64,000 nt of DNA from Eledone cirrhosa. Its lineage: Eukaryota. Where the stretch lies: positions 42,842,001 to 42,906,000 of the forward strand of contig OZ024746.1 of NCBI GenBank assembly GCA_964016885.1, given 5' to 3'. Both the position numbers and the translations under genes were made by a program. Below the pieces are notes generated by a model. It worked only from the letters and a program-made list of their open reading frames with translations. It ran no database searches and was not told the DNA's origin. Shown piece after piece: positions 1 through 64,000 of the stretch; the first letter of the stretch is position 1, and the number at the start of each line of letters is the position of its first letter.

Positions 1-1538
1 ATTAACAGGTCAAGTTAATAGGATGTTGACATACTGGCAAAAGAGTTATCTTTTGGTGTGTCTAAGATCAAAACATATTCAATGGCTCAGTTTAGCTCTC
101 TCTAAAAATTGTACAGTTCAATTTCATAAAATATAGCAGCACAGTATAATTGGCAAAATTGAATATAAATTCTCCTATGTGTGAGTATTGAGATGTTAAA
201 GTGCTCCACAAGGTTGATGTATTCTAGATATGCAATATGATGACAACAATCTTATGTGGATTTCTCATGACTTGATGGGTGATGGCAAGCAGAAGTACTG
301 TTCATATCCTCTTACCTATGTGACAACAGCAAAAGTACTTAGTGAATATTATGCCTCCATATCTAGCATTCATTAACAAGGAAATGGCCTGTAACAAGGT
401 TTCTCATGATGGTAGTCAACATCACTTGGTATGGACAAAGACACTGCTGATCATGACTGTTGGTGAGTACTTACTACTCGATGCACTGAATGGCACAGAA
501 GAACATAAGAACTAAGAATCTAGTGGTGACTTAGGAAATTAGGTGTAATCCTACTAGCCATGAACAAAGGTAAGTGTTAGTAGTGAGTACAGTAAGGAAT
601 TAAGTGTGCAGTTAGTGGTCTCCCATAGCACAGTCCTCTGCTCCTATTTATCATAGTTCTTCAGACAGTAGCAGAGGAGTTTAAGACTGTGTGTCTATAA
701 AAAGTCCTACATGCTCACCAAATCTCCTATTCACTCCACCAAACAGTCTGCATAACAAGGCAGGACATTAGAATCAGCTGCATTCAAATCCATCTCCAAG
801 AGAACTAGAATGATTACTTTCTACATTTCTCTCTTATCATGACACCTCCCCCAGGCCACTTTGATTTATTAACATCCATCATCATCTTTCATTACCACCC
901 ATGTTTCTCAATAGCCATTATTTAATCTCTTTCTCTCTCTCTCACTAGCAGACATTTGTCATTGCTGTCTTTCCTGTACTTCTCAACTACATTCTGTTTC
1001 TCTCATCATATTTTAGCTCTCTTCTTCCTTGACACCCTTTGATATTATTGACACTTGCCCATTACTCTCTCTGGCATTGTCTTTTCCCCATTATTTCCCC
1101 CTTCTATACTCTCCCACACTAACACCATTATCTCTTTCACCATACTATCACTCCCTACATTCATTCTTGAATGAATGGAGACCTTGTTAATAGTGAATAC
1201 TTTTTAGTCTTGTTTGGTGCAAGACAAACATACTAGTGCTGTTGCCATGATGAAATGCACTCAGTTTATTCTTTAATGTGGTTCAGCAATGAGCAGAAAT
1301 AATGTAGGGTTGAGAAAACCCACTAATCCTGTCAAGGATTTAACTTTGTTAAAACATCACAAAACCTAAGAGATTGAAAAAGTTGCAAAATAATTCATAT
1401 TGGCTTTTAATCTTTACACACATGTACACAGATGCACAGACACATAGGTATATATAAAATTATATATATATATATATACACATGTATATGTATGTGTGTG
1501 TGTGCAGAGGCAAACAGTATATGGATACACACTCCACA

Positions 1539-2204
1539 TAATGGTGCCACCCAGTTTCACACTGTAAATGGGGTTGGTGTTAGGAAGGGCATCCAGCAGC
1601 TGTAAAAACCCAACCAACACACAGCCCTGATATGTGCAAAGTACAGCATGGCCACCTGACCAGAATTTTCTCATAACAGAACCACCCAGTTTCACACTGT
1701 AAATATGGACAATGTTAGGAAGGGCATTCAGCTGTAAAAACACAGCCCAAACATGACCCCACTATAATCAAGGCGTGGTGGAGTCAACTGCCTAGACCTC
1801 CCTCATAATGGGACCACCCAGATCCCAAAATACAGTAACAGTCAAAATATGACCAGACTTGGCTCATAACAGGACCATCCCGTAATGCAGTTCCACTACA
1901 AGTAAGGTCTGGCATGGCCAACTGGCCGGACAGCTTTAATAATGGGACCACCCAGCTCCCAAATAATGGTTCAGATGTGAGCAGGGTATGGCATGGCCAA
2001 CTCCTCATAACAGCGCCATTCAGTTCCACACTGTAAACGTGGTTGGTGTTACAAAGGGAATCCTGTTGTAAAAATCCCAACCAAAATACTCTTCTGCCTG
2101 AGCAAGGTACGGCATGACAAACTGGGCAGACTTGTCTCATATTGTGGGTAACCCTCCTAACCTATGTAAGCATGGAAAAATAGATGTTGAACAGTGATGA
2201 TGAT
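1539..2204 (+). repeat. Tandemly rearranged RTE-3'UTR/SINE-related module array ending in an RTE-type tail
   Basis: Three copies of cccagtttcacactgtaaa..gttggtgttaggaagggcatcc (~1550, ~1685, ~2020), interleaved with ggcatggccaactg..ctcataa units; ends in taacctatgtaagcatggaaaaatagatgttgaacagtgatgatgat. Confidence 0.7.
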
Positions 2205-2378
2205 AATATTGATGAAGATATAAAGGAAAACAAAACAAGGTTTCACATTGAGATTTTTATGGATTATGTTCAGTTATGAACCTTTCACAGATAGGTGGCT
2301 CAAGATCGATATTTGTGATATAGATCTGACACCAGCCCCAATCTGCTTATCATACTTGTTAATCAAACAAAACCTAAT

Positions 2379-2413
<35 letters not shown>

Positions 2414-2427
2414 ATATATAAGGATAA

Positions 2428-2712
2428 AGATCCCATAACTCCTTGTGGAGTCGTAGAGGCACTGTCATACAGAGTGTCTAGGGCACATTTAAACCTGGCA
2501 GAGCACAACCCTCTCCAGGTCTGAACACTGCCGCTTTTTTCTATAGAGGAAGAATCAACCCTAGTACTGGACTGGTGCTTTTTTTTTTTATCAAGCTTCA
2601 AAAGATGAAAGGCAAAGTTGACCATGGCAGGATTTGATCTTAGAGCGTGCAATGAGGTGGGACGAAAACCGTAAAGCATTCTATATTCTACGCTTCTAAA
2701 CATTTCAACTCA
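2428..2712 (-). mobile_element. tRNA-derived SINE, long-tail subfamily of family A
   Basis: Family core gatgaaaggcaaagttgaccatggcaggatttga; 3' part homologous to 18140-18282 (ends ggagttatggga on the minus strand). Confidence 0.75.
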
Positions 2713-2829
2713 CTCGTTGCTTCAGTATTTATTTTCAATATATATATATACACAGAAGACCTGACTTCCCATGGGTACAAGCCGAAGCTGAAGCATATAA
2801 ACAATATGCCGCCACCCCTACCCACTGCA

Positions 2830-3085
2830 AAATGGCATGGAGGTGACAAAAAAGCACCCAGCCCACACTATAAAGTGGTCGTGTAGGTGCCATGGAATAA
2901 AAGCACCCAGCACTCACTGTAAATGAAGTTGGTGTTAGGAAGGGCATCCAGCTGTAGAAATCAAGCCAAAGTCAGTTCCCATATGAACAAGACAAGGTCA
3001 CCCGACCTGGCACTGCCCACAACAGGATAACCCGTCTAACCCATGCTAGCATGGAAGAATGGACATAAAACGGTGATCATGATGA
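2830..3085 (+). mobile_element. RTE 3'UTR / SINE-B 3' fragment with tail
   Basis: aaaagcacccagcactcactgtaaatgaagttggtgttaggaagggcatccagctgtagaaatc then aacccgtctaacccatgctagcatggaagaatggacataaaacggtgatcatgatga; reverse-complement match to 33637-33900. Confidence 0.8.
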
Positions 3086-4721
3086 GCACACATATATGTA
3101 AAAATGTACATTTACATAAATACATATATTCATCAAACATTTATTAATTTTTTCACATGTGTATAGATTCATACAGAAAGGTATCTGAACTACTCAAATT
3201 ATGAAAAAGAACAAAGTTATAATTTTAATAATTATTTTTCATTATGGGTCTGAAGAGAAAAGTCAAATTCTAGATAGGCTTTTCACATTGGAAATTCAAT
3301 TTCCTATTTCTTAATTGTATTTGTTGAATGTCATCTGCCAAATGAATAACTGAATCTGTTTCCATGCTAATTACCACAAATATGTACCCTTCTAGATTCT
3401 ACCACATTACTAATGGCTAATTGCTCAACATCAATGCATTTGTCCACTTACTACTCCTCTTCAGAATAAAATAATTCTTTCCTTATAAATAGAATTATCT
3501 CTATTAACGTGATCTAATATTTATCACAAGAATGTCAAACTCATTTGTTATGCTGGTCTATAATCATTACAGCTATAATTTAGTAGAATATGAGAATTAA
3601 TACAGATTATGGGACAGCAGATTAATATTTTACTCTATTTAAGATCAGGATCTTACCATCCCAGGTTCAAATTCCCTTTTTTATGCCCCACAGTTTGATA
3701 AAATAAATAATAAAATATAAGAGTTAATATAACTGCCATAAAAACAAATTGAATGAATGTTGGGCCTTCGAATGAAATTACTATAACTATGCATAAGAAA
3801 TGTCATCTAAAAGAAACAGAAATATTTTTGAAGAAAAAGATGTCACTACACAAATTGTAGAAGATATTGCAAATAATAGTGATGTGCAGTAACAATCAAT
3901 AGGTATATTAAAAAAGTAAACTTTGTAGCAACAAAAACTGCAAGTAATCTAGGTGCTGGAGCTTGTATTAAGGTTTTAATAGTAAATTTTAGAGAACTGG
4001 AGAAGACTGAGTCTCTAATAAAATGGCAAATTGTATAACAAACATAGTGATAAGATTGATTTAATAGCAATGAAATAGAAACTTTAAATAGTAAGATCAT
4101 GAAGTATCTGGATAGGAAAGATGTGAGTAGGAATGTCTCAATGTTATTTAAAAGGGCAAATTATTTTTATTTCATTTCTAGGAAGAAATTGAGCAGAGAG
4201 GCTGGTGAAGTAGGATGGTTTACTAAGATTAGTATGGCTAATGCATACACTAAGTAGCTGTACACTACTGGAAGGGGTGGATTCTTGATAGATACAACTG
4301 TTTATAGGAAGATTTTAAAATGAGTTAAAGTATGGTTAATAAATTAGAGGCGTAAATAAGAATTACATTATGTTGAACCAAGGGAACCTCTAGATGGCTA
4401 TTTGTCCAGAAATGATTTTTCTCAAATCAAACCTACCATCTTCAAAATGTATTTATTACGTTTGACAATGTAGTTCTAGATATAAAAAGAGATGGATGGA
4501 GACATTATGGGTGGATCTAAATACCATACCCCTTCTTTCTAAAATAAATATCAGTTTACATAATATCAAGTACTGGAAATAATTATTTGAATTTATCATA
4601 CCCCAAAGTCAGTGATATTTTGTCTGTGGCATTTATGTGTATCAAAGTTCTAAAATGTTTTCTATATATCTATCATTAAGGTTAACTTTCAATTCATAAT
4701 GGTAGAGGTACAGATAAGTAC

Positions 4722-4859
4722 ATGAGTACCAGAACAGATTTAACCCTGTGATGGATTGGCATCCTGTCCAAGAGGAGTCATGTACTCTCAGTCACTTAAC
4801 ACCATAGAAACTAGATTAAGCACCGGCCTGATGAGCCTCCAGGCTCGAGTCAGACTTAG
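4722..4859 (+). mobile_element. SINE 3' fragment with V/Meta-SINE-like central domain
   Basis: aaccctgtgatggattggcatcctgtcca..gtcacttaacaccatagaaac..ggcctgatgagcctccaggctcgag; inverted homologue at 24140-24420. Superfamily name is from recall. Confidence 0.65.
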
Positions 4860-6764
4860 ACAGGTAAGATAAGTATTTCTAAAGTTATGAGTAGAAGTTA
4901 CATATATAGAAAGAGAAATTGTTGATATAGTGTTGTAAGTTTACAAATGAGTATGGATGGAAATGATTAAGAAAAAATGGTAATTTAGCCTCTTAGAATG
5001 AGATCTCATTAGAAAACATCAAATTGAAAGTGCAAAAAAAATTCACTTACACATATTGTTATAAGGAAACATTTGAACAAAAGTGTTATAGAATCTGGAA
5101 AACTTTTATATCAAACTTGACTAAAAAGTCAGATTAACAACAATAACACACAGCAGCATGTATTGAATGCTGGAATGGGTTAGACTGGTCAAAACAGTCC
5201 AAAACGAGCCATAGTTGGATAACAATGTCTTGTTCATGCATTCCAGAACTGGATGCCCTTCCTAATGCTAATTGTTTTACAGTGTGTACTGGGTGTATTT
5301 TATTGGGATACAAACACTGAAGTACTTGACAAAAACCAGAGAGACTATTCTATCCTATGTTGACTCAGTTTGTCAGCAAATCCCATTCACTGCATTCTAT
5401 GCAGCCTCTGGTTCCCCATGACATTTACATATTTAGTGTCACTGTGCTTGCACTAGTAGGGGGGGGGGGTCTGTTTTAACATGTATAATAAAAAAGTTTA
5501 TAATCAATCAAATGCCATGGAGTGATTACCGATGCTTGCATAAGAGGGAAAGATATTCACACTGTTCCAAAGAATATTCATCTTCATCATTTTAAATATG
5601 TATGAGAATATATTAATTTATTTATAATGGAATGGGCCAGAGAAGTAACTCTGATTAAAGCAGGGCATACTTAAACAGGTTTCTATATTATAAAGTCAAT
5701 ACATCTGAATAGAGAAATGAGGTTTTCATAAGAAAGGGTTATGACTTGCAGCCTCAGTGTCTGAGAGTTGTAGTAGCTTGAGTGTTCCTGCACTCAGTTG
5801 CTTCACTTACACTGCAAAGCTAGAATATTTGGTATTTTTTTATGGCTTTGTTAATAATATAGGTTAGAAATAATTAGTATTTTAAGAGGTATTTTTGTGC
5901 ACGAAAACTTAGGGTTGCATCTGAAGTATATAAGTAAATAAGAACAAATAGATTTCTATAGCTTAGAAGCTGATAACTGAGTGATCTGTGTTGATGAAAA
6001 CAAGAGAATTGATTCATCACAATTAAAGATGTTTTGGCAGGAAAGTTGAAAGAATTTTAGCTGATATGTGTATGGGGTAAAAATACCTTTCATGTTTCAG
6101 AAAACCTGTTTGTGAGGATTATGACTGGACAGAAAGAATCGTTAATTAGCTTCAATCGGATTTTCTTTCATCAATTAAAGATTCTGTTTGTTTTTTAATG
6201 GCACAGCAACTGTAGTCTTTGGTAATCCATTTGTTGGAAGTTGGTTTAAATATTGTATTATTCTGGTAGCGTTTATTAATGTGAAGTTTGATGGTTGATC
6301 TCTTCCGAAACTGAAGGAGAAGACCAGTAATTGAAAGTATAAAGGATAAAGCATTCAGTCTCTAGATCAAGAGTACTACGTTGGTCAAAAAAGGTCACTC
6401 ATTGTAACCTTTTTGATATCAATCCATATTAAGCTGCCACTGTCTCTATGAAACTAAATATCCAATTTCAAAGGCTTCCTATTTAAATAAAAATTTCCAA
6501 CATAATTTAAAAAAACAAACCTACGTTGATTTATCATAGAAATAAAATTGTAGAAAGGAAACAATTTATAATTAAAAAAATCCCTCTAAATCTTTCATAA
6601 ATTAATTGAAACATCACGTATTTCATAAGATGTATGGTCCCAATGGGCTCAACAATTCTTTAAACCGATTTTTTGTGCATGTCTCTAGTCTCAGAGCAAT
6701 GTTCTGTTATAGGAGTTGGAATATTATAATCTTATGGAAATTGCAAAACAATTACAGCAAACAG

Positions 6765-6867
6765 GTGGGTTGACGAAGAACTGTGATGAGTGGAGAAATG
6801 CTTTGGATGGATCCATCCAAACCATGCAAGCATGGAAAAGTGGATATGTGATGATGAAGATGATGAT
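6765..6867 (+). mobile_element. Extremely 5'-truncated RTE 3' end
   Basis: GLTKNCDEWRNAL-like ORF end followed by ccatgcaagcatggaaaagtgga and a (GAT)n tail. Confidence 0.6.
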
Positions 6868-7248
6868 AAAGTACAACTGGAAACAATATTTCATAATTGT
6901 ACTGAATTCGATATGGGGACAGATTATAATTTCCTTGTTGAAGAATATAGGATAAAAATAAAATGTCCATGTGCCTAAAAGATGGATATTGTATACAAAT
7001 AGACAATTTGAGAATTAAAATTAATTTAAAAAAAATTAAAATTAAATTAAAAAAAATGTATTTCAAGTGAGCTGAAAATGTCATTAGAGACATGACGAAT
7101 ATAGTTCAATGACAACCAGATGAGTAAATTTATATTGTGGACCAATAATTAGCCATACATATAAAACATGTCAATAAGGAATAATTAAATAATTAAGGAT
7201 TTCAGAAAGAGAAGAGATAATTTGAACAATTATATATATATATATATA

Positions 7249-7297
7249 TAACCCATGCTAGCGTAGAAAATAGATGTTAAACGATGATGATGATGAT
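7249..7297 (+). mobile_element. ~50-bp RTE tail-only insertion in (TA)n
   Basis: taacccatgctagcgtagaaaatagatgttaaacgatgatgatgatgat; a similar tail-only copy at 27071-27119. Confidence 0.7.
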
Positions 7298-8940
7298 ATA
7301 TAGACGGAAGAGATATTCTTTCTAAAATTATTGAACAATGTTAGATATATTAAATACTATGACCAGTGAGTCATTGTTTGTTATGTACACTTTTCCATGC
7401 TGGCATGAGTTGGATGGCATGTTTTGAGACAGGGTTTTAATGCCAGATGCCCTTCCTGACACCAATCTTTTGTTCCCTGTTATGGATTGTGAGATACATA
7501 AAATCTAAATATGTGAGGTGAACTAAATTTAACTAAATTTAATTGTGTATAAGTTAAAAATTCAACAACCCAGATGAAAATTTGGTATGGCAATAGTTAA
7601 AAAGAGAAATTTGAATATAAAACTTCCAGTAAAACGAATATGAATTATATGGCTAAAAACGTTTTGTACTGTAGTAAAGCAGCCCTGAATTGACAAATGG
7701 AAATAGTTTTGAATGACACAAAATGAAATTGACAGAGAAAATTAACAAAAATGTGTGAGAGAGTTGCTGGTGTGTGTAACCCTTTTGGGTGTTCCAATAA
7801 TATACATAAAGATAATACAGAATCACCGAGTATCACAAAACTAATTGAATACAAAAGGTTGTTGCTATTGATATATGTGAATTAGAGAGCTCATTGTTAC
7901 ATATACGACTATACTTCCTTCTAATATAGAATTGTGTTTTCTGTAAGTTGATATTTATTTATAGTTCCAGGATCCCTGATAAATACACTGGTTGAAACAC
8001 TCACTAATTGACACAGGACATGTTTTTAATTTACTACGCAAGGGGGTACTGAAAACAGAAAAGGACATGACAGAGAGAAGATAATTCAAGAAGAGAGTAG
8101 AAGATTGATGTTGCTTTTTAGTTCTTGCCAACTGTAGTGATCAGAAAAGCAAGAAGCTGGAAGAGAATTCTGTAGATGAGATGTGCAAGGGAAGAAACTA
8201 TTTAGGAACTTCAACTGTAAATGGTTGAGACCTAGTCTAGTAAAATATCAATATGAAAAATAGATTTAAAATTTAACAGTATGAAATTTTCATTAGAAAC
8301 TCAAACTTATTTATTTTAATGTAATGCTTCTTTTACGCTTCAAAGAATGAATGCCAAAAGAGTTCATTTGCTGAGTTAAAATTCAGAAAAGATGTAACAA
8401 AACTGACTATAAGGAATGATCATTGTGTTAAGACAAATTATCCTGTCAGTGCCAGGCAAGTTACTTAGGTTTTAGTGTTGAGTCAATAGATAAAAGTTTT
8501 TAATAAAGTCACCCCAATGTAAAACAGGGAAGATTTTGAATATGAAATTTCAGTGGAAAGTCTACATTTCAGTTAAAAGAGATTGTAATAAAAAAAACTT
8601 TGTTAAACTAATGTGACTTTAATAAAATAAACCTTATTTCAAAGAGGAAATGATGTTTGAGAAAATAAAATAAATTTTAAATAAATTTCTTATGGTGAAC
8701 CAAAATAATTAAACAAGTTGTGTATTATTCATTGCTCATTGGAAAGTAATGGGTGAGAAACAAAAAATAAGTGCGCACATATAAAATCAAAATTGGATTC
8801 TAGTTCAAATACAAGAAGAAATAAATTATTAATGAAGTATTTGTAATCAAGTTTGCTTCACTTTTATCAGACATTATTTGAAACAGCAGGAAGCTGTGTG
8901 GCTTGTTCAAAAATTCAATGAGAAATTTAAAATACTAATG

Positions 8941-9154
8941 ATAATGGTTTCTGATTTAAGCAGAAGCCCAACGAATTTGGGGGTAGAGTAAGTCAAGTAA
9001 ATTGACCCCAGTACATTACTGGTACTTTATTTTATCAACCCCATAAGGATGAAAGGCAAAGTTAACCTCGGCGGGATTTGAACTCAGATCATAAAGGGGC
9101 GTAACTCTGGGCTGCAAAACATGGTATCCGACCCTCTACCGATACTACCAATCC
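8941..9154 (-). mobile_element. tRNA-derived SINE family A
   Basis: ctggtactttattttatcaaccccataaggatgaaaggcaaagttaacctcggcgggatttgaactcag; near-identical to copies at 22053, 42054, 58696. Confidence 0.9.
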
Positions 9155-10279
9155 AAATAAATAATTATTAAAAATAGCGAAATATGTATACAAAGCAATC
9201 ATATAGATGTACGGATGATTGTTCTTTGAACATAAGAAAAACATTGTATGGAGACTGATGCGCATAAAATAATACAAATTTAGAAGCACACAACAAAGAT
9301 AACATTCTAAATGATGGGCTGGGCTTTATTCCTAAAGTGCCACCAATAAAATCGAAAAGCCACAAATGGACACATGATGAATATACTTCGATTCTACATG
9401 CATATTTCATTGTAACACTATACCCTAAAAATGAAAACAAAACCACACACACTTGTGAAATTTTTAAAAAAATACAAAACAACCCAAACCTGACCTCAAC
9501 AAACTAGCAAATTTATGGAGATGTATATTAAAAACGAAAGGTTTTGGATATAAATTGAAAAGAAAGAGGCGTCATGATATCTAAGGCCAATAGATGTGGT
9601 CTACCAACTTGACGGAACCAGGAATTAAGATCAATTCTGAGGTAAGACATGGTGATGATAAATATATATAAACTAACTTTAATATCACTTATATATATAT
9701 ATATATAAACTAACTTTAATATCACTTATTTTTACGAAATTATTTGTGTTTAAACATTCAGTAATGCAGCTGATTGACAGACTAGTTTCTGAGATAATAC
9801 ATTATATTTTTACTTTCCAAACTAAACTGAACTTTATCATTTCATGATGCCTTCCTATATTCTTTAATGGCATGAGACACCATAGCAACTCATAACTTGT
9901 TATAATTTAGTATACAAAGTAAAATTACTATAGTATATATATAGCATATACTTGCTAGAAGCTATTATCTTAATATAATATGCATATATGTCACATTTAT
10001 ATGTCCATTAAACAGTATCTTATTTTACACAACAAAAGTATACTATACAAAAGCATCTGAGAAGAATATTACCAAGGGGCACAAAGTTTCATTGAGGCCT
10101 CCTCTTCTCTTTTGTGAATGCTAGTCTTCAATATATGCATTTCCTGAGATTCCAAGAAATATTTGGGCCCAGGCATGATGTACAACAAACACCCCTCTCA
10201 CATAAGCATTGGCTATACATATATCATTCCTATTTTACTTTAAAATCATATAACCTTATTATACTTCATGGTAGGAAGG

Positions 10280-11020
10280 TTATGTCATCAGGGAAACGAC
10301 CTTGTTCAATATGTTGAAAATGGGTGGGCAGAAATTCCATAAGGTGCACTCAATGTAAACTATAGATGCACAAGAGATGTAGGATTGGAGGCAGGCTAAT
10401 GGAAAAGATAGAATTTATATGCAGCAGATGCACTGGGGAAGTGAGCACAAAGATCACACATGGAGTAAATTCCCTCAGCTTTCGCTACCTAGGCAATCAA
10501 ATTAGTAGTTGGGGAAGATGAACAGGCTAGAAAAAGTTTAAGAGATCTATTATTGATGCTAACAAAAAAATGCTTTTCTCTCAGAGTGAAGGGTAGATTG
10601 TATGATGTTGTATGTAAACTTCAATGTCACATGGCAGTGAACATGGGCCTTGACTGCAGAAGATCTGCAGAGGCTAGAAAGAAATGAGTTGAGTATGCTC
10701 TAATGGATGTATAATGTTAGTGTGCATGATTGACATGATTGACAAAGCATAAGCAAACAAAGAGAAAAACTTGGCATAAAAGAAATTGGATGTAGTGTGC
10801 AAGAGAGAAGACTGCATTTGTATGGACATGTGATGTGCATGGAAGATAACAGCTGCATCCAAAATGCAGAGAAACAACAGTTGCTGGGACCCATGGCAGA
10901 AGTAGACCCAGGAAGACATGGGATGAGATTGTGAAGACTGACCTTGAAAAACTAAACTTCACAACAGAAATGACTAAAGATCATGAGGGTTGGCACTATG
11001 TGGTGCTAATGAAGACCCAA
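10280..11020 (+). pseudogene. Decayed RTE-clade LINE, C-terminal ORF fragment
   Basis: SSGKRPCSIC..NSIRCTQCKL, RYLGNQISS, RRLHLYGHVMCME, RPRKTWDEIVKTDL motifs with stops and frameshifts; same family as 33637-34857. Confidence 0.85.
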
Positions 11021-11209
11021 CCTGCAACATACAATTTGGCCTGACTTCCCTCCTCCCTTCCATCACAGCTCACCAACAGCTATCCACTACAAACCTCCCC
11101 ACACATGCTCCTAGCTGCTGTCCCTTTGTGAAGTGGTTGGTGATGGGAAGGACATTCAGTAGTGGAGTCTACCAAACAATGGGTCAGGACAACCCTTCAG
11201 TCATGCCAA

Positions 11210-11512
11210 TGCATGTCAACCTCCCTAGTGTTTGGTGATCTACACAATAAATGCACCCAGTACACACTGTAAAGTGGTTGGTGATAGGAAGGTATCCAGC
11301 CATAGAAAGCTTGTCAAACAAAGAGCCAGAAAGACCTTCAATCATGTCAAGAACATGACAGTCTCCCTAATGTTGGTGACCTACACAATAAATGCATTCA
11401 ATATATGCTGTAAAGTGGTTGATGATAGGAAGGGCATTCATCCATAGAAAGCTTGCCAAACAAAGCGTGGGAGGACCCTCAGTTGTGTCAAAGACTTGAC
11501 AACCTCCCCTAT
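11210..11512 (+). repeat. ~140-bp tandem duplication of the RTE 3'UTR module
   Basis: Two units of ctccctagtg..ctacacaataaatgca..ctgtaaagtggttg.tgataggaagg..catagaaagcttg.caaacaaag. Confidence 0.8.
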
Positions 11513-14500
11513 TCACTAGGGAGAATGTGAGATCATACATAAGCAGGATGACAGATCCCTGGCTTGTCTGGGAGATCAGTAGCCACCACTTCAGTACTGA
11601 CTTGGTCTATGTAGACCTGGCCAACCATGATGAATATGATGATATACTCTAATATTTTACTATGGATGGCTTTATTATTGTTACTAATTCCATAGGCCAT
11701 ACAAATTAGAGGATGATATTTTTTCATAATGAACCTACTATGAATTACTTCACTTGCTATAGCTTAGCGTAGGACTGTCATAGTGTGTCAGAGTATATAC
11801 AAGTAGAAAAGAAATGGATGATTGAATTTGGTATAAGATTACCTCCTCATAGGTCATGAGTTCAAATTTACTGCATATATTTCGTTGTGTTTGCCAGCAA
11901 TCCAGTTTTATCTTCACTTAGCTAACAAGAATAATTAATAGATCATTTAAGAAGGCTACTGGCAATAGATTATCATCATACCTTGAGAAAATGTATATCT
12001 TATTTACTTAATGCTTATTAAACCACAGTTTAGAACTGGCCTATAAAAGCCCATTGGGGATTACAAAGCATTTATTTTGGACTTATAATTTTCAATCATT
12101 TTACAAAGTCTTTAAGTTATAATTGAGATATTTCCTTCAGTGCACTGAAATATTAGTGCACCTCCTGAACCACATTTAAATAATCAATAAAAAGTTGTAA
12201 GTCACTCAATATTCTTATGTTTATTCTCTATGAAATCATTTAATTTTCTTGAAGTTTTATTTTCATAAATCTTATTTGAGACGATTAGGAAATACACTTC
12301 ATTCATTTTATAATATCATCTAAAGATCTTACTAACCAAATAAACAAAATATTGAAATTAAAAAATACATTTTTTGTTCTTATTCCTCTACTTATAAAAG
12401 AGATTTCAATATTTTGTTTATATTTTCCTCTGTGGAGACTATTTTAACATTTGATATATATTATACTTGTTGGTGCATATTAAGAAATTTCTTCTAAGTT
12501 AACATAATATTTCAAAAGTAAAGAAAAATTAGAACTTCTTATAACAGAAATTGCAAATCAAATTGTTCCTTATACCGATAAGTTCAAAGAAGTTTATTAT
12601 CCTCTTTATGAAACTGGTTCTTTTATTTTCTATTAAGACTGTGTAAAAACGAAGGTTAAATTTATAAAACAAATAAATTTGACTGCTTTATGCCTTAAAA
12701 AGACACTTATTTTGGACATGTATAATTTTATATCAAATTATCAATGGGATTTTCTAATAATTAGATATAGATGATGGCCAACTTATTTAGTTTGATTATG
12801 TTTACAGAAAATTACAAAAGCTCTGTATCTGAATTTCTCTTGCAACAAAGGTTTTCAAATCCTTATTTCTTTAAAGACCAATTTGTGGAAGCAAGACTCT
12901 ATAGTTTACTTGAAGCAATATTATAGAAGTACTAGCAAGGAAGTTAGAGGGAAGCTGCCATGATGCTGAAGAAAGAGAAAAATATATGTATTCAATATTT
13001 CAGAATTTCTATTGCGTGGTTTGGTATTATTAAAGTCAAAATGCTGCATAGATGTATTTTTCTTTTTGATGAGCACTGCCATGGTTTCTCTCATTCTTCT
13101 TCACAAAGTTGGAAACTATCTCAAAATCTGTGTGCCTAAATCAATTCCTAGTTTCTGTCTAAACTGTGCAAGCATAGACAATCAATTCCCACAAGGATTT
13201 ATCTTGAAATATAGAAGAAAACAAAAGAAAACTATCATGACTTTGAGTTATTGTTGAATTCTCATAGTTCTGTGTAACAAACATAATTATAAACCAAATA
13301 CCTCTTTAAGACCTTTCAATAGTTTTTGCATGAGTGGTAGTGTTCCAACTTGGCCAGAATGCAATGAGTGGAACCAGTAAAACAATAACTACTTTTACTG
13401 TATTAAGTTCTATCATTTAGTATACAATGGCCCTTTCCTGCCCTTAAAACCATATGCGTCTATATTGTTAAGTCGGCCCCTAAAGAGAAGTTTTCTATTG
13501 TCAAAAATTCCACTCATTAAACAAATTAGAACTTTTAGTATTGATTTTTCATGAACACCACATATTCTAACGATTAATAAAGCTATTCTCAAAAGTAAAA
13601 TCCAGAATCCCAGCAAATGTCATGAGCAAAAGTTAATCCATGAAGGTTCATAGAAAACAAGCTGCAGTGAGCTAAATTGATGTAAGGATTGTCGAATTCA
13701 AATGTTTCAGCCACTTATCCATCTTTGGTGAGAAACAATATAAAAGCTATGATCATGACATTAACCTCTTTATTATATCTATCCACAGACAGACAAATGG
13801 CTAAAATGTTGGATTGTCTCTCTTGGTAAATTAACCCTGTGTAATTTTATTTTCTACAAACTTTTATTCTTAAAAGTGTTGAGAACTCTGCAAGAATATT
13901 TAACTTTTATGAAGAAGAAAAGCCATACATAAAGACTGTTGCTATGCATCATAATTCTATGTATTCTTAATGATTTTTCTAATTCCAATGTGATGTGCCT
14001 GCTGAGAACAGCCCATATTTCTGTTTGCCACAGTAGTATTTCAGGTAGGCAACATATACCAATCCTATTTTTATTTTTTCTTGTTGGTTATCAATTAGAA
14101 AAGCATCTACCATTAAAAATATCTTCCTACATGTAAAACAGTAAAATACATAAAGCATTTGAAAAATATTATGGTAAGAGGTTTTATGATATCAAAACAT
14201 GATTAATGGAAGCAGAATATTTATAAGATCTCTATACAAGTTTTACTTGACATAATTAATTCCATCTCCTTATAATTCCAGTGCAATTTATGCTTTTGAA
14301 TCACATTTATATGTAATAAATTTATATTACTTTATATGTATGAGAGAAAAATTATTTAACATGTATGGGATTATAACAGGTGCATCTGCATAAAGATAAA
14401 GTATGCACTAGAATCTTCTCATATATGCCACCAAAGCCAGTCAGTAAGTTGAATAATTGTTTTCCAATATCTATGAAATGTTGCCAAACTGAAACCGAAG

Positions 14501-15711
14501 GCTGTAATAATGTTCATTATTGATAATGATGATGTTTTCTAACATAAGGAAGACAGATTTACAAGCAAAAAGAAAAAAAAAAAAAGAAAAAAAAAAAAAG
14601 AAAAAAAAAAAAAGGAATGAATGTTAAATTATACTTGTACACAAGAACACACACAGACAATTATGCATAAAGTGAACCCTTATAACAAATCTAGTTACTT
14701 TCAGAACCTCATTCGTTACCACACCAACTATAATATATGTATTTAGGGACAATTTATTCCATAGCTTCAATCAATACCAAAGGAATCCTTTTATGTGTAT
14801 CAATAAAAATAAGTGGAAATAGTAAAAATAATGTAATAATAGCACAATAAGGTGCAAAGTGTTAGAATCTTTAGGTCATCAGATTAAATGCCTCAGTATT
14901 TATTCTGACTTTCTGTGCTCTAAGTTCACCTCCCACTGAGATCATCTTTGCCTTTTATTATTTTGGGGTCAATAATTAAATTATTAATCCAGGAGCAGTG
15001 GAGTGTCAAAATGATTAAAATGTCAGAAGGGATGATGTTATGTATCTGTTCTGGTTCTGTATGTTCTGACTTCAAATCTCTTCAGTTTTCAATGAAGAAG
15101 TGACACTAACTACTTCTTCACTAGCATGCTGGCCTCTCTTGGAAAGTAATTAACCTAAAATTGCAATCACGAACATTCTTCAATACCTTGAATATGTTCT
15201 TGGTATTTTGTCATTGGTTGTAAGCAGAAATAATGATTAGAAAGATTAAAAATTGCAATAATATATAAACTGAAAGAAAAATAATTGCTATCAGTTTATT
15301 GTTGTTTACTTCCATTTTGTCTTCCTTGATGCACATTATTAACAGAAGAGTGTGGATGAAGGGAAATAATTCAGCACTCTTACACACAATTTACCTGAGT
15401 AACCCAAGCAACATTTCATTGCTGACATCACTACAGTTTAGTGACCCCTTGAATATATCTCCTGATCACTGTTTTAAAGTAATTTTACAGAAATACGTTT
15501 TTGAAAAGTTAAATTACAATTTTGTTGATGAAATTTAATAGAAAATTTGATTTTTCTTTGCAGTTCTTATTTGAAGACATGACATTGTGTGTCCATAGAA
15601 AATCTATGACATTATCTTAAATCATATAATTCATTATCAACATGAAATTGCTCAACATCTTCATAACATGAGAAGATATAATGACAACATTCTCAAGTTT
15701 ACATACAACAT

Positions 15712-15991
15712 TCAGTGTTCCAATTGTTTGATCAACAGAACAGTCTGCTTGTGAATTTCATGCGCAAGTGGCTGAGTATTCCACAAATATGCGTACACTT
15801 AATGTAGTTCTCATGAAGATTCAGTGTCACACATAGGAAAATTCTGGCCCTTTGTATAATTTTTTACATCACTTTTGCCATCTGGAGATGTGAAAAGGAG
15901 TGCCTTCCTAAAGGACACAATACATCATCCGTAATTTAACTTATCACTCTTCAATCATGGTCCAAATACCTTAACCACTGAGTCACATGCC
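15712..15991 (-). mobile_element. tRNA-derived SINE (Ceph-SINE-like)
   Basis: tRNA-like head at the right end (ggcatgtgactcagtggttaagg on minus); body gcaagtggctgagtattccaca..gtagttctc..attcagtgtcacac. Family name is from recall. Confidence 0.65.
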
Positions 15992-16695
15992 TTTATAAAT
16001 ACACACACACATACATACATACACACACACATGTATATGAACATTTCTTTTGATTTACAAAGTGAAAATAAGGATAGGCAAAGAATTTAGTTGTGAATTT
16101 AATTTCTCTTCTCCAGAATAATCTTAATCTCTATTCTTAATACACTGCTACTGTTTTTGTTCTAATTACAGAATTAACTGGGAAGCCATTGTGTGAAGCT
16201 GGAAAAGGGAGGTGAGCCAAAACATTAAATGGTATATAGCTGACAGCAAGGTGTTAATTCATTGTGATACCCTATAGACTAAAAGCAACAGGGAATTATC
16301 TAGAGATAGAAAGTAGAATGTTTGCATAAATCAATATTATATAGGGAGGGCAACTAATAAGTTGAAGCACTAATTTCTCAGTCTTTTCTTCTTCATTATA
16401 ACTTCCAGCTACCAGAACTATGAACCATAATTACCATGTTAGTATCATGATCACCAGTTGCCATCAACATCAACCATGCTCTGAGCTTCTGTACAGTCAC
16501 TCAATCTGCTAGAAATAGCAATGAAAACTGATACAAACCACATTCTACTGTGTGGTTAAATTGTTTGCTTTGCAATCAAATGCTCTTAGTTTCAGTCCAT
16601 TGCATGTTATTTTACATAAATGTCATCTACTCAGATGTCATGCTGACCAACATCTTGTGAGTAACTTTAGTGGACAGAAACTACAAAACACATCC

Positions 16696-16727
<32 letters not shown>

Positions 16728-17990
16728 CATGTGAGAAGGAGAGTCTGCGGTGCTGAGACCAAGGAGATCACTAATCATGTGAGTAGTCGATACATGGGGA
16801 GATGTAGAGTGTGGGTATAAAGATGTGTAAAATCATGACCATAGTGCTAAGTGGTTTTGGCTGGTGTGTTCAGCAAGCCTTTTCAAAGGCTTGCTGAACA
16901 GAAAATTCTGCTTCAGTTCAACCTACCATGATACAAATTGACACAAAACTGATGATAATATCTACATTGCAAAATATTTTCTACAGCTTCCTACTTGAAA
17001 CTACCTAGACAGGAAATTGTGGTTAGAAAATATCATTTGAATGCATTTATATTAACAATGATGTACTAATTGAAACCATAAGTTTATACATAGATTAAGT
17101 CACAGATCACATATAGTGGCAATAGTTTAGACAACAGAACTGAGGATATATAGAGTAAAGGGTATCAACGATGGAGGCAGGAAGGCTAGAATGCTAAAAG
17201 AGTAGAGAATGAAGTGATAAGGAAGGTAGTTGAATAAACAGTCATTTGTTATGTAAAATGCCAGTAAAATGATATAAATTATGAAACAACTGACTATTTA
17301 ATGATGTATTTCTTATATTAAATTATAGGGACTTTAGATAGATTTGATCATGAGAAAATGAATAAATATAAATAAAAACAAACAAAAATCAAATAATCTT
17401 ATCTCCAAACCTTAATTTGTTAGTTTTTGAGACATCACATACATATATGATGAAGTCAACCAACAGCTTACTATAAACAGTTTTTAATTGTATTTCTCTT
17501 TTTCGAGGATGTAGAAAGTTAAATTCAGTTTTACTGATCATCAGAAACAATGTACCAATTGTGGCTAGTATTTGGATCAATATAAAAACAAAACTGTAAA
17601 ACCTGTGCCCCATTTCTGTCATTCATATCACAAAACATTGCAATCTTCTGTCTTCACATTTCATATAGTGACAGGTATTCATGTGAATAACAGAAATAAT
17701 GAAAATGATGATGATGATGTTGGCAGTAGTGAGTATGATGATGTTTTTATTCAATCACAAAATACTTACCTGTTTTTTAATATGTGAAAGAAAGACTAGA
17801 ATGACTAGCTCTAATAATTAAAAAATATAACACTAGTTTGATCTGGAGTATGTATGAACAAGATGAAATATATTTTCAATGTATATCAGAAATAAAAATA
17901 AAGTTATTTTATTTATTTTTTAGTGGATAGTGTAATCAATAAATTACACATGCTTACTTTCAATTATTTGAGTGTCCTAAAATAATATAG

Positions 17991-18299
17991 GTGGTGAATT
18001 GGCAGAGTTGTTAGAATGTTGGATAGAATGCTTTATGCTATTCGTTCCAGCTCTCTGCTCTCTGAGTTCAAATTCCACTGAGGCCAACTTTGCCTTTCAT
18101 CCTTTCGAGGTTGATAAAAAAACAGTACCAGTCTAGTACTAGTCCTGATTCTTCTTCTCTCTGGAAGAAATCTGCTATATTCAAGATTAGAGAGCGATGG
18201 GCTCTCTAATCCTGAATAAAATGCATAAGGAACACCATATGTCAATATGGCGTCCCTCAAACTCTATCAGGAGTTATGGGACCATATCATACCATATCA
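17991..18299 (+). mobile_element. tRNA-derived SINE, long-tail subfamily, flanked by ~58-bp direct repeats
   Basis: A-box-like gaattggcagagttgttag, B-box gagttcaaattcc, core actttgcctttcatcc; repeats at 17933-17990 and 18300-18358. Confidence 0.85.
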
Positions 18300-19564
18300 T
18301 AATTAATAAATTACACATGCTTACTTTCAATTATTTGGGTGACCTAAAAATAACATAGAAAATATCTGTCTGAGTAAATAATTCTTATATTACTGTGTAT
18401 TTCATATCATATATAAAACCTGAACCATTAATAGCTAAGAAGCTATTGTTCATCAAGAAAAATCTAAAAAAGCTGGATTTTTCTGGATTTTGTTCTTTTT
18501 TTAATTAAATTCTAATGTATTATTTGCTCATGTTTTGAATGTCAGTGATTGAATGATGAAGGAACTCATAGAAAATGGGCTATCAAAGCTGTATATATTG
18601 ATGAGATGCATAGAGAAAAAAGAACATAAGAATATATATTAATTGTATAAGAATTTTATAATAAAATAGATAGCCTATATAAGATTTATACAAATAAAAA
18701 TAAGATTGACAGCATCGCACATCTTTTGTTATGTTAATTAATACTGGCTTTTAAATATTTGTATTGGTTTTTTTTTCATTGGCAACTGATCAATAGTGGA
18801 GAAGGTTAGTTAATCAAATTAACCACTGTATATTACTGGTTCTTATTTTATCAATCATTATGTCATTCATCAGTACTTATTTTCTACTGATTCTAAAAGA
18901 AAGAGTCAATCTTGGAAGGGTTAAGAACTACCTAGAAAGATGTAATACTACAAAAAATTCAATCTGATATACTACCATGCTGGCTCACCTACTGTTCATA
19001 TAAAAATGAATATTGAGTTTTAATATTTGAATAAGGCTAGAAATTGTGGTGAAAGCTACAAATAAACACCTTAATACTTCACTAGTATTATGTTTTAAGG
19101 ATCCTGGAATATTAAAAGGCTATGTCAACCTCAATATTTGAACTCAGAATATAAGGGGCTGAACAAAATAACACAAAACATTTTGTCTTATGCTCTAACG
19201 AGTCTGTTAAACCACCAATATGAACATTTTGTACGTAATAGAACATACTATGAATGAGTCAATACACGAGGGATATTAGTGTGTATAGTATTTGTAACAA
19301 ATAGTATAAATTGCAATGAGAATTAGAAATCTGACCTGGGCAGTCACGTACTAAGGGTAGACTGGTTAGGGGTGATTACATCTGCTTGTATTCCCCATCT
19401 TTGGCTTTGTTTCTATAGCTAGATATCCTGCCAAATGCCAACTACTTTTCAGTATATATACACATATAGATACACACACGCAGATAAACACACACACACA
19501 CACACAGATACACATATATATATACGATATTAACAAATGGAAACTATATTTATAAAACCATATC

Positions 19565-19629
19565 TATTTTATTATACATATTTCAAGGATACCATGTTAA
19601 ATTATGGTATGCTTTCATCAGACAAAATA
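19565..19629 (-). ncRNA. Type I hammerhead ribozyme motif (mirror copy)
   Basis: Exact reverse complement of 19784-19848. Confidence 0.7.
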
Positions 19630-19783
19630 CAATATATACCAGTTTTATAAATAAATTTTAACATACCCTTTCAAAATGCAACCGTTAGTTTTGGAAGACA
19701 TCAGGATATTGATGTCTTCCAAAACTAACGGTTGCATTTTGAAAGGGTATGTTAAAATTTATTTATAAAACTGGTATATATTG

Positions 19784-19848
19784 TATTTTGTCTGATGAAA
19801 GCATACCATAATTTAACATGGTATCCTTGAAATATGTATAATAAAATA
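19784..19848 (+). ncRNA. Type I hammerhead ribozyme motif, Penelope-like
   Basis: Stem I tattttgt/ataaaata; core CTGATGA 19792-19798; stem II aagcataccat/atggtatcctt with one C-C mismatch; GAAA 19829-19832; short self-complementary stem III ATATGTAT; AUA triplet with predicted cut after 19840. Confidence 0.7.
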
Positions 19849-19996
19849 GATATGGTTTTATAAATATAGTTTCCATTTGTTAATATCGTATATTTACTTC
19901 AAATACTTATCGAGTGCTTTATATCAGTTATAAAAATATTTGCTTGTTGTATCCCAACAATTTAAATAGAACTTTTGCATATATATATATATATAT

Positions 19997-20112
19997 ATAG
20001 GAAAAAGTATGACCCCGACGGCAGAGCTCAAGCCGTTTCGACGGCTATTTCAGTCCAGAAATAGCTGTCGAAATGGCTTGAGCTCTGCCGTCGGGGTCAT
20101 ACTTTTTCCTAT
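19997..20112. repeat. Inverted repeat, 55-bp arms, 6-nt loop
   Basis: 19997-20051 pairs with 20058-20112, 2 mismatches; loop agtcca; lies between (TA)n tracts. Confidence 0.95.
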
Positions 20113-21133
20113 TTCCCACTCTACTACCCTAAGTATTGAGTAATCTGGTGCATTATAGTCCATCTGGTTCCTTACCACAATTCCTTTGTTTTATATATAT
20201 ATATATATTGGTCTTTTGTCATTGAATATTAATGCTCTGCTACCTGAACTGTCCTCAACAAGAACTTTAACTGTTGATGACTTAGTTGTCCGTTTTAAAC
20301 TCCTGCTGAAATGAGGATTGCACTGTGCATAGAGCTTCTCTCACCTTATCAAAGATAATAGTAAAGTACTTTAGTACAAACACATATATTATATATATAT
20401 ATACATATATACATATGTGTGTGTGTGTCGAAGTGTGTATGTATACACACATTCACAAATATAACTATATCTCTCTCTTTCTCTGTCTCTATATATTATA
20501 ATATATATATATCTGTATGTGCGTGTATATATATATCTATATCTACACACACATAGATTATCAAGTTTTTGGGAAACCATTATTTGTAACAGATACTAAT
20601 GAACATTTTATTGACTTGTCAGTAAATCACTGGAGTGTAGGGAATTTTTACTGGCGTGTTGGAATACACTACTTATAATTGATTTGTGGTTAAAGGTCTG
20701 AAATGTAGTAAAATTAAGTACTTTTTGTAGGAAATATTATACATAAACCAAAATTACTTAAGCATTGACTTAGATTCATTTTCAAAATAAATACATCTAT
20801 GATGTTTGCAATGGAAGAACACGAAATTTAAGAAGTTGGTAGAATAAAGAAACTGAAGCGTTATGGTTAACTGTGAACTTTAGGATCATGTTAATGATAA
20901 GATCATTTGGCATCACTAATATCAAATTATTCACTAAGCTAGACATTTTATCTTGAATTACTCATACATAAATATGGAACATTTAGATGTTTAAAAGGAT
21001 TTTATAGCTTAAGAGAAAAAAATTATTACTGAAGGGCTTTTGGGTGGAGATAATAAAAAAAAGGACATCAATCTTATTGTTAACTTATTAATTTTTCATT
21101 GTATATCAATATTCCATTATAGTTACAAACTTA

Positions 21134-21344
21134 AGGGTGGTAGATTGGTGGAGTTGTTAGAGCATTGGCTAAATGCTTAGCTCTATTTTTTCCAGCTCTT
21201 TATATCCTGAGTTCAAATCCTGCTTAGGTCGACTTTGCTTTTCATCCTTTTGAGACCAAGAAAATAAAGTAGCAGTAAAGAACTGCAGTCAATATAACGT
21301 TTCCTTCAAATAGCTGACCTTGTGCCTAAATTATAAGTACAATC
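21134..21344 (+). mobile_element. tRNA-derived SINE family A, diverged
   Basis: gagttcaaatcctgcttaggtcgactttgcttttcatcc..gaccttgtgcctaaa. Confidence 0.8.
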
Positions 21345-21383
21345 TTGACAAGTGTTCTAATTAAAATTAAAAAAAAAATTAGT

Positions 21384-21594
21384 TTAGCCTTTACATTACT
21401 CTATATTTACTAATGTATTTTCACAGTAAAGCCATTATCTCACATAATACCTCACATTATATCGAATCTATGCGGTTTTGATATTATTTATTTTGAGAAC
21501 ATAATATCAGTATGAGTGGCTAGTTACGGCCGGTTTGAACAGAAAGGTGAGAGAATTTTGGCCATATACAGCCAGTTTAATGCTAAAGGGTTAA
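21384..21594. mobile_element. Putative TTAA-type (piggyBac-like) MITE remnant
   Basis: Right end aatgctaaagggTTAA; degenerate left end ttagcctttacatt. Confidence 0.4.
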
Positions 21595-22052
21595 AGCAGA
21601 AAGCAGACTTTTAACAATTGATGATCTTCCGTTTCTAAACACTCTATCATGAAATTAGATATATAAAATCAAAGTAAATTGTGTTAATATTCATAACATA
21701 TTAATTAGGTTACTAATTAACATCATTGTTTCTATGTCTGTTCTTCTATATGAAGATTGGTTGGATAAGACATTTGTTGAGGCAATATTCTGTGGATGGA
21801 TACTCATTCTCTTGCCAACTTTTACTGTTTATGTGCGGCATAAACAAACATGTCAAATGCAAAGTGAAGACACACATGCACGCACACAAACAAATGCAAA
21901 TACACAAACATATATGACAGGCTTCGAATTTGTGTAGCTGGAGAACATATTGTAGGATGTATATAGCTATGCATTGGAATTTCTTAGTCACATAGTCATT
22001 ATGTAAAACTATATTCAGAATATAGATATATTGAAATATTCTTAAGAATACC

Positions 22053-22226
22053 GGTGGATTGGCAGTATCGGTGGATTTGATGCATAGAGTTACGGCCCTT
22101 ATCATTCTGAGTTCAAATCCCGCCGAGGTTAACTTTGCCTTTCATCCTTACGGGGTCGATAAAATAAAGTACCAGTAATGTACTGGGTATTTGCTGGCCT
22201 TGTGCCAAAAGTAGAAACAATTATTA
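22053..22226 (+). mobile_element. tRNA-derived SINE family A, young copy
   Basis: gagttcaaatcccgccgaggttaactttgcctttcatccttacggggtcgataaaataaagtaccag; CpGs intact; (ATT) tail. Confidence 0.9.
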
Positions 22227-23610
22227 CAAGACAAAGTAGTGCATGAAATAAGACTACTTAAACTCTATAACAAAACTTGTGTATCTATTCATGCATACTC
22301 TGCTTAAATTGGACATTCCATCTACTGCTGATATCAGCTGCTCCTACCATACACCTCATCTATCGGGGAGAATGATTACTGTGAGCTGTGCTTTTAAATT
22401 TGATGATTTGTTAACATTTAACAAAACTGTGTTTTAAATATTACTTATTTTCATGGAAGAATAATTATAACACATCCCAATTTTCTGAATAACACTCTTT
22501 TTTAAATGACCAACCCCCACCCACTTTAGTAGCTGTCACTATTATCTTTTTAATGGTCTTTTTAATAGTGTACGTTTACTTTAAGTGAAGGCATGTGGTT
22601 GTGTGGTTAGAGTATTGGATTCACAATCGTGAGGATGTGATTTCGAATTCCAGATTGGGCGATGTGTTATGTCCTTGAGCAAGACACTTTATTTCACATT
22701 GCTCCTTCCACCTGGATTAGAGACTGACAGATAGTATTAGCAATTAGAAAGACCAATGGAAACATTGTTTCCTTGGTCCAATTTGACAAGCTTCTCCCCA
22801 TTTCTTAAGCGAATGAGTTTGGGGATCTTGTCGATCAACTGTCAATGTTTATTTCAGAGAAAAGTAATATAATGATTTCTTTATTAATTACTTTCTTTAT
22901 CAATTCATTTTATTTGTTAGAGTGAAGTAATATAATAAATATGAAAAGGTTTTGATGTGAATCACAACTGTTTCTCATTAAGGAGAAAAACTGACTACTT
23001 TGAATCTGTAGAGGTGATGACTTCTTTTCTTGATTTCTGTAACACTTCCTTACTCACTGCTGAGTGGAGTCAGCCACCTGCAGAAGTGAGCTCCATAAGT
23101 TAGAAGGGATATTGTATCTCTCTTGCTATCCTCTATGGTAACAATTTTTCCATTCTGTCTGCTGAGACCTGGAGGCAACTTACATCTTGGATCCTGTATG
23201 CTAGTGTGCGTTTTCCCAAATTGTTTTGGCTTGTATCATTGAGTATCCTTTCTCATATTTTTGTTGTCTTTAGTCTCACTGTTCTTAGTAATCTGGTGTT
23301 AAGTGATAGCAATATCGTAAGTCAGGAAAGAGTTTCAGTGTTCAAATGTTTAAAGAGAAAACATGAATTTGGATCTTGTACAAACTCAGAAATATATATA
23401 AATATATATATATATCTGTGTGTGTGTGTGTATGAAAATTGAAACATGGATGAGGGGAGGGGAGAACTAGGTATGAAAAAAATTAGGGCTAGTGTGCAAG
23501 TGAGAAGATCCTTGGGTATATAAATGTGTGAGATCCTCTTGGAAAGAAGCTGCATTAAAAGAAGACTGCGGAAGACCTAGGATGAAGTGGTAAAAAGTGA
23601 CCTCACAGAG

Positions 23611-23670
23611 GATGGAACTGGTTCAAACCAGATAGAATTGGTTCAAACTGGATAGAAGAGGTTCAAACCA
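23611..23670 (+). repeat. 20-bp minisatellite x3
   Basis: gatggaactggttcaaacca / gatagaattggttcaaactg / gatagaagaggttcaaacca, directly after an RTE ORF-end fragment (~23480-23610). Confidence 0.85.
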
Positions 23671-23679
23671 GTTAAAAAT

Positions 23680-23982
23680 GGGGTGCCACTGTGAGAAGGG
23701 CAGTCACACAGCATTCAACACCTGAACTGAGGGTCCACTGTGTGAAGGCTTAGGCATGGCCAACTGACCTGTCCCTCCTCATAGTGGAGTCATGTGGCAT
23801 CCAATACCTGAACAGAAGGTCCACTATGTGAAGGTTTCAGTGCAGCCAACTGGCATGTCACTCCTCATAGCCAGTACTGGGCCCCAAAATTATGGGTACA
23901 CTTTGAGATCGGCCAGGCTCCAAAACTATGGTTCAACTGTGAGATTGGTTTGGCGAGGCCAACTGGCCTGCCCCTCCTCATA
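23680..23982 (+). repeat. Degenerate tandem units related to 1620-2150
   Basis: Recurrent ggcatggccaactg..ctcctcata and cc(c)aaaa.tatgg..ca..tgag motifs. Confidence 0.6.
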
Positions 23983-24139
23983 TATATTCGAAAGAAAATA
24001 TATATATTTAATCCTGAACAAAAATAATTTTTATATTGTAATCCTTAGAGTGACAATGGAAGACAGATAACTGAGATATATGATGAGTTCATTCTATTTG
24101 GATCTCATTCTTTTCAATAAACACACAGTGATGTTCTTC

Positions 24140-24420
24140 TAAAAGTCTAAAGTATGTCTCGAGCCCAGAGGCTCATTAGGCCAGTGATTATCCCAGTTTC
24201 CATGTTGTGAAGTGACTGAGAGTACAAGACTCCACCCTGGGCAGGATGCCGGTCTGTTGCAAGGTTAAACCCTCAGCAATTGCTGGTACTTATTTTCAGC
24301 TGAGTATACTGGAGTAATGTTAAATATAAGTGTTTTGCTCAAGAAAATAAAATACAACCCAGTCCAGGTATAAAAAATCCCACAACATTATGATCATAAG
24401 TCAAACACCCTTACCAGTAG
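24140..24420 (-). mobile_element. Near full-length SINE with V/Meta-like domain
   Basis: Reverse complement of 4722-4859, plus cttgagcaaaacactt and a decayed tRNA-like head. Confidence 0.7.
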
Positions 24421-26320
24421 ATATTTAGTATTTGTTTTGTGTTTTAACCTTAATTCAGTTTTGATTGAGCAGACCTATAATCAAAAGCACTCCACTAATC
24501 ACTTCTTTTTGTGAGGAATCTAGAACGACATTATATATGTTGTTCCTGTATTAAGGTAATGGGGTGTGATTTGAGGGAAAGTTGGTGATTATTTCTAGCA
24601 AAGTGACTATGAACAAATTTCCTCATTGGTCAAATATTTACCCTCGGGATGTAAATTTCCTGTTAAATACCTCACAGTAATTATGGCATAAACACACACA
24701 CACACACACTGTGTGTGTATAGATGAGTGTGTCTGCATGCATGTGTGTGTATGTTATCACTGTCTTTAGTATAGCTATTAATAATAAGTAAAACACCATT
24801 GCTTACTTTTCAAAGAAAACCATTATGTTTTTGTCTGATGAACTAATTGCTCCAACCCCACTATAATTTGAATTACAGCATCCTTTTATAATGAGAACAA
24901 GTTAGGATATGTAATGCTTTTATAAATCTCCAGTGATAGATTGTTATTGTTTAAGCTCTTGGCTCTAAGACCTATTAATTATTCATTTTTTTGTATATTA
25001 ATCCGAAACAAGAGAGAAAAGTAAACAATATTTATTTCTTGTCATCAAATTCAAAACAAGCTTTTTAAAATAGAAACATTTCTTATTTGTGTGGCAACAG
25101 AAAGTCTGTCTATTTCTATTGATTGTCAGACTGCTCAGGTCTAAGTAGGATAAGCTGTACTTTTCAACTAAATTTATAGCTAAAATTTTGCAGTAGGTTA
25201 TTGCTTGTGTTATATATATTTTTTAGCAAGATGATTATGAGGAAATTTAAATAATTGTTTTTCTTTCATTTCCTTTCCATTTATTTTCACAGTTTACTTT
25301 TATTTATTCATATTAATATATTTTGGAGATAATTTTCTTTTTAATTTGAGCATTTTTTTATGTTGTTGAGGCAATTATATTTAGAGACTAACCACTTAAT
25401 CAAAATATAGTAATGGTACAATGGTACCTAAGTCAAGTAGAATTCTGTGTCTTGTGCAGAAGGAAAGCTTTCTTAGGAAAATGAATTTATATGGTTGTGA
25501 ATTCAGTTTGTGATAATAAATATGCTTTTATCTTGGGGAAAGATTCCTTGTAGAATATTTGGGCATCAATTTATAATACTGTACCTGTATAGTCACTTCT
25601 GTATTGTTGAAACAATTACAAGAATAATGACTATAATTATTCAGTGGTGGTAACAATAACTACAGAATAGTGATTAAACATTGCCATTAATTTTGACTTT
25701 AACATTTTTGACTTGGTATTTTTGAGATGATAGGCAACATGTTCACATACCCACACTCAAGCATGTAAAGGCACACATGTAAATCCCACCACCTGTACAC
25801 TCAAATCCACAACTCCCATCATACAATAATCATAAGCATATTAAAAATCGTTTTGCTTTCTTTCAAACAGTCATATAGTCTTTGGTTGCTAATTAAATTC
25901 ACCTGAATTTACTTTTACACTTCTTTCAGCAATTCTGTAATCAAGGTAAAACACAATATGTTTATAATATTAAGCTAGCCATTATCTTCAGAGATTTTCC
26001 TACACAATTCTTAATGAAATACACATTATTACAGTATTGTAGATGTTATTCTAATAGATTTTTAAGACTTTTATTTATTTGATAAAACTCTTTTCTGGAT
26101 ATAGGGTCTCGTCTATGCTAAGAATATTTTCAATATATTTTGGCAAATCATTGATGTTCAGAAATTTTCAAATATCTAGCTTTTATGGGCAGTGTATGCT
26201 TAGTTTGTCATGAAGGAAACAATTGGTAATGTAGTGTATCTATATATTTGATGTATTGAATCTCATTCACATCAAACTAAGTCTATGCCTTTCACTCAAT
26301 CTTACAGTTTGTGGAGGACA

Positions 26321-26426
26321 AATAATTGTTTCTACTTTAGGCACAAGGCCAGCAATTACTCAGTGCATTACTGGTACTTTATTTTATCGACCCCGTAAGG
26401 ATGAAAGGCAAAGTCAACCTCGGCGA
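26321..26426 (-). mobile_element. 5'-truncated SINE family A
   Basis: ggcacaaggccagcaatt..ttttatcgaccccgtaaggatgaaaggcaaagtcaacctcggcg. Confidence 0.88.
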
Positions 26427-27133
26427 CTGAAGATAAACTCCAATGAGATGCTTCTACAATAGTTTTAGTATAAATAGGTTCTTACATCCTAATAAATGCT
26501 CTTTTAACAGTAAATGTCACAAGCATATCTGTCAAACAAATATCCTTGAGGATTTATCAATCATTTTGAAAATCTTCTACTGCCAATCCCACTCTAACAG
26601 CCTGATATTGCATACAGTTCTTTTCTTTATATCATGGAAGAATAGCAATATATTTGTAGCACACAAATATCTTTTCAACAATATTTCACGGTGTAAGTAA
26701 ATAGACACAAATAAGGGCTGTTAAGACCTTTCAATTTCACAAACTATAAGACTCACATATTTGGGGATTTGGTCCTCATCTCCTCTTACAAGAAATGTTT
26801 CTTTTCTCATATCAAAAATATGAGATAAGTAGAATAAATATCTTTGTGTGACATATATTAGAGTCTCTGCAGGAATTTTCAACCAGTACAATATCATTAC
26901 TTTCTACTTTATTCACCACATATGTCCTTTACAACAACATGATGTTTCATTTCACTTCAAATGTGGTTTATCTTTAAAGAAGGTAATAAGTGTAACAAAA
27001 TATGAAGTCAAATATAACCTTTTCTACTCTTTATTATATCAAATAAAGGAAGTTAATGTAACTTCTACTATAACCCATGCAAGCGTGGAACATGGACGTT
27101 AAACGATGATGATGATGATACACACACACATAT

Positions 27134-27263
27134 ATATTTAATATAGAAATGGCTTCTACAGGACCAGAACTGTTTCATTTGAAGGGAATCATCAGGAAAG
27201 CCTGACAATTTCCTTCAAATGAAACAGTTCTAGTCCTTTAGAAGCCATTTCTATATTAAATAT
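27134..27263. repeat. Inverted repeat, 63-bp arms, 4-nt loop, degenerate hammerhead core
   Basis: 27134-27196 pairs with 27201-27263, 5 mismatches; loop aaag; flanked by CA/TA tracts. Confidence 0.93.
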
Positions 27264-28444
27264 GGTATATAATCTACTATGCATTGAGTACCTTACTTAC
27301 TGTTGTTACTCCCGATCGAACCTGGGGTACACACACACACATTATATCTATATATATATAGCTTAACCACTGCTTTATTGTGTACTGAGTATTTGCTCAT
27401 TATTGGGAAAAGGTTTCAATGGTGAAATATAGAAAGGTAGGAAGAAAGCAAAAAGAAGCTGTTAGAAAGTTTATATATTTTGGTGATATATTACTACTAG
27501 AAATAGTAATACCAGAGATGTTCTACAAAAATAATTTTTTTTTCCAAAATTTACTGAGGTATTAAGTCATTAAAATGTAATTCTGAAAATAAAGAATATT
27601 TAGCCTTATATTTTCATATTTAAGGGGGAAAATTGAGAGTTATTCTTTAGTAAAATGAATGGATCCATTGATAGAATTCCTGCCATAAAACCAATTTATA
27701 CAGAATCTGACATCCTATGATATATGCATGAGCCTGGTTTTAAGACATTTCATTCATCAACAAAAGCAGCTTCTATATATATAACAAAGAAACTGAGGCA
27801 AGATGTATTAGAAAACACACAGTTGCTCAGATGAACAACCAGCACCAAAATCAATCAAAGTAAAGCTTCTAATAAAAGAATGCTTCAGTAATTCACTTTC
27901 TGATTCTTAATGTTCATATTTCTAATTCATTGCTAAATATTCATTACGATGAAAAAGATATACAAAGCATCAATGTGAACATTATGTGTTCTTGCATTCA
28001 AATTCGGATTTTGGATTATGATTCATAATGTCATAAGGACTCCTTAACACTAATTATCATAATATTTAAATATGTCATCATACATAACACAAATGCACAC
28101 ACCAAAAAATAGGCATACACACAGATAGGCATGCACACACACAGACAGCTACCTACACATATGCATACATACACAAATAAACACATTTATATGGTTACCA
28201 CTACTCTTTATATTTCCTTATCCTTCATTTACAACACATTCCTATCACCTACTACTAAGCATGCATAAACACCACAAACAAAACCCTCTATGAGACTTTA
28301 AAAAAACACACCAAAATACAGACATTAATGAGATTTAAAAAAAAACATACAGAACTATGCCTTCTCTGTCCACAAATGAACAACACAATTAAAACTCTAA
28401 TAGTTTCTACAAATGTTAAACAGAGTAATCACTGATGACCAGTA

Positions 28445-28670
28445 TGCACAAACCATCAAAGGAACTTCTATGTTGTCACTTGATCTGCTAGAAATAACAG
28501 TTAAATCTCCTTTAAATCCTACTCTGCTGTCTTAAAGAAAAATATATGTTAAATAATGTGGTCTTGTGTTACCTGTACATAGAATAAAAACATGATGGTC
28601 TTCGATAGAATGGCTTTCAAAATAGGTCTGCTTTATCAGGGTTGGCTTAGAACTAAACATTGACAACAAC
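28445..28670 (+). repeat. Interspersed repeat (SINE-like 3' portion)
   Basis: gtcacttgatctgctagaaataacag..aaatctcc; related segments at ~4370-4510, ~16490-16545 and inverted at ~24440-24630. Confidence 0.55.
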
Positions 28671-29056
28671 TACCTATATACAATATAGACAGGACTATTT
28701 CACCAAACTAGATTTTCTCTTTTGGAATTAGAAAATACTGTCTGACATAAACAGCTGTTGACCTTTACGAGGTGCAGATATGCTTTACAAAGAATACTAT
28801 ACATATATTTAAAGTAGTGCACTCCCCACACAGGAATATTTTAGGAAATGTTGAAGAATAGGTCATATATCTGATATGCAAATTCTTATTATCTAACATT
28901 CTTTGACCAATTGCTTATGTTGCACTCTGTTCTTCTCCTGTCTTTTTATAAGAGGGACAATGGTATCTGTTTTTCTAAACAAGTCAACTCCAGCTCATCC
29001 AATACATTTACTTGTCCTTCTCTTGTTATCTCTTCTGTACTTCCAACTCACATATA

Positions 29057-29174
29057 CAGGGGTGGGCTGAAAAGTTCATATGTTGATTCTAAAGGAGTGA
29101 TGCTAGAGCTGTGAAATCTTGCATTAATTTCAACTCTTCTTATTAATAGCTACATTGTTTCTTTCCAGGGACTA
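29057..29174. mobile_element. Half of a mariner-type MITE
   Basis: TA followed by caggggtgggctgaaaagttcata..gctagagctgtgaaa..ttattaata; reverse-complement match to ~36685-36803. Confidence 0.8.
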
Positions 29175-29242
29175 GAACTGTTTCTATCTATATTGTTCTG
29201 TTTGCCTACACTTTCCAAGGAGGGTCTGGAAGGGAGCAAAAC

Positions 29243-30290
29243 TTGACAGTTGGAATTTGGAACACCACAACTCTTACAGGTAAGGAGCAGTTACTAGTGG
29301 AGGAGGCTATATGCTACTGACTAGATATAGTCAGGGTTTCCTCTACAAAGTTCTGTGGCTCTGATACTGTAAATTTGGATGGAGAATGAAAACTCCACTA
29401 TTCACGTTTGGAGCCAGAAATTACTGCACAGGTAGGAGTGGAAATACTCACAAGCCCCTGGCTGTTGGAATGTGTTCTAGACTGGATTCCATTAGGAGGG
29501 AGGATTTGTCTCTTGAAGCTTAGGCTGAAAGATAAGTCTCTGTGAGTAGTGCAAGTATATACACCAAACAAGGAATCTGAATACAGGTCACAGCAGCACT
29601 AGATGTAGTTAAGACTGAGTCATATATCCTGATGGGAGACTTCAATGCTCATGTTGACACTGACGTCCTCACATGGAAAGAAGTGATGGGAAGGAATGGC
29701 AACATCATCATTTTCATTTCATTTTACGTCCGCTTTTTCCCTGCTTGCAAGGGTGGGACAGGAACTGATTCTGGCTTGATTTCTACAGCTGGATGCCCTT
29801 CCTAACACCAACCTCATTTACAGTGAGTGCTGGGTGCTTTTTTGCTGTGGCACCTACACGACCACTTTGCAGTGGAATGATAGGGACCCCAGTCCCTATC
29901 ATCTCATTTCTACAGCTGAGTAACCTGAGCAATGTGAAATAAAGTGTCTTGCTCAAGGAAACAACACATCATCCAGTCTGAGAATTGAACTCACAATTTT
30001 TCGATTGCAAGGCCAATGCTCTAACCACTAAGCCATGTGCCTCCAACCTTGATCTAAATACAAATGGAGTGGCCTTACTAGACTTCTGTTCTAGAAATGG
30101 ACTCTCTATTATCAACACCTTCTTCCAGTACAGAGACATCTATAATATACATGGTATAAGGGGAATCAGAGACAGAGATCAATAATTGATTTTGTTATTG
30201 TCTCTGATCTCTTTGATTCTGTGCTGGATGTTCGTGTTAAGAGAGGCGCTGAGCTGTCAACTGATCACCATCTATTTATCTACAACTTGA
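29243..30290 (+). pseudogene. Expander/Rex3-like RTE LINE, APE endonuclease domain, interrupted by a SINE
   Basis: LTVGIWNTTTLTGKEQLLVEE..VVQVYTPN..ILMGDFNAHV..GRNG [SINE] NLDLNTNGVALLDFCSRNGLSIINTFFQ..IDFVIV..LSTDHH, with stops. Confidence 0.9.
29704..30044 (-). mobile_element. tRNA-derived SINE family B with RTE-type tail
   Basis: Head ggaggcacatggcttagtggttagagc..gagttcaattc on minus; (GAT)n tail; short caac duplication at 29700-29703 and 30044-30047; highly similar to 48008-48350. Confidence 0.92.
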
Positions 30291-33228
30291 AATGTTATAC
30301 ATGTAATGAGAAAAATAAACTCAACTTGAAATTTTGAGTGTTTACTCTTGAATTAATTAGTATAGTTCATATTGAATTACTAAGATAAAAATGTATGATT
30401 TTCTAGTGTAGGAACCATTAAAAAAGAACTTTGATATTTTATCCAGGTTAATAAAAAAAATGTCTTATAGAATTATGAAGTTATCTTGGTAAAATATAAG
30501 AATGAAAATAGAAATTAACCTATTCATTTTGTGTATTTCTTTTTCTTAGTTTGGTTAATGTTTGTTTTGAAAATAACATAACATGGTGCAGAATTGAGAA
30601 AGTGTATATCAGTTTAGAAAGAAATCTGTAACATATCCTTTTTTGCATCATTCACATCGAAAAATAAATGACATTGAATCAATAAATGATTAGCAAAAAT
30701 AGAAGCCAACATTTTTCATAGAATCTTTATCAATTTTCTTAAATTAGAATATGAATTTGATATCTATCTGACATCTCCTTTTAAGAATGTTAGTTTTGAT
30801 ATGTGTACTTTTGATGGAAAAGTATAGCATTGAAAATATAGAACTAAATTTATAATTTCCATCAAAAATGCAATTATTACTTTAAATTTGTATTTAGAAA
30901 AGAATAGATAACCATGAAAACACCAAATTGTGTAGTTTCATTGGTAGGACAAATGTTTTGTTTGATAACCGAGCAATTTTATTATTGCACTATCTTTTCA
31001 ATTTTATGTCAGAAATTCTATTTTTCATCTTAGTTTTTCTTCCATCAAAATTATTTCAGATAAATACCAGAGATATATATATAAATATTTATGCTGTTTT
31101 ATTAATTTATACTTGGCAAAATTTAAAAAGTAAATAGCTATTTTGTGAACAGGCTTAGAGGATCTGTTTAATAAATCCCCATTTTAAGATAGGATTGTTT
31201 TAATGAAATACATACACAAATATCTCAAACTAATGGTGGCATGGGATTAAAGGAATGTTTTTTCTCTTTTCTGGAAGGAATGATACTTCTCACTACAGAA
31301 CTCAATTAAACAATCAAATATGGAAATTAGAGGTATTTCTTAGTGCAAATGTTGAGCAAAGATTAATGAAAAGGCTGCAACAAAATAGAAAATTCTCTCA
31401 CTAAAATTGAAATGATGATTATCTTCAGAGAAATAGCAAAGAAGATAAAGATAAAAGAATGAAGAAATGATATAATAGTCTTAAAGTGTGTAATTATAAA
31501 GATGTGTTTAAATGTATGCAATGATAACTTGGAAAATAATAGTAAGTGTAGCATGCATGCTCTCTGTATCAATTTAAGAACATTTGTTGAGAGCATCATA
31601 AGTTGTTAGTAATTTATGCATGTAGGAATTCTATGCAGATATTAAACTAGATGTTTCAAGGATTCTAAAGAAAAACAATGATTGCATTCATTTTCCTGAA
31701 ATCTAAGCATGTATCATGGCTTCTTTGTTTCTATACCAAATTAGAATTTAGTTGACACAGCATTTCAATCTTAAATGAACTAAAATATATTACAACTGCA
31801 ACTTAAAAGGAAAGTCTATAAAAGGAATACAATTACTGTTCTAAAATACCATTGTCATTTCTATTGAGAATATACGAGTACAAGTATTGATAAGCCTAAA
31901 GTCACAGACATAAAGCTTATTTTAAGGCAGCATTTCTTCTCATGTTAAGAAACTATTATAGTATATCTAACCAGTTTTCTAGCTAGTTGTTGGCATTCAA
32001 ATTACTCAAGATAGGAGTTCATATTTATATAACTAAACATTTCTACTATGAAAAACTAGCACTCATATAAGGAAGCTTTGTATAAAAAAAAGTGTACCAC
32101 TTAGTATATATATATTTCACACTTGAAAAAATTTAAAAAGGGACAAAATTACATGAAACAGTTAAAAATTCAATGAGATAAAATGATGGTTTTGTTAGTT
32201 ATTATCATAGATCCAAGATCTACAAAAAACACTACATTTTAAAGAATATATTTACTTAATGATTTACATTTAATATAAATAAATGCAAAAAATGTTTATC
32301 TATAGTTTGAGCTATCTCTCTAAGGCAGTTTTAATTACTAACATTTTGAAACTTATCCCTTATTAGATTTTAACTGTAACTAAATATGATATAATATTTA
32401 ATAGTCAGGAAATATTACACACCAAATTATTAGCTAAGTACAGAATTATATTTTTAATATTTTATCTCCTGTATTACTCAATATGCAAACTTGTTAATTT
32501 AACTACATACTTCTTCAGTGGTGATAATGTAAATTTCATAATCAATGCCAATTATTTTTGGCAATAAATAAGCTAAGCAATTAATTATAATCAATGTAGT
32601 AGAGACATTTAAAATGTCTTTAATAAAAATGTCAGGATTAAAAAAAAAGATTATTAGTTATGAATTCAATACACTGAAACAAAAATGTTAAAAATAGTTA
32701 CTTTAGTGCTTTATTGATTGAATTTGATATACGTCAAGATCATCATAGTTATCCTTACATAGGAACTCAATTTTTACTCACTGATTCACCTGCATATTGA
32801 TATTCTGCTATTCTTAGATAACTACATAGGATTCAAGAACTATAATTTGTGATTTGTTTTTATAGCAATGTAGCCAAATTACAGATAATTAGAGCCAATA
32901 CTTAATTTCTAAAGTAAACACTTCTTCAGTGTATAATGTCTCATCTTTTGCAATTAACATTTTTGTTATTCAACAAAATATTCAACAAAATTATTTTACA
33001 ACTGTTAAAAGGTAGAGATCTTACAAGGTAGTCTGACATATACTACTACTATCTGAAGCTACATCAAAGATCACACAATTTCGAAAGGTGAATTCTAAGA
33101 AAAGAATAAAGCAAACAGCAGTAACTTCAGGTGTCTGTCTTTTCTTGTTCATGTTTTGATGTTTTACTAAAACCTCCTCAATTATATAAAGATAGATAAT
33201 TGTTATTCTATAACCGAATATGTGGGGC

Positions 33229-33430
33229 AATAATTGTTTCTAGATTATGTACAAGGCTAGTAATTTGAATGGAAGAGGAAAGTCAATAAAACCGACCCCA
33301 CTGGTGCTTTATTTTATTGTCACTGTAAGTATGAAAATCAAAGCTAACCTTAGAAGGATTTGAACTCAGAACATAAAAGGCTGTAACTATATGCAGCAAA
33401 AATGTTGTCTGATACAGTCAATCCACCACT
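33229..33430 (-). mobile_element. SINE family A, diverged
   Basis: aataattgtttctag..acaaggc..atgaaaatcaaagctaacc..ggatttgaactcag. Confidence 0.75.
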
Positions 33431-33636
33431 CTACATGTGGGGTAATAATGAGCTTGAGAAAAGTATTTTTCATATCCCTACCACATTATAATTGTTAATG
33501 GATATAATTATATATTTGATTAGATTTCAATATACTGAATCTTGAGAATATTTTTCTGATGTTAACAGAAATTAGATTGCCTGATATTTTCTCTTGCAAT
33601 ACATAAAGTCTCTCTCTCTCTCCCTTTATCCTCCTC

Positions 33637-34857
33637 ATCATCATCATCATCATCTTCGTTTAACGTCCATTTTCCACGCTAGCATGGGTTAGACGGGAGT
33701 TGTCCCACTTGAGGCAAGTCTGGTTGAGTGACTGTGTCTCGCTCATATAGGACTATCTGGCAGGTTTTCTACGGCTGGATGCCCTTCCTAACACCAACCA
33801 CATTTACAGTGTGGAACTGGGAACTTTTTACCATATTACCTACACGGCCACATTACAGCGTGAACTGTGTGTGTTTTTTGTCGTGACACCTACATGATCT
33901 CGATCTCATTTGCTCGTGCTGTTGGTGGGAGTGGGAGGATAGGGTAGGGGTAGTGGATTGGGGTGTATATTTGGTTAAGAGGTGCCTACTGACTGTAGGT
34001 TTTGCTTTGTACATAGGCAAGGCGGGTCTTCTGTATTACTGCATAATGCCAAAGATCTTGGTCCAGAGACATTGTCTTAGAGAGATGTAAGTGTGTGAGG
34101 TCGGAATTTATCAGATCGTCCCAGGTTTTTCTGGGTCTACCTACTCTAACTATCATCAATTTTGATCGCCCTGCACTTTTTTATACAGCTGTCGTCTTTC
34201 ATGCGCATCACGTGACCATACCAACGTAGTCTTCTCTCAAGTAAACAGCATCTGATCCCTCTTATTCCTAATTTCTCACTTAGTTCATTTATGCTTTGCC
34301 GTTCATGTATATTACTATTACACATCCAACGGAGCATGCATGCTTCGTTCCTTTCCAGTCAGTGCAGGTCCTCTGCACGTAATGCCCATGTCTCACTGCC
34401 ATGTAGCATTGCTGTTCATATACAAGCATCATACAATCTGCCTTTCATTTTTAGAGAGAAACCTTTTGTGGCCAACAGCGGTATAAGCTCTCTGAACTTT
34501 TTCCATCCCGTTCTGACTCTGGCTTCTGTACTTTCAGAACACCCTCCACCACTGCTGATTTCGTCACCCAGGTAACGGAAAGTGTCTACTATTTCTATAG
34601 AACCATCTGGGCAATAGAAGGATATAGTATGATTTGAACACTTGCTACTTATTGCACCTGAGCATTGGCCACATATAAAGTCTACGTTCTTAGATAGTTT
34701 ACCTGTGATCTCACTACATCTTTTATGTACCCATACTTTGCATTTGGGACATAAAATGGAATTTATGCCTACTCCTTTCCAACACACTGAGCATGGCCAT
34801 TTCCCTGAGGGCACCTGTGCCCTATTTTCCTTTCTACAAACTAGAACTTTAGTCTTT
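33637..34857 (-). mobile_element. 5'-truncated RTE-clade LINE (ORF 3' part, 3'UTR, (GAT)n tail)
   Basis: ORFs 34416-34814 (PHD-like Cys motif, FRYLGDEISSGGG) and 34146-34337 (RRLRWYGHVMR); GRPRKTWDD; tail aacccatgctagcgtggaaaatggacgttaaacg(GAT)n. Confidence 0.93.
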
Positions 34858-34882
34858 ATATATATACCCCATTTTTCATATA

Positions 34883-35665
34883 TATATTCTCTACTAGATA
34901 TTTTGTCCTAATCTCATTCATTCTCAGCCCCACACTCATCGACAGAGTTCCCACCCCCTGCATCAAATCCTCTGCCTCCTTCACTGTGTTTGTCACAAAA
35001 CTATGTCGTCGGCAAATTCAGCATCCGATATCTTTTTGGCCTTAACTCTCCTGCTCTGAGCCGGTGTTACAGTAAAGCCAGAGAAGATTACTAATGTAGG
35101 CGAGAAGCCGCTAGAATTGGTTGAGGACTTCCTGTATTTGGGAGCAAAGATTGGGAATATGGAAGATGATGTGGTCGGAGGAAGAGTAAAGCCTAGGCAG
35201 CGTGCCACAGCTTGAGATCGGTGTGCAAGTCGGACCTTCATAAAGACCTGAAGATCCGCCTCTTCGTTGCTATAGTGGAGTTTGTGCTGCTGTATGGGTC
35301 TGAGACTTGGACACTGACCAAGAAACTCACTCAGATGGTGGATGGGTGCTACACGAGAATGCTGAGGATGGCTCTTAACATTAATCAGTATACACTGAGG
35401 ATGAAGAACTCAGAGCTGTACGGGAGCCTCCCAAAAGTCAGCTCAAAAGTGACAGAGGAGACTGAGGTTAGCTGGACATGCTCACCGACATCCAGAGTTG
35501 ACACTGCACTCAGTTCTCCTGTGGGAGCCCCTGCATGGACACACTAGAAGAGGAAGACTGAAGTTAACATATGTTGATGCCCAAAGGACAGACACTCATC
35601 TGTTGGAGACACAGGACATGGCAGCAATAATGAGGGACAGAGACCGCTGGAGAGAACTCGATATG
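34883..35665 (+). mobile_element. RTE-superfamily LINE fragment with 5' inversion and 14-bp TSD
   Basis: Minus strand ~34883-35082 encodes DAEFADDIVL..GLRMNEIRTKY; plus strand ~35083-35665 encodes LVEDFLYLGA..LLYGSETWTLTK..GRLKLTYVD..DRDRWRE; ccatttttcatata at 34869-34882 and 35666-35679. Confidence 0.9.
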
Positions 35666-36597
35666 CCATTTTTCATATAACAATATATATATATAAACAT
35701 TGTTGTCTTGAAAATTGAAAGGCAGCGTGAGTGTATTTTAAATTCATAGAAATAATTTGAAAACTCAATCGCAAGAATAACTGTTAAAACAGCCAAATAG
35801 CGTCAATGACAGCATGCAAGTCAGGTAAAATACTTCAAAGGACAGAAATCAGTGGTCAGTGTCAGTAAAGAGAAAAGTAAAGTTGTGAGGTGAGTGCTAG
35901 GCAAATGAATCAGAAAAGATTGAGAGATGAGGTGAAGGAGAAGTGTTTTAGCTTGTAGAAGTGATAAGAAGAAAGAAAGGAGGACAAATGGAGATTAGGG
36001 TTACAAAATTCACATATGCATCTAACTTTTTCAGCACTCAAACAGGCTTGTAGTTTCGCATGAGTTAATTGAGAGGACAGCAATTTTTATGCCAGCTTAT
36101 GCAACAGAAAATAAACATTTCTACTGGTGTGATGTGTGTGTGATGACAAGGCAAACAGAACAGACAGACAGATCAGAGAGAAATAAATGTGAAATCATCG
36201 TTTTTAAATCCATGCTAATATGGGTTGGATGGAGTCTTTTGAGGAAGTACTTTATGTTCAGGCACTATTTCTGACACTAGTTCTTCAATCGTGAGAGGTA
36301 GGGATAACATATGCAGTGATTCAGCTACCTAATTTAAGGTGGTAAGACTTGTCACAGTCACTGGCCTTAATGTGTAAAGTGCCTAGTTCAATTCCTCATA
36401 GCAGTGCTCGAGAACAAATTTAGCCACACAGACACAACCAAAGCAGCAATATCAGAAATAAATATCAAACCATACATTTCGTATACAAGAACCAAATGCA
36501 TTCACGCTGTAGAATAAATGAACACAATTAAAAAGAAACTCATAAAACATAACATAACTTGCATCGGTACTTTCCATGAACTAATAGTTAGAATATA

Positions 36598-36803
36598 CGA
36601 CAGTTGGCTGAAAAGTTCATAGGCTGAAAAATCCATAGGGTGACCAAAATTCTTTCATCGAAATGCAATTTATTATTCAATATAGTTCCCAGAAAGAAAC
36701 AACACAGTTATTAATAAGGAGAGTTGACATTAATGCACGCAAATTTCACAGCTCTAGCATCTCTCCTTCATAGTCAGCCTATGAACTGCTCAGCCTACCC
36801 TCA
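36598..36803. mobile_element. mariner-type MITE
   Basis: ~30-bp imperfect TIRs cgacagttggctgaaaagttcataggctga / tcagcctatgaactgctcagcctaccctca, TA on both sides. Confidence 0.88.
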
Positions 36804-37019
36804 TATTATACAAGTATCAAAATATAAAACCTCATTAGCATGCAATCACTGACTGGTGGAATGCATTTAAATGTCCAGTGATGTATATGAACATATGTAA
36901 ATGACCAATGATGTATATGAATTTTAATGTAAATATGAAAGTTGTGAAAGTCATGATCAAAATCCTTACATTAGTGACACAAACAGTATATTTCCCATTG
37001 GTTAAGCATTTCCATATAG

Positions 37020-37400
37020 TGCATGTGAGAAAATTGCCCTCACTGTAACACCTGTCTCTTCATTTCCAGCCTTGCCACTCACACAGCCATTAATGGTTCT
37101 CTCTATATCTGCTACTCTTCACCTGCACCTCCAATAACATTGTCTATGCCCTCTGTTTTTCCCTTTGTGGACAATCGCCTTTTAAAGCATAACCTTCTGG
37201 TGGGCTGATTAGTAGAACATTGGAGGGACATCCGACTTGGCAATGATACCCCCATCATTCATCAAGTCCATTCCTCAGGCCACTCCTCTATACATGTCTC
37301 AGGTGTCCTATCGCATCATGGATCACAAGCCTTGTGAATCAGTACTGAGCAGAACTTGATTGTCTGCCTTGGATCGAGTTTCTAAAATGGACTAAATTCC
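37020..37400 (+). pseudogene. Penelope-like element (probably Neptune-type), Cys motif plus GIY-YIG endonuclease remnant
   Basis: CNTC..FTCTSNNIVYAL..C, then 37215-37400 EHWRDIRLGNDTPIIHQVHSSGHS..EQNLIVCLGS..NGLN with two stops. Confidence 0.8.
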
Positions 37401-37671
37401 TCTCCACATTTTCTATAATCTATATTTACCCTTGCACACATGCACTTGCACGTCCTTCAATACACCTAGCCACTGTTACCCCTACCTCGTCTGCTGTAAC
37501 AAGTGTGCACACATTCACCCCTTAAATTTCCTAAGGCTTCATTGTGGTCAGAAACAGACACCCTTACAGCTTTGTACAGACAAACAACAAACATGTACAC
37601 ACTTCTAGACTTTCATTCACAGCTTTGTACAGACCAAAAACAAACACACATGCACACACATATACATGCAT

Positions 37672-37714
<43 letters not shown>

Positions 37715-37950
37715 TATATCCACTCTAAATACTAAAGGATTGTTTTCATTTCAGCATGATATTGACTCTTCTGATCACAGCCTTTCAAATGATGGCCAAC
37801 TGAACTTCCAACGTTATAAATCCTCCTGTCAACAGTTTTCTAAAAGATGGCAAAATCAACAGACCTGCTTTTTCTTGAAAAAATTCTTTACATTTCTGCC
37901 CCTGCTCAGACTCCTCTATCTTTCTATTTCTTCTTTTATTTCTCATTCTA

Positions 37951-37986
37951 TTTTCTGATGAATGACTAACGTCTGAAATGTTAAGA
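37951..37986 (+). ncRNA. Minimal Penelope-type hammerhead motif (decayed)
   Basis: tttt-CTGATGA-atgac taac gtct-GAAA-tgtt-aaga, downstream of the GIY-YIG remnant. Confidence 0.6.
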
Positions 37987-38069
37987 CTTTACCTACGATA
38001 TTAAGTGTGAAACTAATATATATCTTCATTGTACTTCATCATCATGTTGTGTTTTTTCCATTTACTTTC

Positions 38070-38192
<123 letters not shown>

Positions 38193-38379
38193 CAGACTTA
38201 TGTAGACAAAAAGCAAAATGTTTGCCAAAGTTCTGCAGTGTAAAGATCAGTGTTTTGGATTGAAAGATAGTGTATCGGAGGGGAAACAAAAGGTTGTTGA
38301 ATGAAAAGTTGGAATGTGAGCATGGGGTCTAACACAAGTACAACCACGTAAATGACAAGCCATCAAAGTTGATAACAAT

Positions 38380-39760
38380 ACGGTAGATAATGTGATTAAG
38401 GCTATGAAGTTAGGAAAAGCAACTGGCCAATCATATATAGTTGCTGAGATTATTAAACTATGTGATGGAACAGTACACAGGCTAGAAACTTGAATAGTTA
38501 ATTAGATAATACAAGAATGATTGGCATAGCAGCATCATTGTCAACTTCTACAAGGGCAAATGGGATATATAAGAGAGGAGTATTTACAGAGGTAGCAGAC
38601 TGTTGAACTAGGTTATGAAGGTCACAAAAAGAGTAATTGAACAGCTGATTAGAGAACTTATTTTAATGAGATTCAGTTTGGCCTTATGACTGGGAGAAGC
38701 ATTAACACAATCTTGCTAATTAGACAGGTGCAGATGTATTTTGCGAAGTTTAAACCCATATACTTAGCAGTTGTTGATATGTAAAAGGCCTATAATTTGA
38801 GGGTTTTTTATGAAGCTACAGCTAGTGGAATGAATTATGAGAGCTGTAATGGTCATGTACAGAATGGCAAGCAGAAATGTGTAAGTTGGTAATGAGTACA
38901 ATCACAAATTCATTGTACAAGTGGGTGTTGTTGAAGAATTAGTCTTCAACTACGCCCTATTTATTATAGTCCTCTAGGCCATAACAGGAGAATTGAAGAT
39001 GAGGTGTCTATGAGCACCCCTGATAATCTAACCCTCATAGTCAAAATGATAGGAGACCCAAAGAAGAAGTTCCAGTCATGAAAGGAAAATCTGGAATTGA
39101 AGGGCCTCAAATTAAACTTAGCAAAGACTAGGAAAGAGGATAAGACTGCTATATGTAGAAAAGGAGAGGATAAGGGTTTTATATGATGTACCCAGAGTGT
39201 ACAATGGATACTCAAGATATGCTGTGGGATCACTGGTAGACTTCATATGTTTCAAATGCAGAAGAGTAATCAACAATATGGCTACACATGAAATAAATGC
39301 CCAGAAGACTCACTAGAAGTGATAGATAGTCTTTGTTATCTAGATGACTTCAATAGTGGCTGTACTGAAAGTGTTGAAATTAGAGTGTGAGTGAGATGGA
39401 GTGGAAGAGGTTTAAGGAACTACTACCTCAACTGGCAACAAAGAGCTTCTCTCTCAAAGTAAAGAGCAGATTGTATAATGCTTCTGACAGCCATGAATGT
39501 AGAAGATCTGCACCAATTGGAAAGAAATGAAGCATGTACGTTCTGGTGGATAGCAGAGCATGAGTGAACTGAGAGGAAAGATGAGTATATGTAAAAACAG
39601 AGACATTTGGACTGGTATGAATATGTGATATGTAAAATGAGGGAGAGCTGTGCAAAGAAGCTGTTGAAGTAGTTAGAACCTGTGGAAGAGAGTGACACAG
39701 GAAGACATGGGACAAAATTGTGAAAAATGATTTTCAAAAAGTGAAGCTCACAAAGGAGTT
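38380..39760 (+). pseudogene. Heavily decayed RTE-clade reverse transcriptase
   Basis: KLGKATG..VAEIIK, IVNFYKGK, IQFGLMTGRS, LAVVDM*KAY, GLKLNLAKT, RKTWDKIVKND across many stops and frameshifts. Confidence 0.85.
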
Positions 39761-42053
39761 ACAGTATTCCTACAAGATTTTTCAAACTATTACCAAGTGT
39801 ATGATCAACATGCCACTATTACTATCATTTTTGTCTGAGAATGAAGCCAAGAAGGTCAATAAGAGAATGATGGGAACCTTTAATCATAAAAGGTCAATAT
39901 TTGTCTCTATTTATCATACTAGCATGTGTAGTAAATAAACATTTATGTTTAAATTTAAAGTTACTTTATAGCATAATTATCTGAGGATTATTTTCATCTG
40001 TCTTGTATTTTCCCAAACTGAAGTTATTACCTGCAAAATTTCAATGTAAATCTATCATAATTTATTGTGTTTTATGACAGCATTGAAATTAGAAACTATT
40101 AGCAAAATGACGATATGACATTTATTTATTTATTTATTTTAGCATGGAAGAAGAGTTATATAATCAGTATGAAATAAAATAATATTCAGAATGGAAAGTT
40201 TTAAATTGTGCACTAATCAATGTAAAAGTAATGATATAACCTCCTGAGAGTACATTAAGAAGAACATAAATATTTTTTTGACACATTTAATGATTTCATT
40301 CCAAAGTTGATTGGTTTCTGCTTTTATGTCTTAAAGATAAAATAACAATAGTATCAAATAAACTATCACTTACTGTGAAACCTTGTTCAGAAAATGTTTT
40401 TCAGAGAAATGTAAATGTAGTAGAGTATTCTTTGATAAATATACTTAAATTGAAAGTAGTTGAATACTGGAGAAGAAAAAAAGATAACAACAAAGCAGTT
40501 CAGTTCTCAACTAAGATATCACATCAATTCATTGGAACAGAAAACTAACATAACAAAGAACGGTAGTGGATATACAAGTACAACTGATTAAGGTGAATCC
40601 TTCAGTTACAAGAGTAGTAAAACAGATTTTACTGGAAGATTTTATTGCAGTTTCATTGCCACTTTATGAATAGAAAACAAACAGATTTGCATGCTTGAAT
40701 TCAATTGTAAAATCAGATTAAAGCTGCTTTCTCTTATGAGAAGACTTCTATTTTTATTGAAACTAATCTGCTGTCTCATGATATCTAATGATGTGTTTGG
40801 TCAACAATTTATTAATGTCTTGCATTTGATATTAGACTTTACATTGACTTGAATCAAAAGTTGTAGAGAAGATCAGCAATATCAAAGTGTACCAAATTTA
40901 TCAATCTTATGCACAGATACTTGATTGACATATTTCTTATAACTAAATATCATATTGTCAACCTTTGTTGTTTGATAAGGAATGAAACAAACCTCCATTC
41001 AAAAACTGATATTCTTGTACTGAATTAGAGTGGAAAAAATACAAAATAAGCTAAATAAAGAAAACAAAATGTAAATATTGTTCTGATTTACTTTCTGGTA
41101 TGTCAAGACAGTTTTTATTACTTTTGTTCCTCTGGCATATATAGGCCAAAGAACAACTTGAGCATTAAAATAACTTGTTTTTGTTAAATATAAATAATGC
41201 ATGTTGATTTCTTCAAAGAGATATGGCTTTGTTGCTTTGGGAATTTAATATTTGTATTTCAAACAGATATTGGATTATTTGCTCTGATATATCAATATGA
41301 ATTGATGGCTGATTTAACCACTATTTTCATCAATACTAGCATGCATTTAAAAATAAATAAAAAGAAAAAGGTAGGCATTGTTTTAGTTGACTTTAGTTGG
41401 CAGTTTAAAAACAACAACTTTTACAACAATCACTTTTGACAAGATCGGTTATAAAATAAAATATTAAAAATGGAGAACATTGTTAAAAACAACATTTTTC
41501 CCATGTTCTGTTTCAGCATAATCATTGTTTCTAAGATATGATGGATTATAGATCAAAATACAATACCTATTGACAAATCTACAATGTATTATTGATTAAT
41601 GAAATACTTTATATCGATATTTTAAATAATTTTACAAACATTCTGCTTTTTAATAATATTTGCCAAGTTAATTTTCATATTTATGAATAAATCATATAAA
41701 AGAAACCATTCTATTTTATGTATTTCTCTGAAATTATGACTTAAAGGCAAAAGAAATAATTACTAATCATATAAGATAGTGCAGAGATGTAATTGTAATG
41801 TTGATGCAAAAACACTAATTGAAGGGGAAGTGAATAAATAGTTCTATTTCTTTTATAAAATGGAAATTTTATTTTTTTAAACAAGGCATGAAAAATGGTA
41901 AACTTTGTAGGTAGACAGATATAATCAAATATATTTCCCTTTTATAATCATTTTATTCAAGCTGTAGATAAATTGGATGAACTCAATTCTAATCTAATGG
42001 TAGGAAAGCCTTTTCCACTATTGTATGCTGCCAATCCTTATGACATAAATAAT

Positions 42054-42237
42054 TGTTTCTACTTTTAGGCACAAGGCCAGCAATTACCCAGTGCATTACT
42101 GGTACTTTATTTTATCGACCCCATAAGGATGAAAGGCAAAGTCAACCTCGGCGGGATTTGAACTCAGATCGTAAAGGTACGTAACTATGCTGGAAAGCAT
42201 GGCGTCCGACCCTCTACCGATACTGCCAATCCACCAC
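42054..42237 (-). mobile_element. SINE family A with 18-bp TSD
   Basis: ccttatgacataaataat at 42036-42053 and 42238-42255. Confidence 0.93.
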
Positions 42238-42734
42238 CCTTATGACATAAATAATAATGGACCACCCGGGTTGGTGACATGCAGTATTGGAGAAGATTCA
42301 TTAGCATAAAAATGTGAATGCAACATTCCCCATTCATGTCTACCTCCTCCATCATGGCTTTTTAGTAACTATTCCTTCCTTTCCTACACCCAAGATCATC
42401 CCTATACCATTTCTCCCTTAAATCCCCTTGTTAAATCTCACCACACCTGTCAATTTCCTTAGTAACTATTCTCATCATCACTGTATTCCAGCACACTAAT
42501 TCTCTTCTCCCACATCAACCTGTCAAATACTACCATAACTGACTCACACTTATGAAATATTCTCTCACCCTTTTTCTCCCATAAAAACTCCTTTAAATTC
42601 CACCATATTGGTTATACACTCATTACATCATACTTGTCATCGTTTCCCTACCTATTGTCACTCACCAATGACATCATACTTATTGTCCTCATTTCCTATT
42701 CCTCCAGTTAAACAGCTCACTTATGACAGTCAAT

Positions 42735-43340
42735 AACTGGCAACCTCTCGGGTAGTGGTGCCATGATAAAACACAACCAGTACATTCTGTAAAATGGTTG
42801 TTGTTAAGAAGGCCATCCAGTTACAAAAACGTCAAAAATGGTCAAGAGAATTTTTCAGTCATGCTACTATTACAAGAACTTCTCGAGTGTTGGTGCCATA
42901 GGAAATTGCCCCAACATACCTTACAAATCAGTTGGCATTAAGAAAAGCATCTAGCTATGAAATATTGTCAAACAGAGGTTCTTTTCAGTTGTGACAAGAG
43001 GCAAAGCATTTTCTTCAGTTGTGTCAAAGAGCATGACAACCTATCAAATGTTAGTGTTATGATAAAATGCATCCAGTACACTCTGATTGGTGTTAGGAAG
43101 AGCGTCCAGTTGCAGAAAATGTATCAAACGAAAGATTTGAGAGGACTTTTCACTTATGTTATAGACATAACAACCTCCCTAGTGGTGGTGCCATGATGAA
43201 ATGTACCAAATGTACACATATGTAAGCACGATGTGGCTCTTGCCTGAGCTCCGTCACCAGTAGTTCTGATTAAGTGCAAATTTGGTCCATGACAACCCTT
43301 TCTAACAGGCAAAACAAACATTAAAATGATGATGATGAGG
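42735..43340 (+). repeat. Three to four tandem units of the RTE 3'UTR module plus tail
   Basis: Repeated caacct..gtggtgccatga..cagtaca..gttg.tgtta.gaag..catccag units; preceded by a C/T-rich tract and ending in (GAT)n. Confidence 0.7.
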
Positions 43341-45913
43341 AGGATGGATATATGTTGTTTAAATAAGTAACTACTGGATCAAGATATAATAAATTATTAA
43401 TTTCTAAGTTTTAACAAAGGACTTTTCTCTAAGAGTTTGCTTTTGATAATTAAGCACATATAGCTAAAAAAACAATTCTATCATCTTTTTTTTTTTAGTT
43501 AGTAAGTATTATGTTTGTTGTTGAAATAAAATTGAAATTGTTAAGATGGTCTGTAAGTAGCTGCTTGACAGGTTGTAAGTGGCTGAAAGATTGCCAGCCA
43601 GATGAATAGCTGTTATTTTGTTAATTTTTTTTTGTTTTGGAAATGGTCCAATATGTGTATGCAGAATTTAGTGGTCTGTCCAAGATGTGCAAACAGTGCC
43701 AGTGCACTAGTATAAGGCATATTTGCACCGTGGACAGCAGCTTTTTAGGACAGAGGTATTAATAGCATAAAGGAGGAATGCCAAAACACAGTGGTGAATT
43801 ATGAATAGCCATATAGAAGGTAAGGAATGAAATTTGAATTACTTATTACTAAAAGATGTGAAAAAACATTAAATATTTATATTAGATAAATTTCACAGGT
43901 GTTAAATGTGTCAGAGGAAATCAATAATTATAGTTATTAGCAACATGCAACGTGTAATATACCATCTTTATGACACTATATCAAAGAAATTACTTATCAC
44001 ATTAAGAAATAATTTAATAATTCCTACCAAATTTCATTTGAAATCTCTCTGAAAGAAGAGATATTAATAAAGAATTTATTCATTGGGAATGATAATACAT
44101 AGCTATAATAATGTGATACTATGAAGAAAACCCCTGAAATGTTTTAACCTTTGTTTCTGTCACTGATTATTCAAATAATGATAGCTTTAACAAATGGTCG
44201 CAAAATGAGTGATATCTTTAATGAATAAAGTATAGTTATGATTATTATAACATGATTATATATTTGATGTGCCACATTTCTGGAAATAACAACTGTTAAT
44301 TCTTCAAAGCTTTTCCTTTAACTGCAGTTAAGCCTCATAGGGATAAAAATCATGAGTTTTTATTTTGTCAGAATATGAAGGTTTCAATGAAAGGTATCAG
44401 CCATCTCAACTAATGCAATAAATTAAAATAACATGTCATGGTCATTATGTATTATTCTAACACATATCTACACATAATTGAGAACATATCCATATCTGTA
44501 CGTAGGCTTGAAAATGGTTTAAAATCTATATTTACTGAAGTCTACTCACACAATACGTAATGGTAAACATAGATAGCAGAGGTTTTATTGCATAAAAATA
44601 TCAGTTTCATTCGTTCAATGTCTATTTTGTTAATAATAAAAAGTAGAAGCTGAATAGAAAGCATTGGAAAAATGTATAAAAATGTATTTGATATATGACT
44701 TATGAACATTCTATTTTCAAATAATATGTTCTTAACTGAGCATTAGGAAGTTGAGGGCTGGTAATTATAGTGTTTATATATGGCATTTACATGGCTTCAA
44801 ACTGATGGCATCAAAGATGCTTGAAATCTAGTATCATTGCTGAATGATAAACACTTCTGTGCTGATTACTACTAGCAAGGAAATGTAATGTACAATGGAG
44901 CTACCATCTTAGATATTTATCATTAGTTGTGTCATCTTCAGATCAAAAGAAATGAAGAAGCTTTTAGTCTATTTCTCTTTAGTATTCAAACCACTGATTT
45001 TATTTTTCTTATCTTTACATCTGGAAGTAGGATTCCATCCTTATCCCATGTAATCTACCATTATTATTTGTTTGTTTTCCTTTTGAAACCTGAGTATTTT
45101 TCTGAATCAAAAGAGAAACCTTGATTGGTTTACAAAAACATTATTTATTTTTATACTTTATCTTTAAATTTTTTTTGTAATGCCTGCTTTGAAATGTGTT
45201 AATGGTTCACGTGCATTGGTAAGTATACCTTTGAATGATAATTTCAGAAAATTTTAGATGTAAATTACAAAAACGATTTCTTACTACTTGCATTAAAACC
45301 TTAATCCTTACAATGTTTTACAGTCATATGTAGTAGCAGATAAAGAACAAATGCAACATGAAACCTGTGCAAATAAACCTAGAATAAATTCTAAATAGGA
45401 TAGGCTCTAATAAGTTAAGTTTCAAGATAATCTGAGAAAAAAAGCAATATTAGTGGTTTACTGCACAAATAAAGATAAAAAAATTATTCCTCTTAACAAA
45501 ACACAGTAAAGATACCAATTGCTACAAATGCACTTAAGACAAATAACTGAGTTTCAAGCTAAGAATACATGTTGGTTTTTCAGTTGAATTTACATTCAAC
45601 AAGTAAGTGTATTCAAATTTGGATACATTCGTGTAGTAAATTAATTCAAAACATGTAAAATTGTAGATTTCAACAAGTCAATATGTAGAAAATATAATTA
45701 AATTTTGTTTTAAATCTAAAGAATGAGAGGCATAACTGTATCTGATATGAACAAATTATCGAACCATAACAAAACAGATAATTATGGCAGTAGTTTTAAA
45801 TATTAGGTTAGTACCCCTTCCACTAAGATATTTTAGACACAACCATTTGCTTCAAAATCCATTTAGACTGTATATAACTTCATTCCCAGCCTACATCTGG
45901 AGCTTGGAAGACC

Positions 45914-46178
45914 TATTCACCAGATTTAGCTCCTGCCCACTTCCATCCTGCTCAAAGGTCACTGTTTTAACATTGTTGCTGAGATCTCGAGCAAGTTGCA
46001 GAAGGTCCTTGACTCACGGAAAATGATTTCCAGGCTGGATTCCAAAAGTAGCAGGAATGCTGGGACCTATGTATTGCTGCATAAGGTGACTATTTTGAAG
46101 GAGATGATGTTTAAACTTAGGTAAATATATTAGTTTTTTTAAACATAACTAGTCTGGGAACATTTTGATATCACCTTG
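45914..46178 (+). pseudogene. mariner transposase C-terminal remnant plus right TIR
   Basis: YSPDLAP motif at 45914, LKGHCF, FQK*QECWDLCIAA*GDYFEGD, stop at 46112-46114, then tagtctgggaacattttgatatcaccttg-TA. Confidence 0.88.
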
Positions 46179-46295
46179 TATATATTTTTTTGTGTGGCTG
46201 CACTATATATGTCTGTGTATTTATGTTTGCATGTGCAAGCATGTATGCAATTATGTATATCTACATGTATGGGCATATGTATATACACAAGTATG

Positions 46296-46329
<34 letters not shown>

Positions 46330-46711
46330 CGTGAGCGCGCATGCGTGCATGAGTTTATGCATGTAAGTTTATGCATATGGGAGTGTTTACATTGATATAC
46401 AGGAGCATATATGCACATTTGTATGTGTGTGTATAACACACACACACACGTGTGTGTGTATGTCTGTTCACATGTTTATATGCAGATATGAGTGTACTAT
46501 TAGTAACTGCAATATGTAGAAATAGGAAAAAAAACAGAAATGTTGTGGTCTATCTAAATCATAGGTTTAATAATAGAAGTATGTCATATATTATTAGAAC
46601 TAAAATTAATCTTTCCTTATATACCTTATTTTACCCTTTTATTTTTATTGACTTCTATCATAATTATCATGCTTATTTATTTCTAATATTGTTGTTACTA
46701 TTATTATTATG

Positions 46712-46843
46712 AGGTTAGTTTTTGCCTTTCATCCTTACCGAGTCGATGAAATAAATTACCAGTAATGCACTGGGGTTGATTTCATCGACTTTCCTTTCCC
46801 CCAATATCACAGGCATTGTGCCTAAATCAGAAACCATTATTAC

Positions 46844-46888
<45 letters not shown>

Positions 46889-47110
46889 GGGCAGAGGATT
46901 AGCAGTATCCTTAGTGCGTTGGACATTATGCTTTGCAGGTAGAGTTATGGCCCTTTATGTTCGGAGTGCAAATCCTGCCGAGGTTAGATTTGCCATTCAT
47001 CTTTATAAGTTCGATAAAATAAAGTACGAGTCACAGACTGGGGTCGATTTCATCGACTTTCCCCTCCCTCAAAATTGTGGCCTTGTGCCTATATAAGAAA
47101 CCATTATTAT
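46712..47110 (+). mobile_element. Two tandem SINE family A copies (first 5'-truncated) separated by an expanded (TAT)n tail
   Basis: ttgcctttcatccttaccgagtcgat..cattgtgcctaaatcagaaacc(ATT)n, then a full copy at 46888-47110. Confidence 0.85.
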
Positions 47111-47545
47111 GTGTAGAAATAATTAGCTACTAATGTATTGAAATATTAGGTTCAATTAATGAATTATTCACCCCATAAGTTTATTAGTTCTTTTCTCTAC
47201 ATCCAATGATGTAAAATTGATTCTACCTAATCTTTCTATACTTGCAGTTGAAGCTGTACTTCACCTTCTCACATTCATTCATTAGGTTATTGTGAATTTT
47301 GAATATGGCTTTTGCCTGTATCATTTTGAAATTGTTATATCCTAGTTTCTGAAGATGCCTTGAAAGGGTGAAACATATTCTGTGCTTAAACGTATAATCT
47401 ATTCAAGTGAATAAATATTTGCTCTATGGTTATCATCATCAGCATCATCATAAGTCAAATTTTCTATTATTGCATGGGTTAAATGCATCCTTCCAGCACA
47501 CCATTTTTTCATCATGTTTGCGACCCTAAATGATTTGAGAGCAAC

Positions 47546-47582
<37 letters not shown>

Positions 47583-48007
47583 GTCAATTATATAAAATGT
47601 TTCTGCTGTATGGTCTTAGAATTATCAATTCCATAAAATCAGTATATGAACAGTTAAAGTATTATTACATTTTAATTCTGTGTACTACCCTGTATGTTAG
47701 CCATATGTAAGAAATGCACTTGATATTATAAAAGTAGTATTTAGAAACTGTTTCAGTTAATAGCAATGTGAGAAGCTGATAGAGCCAAGCTAGCAGACAG
47801 AATTCTGTCAGTAGTTTATATTATCTAAAATGCCAGCTATACTTTTTGATAATATTTACTTGAGATCATTTGAAAGATATACAGAAACACCTTAGTTTTA
47901 GACATATAGCTGATGCTATTAAAAATTACTTCAGGGCAAACTAGTTAACCTTGTTTTGCTTAAAGCATAATATTTAACTAAAAGTTTATATATATATATA
48001 TATATAT

Positions 48008-48350
48008 ATCATCATCATCATCATTTCATTTTACGTCCACTTTTCCCTGCTTGCAAGGGTGGGACGGGAACTGATTCTGGCTTGATTTCTACAGCTGGAT
48101 GCCCTTCCTAACACCAACCTCATTTACAGTGAGTGCTGGGTGCTTTTTTGCTGTGGCACCTCCACGACCACTTTGCAGTGGAATGATAGGGACCCAGTCC
48201 CTATCATCTCATTTCTACAGCTGAGTAAACTGGAACAATGTGAAATAAAGTGCCCTGCTCAAGGAAACAACACATCGTCCGGTCTGAGAATTGAACTCAC
48301 AACCTTTAGATTGCAAGGCCAAAGCTCTAACCACTAAGCCATGTGCTTCC
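48008..48350 (-). mobile_element. tRNA-derived SINE family B
   Basis: Highly similar to 29704-30044, including the internal hairpin tgatagggac-cca-gtccctatca. Confidence 0.92.
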
Positions 48351-49630
48351 ATTCTATATATATATTCATACTGAAAAAAAAAGATAAAGTCTAAAATATA
48401 AACCTTTTAGATAATCCTAGGTTCTCCTAAAGATTTTAAATATTCAGAGGTCAAGCTAACATAATGTAACCTTAAGCAAATTCTTATGAAGTAAATTGCT
48501 CGATTTAGAATTCATTTTCATACATTATCTCTGCAAGATAACATTTTCACTAGGCTTATAATTTTTAAACAATTTTGCTTTTTTTCCTAAGTGGCCTTCC
48601 ATGTTATTGTTTACTTTGATGTCATATAATTATAGTCAGAGATACCACCAATGAAGCCTGCAATGAAACAAAAATTGAAATTCCAGCAAAAAAATAAAGG
48701 GGAAATGCTTAAAATAACTATAAGTAAAAATGTCAGGTCAAATAAAATTTGTTTGGTGATAATCATTTCATGAGTGAATTATAGAAATTGGGTAAAAACT
48801 GATGAAATATTTATTTGTAAGAAAGAATAAATAATTACTAGGCAAGGTTATAATATAGATTTATTTTCATTTAATGTCTTGTGTAAATGAACTGAGATTT
48901 GATTAAATAGATGTAATTTATTACTGACTCTTCTCATTTTTCTTTTGTACACACACTCTCTATGGCTTTATATATGTATATATACAATGTTTTCGCATAT
49001 ATGTGTATGAGCACATGAATGATGTATGCATTGTTGAATGGTTAAGACGTTGACATCACAGTCTTGAGATCCTAGATTTGATCAAGCTATCCCATACCTG
49101 GTGCAAGACATGGGTCGGTTCCATTCATTTTGAGCGAAGTTAATTTTTAGTAAAGTCAGTTTGAGTGAAGATATTTTGATTGAAACATTAAGAGTGAATG
49201 TTAATTTCAGTGAAGATTAATTTTAAGCAAAATATATATACTAGCGTATATTTGGCATTTTAAATATTTTTTTTATTTACCCGTTGTGAAGGTGTAATTA
49301 TTTGTATAAAAATATTTGTAGATTTCCAGCATATTTTTATTTTTATCAACTACGTTCAAAGTGTCTTTAAAAAAACAGTTTGAGGTTTGCTCAAACTGAC
49401 ACTGCTTAATAGGCATTGCTCAAAATGCACATAATTTTAACTTTTCTCAAATGACTGGACATGTTTGAGTCATCTGGAGCCTTGTATGTAAAATTAGATA
49501 TAGAAAATTTGAGGGAAAGACTAAAGCTAAAAGTAAAACAAAAAGTAAAACAAAATATTTATAACATGGATGATATGATTTTAGTAGTCCTTGATTTGGT
49601 TTACTGGAGAATCAATATCTGTTTCAATGA

Positions 49631-49694
49631 ACTAAGTAGTATCATTGCTACCAGAGAACTTGGACATTCTCTGGTAGCAATGATACTACTTAGT
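49631..49694. repeat. Perfect 28-bp hairpin, 8-nt loop
   Basis: actaagtagtatcattgctaccagagaa-cttggaca-ttctctggtagcaatgatactacttagt. Confidence 0.95.
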
Positions 49695-52600
49695 AAAGCT
49701 GGACTGAGCAAAAATGTATGGAGATTCCCAATTCATTGAGATCTTTAATCAATATGTCATGAAAAAAATGACTTGAAGTGAGGTGGAAGCTGTATATAAA
49801 ATAACAATACATGAATATATATATTATTTTTATTTCACATATGGTATGCAATGTTTTGGCTAAATACCTCAAAAATACCTATTTTAAGTCATCATCAGTG
49901 ATGATTCCTCATGTGGTGCTGAGACTAGAATAAGTATAAAGTTCTGAAACACTAGTATCGGGATTCTCACATGGTTACTGAGATAGCTGTGACATTCATA
50001 GCAACACCTATATGTGCTTATTATACAAGCACATATCATATATGCTTTTATATACACCTCCATTATGAATCATGGTATGATAGTGCTACTGATAACATTC
50101 ATACATACATACATACACATAATGATATATATACATATGCATACATATATATATTAGAAACATAAATACATATACTTGCTTAAATTTATATAAAGGCAAA
50201 CTTCATTCTACACATGTAGCATAGACTAGATAGGACTAGTATAAAATTTCAGAAGAGCAAACCTTTATTACCCAATACTAACAATTTATGTATAATGGAA
50301 AGAGGTTCTTATTATCAGCAACCTTTTATAACATAGAAGGTTATGAATTTACTATTCTGGAATAATAAAACATAGATTACATGTTTACATCAAGTACCTG
50401 GTTAATAATTAGATAGATTTTCTGAATAATAATTCAACTGAGTATTGACATGGCCTGGCACAACTAAGGTTCTGATGGGAATTGTTGAATTCAACGCCAA
50501 CGCATCATCTTCATTGCTGGTTTAATATTCATTTCTCTATATTGATATTACTTGGACATATATAACTTTATATATACATGTATGTATGTTAATGTCTGTG
50601 TGGTTCTGCATGTGCATGTGTGTGCATATTCATATGTGTATGAATGAAGTTGCTTACATCTCTCTTGTTATAGATTCAGGAATATTTCTGCATTAGGCGA
50701 CTTTTGTCAAATGCATTGAAGTAGTTTTGGAGAGTTTAACTTTGATGATTTGATAGGATTCTGAGTTTCATCAGCATATGGCCATTATCAAATATTTGTG
50801 TTTGTGTGTCTGTGTACATGTGCTTGCATGTATATTCTTAAGTGTATGTTTGTATAAACATGACTAGATGGGGAATGGTTTACAAGTAATTTGTGTTAAA
50901 TGTAGTGATTATTATTTCAATATCATTCTTGAATATATGGACTCTGCTTTAAACAGATGGATGATAACTTAGAAATCTTAACTAATATTAACTGATTATT
51001 TAGCATTGAACAACACACTGTATTCTTAAAATTAGTCATAATTTAGCATTATGTAATGGATGAAAATATCAGAAGGTATTGGTAGAAGTATAATCTTTGA
51101 ATGCTGGGTGGTTTTGAAAGAAATAACACATGAGTGAGGTTAGTTATCAGTTGCCTAATTGCAGACCTCCTTTTCCCATTCAACAGAAATCAAAATGATT
51201 ACAATTTTAATAGTAATAACAATGATATTGATGAAGATGATGATAATGACAATGATGAAGTTGACGATGATGATGATGATGATGATGTGTTTAAAAAAAA
51301 ACGAAAATAGTATGAAATAGACAAATTGTTGGAACAACAAGTATGAATATGGTGTTTTAAACTGATGTTGTGTTATGAGTTTAGACAGTACATATCAATT
51401 AGCTGGTATCAGTATATATAACATAAATATAATGAAAAATAGTTTCTACTCCATTTTCATAATTACATTTTTACATTTGGAAATGCATTCAGATGATTGT
51501 ATATGTGCATGGATAATTTTTCAAATAATCTTTTCCCCTTCCACCCCGATCTCCACCCAGCTATCAGTAATTCTACCGTCATATGATCATTTGATCTCTG
51601 CCTAATAAAGACAAACTACCTCTACATACAGTAATATCTGGCTCCGAACCCTCTTGTTCAAACTAGTCAGTGATATAATGAATATTGGCAGAATATGAGT
51701 TGTTTAATATTTGAACCATCTAAACCTGCAAAATATATTATCAATAATGGCTTCCTAAGTATCTCATTTCACATAGTGTGTATATTCAAAATCCCAAATC
51801 CTAAACTAGAATATTCGAAGAAGTGCAAAGGAGGACACCCACTATCACGAATGGGATGGTATTTACAACAATCAAAATTGTACTACATCCATTAACATTT
51901 TAGATTGTATCCAAACACTGACTCACAAAGGTGCTAATTTTCTTACTGCCATTTCTATCACTATTACAAAATTCTGCTTCTCCAATGAAGCAAGTTATGT
52001 TCACAACTCCATCCTTTCTCCTTATTGTTTTTTTGTCTCCCAGCCACACTGAATAATTCACTCAATCTTTACTGCGGAAAACAGCAACCTTTAGAAATGA
52101 TGTTCCTACGCAGAAATGATGTTTCTAACTGCCATCAATTTACAGAAGTTCAGACTGTACATAGCAGTATCAACCTCATTAGTATGATCAGGGCTGCAAA
52201 GGTTACACACATTTCCCATCTTTCAACTATATCAAAATAAAACAATTCTGAAATAAGTTATTGTATTAATTAGAGTTTTCTGTATTATTAAAATCATCAT
52301 TCCCACAATGTTTTGACCAGGTTAATCTCCAATCATTGCCAAATGTGGGAACTGCTTCAATCATGCATGTACTTTATATACCCTAGTTATTTCATGGATT
52401 AAGAAGCCATTATGTGTTTCTTAGAAATAAGACTTGAGTGTAAATCTCTAAAACAATATGTATATTTAGGGATAGGTGCCCAATTTCAACAAGGCCGTGA
52501 ATTCAAATGAGTGTTAAGCATATAGAAAGGAAAGTTAAGCTTAATAGTTTAGAAACCGTGATATATTATTGAAATTTGTGGAGTGGGATCTATAGTAAAC

Positions 52601-54749
52601 AGACTAGAATATTAGATACAATAGATACACAGAAGTTGGCAATAGGAACATCCTTAAAACCAACAACAAATATTGATCAGATTCCTTACATGGATATGCA
52701 GATAAGGTTTCCTTTTAAAGTGATATAATTTGTGCAGTGGATCTAGAGAAAGTATAACTATGATAACAGGGTAGAAGTAATGTATCCTATTGTTCTAATA
52801 ACTAGTAACAAAAGGTTCTTTTTCTGTGCTGGCGGTCACTTATTTGAACAATTCCTGATATAGCTTTTGCAATCTGATCCTCTTAAAGCTAATATAGAAA
52901 AATAGATATTAAAGTATTGACTGTTACTACCATCATCATCATCAACATTATTATTAATGTATTATTCAATGCTGTTTTGCATTTGAATATTTATTTGTAT
53001 AAAAAATAAAAGAGTAGTGTATGTTTCTGAATGTCAGAAAATTACTTCATCTGTTAAGGCATTTTACATATATTTTACAGAAATTTAAACCTAATTCTAT
53101 TTAACAAATAAATTACTTTAGAAGTACACCTGGTAAATTCGATTTACATATGCTACAGTAATCTATTAGTAACATGTGTCAAAATATCAAATGGATAACC
53201 AATAAAAAAAAATTCTTTAAAAATATAATGATCAGGAAATGTGAAAGTTTATTTTATTATGATTAGCTCTGTCATTCTGCTTTTGCAATTTTATCTGTTA
53301 GAGGTATTGATCAAAAATAAATTATAGTTGAACCATGACATAACTGATAGAAATTGTTAAAGAAATAGAAAAAATAGTGTTTGAACAATTTTAGCTTTTG
53401 AGAGAATTACATCAAAACCTCATTTTTCTTTCAATTATTTCTTTTTATAATTATTCTTTTATAATCGAAGCATCCAAACTATCATCTTTCTATCATCCAT
53501 TTTCATCCTTTTCCATCAATTATGTAAAACGTTATTTTTATGTTTACAAAATAGCTCTTATCCACTATGACATTAATCTCCAAGAAAATTTTACTAATTA
53601 TGCTGATTGGTTTATCTTGTTTATAAACATATAAAATCTATTACTGTTTGTTTAGGTTTTGGATATTTACATAAGGCTAACAAAAATAGAAAAAAAACTA
53701 TATGCTTACTTCTTATATCAATTTGCTTTCACAGAATATTTTGGATGTCACTTTTATGGGGTATCTTCACCTTAAATGTTTTAAATGTACTATTGAATCT
53801 GTCAGGATATAAACTAATGGTGTCTAAAGGCTATGAAGGGTTAAAAATTATGATAGTTCATTTCAAAGTTTCAGATAAATTCAGTCATGAAAACGTTGGT
53901 TGTAGGATGTGATGTATTGTTATGAAACATTGACAACAAAAACAAAATAGACTCCTGACCACAAGGTAACAAATATACATCTATTTTTGTAGAAAACTGA
54001 TCATATGATTATAAACTCAAAACCTTTCTACAGCAATTCTGTTATCCCACTGGGGAAGACACATAATTATTCCTGCTTCAGTCTGAAAGCTTATTAACAT
54101 AGTTGAATTATCATTTGTATGAAGAATAATTTCTTCACCAGTATGCAAATGTCCAAATTTGCAAATATTTAAAATTATTCTGATAATGTATTTTTCTCAG
54201 TTGTAATGTTTCAAAAATATATTACTATTTGTAATGACATATGGTAAACAAGGATATAGCTAATGCTGTACTGAATGTACTCAACCATTACAAAGGACAC
54301 CCTATTGAGGCTAGCAATAGAAGAGCAGAGATAGTATAAACAAGTGCTGAACTAATTGCATTAAGAAACTGTTCTAAGCTAAAATCCACCTGGTGTTCTT
54401 TCTGCTTTTGATTTTCAAGGGATCAAAAAATAAATATAAATATTTCATTGGTATCAATTGAATTGCTTCGACAGCTTTAAAGATGTTGGCTTTGTATGTA
54501 GGAAAGAAATCATTATTAAAGCTGACAATTATTATTTTGATAATCTTATTACATGTGCTGGCGTGTTACAGTTTGTATGTTTTAGAATATCATCAGCATT
54601 GTTAATGAATTATTGAAACATTTACTTTCAAAGGGTATAAGGCCACTTCTTTTACGAGTCTTAAGCCTAGACTGAAATGCTGAGAAAAACTGATTTTGTG
54701 AAAATGTGTATACCAATATCCTTAAGTTAAGTATGTTTCATGTCTAAAT

Positions 54750-55260
54750 GCCTCTTCTCCTTCTTCACCTACTTATTCCTTCTAGCAGGTCATGTCAAAA
54801 GCAACCATCTCCAACTGATCCGGAAGCGAGACCAGCTAAGCTCATGGATGTTATACAATCATCTTACTCAGGGTCTACCCCTAGGTCTCCTGCCAGTTGG
54901 TTTTCCCCATAAAATCTGTCAAGCAATTCTTTTCCAAGACATTCTAACCACATTCCCATAGTATTGGAGCTGTGATATCTCAATTCAGAAAAGTAGCAGC
55001 TCTACCTGGAGTGACTCTCTGATCTCAGAGCTATGCACTCTATCGAGTAATGTTACTCCAAATAGCCTTCAGAGGAACCCAATTTCGGCCACTTGCATTC
55101 ACGATCATTTTCTTTTGGTCAATACCCAGGATTCATGACCATAGATAAGGGTTGGCATGAATACCGAATTGAAGATAACAAGTTTGGTTTTAATGCCTAC
55201 TTCCCTTATTCTAATTACTGAATACTGAAGCTGGCACATTATTGCACCAGTTGCTGCAAT
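54750..55260 (-). pseudogene. Expander/Rex3-like RTE 3' fragment
   Basis: Minus strand FMPTLIYGHESWVL..QVAEIGFL..GVTLLDRVHSSEIRESL..KPTGRRPRGRP; gaag-type tail. Confidence 0.85.
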
Positions 55261-56949
55261 TTTTGCACATAAAAAATGTCCAGAAAATCACAAAATAGGT
55301 TATGCCTAATGATGTTACTTTGGTAGCGACCAGTTATTAGCACATATTTAAACCAATTCCCCCTTAAAAGTGAATGTTTACTTACTAATAAATAATACAG
55401 TATATAATGTTTATTATGGTTTAGTCAGTTGGGAGAGGGTATACCCAGAGTCATTGCTGTGCATTTAAATGAGAACTTCTCCTACACATTTTCAGCTTAC
55501 AAAGTTTCTTCCATAAGGATTGGATTATTCTGAGGTTATGGTAGAAGGCACAGTCCAAATGTTCAAAGCAGTTAATCAAAAGCTAATGGATGTGCAATAA
55601 AAAGGTTGTTTAGAATGTAGCTATAAGTAAGTTTAGAATGCAACTGGGCATCAAAAGATGCATGAATGAGGGTTGAATTCAGTAGTGTTTACCTGTAATG
55701 TGCATGAATGATGCATGCTGGGTGAAAGCTGATGGAAATAAGTTGTGTAAATTCATGATAGACGAAGGCATCATGTGATATTAAAAAACGAAAACTGCTA
55801 AAAAGAGACCTAAAAACATTATGTCACAAAAATGGTATTGTAGGATTATGACATTGAGTGACCATAATAATTCAGATTATGATTATCATTATGATGAAAT
55901 GTTTACAGTTAACAGTGTAAAACAAAATCTTCTATAAATAATTCAAAGGAAGTATTAGAGAACAAATAACATTGGTTGTTCTGCTAAGATATAACAATTT
56001 GTCCAATAATAAGCTTCTATTTTCATCTATTTGACTTAGATTATATAAGACATTGCTTGTGGAATTAATTCGACACAATATTGTTTTTAGAAAAAATGGC
56101 TGTTTATTTTATTACAGATTAAGAATATTTTGAATGAAACGCAAACCAAACAGTAATTTAATTTAAGAATAATAATATGAAAGACATTTTTATTTTTTGC
56201 TTCCTAATTATAATTTGAGTACAAAGCTGAATACTTATGGAGCAAAGACTTAGTTTACAAATTGTTGTATTTTTCAATTTTAGCACCAACTAATATATGT
56301 ATTTTATTTTACTGTTTAATCAGGAAGGGAAAGACAATTCTCAGAATCATTTTCATGGTAACTGAGACTGGTGAGAGTGAATGAAGGAGAGAGGTGGGTA
56401 TCCTGAAACCCGAAATTTGGCCTGAATGTTTACAAACAAAGTGGAGTCTAATAAAGATACCCCTGGGCCAGGTGATAATGCTAAACTGAACAATGGATTA
56501 AGACTTACTCATGTAGGCTACAACCAGAATTGAATTCAGAATGCAAAAAGATGGAACAAATACCACCCTGGGCTCTTACTATATTCTATTGACCCTGAAT
56601 GAATGAAAGGCAAAGTTGATCTCAGTAGGATTTGAATTTAAAGAGCTGGAACAAATACCACAAAGCATTTTATCCTTCCCTCTAATGATTCTATCAATTC
56701 ATCAGCTTAATCTATAACAAAGCAGATCTGATACTTTTTTAGTGAAGAAGACTGCTATCTTTAGAACATGACATATTACCCTTCTAGATATAAATCTTTA
56801 GAATGATATATCTCATATCTGAAATTATTTGATACAATTTTGCCAAAATAGATTTTAGAACTCACAATTTTCTTTCATCATTTAATTTGACATTTATAGC
56901 TATTGATTACATCCCTTTCTCAATCATTGGCATTATTACCATTGTTTGG

Positions 56950-57160
56950 AGATGGCTAGAAATTTACAATAGCTATCTGAATACCTTACAGTATTTTTTA
57001 CTGCCATCCTTCATTGAACTGAGTTCCAATCTCACCAGTATTTATTTTGATTTCATTTCTGTGAGTCAATAAAAGAAGTACTAAACAGATATTCCATTTA
57101 ATTCATCTGATGTGATTTTCCCCTAAAAAATCTGGCCTTGTGCATAAGAAAGAAATCATT
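56950..57160 (+). mobile_element. SINE family A, diverged (a minus-strand copy lies at ~56570-56705)
   Basis: ctgagttccaatctcacc..gtcaataaaagaagtac..ggccttgtgcataagaaagaaatcatt. Confidence 0.7.
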
Positions 57161-58695
57161 GTTGTATTAATGTTATTATTATATTAACGTCAACTGCAAA
57201 AAATGAGATTTAGGAGAGAAAATATAATAAGCTGGTCAGAGACAGTCAAAGAAAAATGTTATATAAAACAGTCTGTGTTATTTCAGAGATGTGAAACAAA
57301 AGGAAACACATTGTTATCAAACAAGCTCATCTAAAATAAGCTATTGTTGGAAAGTGAGTTTGTAATGATGCCGATAATGGCAACAAACAATTCAGCCAAT
57401 GATTCAGATAAGCTGTATAGAATATGGTAAGGCACATTTGTCTGCTTAAAATCTATACAAACAAATACAACTTTAGATCTAGTTTACAAAGCAACAACTG
57501 TGTAAAAGAATATTTTGGTATGAAATTCAACCTTCAATAAATGAAAATTATGCCATAAATAAATGTTTAAAACTGTTTTAAATAAACATATGAAAATATA
57601 GCATGTCACTGAAATTTCTGACTGAAGGCAACAATGTTCAAACATAAATAGAGCCTCAGTTGCGTTACTTATTCAAACCAATTTGTATATTTTTTATCTG
57701 CATGATGAGAGATACCTGAGGAAAAATCAAGAAACTCTTTCTTTACATATAAAACATTTACCTTTTTATATTTTTTGAAAACAAGAAACAAAATAGTGTG
57801 TAATAATTTTCTTTTCAAGTTTATTTATTGCCAAAACTTCTAAAGTAACTCCTTAATTCTCTATTCAGATTTACAAACATAACTGAACACTTTCCAAGGC
57901 AATATTTTACATTCCTCAATATAACCTGAAGACACTAAACCAAAATTAATTGCTAACTTGCCATAAAACATTTTCAGTCTACACTTTCAACAAAAGAGTT
58001 TTAATATTTAAGCATCCTGTGACTGGCTATAGAAGGGAAGTAACAAAATCGTATGTAAAGAATATGATACAATCTCTTATATTATGTGCTATTACCTTCA
58101 GCTTTTTACTGAGAATCAAAATATACTTTATAGTGTCAATTATAAACCTGAAGATAGATTTATCCAAACAAACAAAAATAAAAGAGAGGAAGAAAAATGA
58201 AAATCAAAGAAATAATTAGCCTTGAGTAAAATACGTTTCTTGTGAAAAAACAAAAACATAACTGAAACTAATTTTGATATGTACATTAACTAGGTGTGAA
58301 TCAAAGAAATACTGATCTGAGAAAGAAATGGGAAACATATAATGAGTTGATGCTATAATTAGATATGCTTTGTTAGAAATAAATATCTTTTATGTTGGAA
58401 TATATTTTGTTTATATTTCATACCTTGTTTGTTAAATGTAATACATTTGAAAAAAATCTCATTTTCAAATTTAATTGGAATCTTTTTTTTTTCGTGTATT
58501 AAAAAAGAATTCTATTTACTTCATTTGACTTTTCTGTGTAACTAAAGAATAATTTGAAATGTTACATAACAGATTTTTAGGAGAGTCAAAGCAAAGAATT
58601 TTGGTGTAAGCAGAACCTGTTAATTTATGTTGACAAAGGATAAAAATATTTTGTATTGAGAAACTAAACCTTCAATAGAAGTCAGAGAAGATAAT

Positions 58696-58887
58696 TATTT
58701 CTACATTAGGCACAAGGCCAGCAATTCACCAGTGTATTACTGGTACTTTATTTTATCGACCCCGTAAGGATGAAAGGCAAAGTTAACCTTGGCGGGATTT
58801 GAACTCAGAATGGCAAGGGCCGTAACTCTATGCGTCAAAGCATGGTGTCCGACCCTCTACCGATACTGCCAATCCACCGCCCTTGTA
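58696..58887 (-). mobile_element. SINE family A with 19-bp TSD
   Basis: agaagtcagagaagataat at 58677-58695 and agaagtaagagaagataat at 58888-58906. Confidence 0.92.
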
Positions 58888-60333
58888 AGAAGTAAGAGAA
58901 GATAATGAATGTGAAATGGACAAAGGAGAGAGATGAAAGGAAAGAGAGAGGAAGAGAGACAAAAGATGACAGAATGGAAAGGTTATAATTTGACAGTGAA
59001 TACAAAAATAGATGCTGTTTGCCATAGAATAAAATACTTATCAAGCACATCTTTATTTACTAGCAAGGGAAACACTCAGCAAACCTTAAGAAATATAACT
59101 AAAAGAATGCTTCTAGTTAAATATGACAATGAAGTTTTTAACAGATGAGATTAAAGTAAATTTTGAAAGCAATTTAAAAATCTAAAAAATAATACAAAAA
59201 TGATTTGCAACTGCATGATTTAAATATGATGAGTCACTGGTAAATGAAAATTGTTTGCTGTTAGTATTTGAAACGATTATTTAATCGCAACATAAATTGC
59301 TGCTATGCTCTCACTGAGAAAATCTTTAACATGTTCTACAAACACCAATTGCAAATATCTCATAATGCTTTTCAGTTCATTTTACATTTTATTTTTGTCT
59401 TTTAATAAATCATTATATCACATACTTTCTTACATGTAAGTAAATCGTAAATAAATATCAAAGTTGCTTGAGACAGTATATACTTTATAAATTTTTATCT
59501 CTTTCTTTTATATTACATATGTTCTTTAAAAGAACTTGGACTTAGAAAATTACCACTTTTTACTGTTTATTTAAATTATTACTAATATGAATATGCAACC
59601 TGTTTGTCTACCAATTTGCTCTTTAGATTGTGACTTCTTTCTTTATCTATTGTTTGAACTACTATTACTATTTATATTGAGAGCTCATCATTGTAAAGTA
59701 CGATGTTTTAAATATAAATCCTTATCTTCAACATAATCATCATTACCACCATCATGATGATCACCATTATTTTTACATCTATTTTTCCATGTTAGCATGA
59801 GTTGTACAAGACATTTTGCGGCAGTACTTTATGACATGATGTCATTCCTGATGCCAACAAATTTGTTTAAAATAAGGTACAAATCTTTGTATATATCTAA
59901 CTGCTGAGCGGCAGGACTTCTGTTCATGCATGAGATAAGTACCAGCACCTACAGTGGTGTTGTCAAATGCAAAGTGAAGACAGAGAGACAAGCAACTCTA
60001 CCCTCACACACATATATACATACATACAAAATGATTTTTTAGTGTTTCCACCTATCAGTTTTACTCACAAGATATTGGTTGTCTTGCAGTTACAGTAGAC
60101 AACACTTGTAGTGAAATAGAACCTGAAATCACAGGGTTGTAAAGCAAACATCTCAACCACACAGTCATGTCTACACCTTATAGGTTTGTTGATCAAATAA
60201 AATGTCTATCTGTCTCTGTCTTCCTCTTCTATTCACTATGTCTTTTTCATATTCTAGCAGGAAGAATTCTGCCTAACTGCAGATGAAGGGTGTCATTAAA
60301 GAAATTGACAGATTGTTACTGCTGGGAATGTGG

Positions 60334-60334
<1 letters not shown>

Positions 60335-60394
<60 letters not shown>
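60335..60394. repeat. (ACT)n microsatellite
   Basis: About 20 ACT units; source of the poly-T/poly-S ORFs. Confidence 0.97.
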
Positions 60395-60794
60395 GCTATT
60401 GCTATTGCTTCTGCTGCTGATACTACAGCAAGTTTGAGAGGAGTGGGAAAGTCGATTAGTAGCTTGGGACCAATATAAACTCATCACACATTAGTGGCGT
60501 CATGGTGTGTTCTTTGGCTTCTGTGGGTACACAATGAACACATCCATGGTTCCATATCTTTTTCCACATGTGATGTGAGATTTTTTAGTCCACACATGTC
60601 CCAAAGCTTTTGTATCTGGGACTGATGCCTGCTCCACCTGGCATGTTTTTATGCTAATTGTACAGTATAATACTGTACATAACCACTGGTGCTCCATGAT
60701 GTTTGATGGAGGAGTGAAGCTGGCCCTGTATCCATTTTTTTACCATTCTCCTGACCTTATCCATTTCTTTGAGGGTCACCGTGACAGAGGCTTT

Positions 60795-61015
60795 CATAAA
60801 TGGGCAAAATCTACCTTCATCAGAGGGAAACTGTCAGAAATATCAAACATTGAACAACAAACTGCTATAAAGTGTTAGAACCAGAGGAAGGTTGCAAATA
60901 TTTAGGTTATTTGAAAGTGATGGAATTAAAGACACAATGATATGGGAACAGATCAGAAACAAATGCTATTGCAGGGTGAGGGCAATGCTGAAGTTAGAGC
61001 TAAATGCAAGAAGGA
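60795..61015 (+). pseudogene. R4/Dong-clade non-LTR RT C-terminal remnant
   Basis: CKYLG(frameshift)LFESDGIKDTMIWEQIRNKCYCRVRAMLKLELNAR resembles the YKYLG..EYxRRVRxILKSELN region of R4-clade elements. Confidence 0.65.
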
Positions 61016-61439
61016 ATTCCATTCTTCACAGCCGCAAGTCTCATTATGGTCCTACTCCCAGGCTATGCCAATGTTTGTCAGGTCTCTCTTCATTGACCTC
61101 AACCAAGTTTTCATGGGTTTGCTATATTTCCTACGTAGGAATGGAGGGGATGTTGTTAGCATCACAACCTTATTTCCATTATTCAATATTACATAGCAAA
61201 TTAAGCAGTAATTGATGGTATTATACATAACAGATTATTGGTAGGTAGGTTTAAGAAGAAAAGTTAAAATAGAATGTTTAAGATGTAAGGAAATAGCAGT
61301 AGAAAGCCTTAGACAGGAGAGGAAATAAAAAAAATGTTATTTAGCAGAAGCTGTTAGAAAGTCACACTTAATTTCTTCCATATTGATCATGATGTCATTA
61401 TTATCCAGGTTAGCATAATGACACTAATGCTTTTCTATA

Positions 61440-62500
61440 AGAGGTAAAGACATGTCAAGGCAATCAAGCTCTGATATTGTTTTTATAGATAAACAGTGGA
61501 CATATGATATCCAACTCCTAGCAGATGTGTGTCGTTTTTCAGTAGTAAATTGCCAAACTGTTAAGAAGAGATGGACTGAAGATAGTGGGCTATGATGACT
61601 ACCTTGATTGACTGCTGGGAAGTATGGAAAAAAATAGTGCAGTGGTGTGAAAATTCAATTTTTGTCTGTCTATGTGAGGGGAAAATTGACAAGACAATAT
61701 GGTATTTCTTGTGAATACTGTTGTATTATGCCAAACTTGTTCACTCCTATCTTGCATCAGATAGGAAAAATTCCAATTTGTGTGAACAGAGGAGAGACAG
61801 CCTTGCTGAAAAAGAACACAAACAAAACGGATGTTATAGACAATTTCAGGCCTATAACTCTGCTCAATGCTGTAATAAAGATTTTGTTCAAAGTGCTCCA
61901 AATATATTAGTGCTTGTTGCAGATAGTTTCGTTGGGCTGGTACAAACAGGTACAAATACATGTAGATATATCCATGACAATCTACACCTCTTGTGGTGCA
62001 CCATAGAAAGTGTAGCATCTAGATTTAGCTTTGGTGGGAGACTAATCAATGTGGATGAATCTAAAACATTTGATAGGGTCAAACAATAGCCCATCGTAAA
62101 ATGTAATCTCAGTTTCTATCAGAACCATTTTGTATCATATGTTTAGTTCATTAAGAATGTCCCATCTCATCAATTATGTATGATGTTGCTCTTGAGCCAT
62201 TGCTGCAAAAGCTGGAGGTATTGAAGAGCATCTAGCTTCAGCTGAAATGGAGGAGGGTCTGTCAATTTATGCAGTTGTCATGATTATGTTGTTAGACATG
62301 GTGGCGTTTGGCACTATACTGAAGGAATAAAAAGTGGCAATATGGGCACATATTAAGCAGAACAAATAGCAACATTGGACCTAGAGAGAAACATCAATGT
62401 TGACCACAGTAATAACATTTATCATTGGACTAATGATCTGGTTAAGGTGCTTGGGGTCTGATTTAGCCCAGGCCTTCAAGTGTACAGAAGCTGGGGCAAT
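61440..62500 (+). pseudogene. Tx1/L1-clade reverse transcriptase remnant
   Basis: DNFRPITLLNAVIKILFKVL, IHDNLHLL..IE, LINVDESKTFDRV, LEPLLQKLE, VKVLGV motifs with stops. Confidence 0.85.
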
Positions 62501-63084
62501 ACTATTCTGAACGGATCAGTTACCTGATTACTGGATATGCAAGATTAGTATAGATATTATTATATACAAAAAGTAAAGGATTTTCTAGTTATAAAACAAA
62601 TACTAATTTAATGCATGGAAGTATATAACTTAGCAAATATCTTATTTTGTTATTAGACAGACACAATTTCTCATTCCTTTTGTGATCGATGTTCATATCA
62701 ATCATGCAGCTATTAATACCACATGCCATTTAAAATTTTGAGAATAAAGCTATCTTTTCAGCCAAGACCTCATTAATTTGTTCAAGTTCCAAGTGAAGTA
62801 ATGGTCAAGTCTGGAAAGGCAAGCTGCCCTCTGGCAGGTGTGATAAAAATTGGGGCAAAACAGCTTGAATTCTGCTTGTAGATTGCAGCCATGAGAGAGT
62901 AATTATTTGAGATGTAAGATGGTTGATTTCTTGGCATGTTCTGATCCTTTATAGGTGACAGAACCTTTCACTTTGAATTGCATTTGTTTTCTATTGTTTT
63001 ACATCCTTAATTATTTTTATCACATTGCATTATATTTGCATTCTCCTTTGCTTTACTGTATATATATATATAGATGTATACAGT

Positions 63085-63702
63085 ATGGTTATTAATCTTT
63101 GGTAATGACTGAAAGAATACGATCATGAATACAAACAACCAAAATGGGGCTCATCTGAAGGGTCTTTGGAGTAACATTACTCAACAGAGTGTGTAGCTTG
63201 TAGATCACAGAGTCACAACAGGTAGATCTGATACTTCTCCAAATTGAGATCACAGCTGAAATACTTTGGGCATGTGGTTAGAATGTCTCAGGAAAAAAGC
63301 ACTGGACAGATTTTACAGGCAAAACCAACTGGCAGGAGACCCAGGGGTAGACTCTGAGCAATATGGTTGGATAACATCCATTTTATTTGCTCATAATAGT
63401 GAGAAATGAGGATGGCAAGAGAGATGGAGGTGATGACAGTGGGAGTTCGGCTCCACTGTGTTCGGACCTGGTGTACGTGTATGTGCATGCTTACTGTCTT
63501 ATCATTTAGACTATATTATTTAGTCAAAATATTATGGTGAAATAAATGGCTGAATTGTGAGATACACATCCATGAGCTTGGCTAGTCTCGCTTGGAGATC
63601 TAGCTGGATGAGTTGGAGACGGTCGCTTTTAACTGAACCTGCTGGAATGAGAGTTTGCAGACTCTGCCCACACGACCTTCAGGAATAAATGGGAAGAAGA
63701 AG
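63085..63702 (+). pseudogene. Expander/Rex3-like RTE 3' fragment with gaagaag tail
   Basis: GVTLLNRV..KPTGRRPRGRL..WLDNI; 3' end resumes at ~63545; homologous to 54750-55260 in the opposite orientation. Confidence 0.8.
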
Positions 63703-64000
63703 TTTTACATATCATGAAAAATACCATTTTAACATGTATAATATTGTGCTTTTAAATGTTATATACTTTCATTTGCAACAAGGCATATTCTCATTACTCT
63801 ACCCTTAGCAATCACAAAAATTAATTAAACAATTACTAACTGATGAGGTATATTACTAGTTTTGGGGGAGAGAAATGTGCCATTGAATACATAAACGCAA
63901 GTGTATTACTGGTACACTTGATATCAAAGCGAGAAAAGTAAAGTTACATCCAATAGATTTTGAACCTAGTACAAGCAGGGACACAGAAACGTTTTCAGTT

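Follow-up and report, generated by a model that had tools for sequence, protein, structure and literature searches.

The perfect palindrome at positions 19520-19893 of the analysed window, a stretch of 64,000 nucleotides from Eledone cirrhosa (contig OZ024746.1), belongs to a short stump of a young Penelope-like element (PLE), in which two truncated hammerhead-bearing ends lie tail-to-tail in a (TA)n tract. The stump was probably built during insertion from two cDNAs primed on both ends of one break. Beyond this locus, we lean slightly towards the general reading that PLEs integrate by obligatory double target-primed reverse transcription, each break end using a different fixed site on the RNA.

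A perfect palindrome within an asymmetric insert

As the initial annotation had described, two 184-bp arms, 19520-19703 and 19710-19893, are exact reverse complements (184/184 bp) around a 6-nt loop, GGATAT. That annotation took 19520-19893 as the unit; the palindrome is present, but the unit is larger, since a tail on the right arm had been missed. The right arm extends by 86 nt to 19979, so the whole insert of 460 bp (19520-19979) is asymmetric. The left arm (minus strand) is a 5'-truncated copy of the pLTR end, finishing at a tail-less terminus (site A) and abutting (AT)n, and the right arm (plus strand) is a second 5'-truncated pLTR copy, followed on the same strand by the tail at 19894-19979, which ends at site B, and by the (TA)n target tract at 19980-19999. 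The left flank consists of (AC)n and then an (AT)n run shorter than the (TA)n on the right side, and no target duplication is readable. At the apex (19704-19711), the left arm runs on through the 6-nt loop as it does in the element, where these bases stand at -83 to -88 counted from the core C; the arms are joined by a 2-nt microhomology (TG, 19710-19711). Transcription from either strand had been expected to give the same RNA; this holds for the identical arms, whereas the plus and minus strands of the palindrome differ at 4 loop bases.

That the palindrome is a fold-back artefact of assembly is next to impossible, even though its arms are perfectly identical and the whole stretch is not spanned by any single assembled read piece. 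Support from reads, on which the initial annotation had made the palindrome depend, was found: a 66-nt short-read contig (run X1, possibly the assembly's own sample) crosses the apex at 19674-19739 with 0 differences, which argues against an assembly fold-back, although as a short-read contig it supports the apex and does not cover the whole locus in one piece. Its depth over the apex was near single-copy (17.9 vs 12.6 in the unique flank), and the 28-nt apex sequence occurs only once genome-wide. Moreover, the left and right flanks differ, and the same build with diverged arms recurs at dozens of loci.

A hammerhead fold on each strand

Each strand carries a complete type I hammerhead, in line with the earlier reading, with core, stems and GAAA in place: a minimal copy on the plus strand at 19784-19848 and its mirror copy on the minus strand at 19565-19629 (predicted cut 3' of 19573). 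In the plus copy the core CUGAUGA (19792-19798) is accompanied by GAAA and the triplet AUA, which agrees with the predicted cut after 19840 as placed previously. Stem II comprises 10 bp, arranged 3+7 around a C-C mismatch, and stem I 8 bp including one G-U. Stem III is 8 nt long and self-complementary, the palindromic stem III by which the motif had been recognised as a Penelope-type hammerhead. A monomer cannot close this stem without a 2-4 nt loop, its predicted self-dimer energy is only -2.2 kcal/mol, and its pairs are invariant and so give no covariation signal.

Covariation was evaluated in 25 diverged copies from this genome, namely the window copy and 24 others, taken from the 35 most diverged among 76 distinct sequences after removal of non-hammerhead matches, deletion variants and near-duplicates. 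In this set 94.5% of cells pair, compared with 35-58% in slid controls. Two-sided, compensatory changes were seen at 8/10 pairs of stem II, a count of the kind that kinship inflates, while stem I was 99% paired with one-sided changes only, and the CUGANGA...GAAA...NUH core is present and nearly invariant. The hammerhead structure is clearly maintained at the level of the family, and its conservation is a property of the family and not of the window locus. Stem II is closed by A-U instead of the usual G10.1-C11.1 (G-U or G-C in 8/25 relatives), its register being fixed by covariation. The C-C mismatch (19802/19827) is invariant in 25/25 diverged hammerheads while the surrounding pairs covary, and a tertiary or protein contact at this point is possible.

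A hammerhead model search, suggested in the initial annotation as a check, lent no support: no Rfam hammerhead model matched, either at gathering or among 40 hits at E<=10. The Rfam microRNA-precursor matches were all below gathering and were dismissed as reflecting hairpin shape only. As a monomer, the ribozyme region did not fold more stably than shuffled sequences (z 0.29 and -0.70). The motif resembles the metazoan minimal or dimeric type I pLTR hammerheads, as far as described in the sections of PMC4209133 consulted, in its intact core, long stem II and palindromic stem III, and differs from them in the A-U closing stem II, the 8-bp stem I, the C-C mismatch and the absence of the extra base that usually follows position 9 there (between 9 and 10.1). 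The same sections report that minimal PLE hammerheads are inactive alone and weak as dimers, and already note dual motifs on opposite strands, 100-700 bp apart.

A Penelope-like parent element

Copy searches in the 3.0-Gb genome gave 1,536 candidate matches to the arm, the best at 98-100% identity, which bears out the recent origin proposed earlier. Exact copies numbered 488 for the 50-nt core and 5,212 for the 30-nt 3' end, against 0 for controls. The copies have two fixed ends, both followed by (TA)n: site A (window 19893) and, 86 nt beyond it, site B (19979). Of the 101 exact-core arms, 63 stop at A and the other 38 at B. Because the copies are single or tail-to-tail, a non-LTR retrozyme, which has head-to-tail tandem hammerhead units, was rejected.

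Long copies (L037/L173 and L038/L174) consist of a pLTR and tail, a 742-aa ORF whose start codon lies about 48 nt past site B, a long 3' UTR and a second pLTR. The ribozyme lies in sense orientation relative to this ORF; an antisense reading drawn from L031 alone was discarded, as that copy is truncated and its long 3' UTR is inverted. The protein, which in L173 stands between two pLTRs, contains a reverse transcriptase (YRDD) and, at the C terminus, a GIY-YIG endonuclease motif (NVVY..YVG). The same kind of hairpin directly precedes the intact ORF in L173, so the 460 bp in the window correspond to that 5' structure without the body. The features of endonuclease-bearing (EN+) PLEs found here are the single RT + GIY-YIG ORF, the inverted 5'-truncated copy and the one-sided tail.

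A motif scan of the protein revealed the Hydra-clade marks DKT, the CxCX5C linker, CxxC and CxH, with no GxKF and no CX2-5CxxC. These, together with the C-terminal GIY-YIG-like endonuclease, the hammerhead and the (TA)n target, are also the attributes given for the Hydra clade in section 11 of PMC8557442, the part of that review used here. The element differs from the clade in having RWR (residue 37) for RWK and in its length, about 4.5 kb in L173 against the usual <3 kb, owing to the long 3' UTR. On its motifs, its (TA)n target and the presence of the hammerhead, we assign it provisionally to the Hydra clade, a likeness by motifs and not by tree. The Pfam match of the ORF was weak (RVT_1, E=0.008, on a fragment), the whole-protein Pfam search returned nothing relevant and the PDB search nothing diagnostic; ORF homologues numbered 13,670.

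An Asn-rich stretch between the RT and the linker (L037:1169-3394, residues ~440-480) recalls the N-rich inserts of Adineta PLEs mentioned in the consulted part of PMC3846280. Beside a copy of this family (family 1), L031:1090-2063 holds a fragment of a further diverged Hydra-like endonuclease ORF, and PLE families in this genome are often nested in one another's (TA)n tracts.

Inverted arms pair by their 3' termini

Adjacent inverted pairs consist without exception (40/40) of one A-ending and one B-ending arm, which would have a probability of ~1e-13 if the ends were independent. In a stricter per-arm test 48/52 were A+B, and in the other 4/52 one piece reaches neither end; for 23/75 short arms, no partner in inverted orientation lay within 420 nt. 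A second sample, selected by the 3' end only, gave 25/27 A+B pairs, one of which (L225) is also among the 40; 5'-end mapping in this sample is blurred by subfamily divergence. Of its two non-A+B cases, L241 is a pair of A+B hairpins doubled around (TA)n, and in L236 the script misread an A end. In 9/40 pairs the B arm is tail-only and has no base in common with the A arm, so neither arm is a copy of its partner; this favours two cDNAs primed from both break ends over a single one folding back. At L241 and L185/L186, inverted duplications of ~1-1.7 kb copy whole stumps with their flanks around (TA)n; we take them to be secondary rearrangements or assembly folds.

Alleles were compared between arms in 22 short pairs, with 4 long pairs left out. 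Non-majority alleles common to both arms numbered 35, and 21/32 one-arm differences were singletons. The two arms of a locus share one source lineage, as they carry the same subfamily alleles; the recurrent alleles among the one-arm differences (11/32) mean that some pairs may derive from two templates. The arms were identical in 8/22 pairs, the mean arm-to-arm difference was 0.9%, and the probability of 0 differences in 184 bp is 0.18. Arm homogenisation, offered earlier as one explanation of the perfect match, is therefore not needed. Tail-to-tail pairs within ~1 kb numbered 27 among the matches listed (first 100 3' ends), and extrapolation from the listed matches yields roughly 1,400 hairpins from this family genome-wide.

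A common 5' boundary and a second family

The 5' ends of the arms pile up at one place: 33/72 fall at -80..-89 from the core and 1/39 at -90..-99, while elsewhere 42 ends occur in 898 at-risk arm-bins (0.047 per 10 nt; p=5e-21 for the pile-up). The base at -89 is an A that follows a pyrimidine. Of the 100 matches listed (of 113), 31 carry a non-templated G in place of the base before -89, compared with 3/31 at other truncations (p=0.02). A G derived from the cap is a signature known from L1. Here the G might faintly hint at cap copying, and microhomology could also give it. Judged from the genomic DNA, the pile-up at -80..-89 is likely to represent the start of the element RNA, at about -89. 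Family 1 has no clear TATA box at -30, which counts against such a start; a start at -89 is consistent with the internal TATA-less promoter reported for Penelope in the portion of PMC2377424 consulted. Ends at the ribozyme cut site were not significantly enriched (4/88, p=0.10), so the templates appear to have been mostly uncut.

A stump of a second Hydra-like family occupies 19997-20191 (plus strand) in the same (TA)n tract and has the same build as family 1, with an inverted arm, an arm, a ~80-nt tail and (TA)n; the hairpin proper spans 19997-20112 and its own tail runs to ~20191. This stump starts inside loop II of its family's hammerhead and holds the 3' half only. The family's parent is Hydra-like, with a protein 38% identical to that of family 1, and its core is a U3-A8 variant found in 1,257 copies. 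Its long pairs were A+B in 6/6 cases (one read by eye), and its short copies start sharply at TTAGTC, inside loop II; in some subfamilies a TATA-like word stands 29 nt upstream of that point. RNAs beginning inside loop II would be missing the ribozyme's 5' half. No CUGANGA core recurs across the family immediately upstream of this start (4 scattered matches). The 5' boundary thus lies 81 nt upstream of stem I in family 1 and inside loop II in the neighbour family; because its place relative to the ribozyme differs between the two, it does not track ribozyme geometry. This comparison of two families suggests that the boundary is set by the promoter, not by the ribozyme.

Proposed origin of the stump

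If the stump arose from two cDNAs at one break, the GIY-YIG endonuclease would cut both (TA)n strands, and each 3' end would prime reverse transcription inside uncleaved RNA just upstream of the ORF, one at A and one at B. At the 5'-most pLTR both cDNAs would run off at or near the capped RNA start, ~89 nt upstream of the core, which would account for the arm length of ~190 nt. The cDNA ends would then be joined via 0-4 nt of microhomology (here TG) or a few filler bases, with repair filling in the rest. The hammerhead would be a passenger in these steps; in the RNA of the parent, its predicted cleavage requires a dimer or assistance from protein.

In L1 twin priming, both target ends prime on the element RNA and the cDNAs join by microhomology, and the outcome is an inversion of non-overlapping parts at a variable internal site. 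Two-end priming and microhomology joining would be the same here, whereas two fixed sites would lead to an inverted duplication.

Closer parallels exist among PLEs. In the parts of PMC11167929 available to us, a PLE protein cuts and extends both strands in vitro, two internal start sites bound the tail, the RNA template is unprocessed, and the Anolis PLE ribozyme is active only with protein. Anolis Poseidon PAc therefore shares with the present element the two internal RT starts bounding the tail, cutting and extension of both strands, the AT-rich target and the uncleaved template; it belongs to another clade, its tail is 30-40 nt as against 86, and its starts lie inside the ORF instead of upstream. 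Those parts of the work do not link the two start sites to inverted insertions. Insertions of EN+ PLEs (PMC8557442 Fig. 2; PMC3846280) show, in the sections consulted, the same inverted truncated 5' copy, one-sided tail, junction palindrome and microsatellite target, and differ in their 30-40 nt tail and in that the insert here consists of two pLTR ends only. The inverted-pLTR and one-sided-tail architecture and opposite-strand hammerhead pairs are already published. The same sections attribute the inversion to self-priming or to resolution by the endonuclease and do not invoke two priming sites, and section 15 of PMC8557442 names the origin of PLE inverted repeats and tails as open. A literature search with few subscription journals in its coverage found no statement of the two-site priming model, and the portion seen of a bioRxiv retrozyme paper (10.64898/2026.07.22.740005) contained nothing bearing on inversion.

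Self-priming, in which one cDNA or RNA of the same element folds back and copies itself into the mirror arm, was proposed for Adineta PLE palindromes in the part of PMC3846280 consulted. It would suit the subfamily alleles common to both arms, and the window apex can be read as a 2-bp fold-back with a 6-nt loop. However, it cannot yield tail-only arms that share nothing with their partner and is refuted at those 9 of 40 loci, nor does it predict the strict A+B pairing. At the window locus, moreover, it is the A cDNA strand that contains the loop; had this strand folded back, it would have copied the left flank and not the tail carried by the other arm. We consider self-priming quite improbable. 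Still harder to maintain is a MITE-like unit moving as a fixed palindrome: many copies are indeed palindromic and similar in length, but the apex varies from locus to locus and that of the window is unique, which refutes such a unit, and the asymmetric ends and a parent that is an RT element also speak against it.

Two-end priming might also hold with another cause for the pile-up at -80..-89, namely a polymerase stop or an RNA processing end in place of a capped start. A local hairpin at about -76 to -46 could halt the polymerase, and ATAT at -88 offers microhomology to (AT)n. Against this, the cliff lies past the far side of that hairpin, the boundary shifts from 81 nt upstream of stem I in family 1 to inside loop II in family 2, it falls on a pyrimidine-A step in both families, some family 2 subfamilies have the TATA-like word 29 nt upstream, and the ribozyme cut site shows no clear excess of ends (4/88, p=0.10). 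A stop or processing end thus seems unlikely to us, and priming of two cDNAs that run off at the RNA start is the reading we prefer.

The family offers a countable rule, with one arm per start site and 5' ends at a fixed point. This A+B rule agrees with the pair of start sites observed in vitro, counters the published self-priming idea and makes the mechanism testable. If double priming is obligatory, one rule would cover the tail, the inverted pLTRs and the large number of solo hammerhead stumps. Animal genomes would then also receive from PLEs thousands of near-perfect hairpins of 100-400 bp, and these could supply RNA editing and the silencing of the element itself by small RNAs.

Possible roles of the hairpin RNA

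In a transcript across both arms, the predicted duplex has -287 kcal/mol vs -5 to -10 for the ribozyme fold, so the antisense arm could sequester the ribozyme in read-through RNA, as the initial annotation had envisaged. Its further view of the locus as a special self-silenced ribozyme gains no support from the family, in which such hairpins are a routine product (the 27 tail-to-tail pairs among the first 100 matches listed). The element's own promoter, if it fired at the apex, would read outward and give the sense arm only. Read differences at the locus stem from other copies, in runs that were DNA or unclassified, and carry no information on editing.

A functional self-silenced ribozyme or dsRNA source, kept perfect by selection or homogenisation, would be in keeping with a duplex predicted to bury both ribozymes in read-through RNA, yet we hold it to be highly improbable: besides the routine occurrence of such hairpins, identical arms are common and compatible with youth alone, no host exon or element ORF was recognised near the hairpin, and the conservation of structure belongs to the family and not to the locus. 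A collective dsRNA role of the family hairpins is possible, while a role for the window locus is unlikely, and we regard it as an ordinary transposon stump. Where hammerheads or microRNA-like hairpins are called in genomes of this kind, they often represent insertion scars.

Other features of the window

A third hairpin at 27134-27263, with ~55-bp arms and 3-5 mismatches, follows an (AC)n(AT)n run and contains on its minus strand a CUGAUGA...GAAAC hammerhead-like motif; similar sequence flanks L025, and the hairpin probably represents a third PLE family. Two near-identical repeats at 29735-30062 and 48041-48368 each include a tRNA-like segment (Rfam tRNA, gathering) and are likely a tRNA-derived SINE. 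Reading frames at 34416-35547 resemble non-LTR retrotransposon fragments, as judged by eye. Further perfect hairpins are located at 49631-49694 (28-bp arms) and 16867-16900 (16-bp arms).
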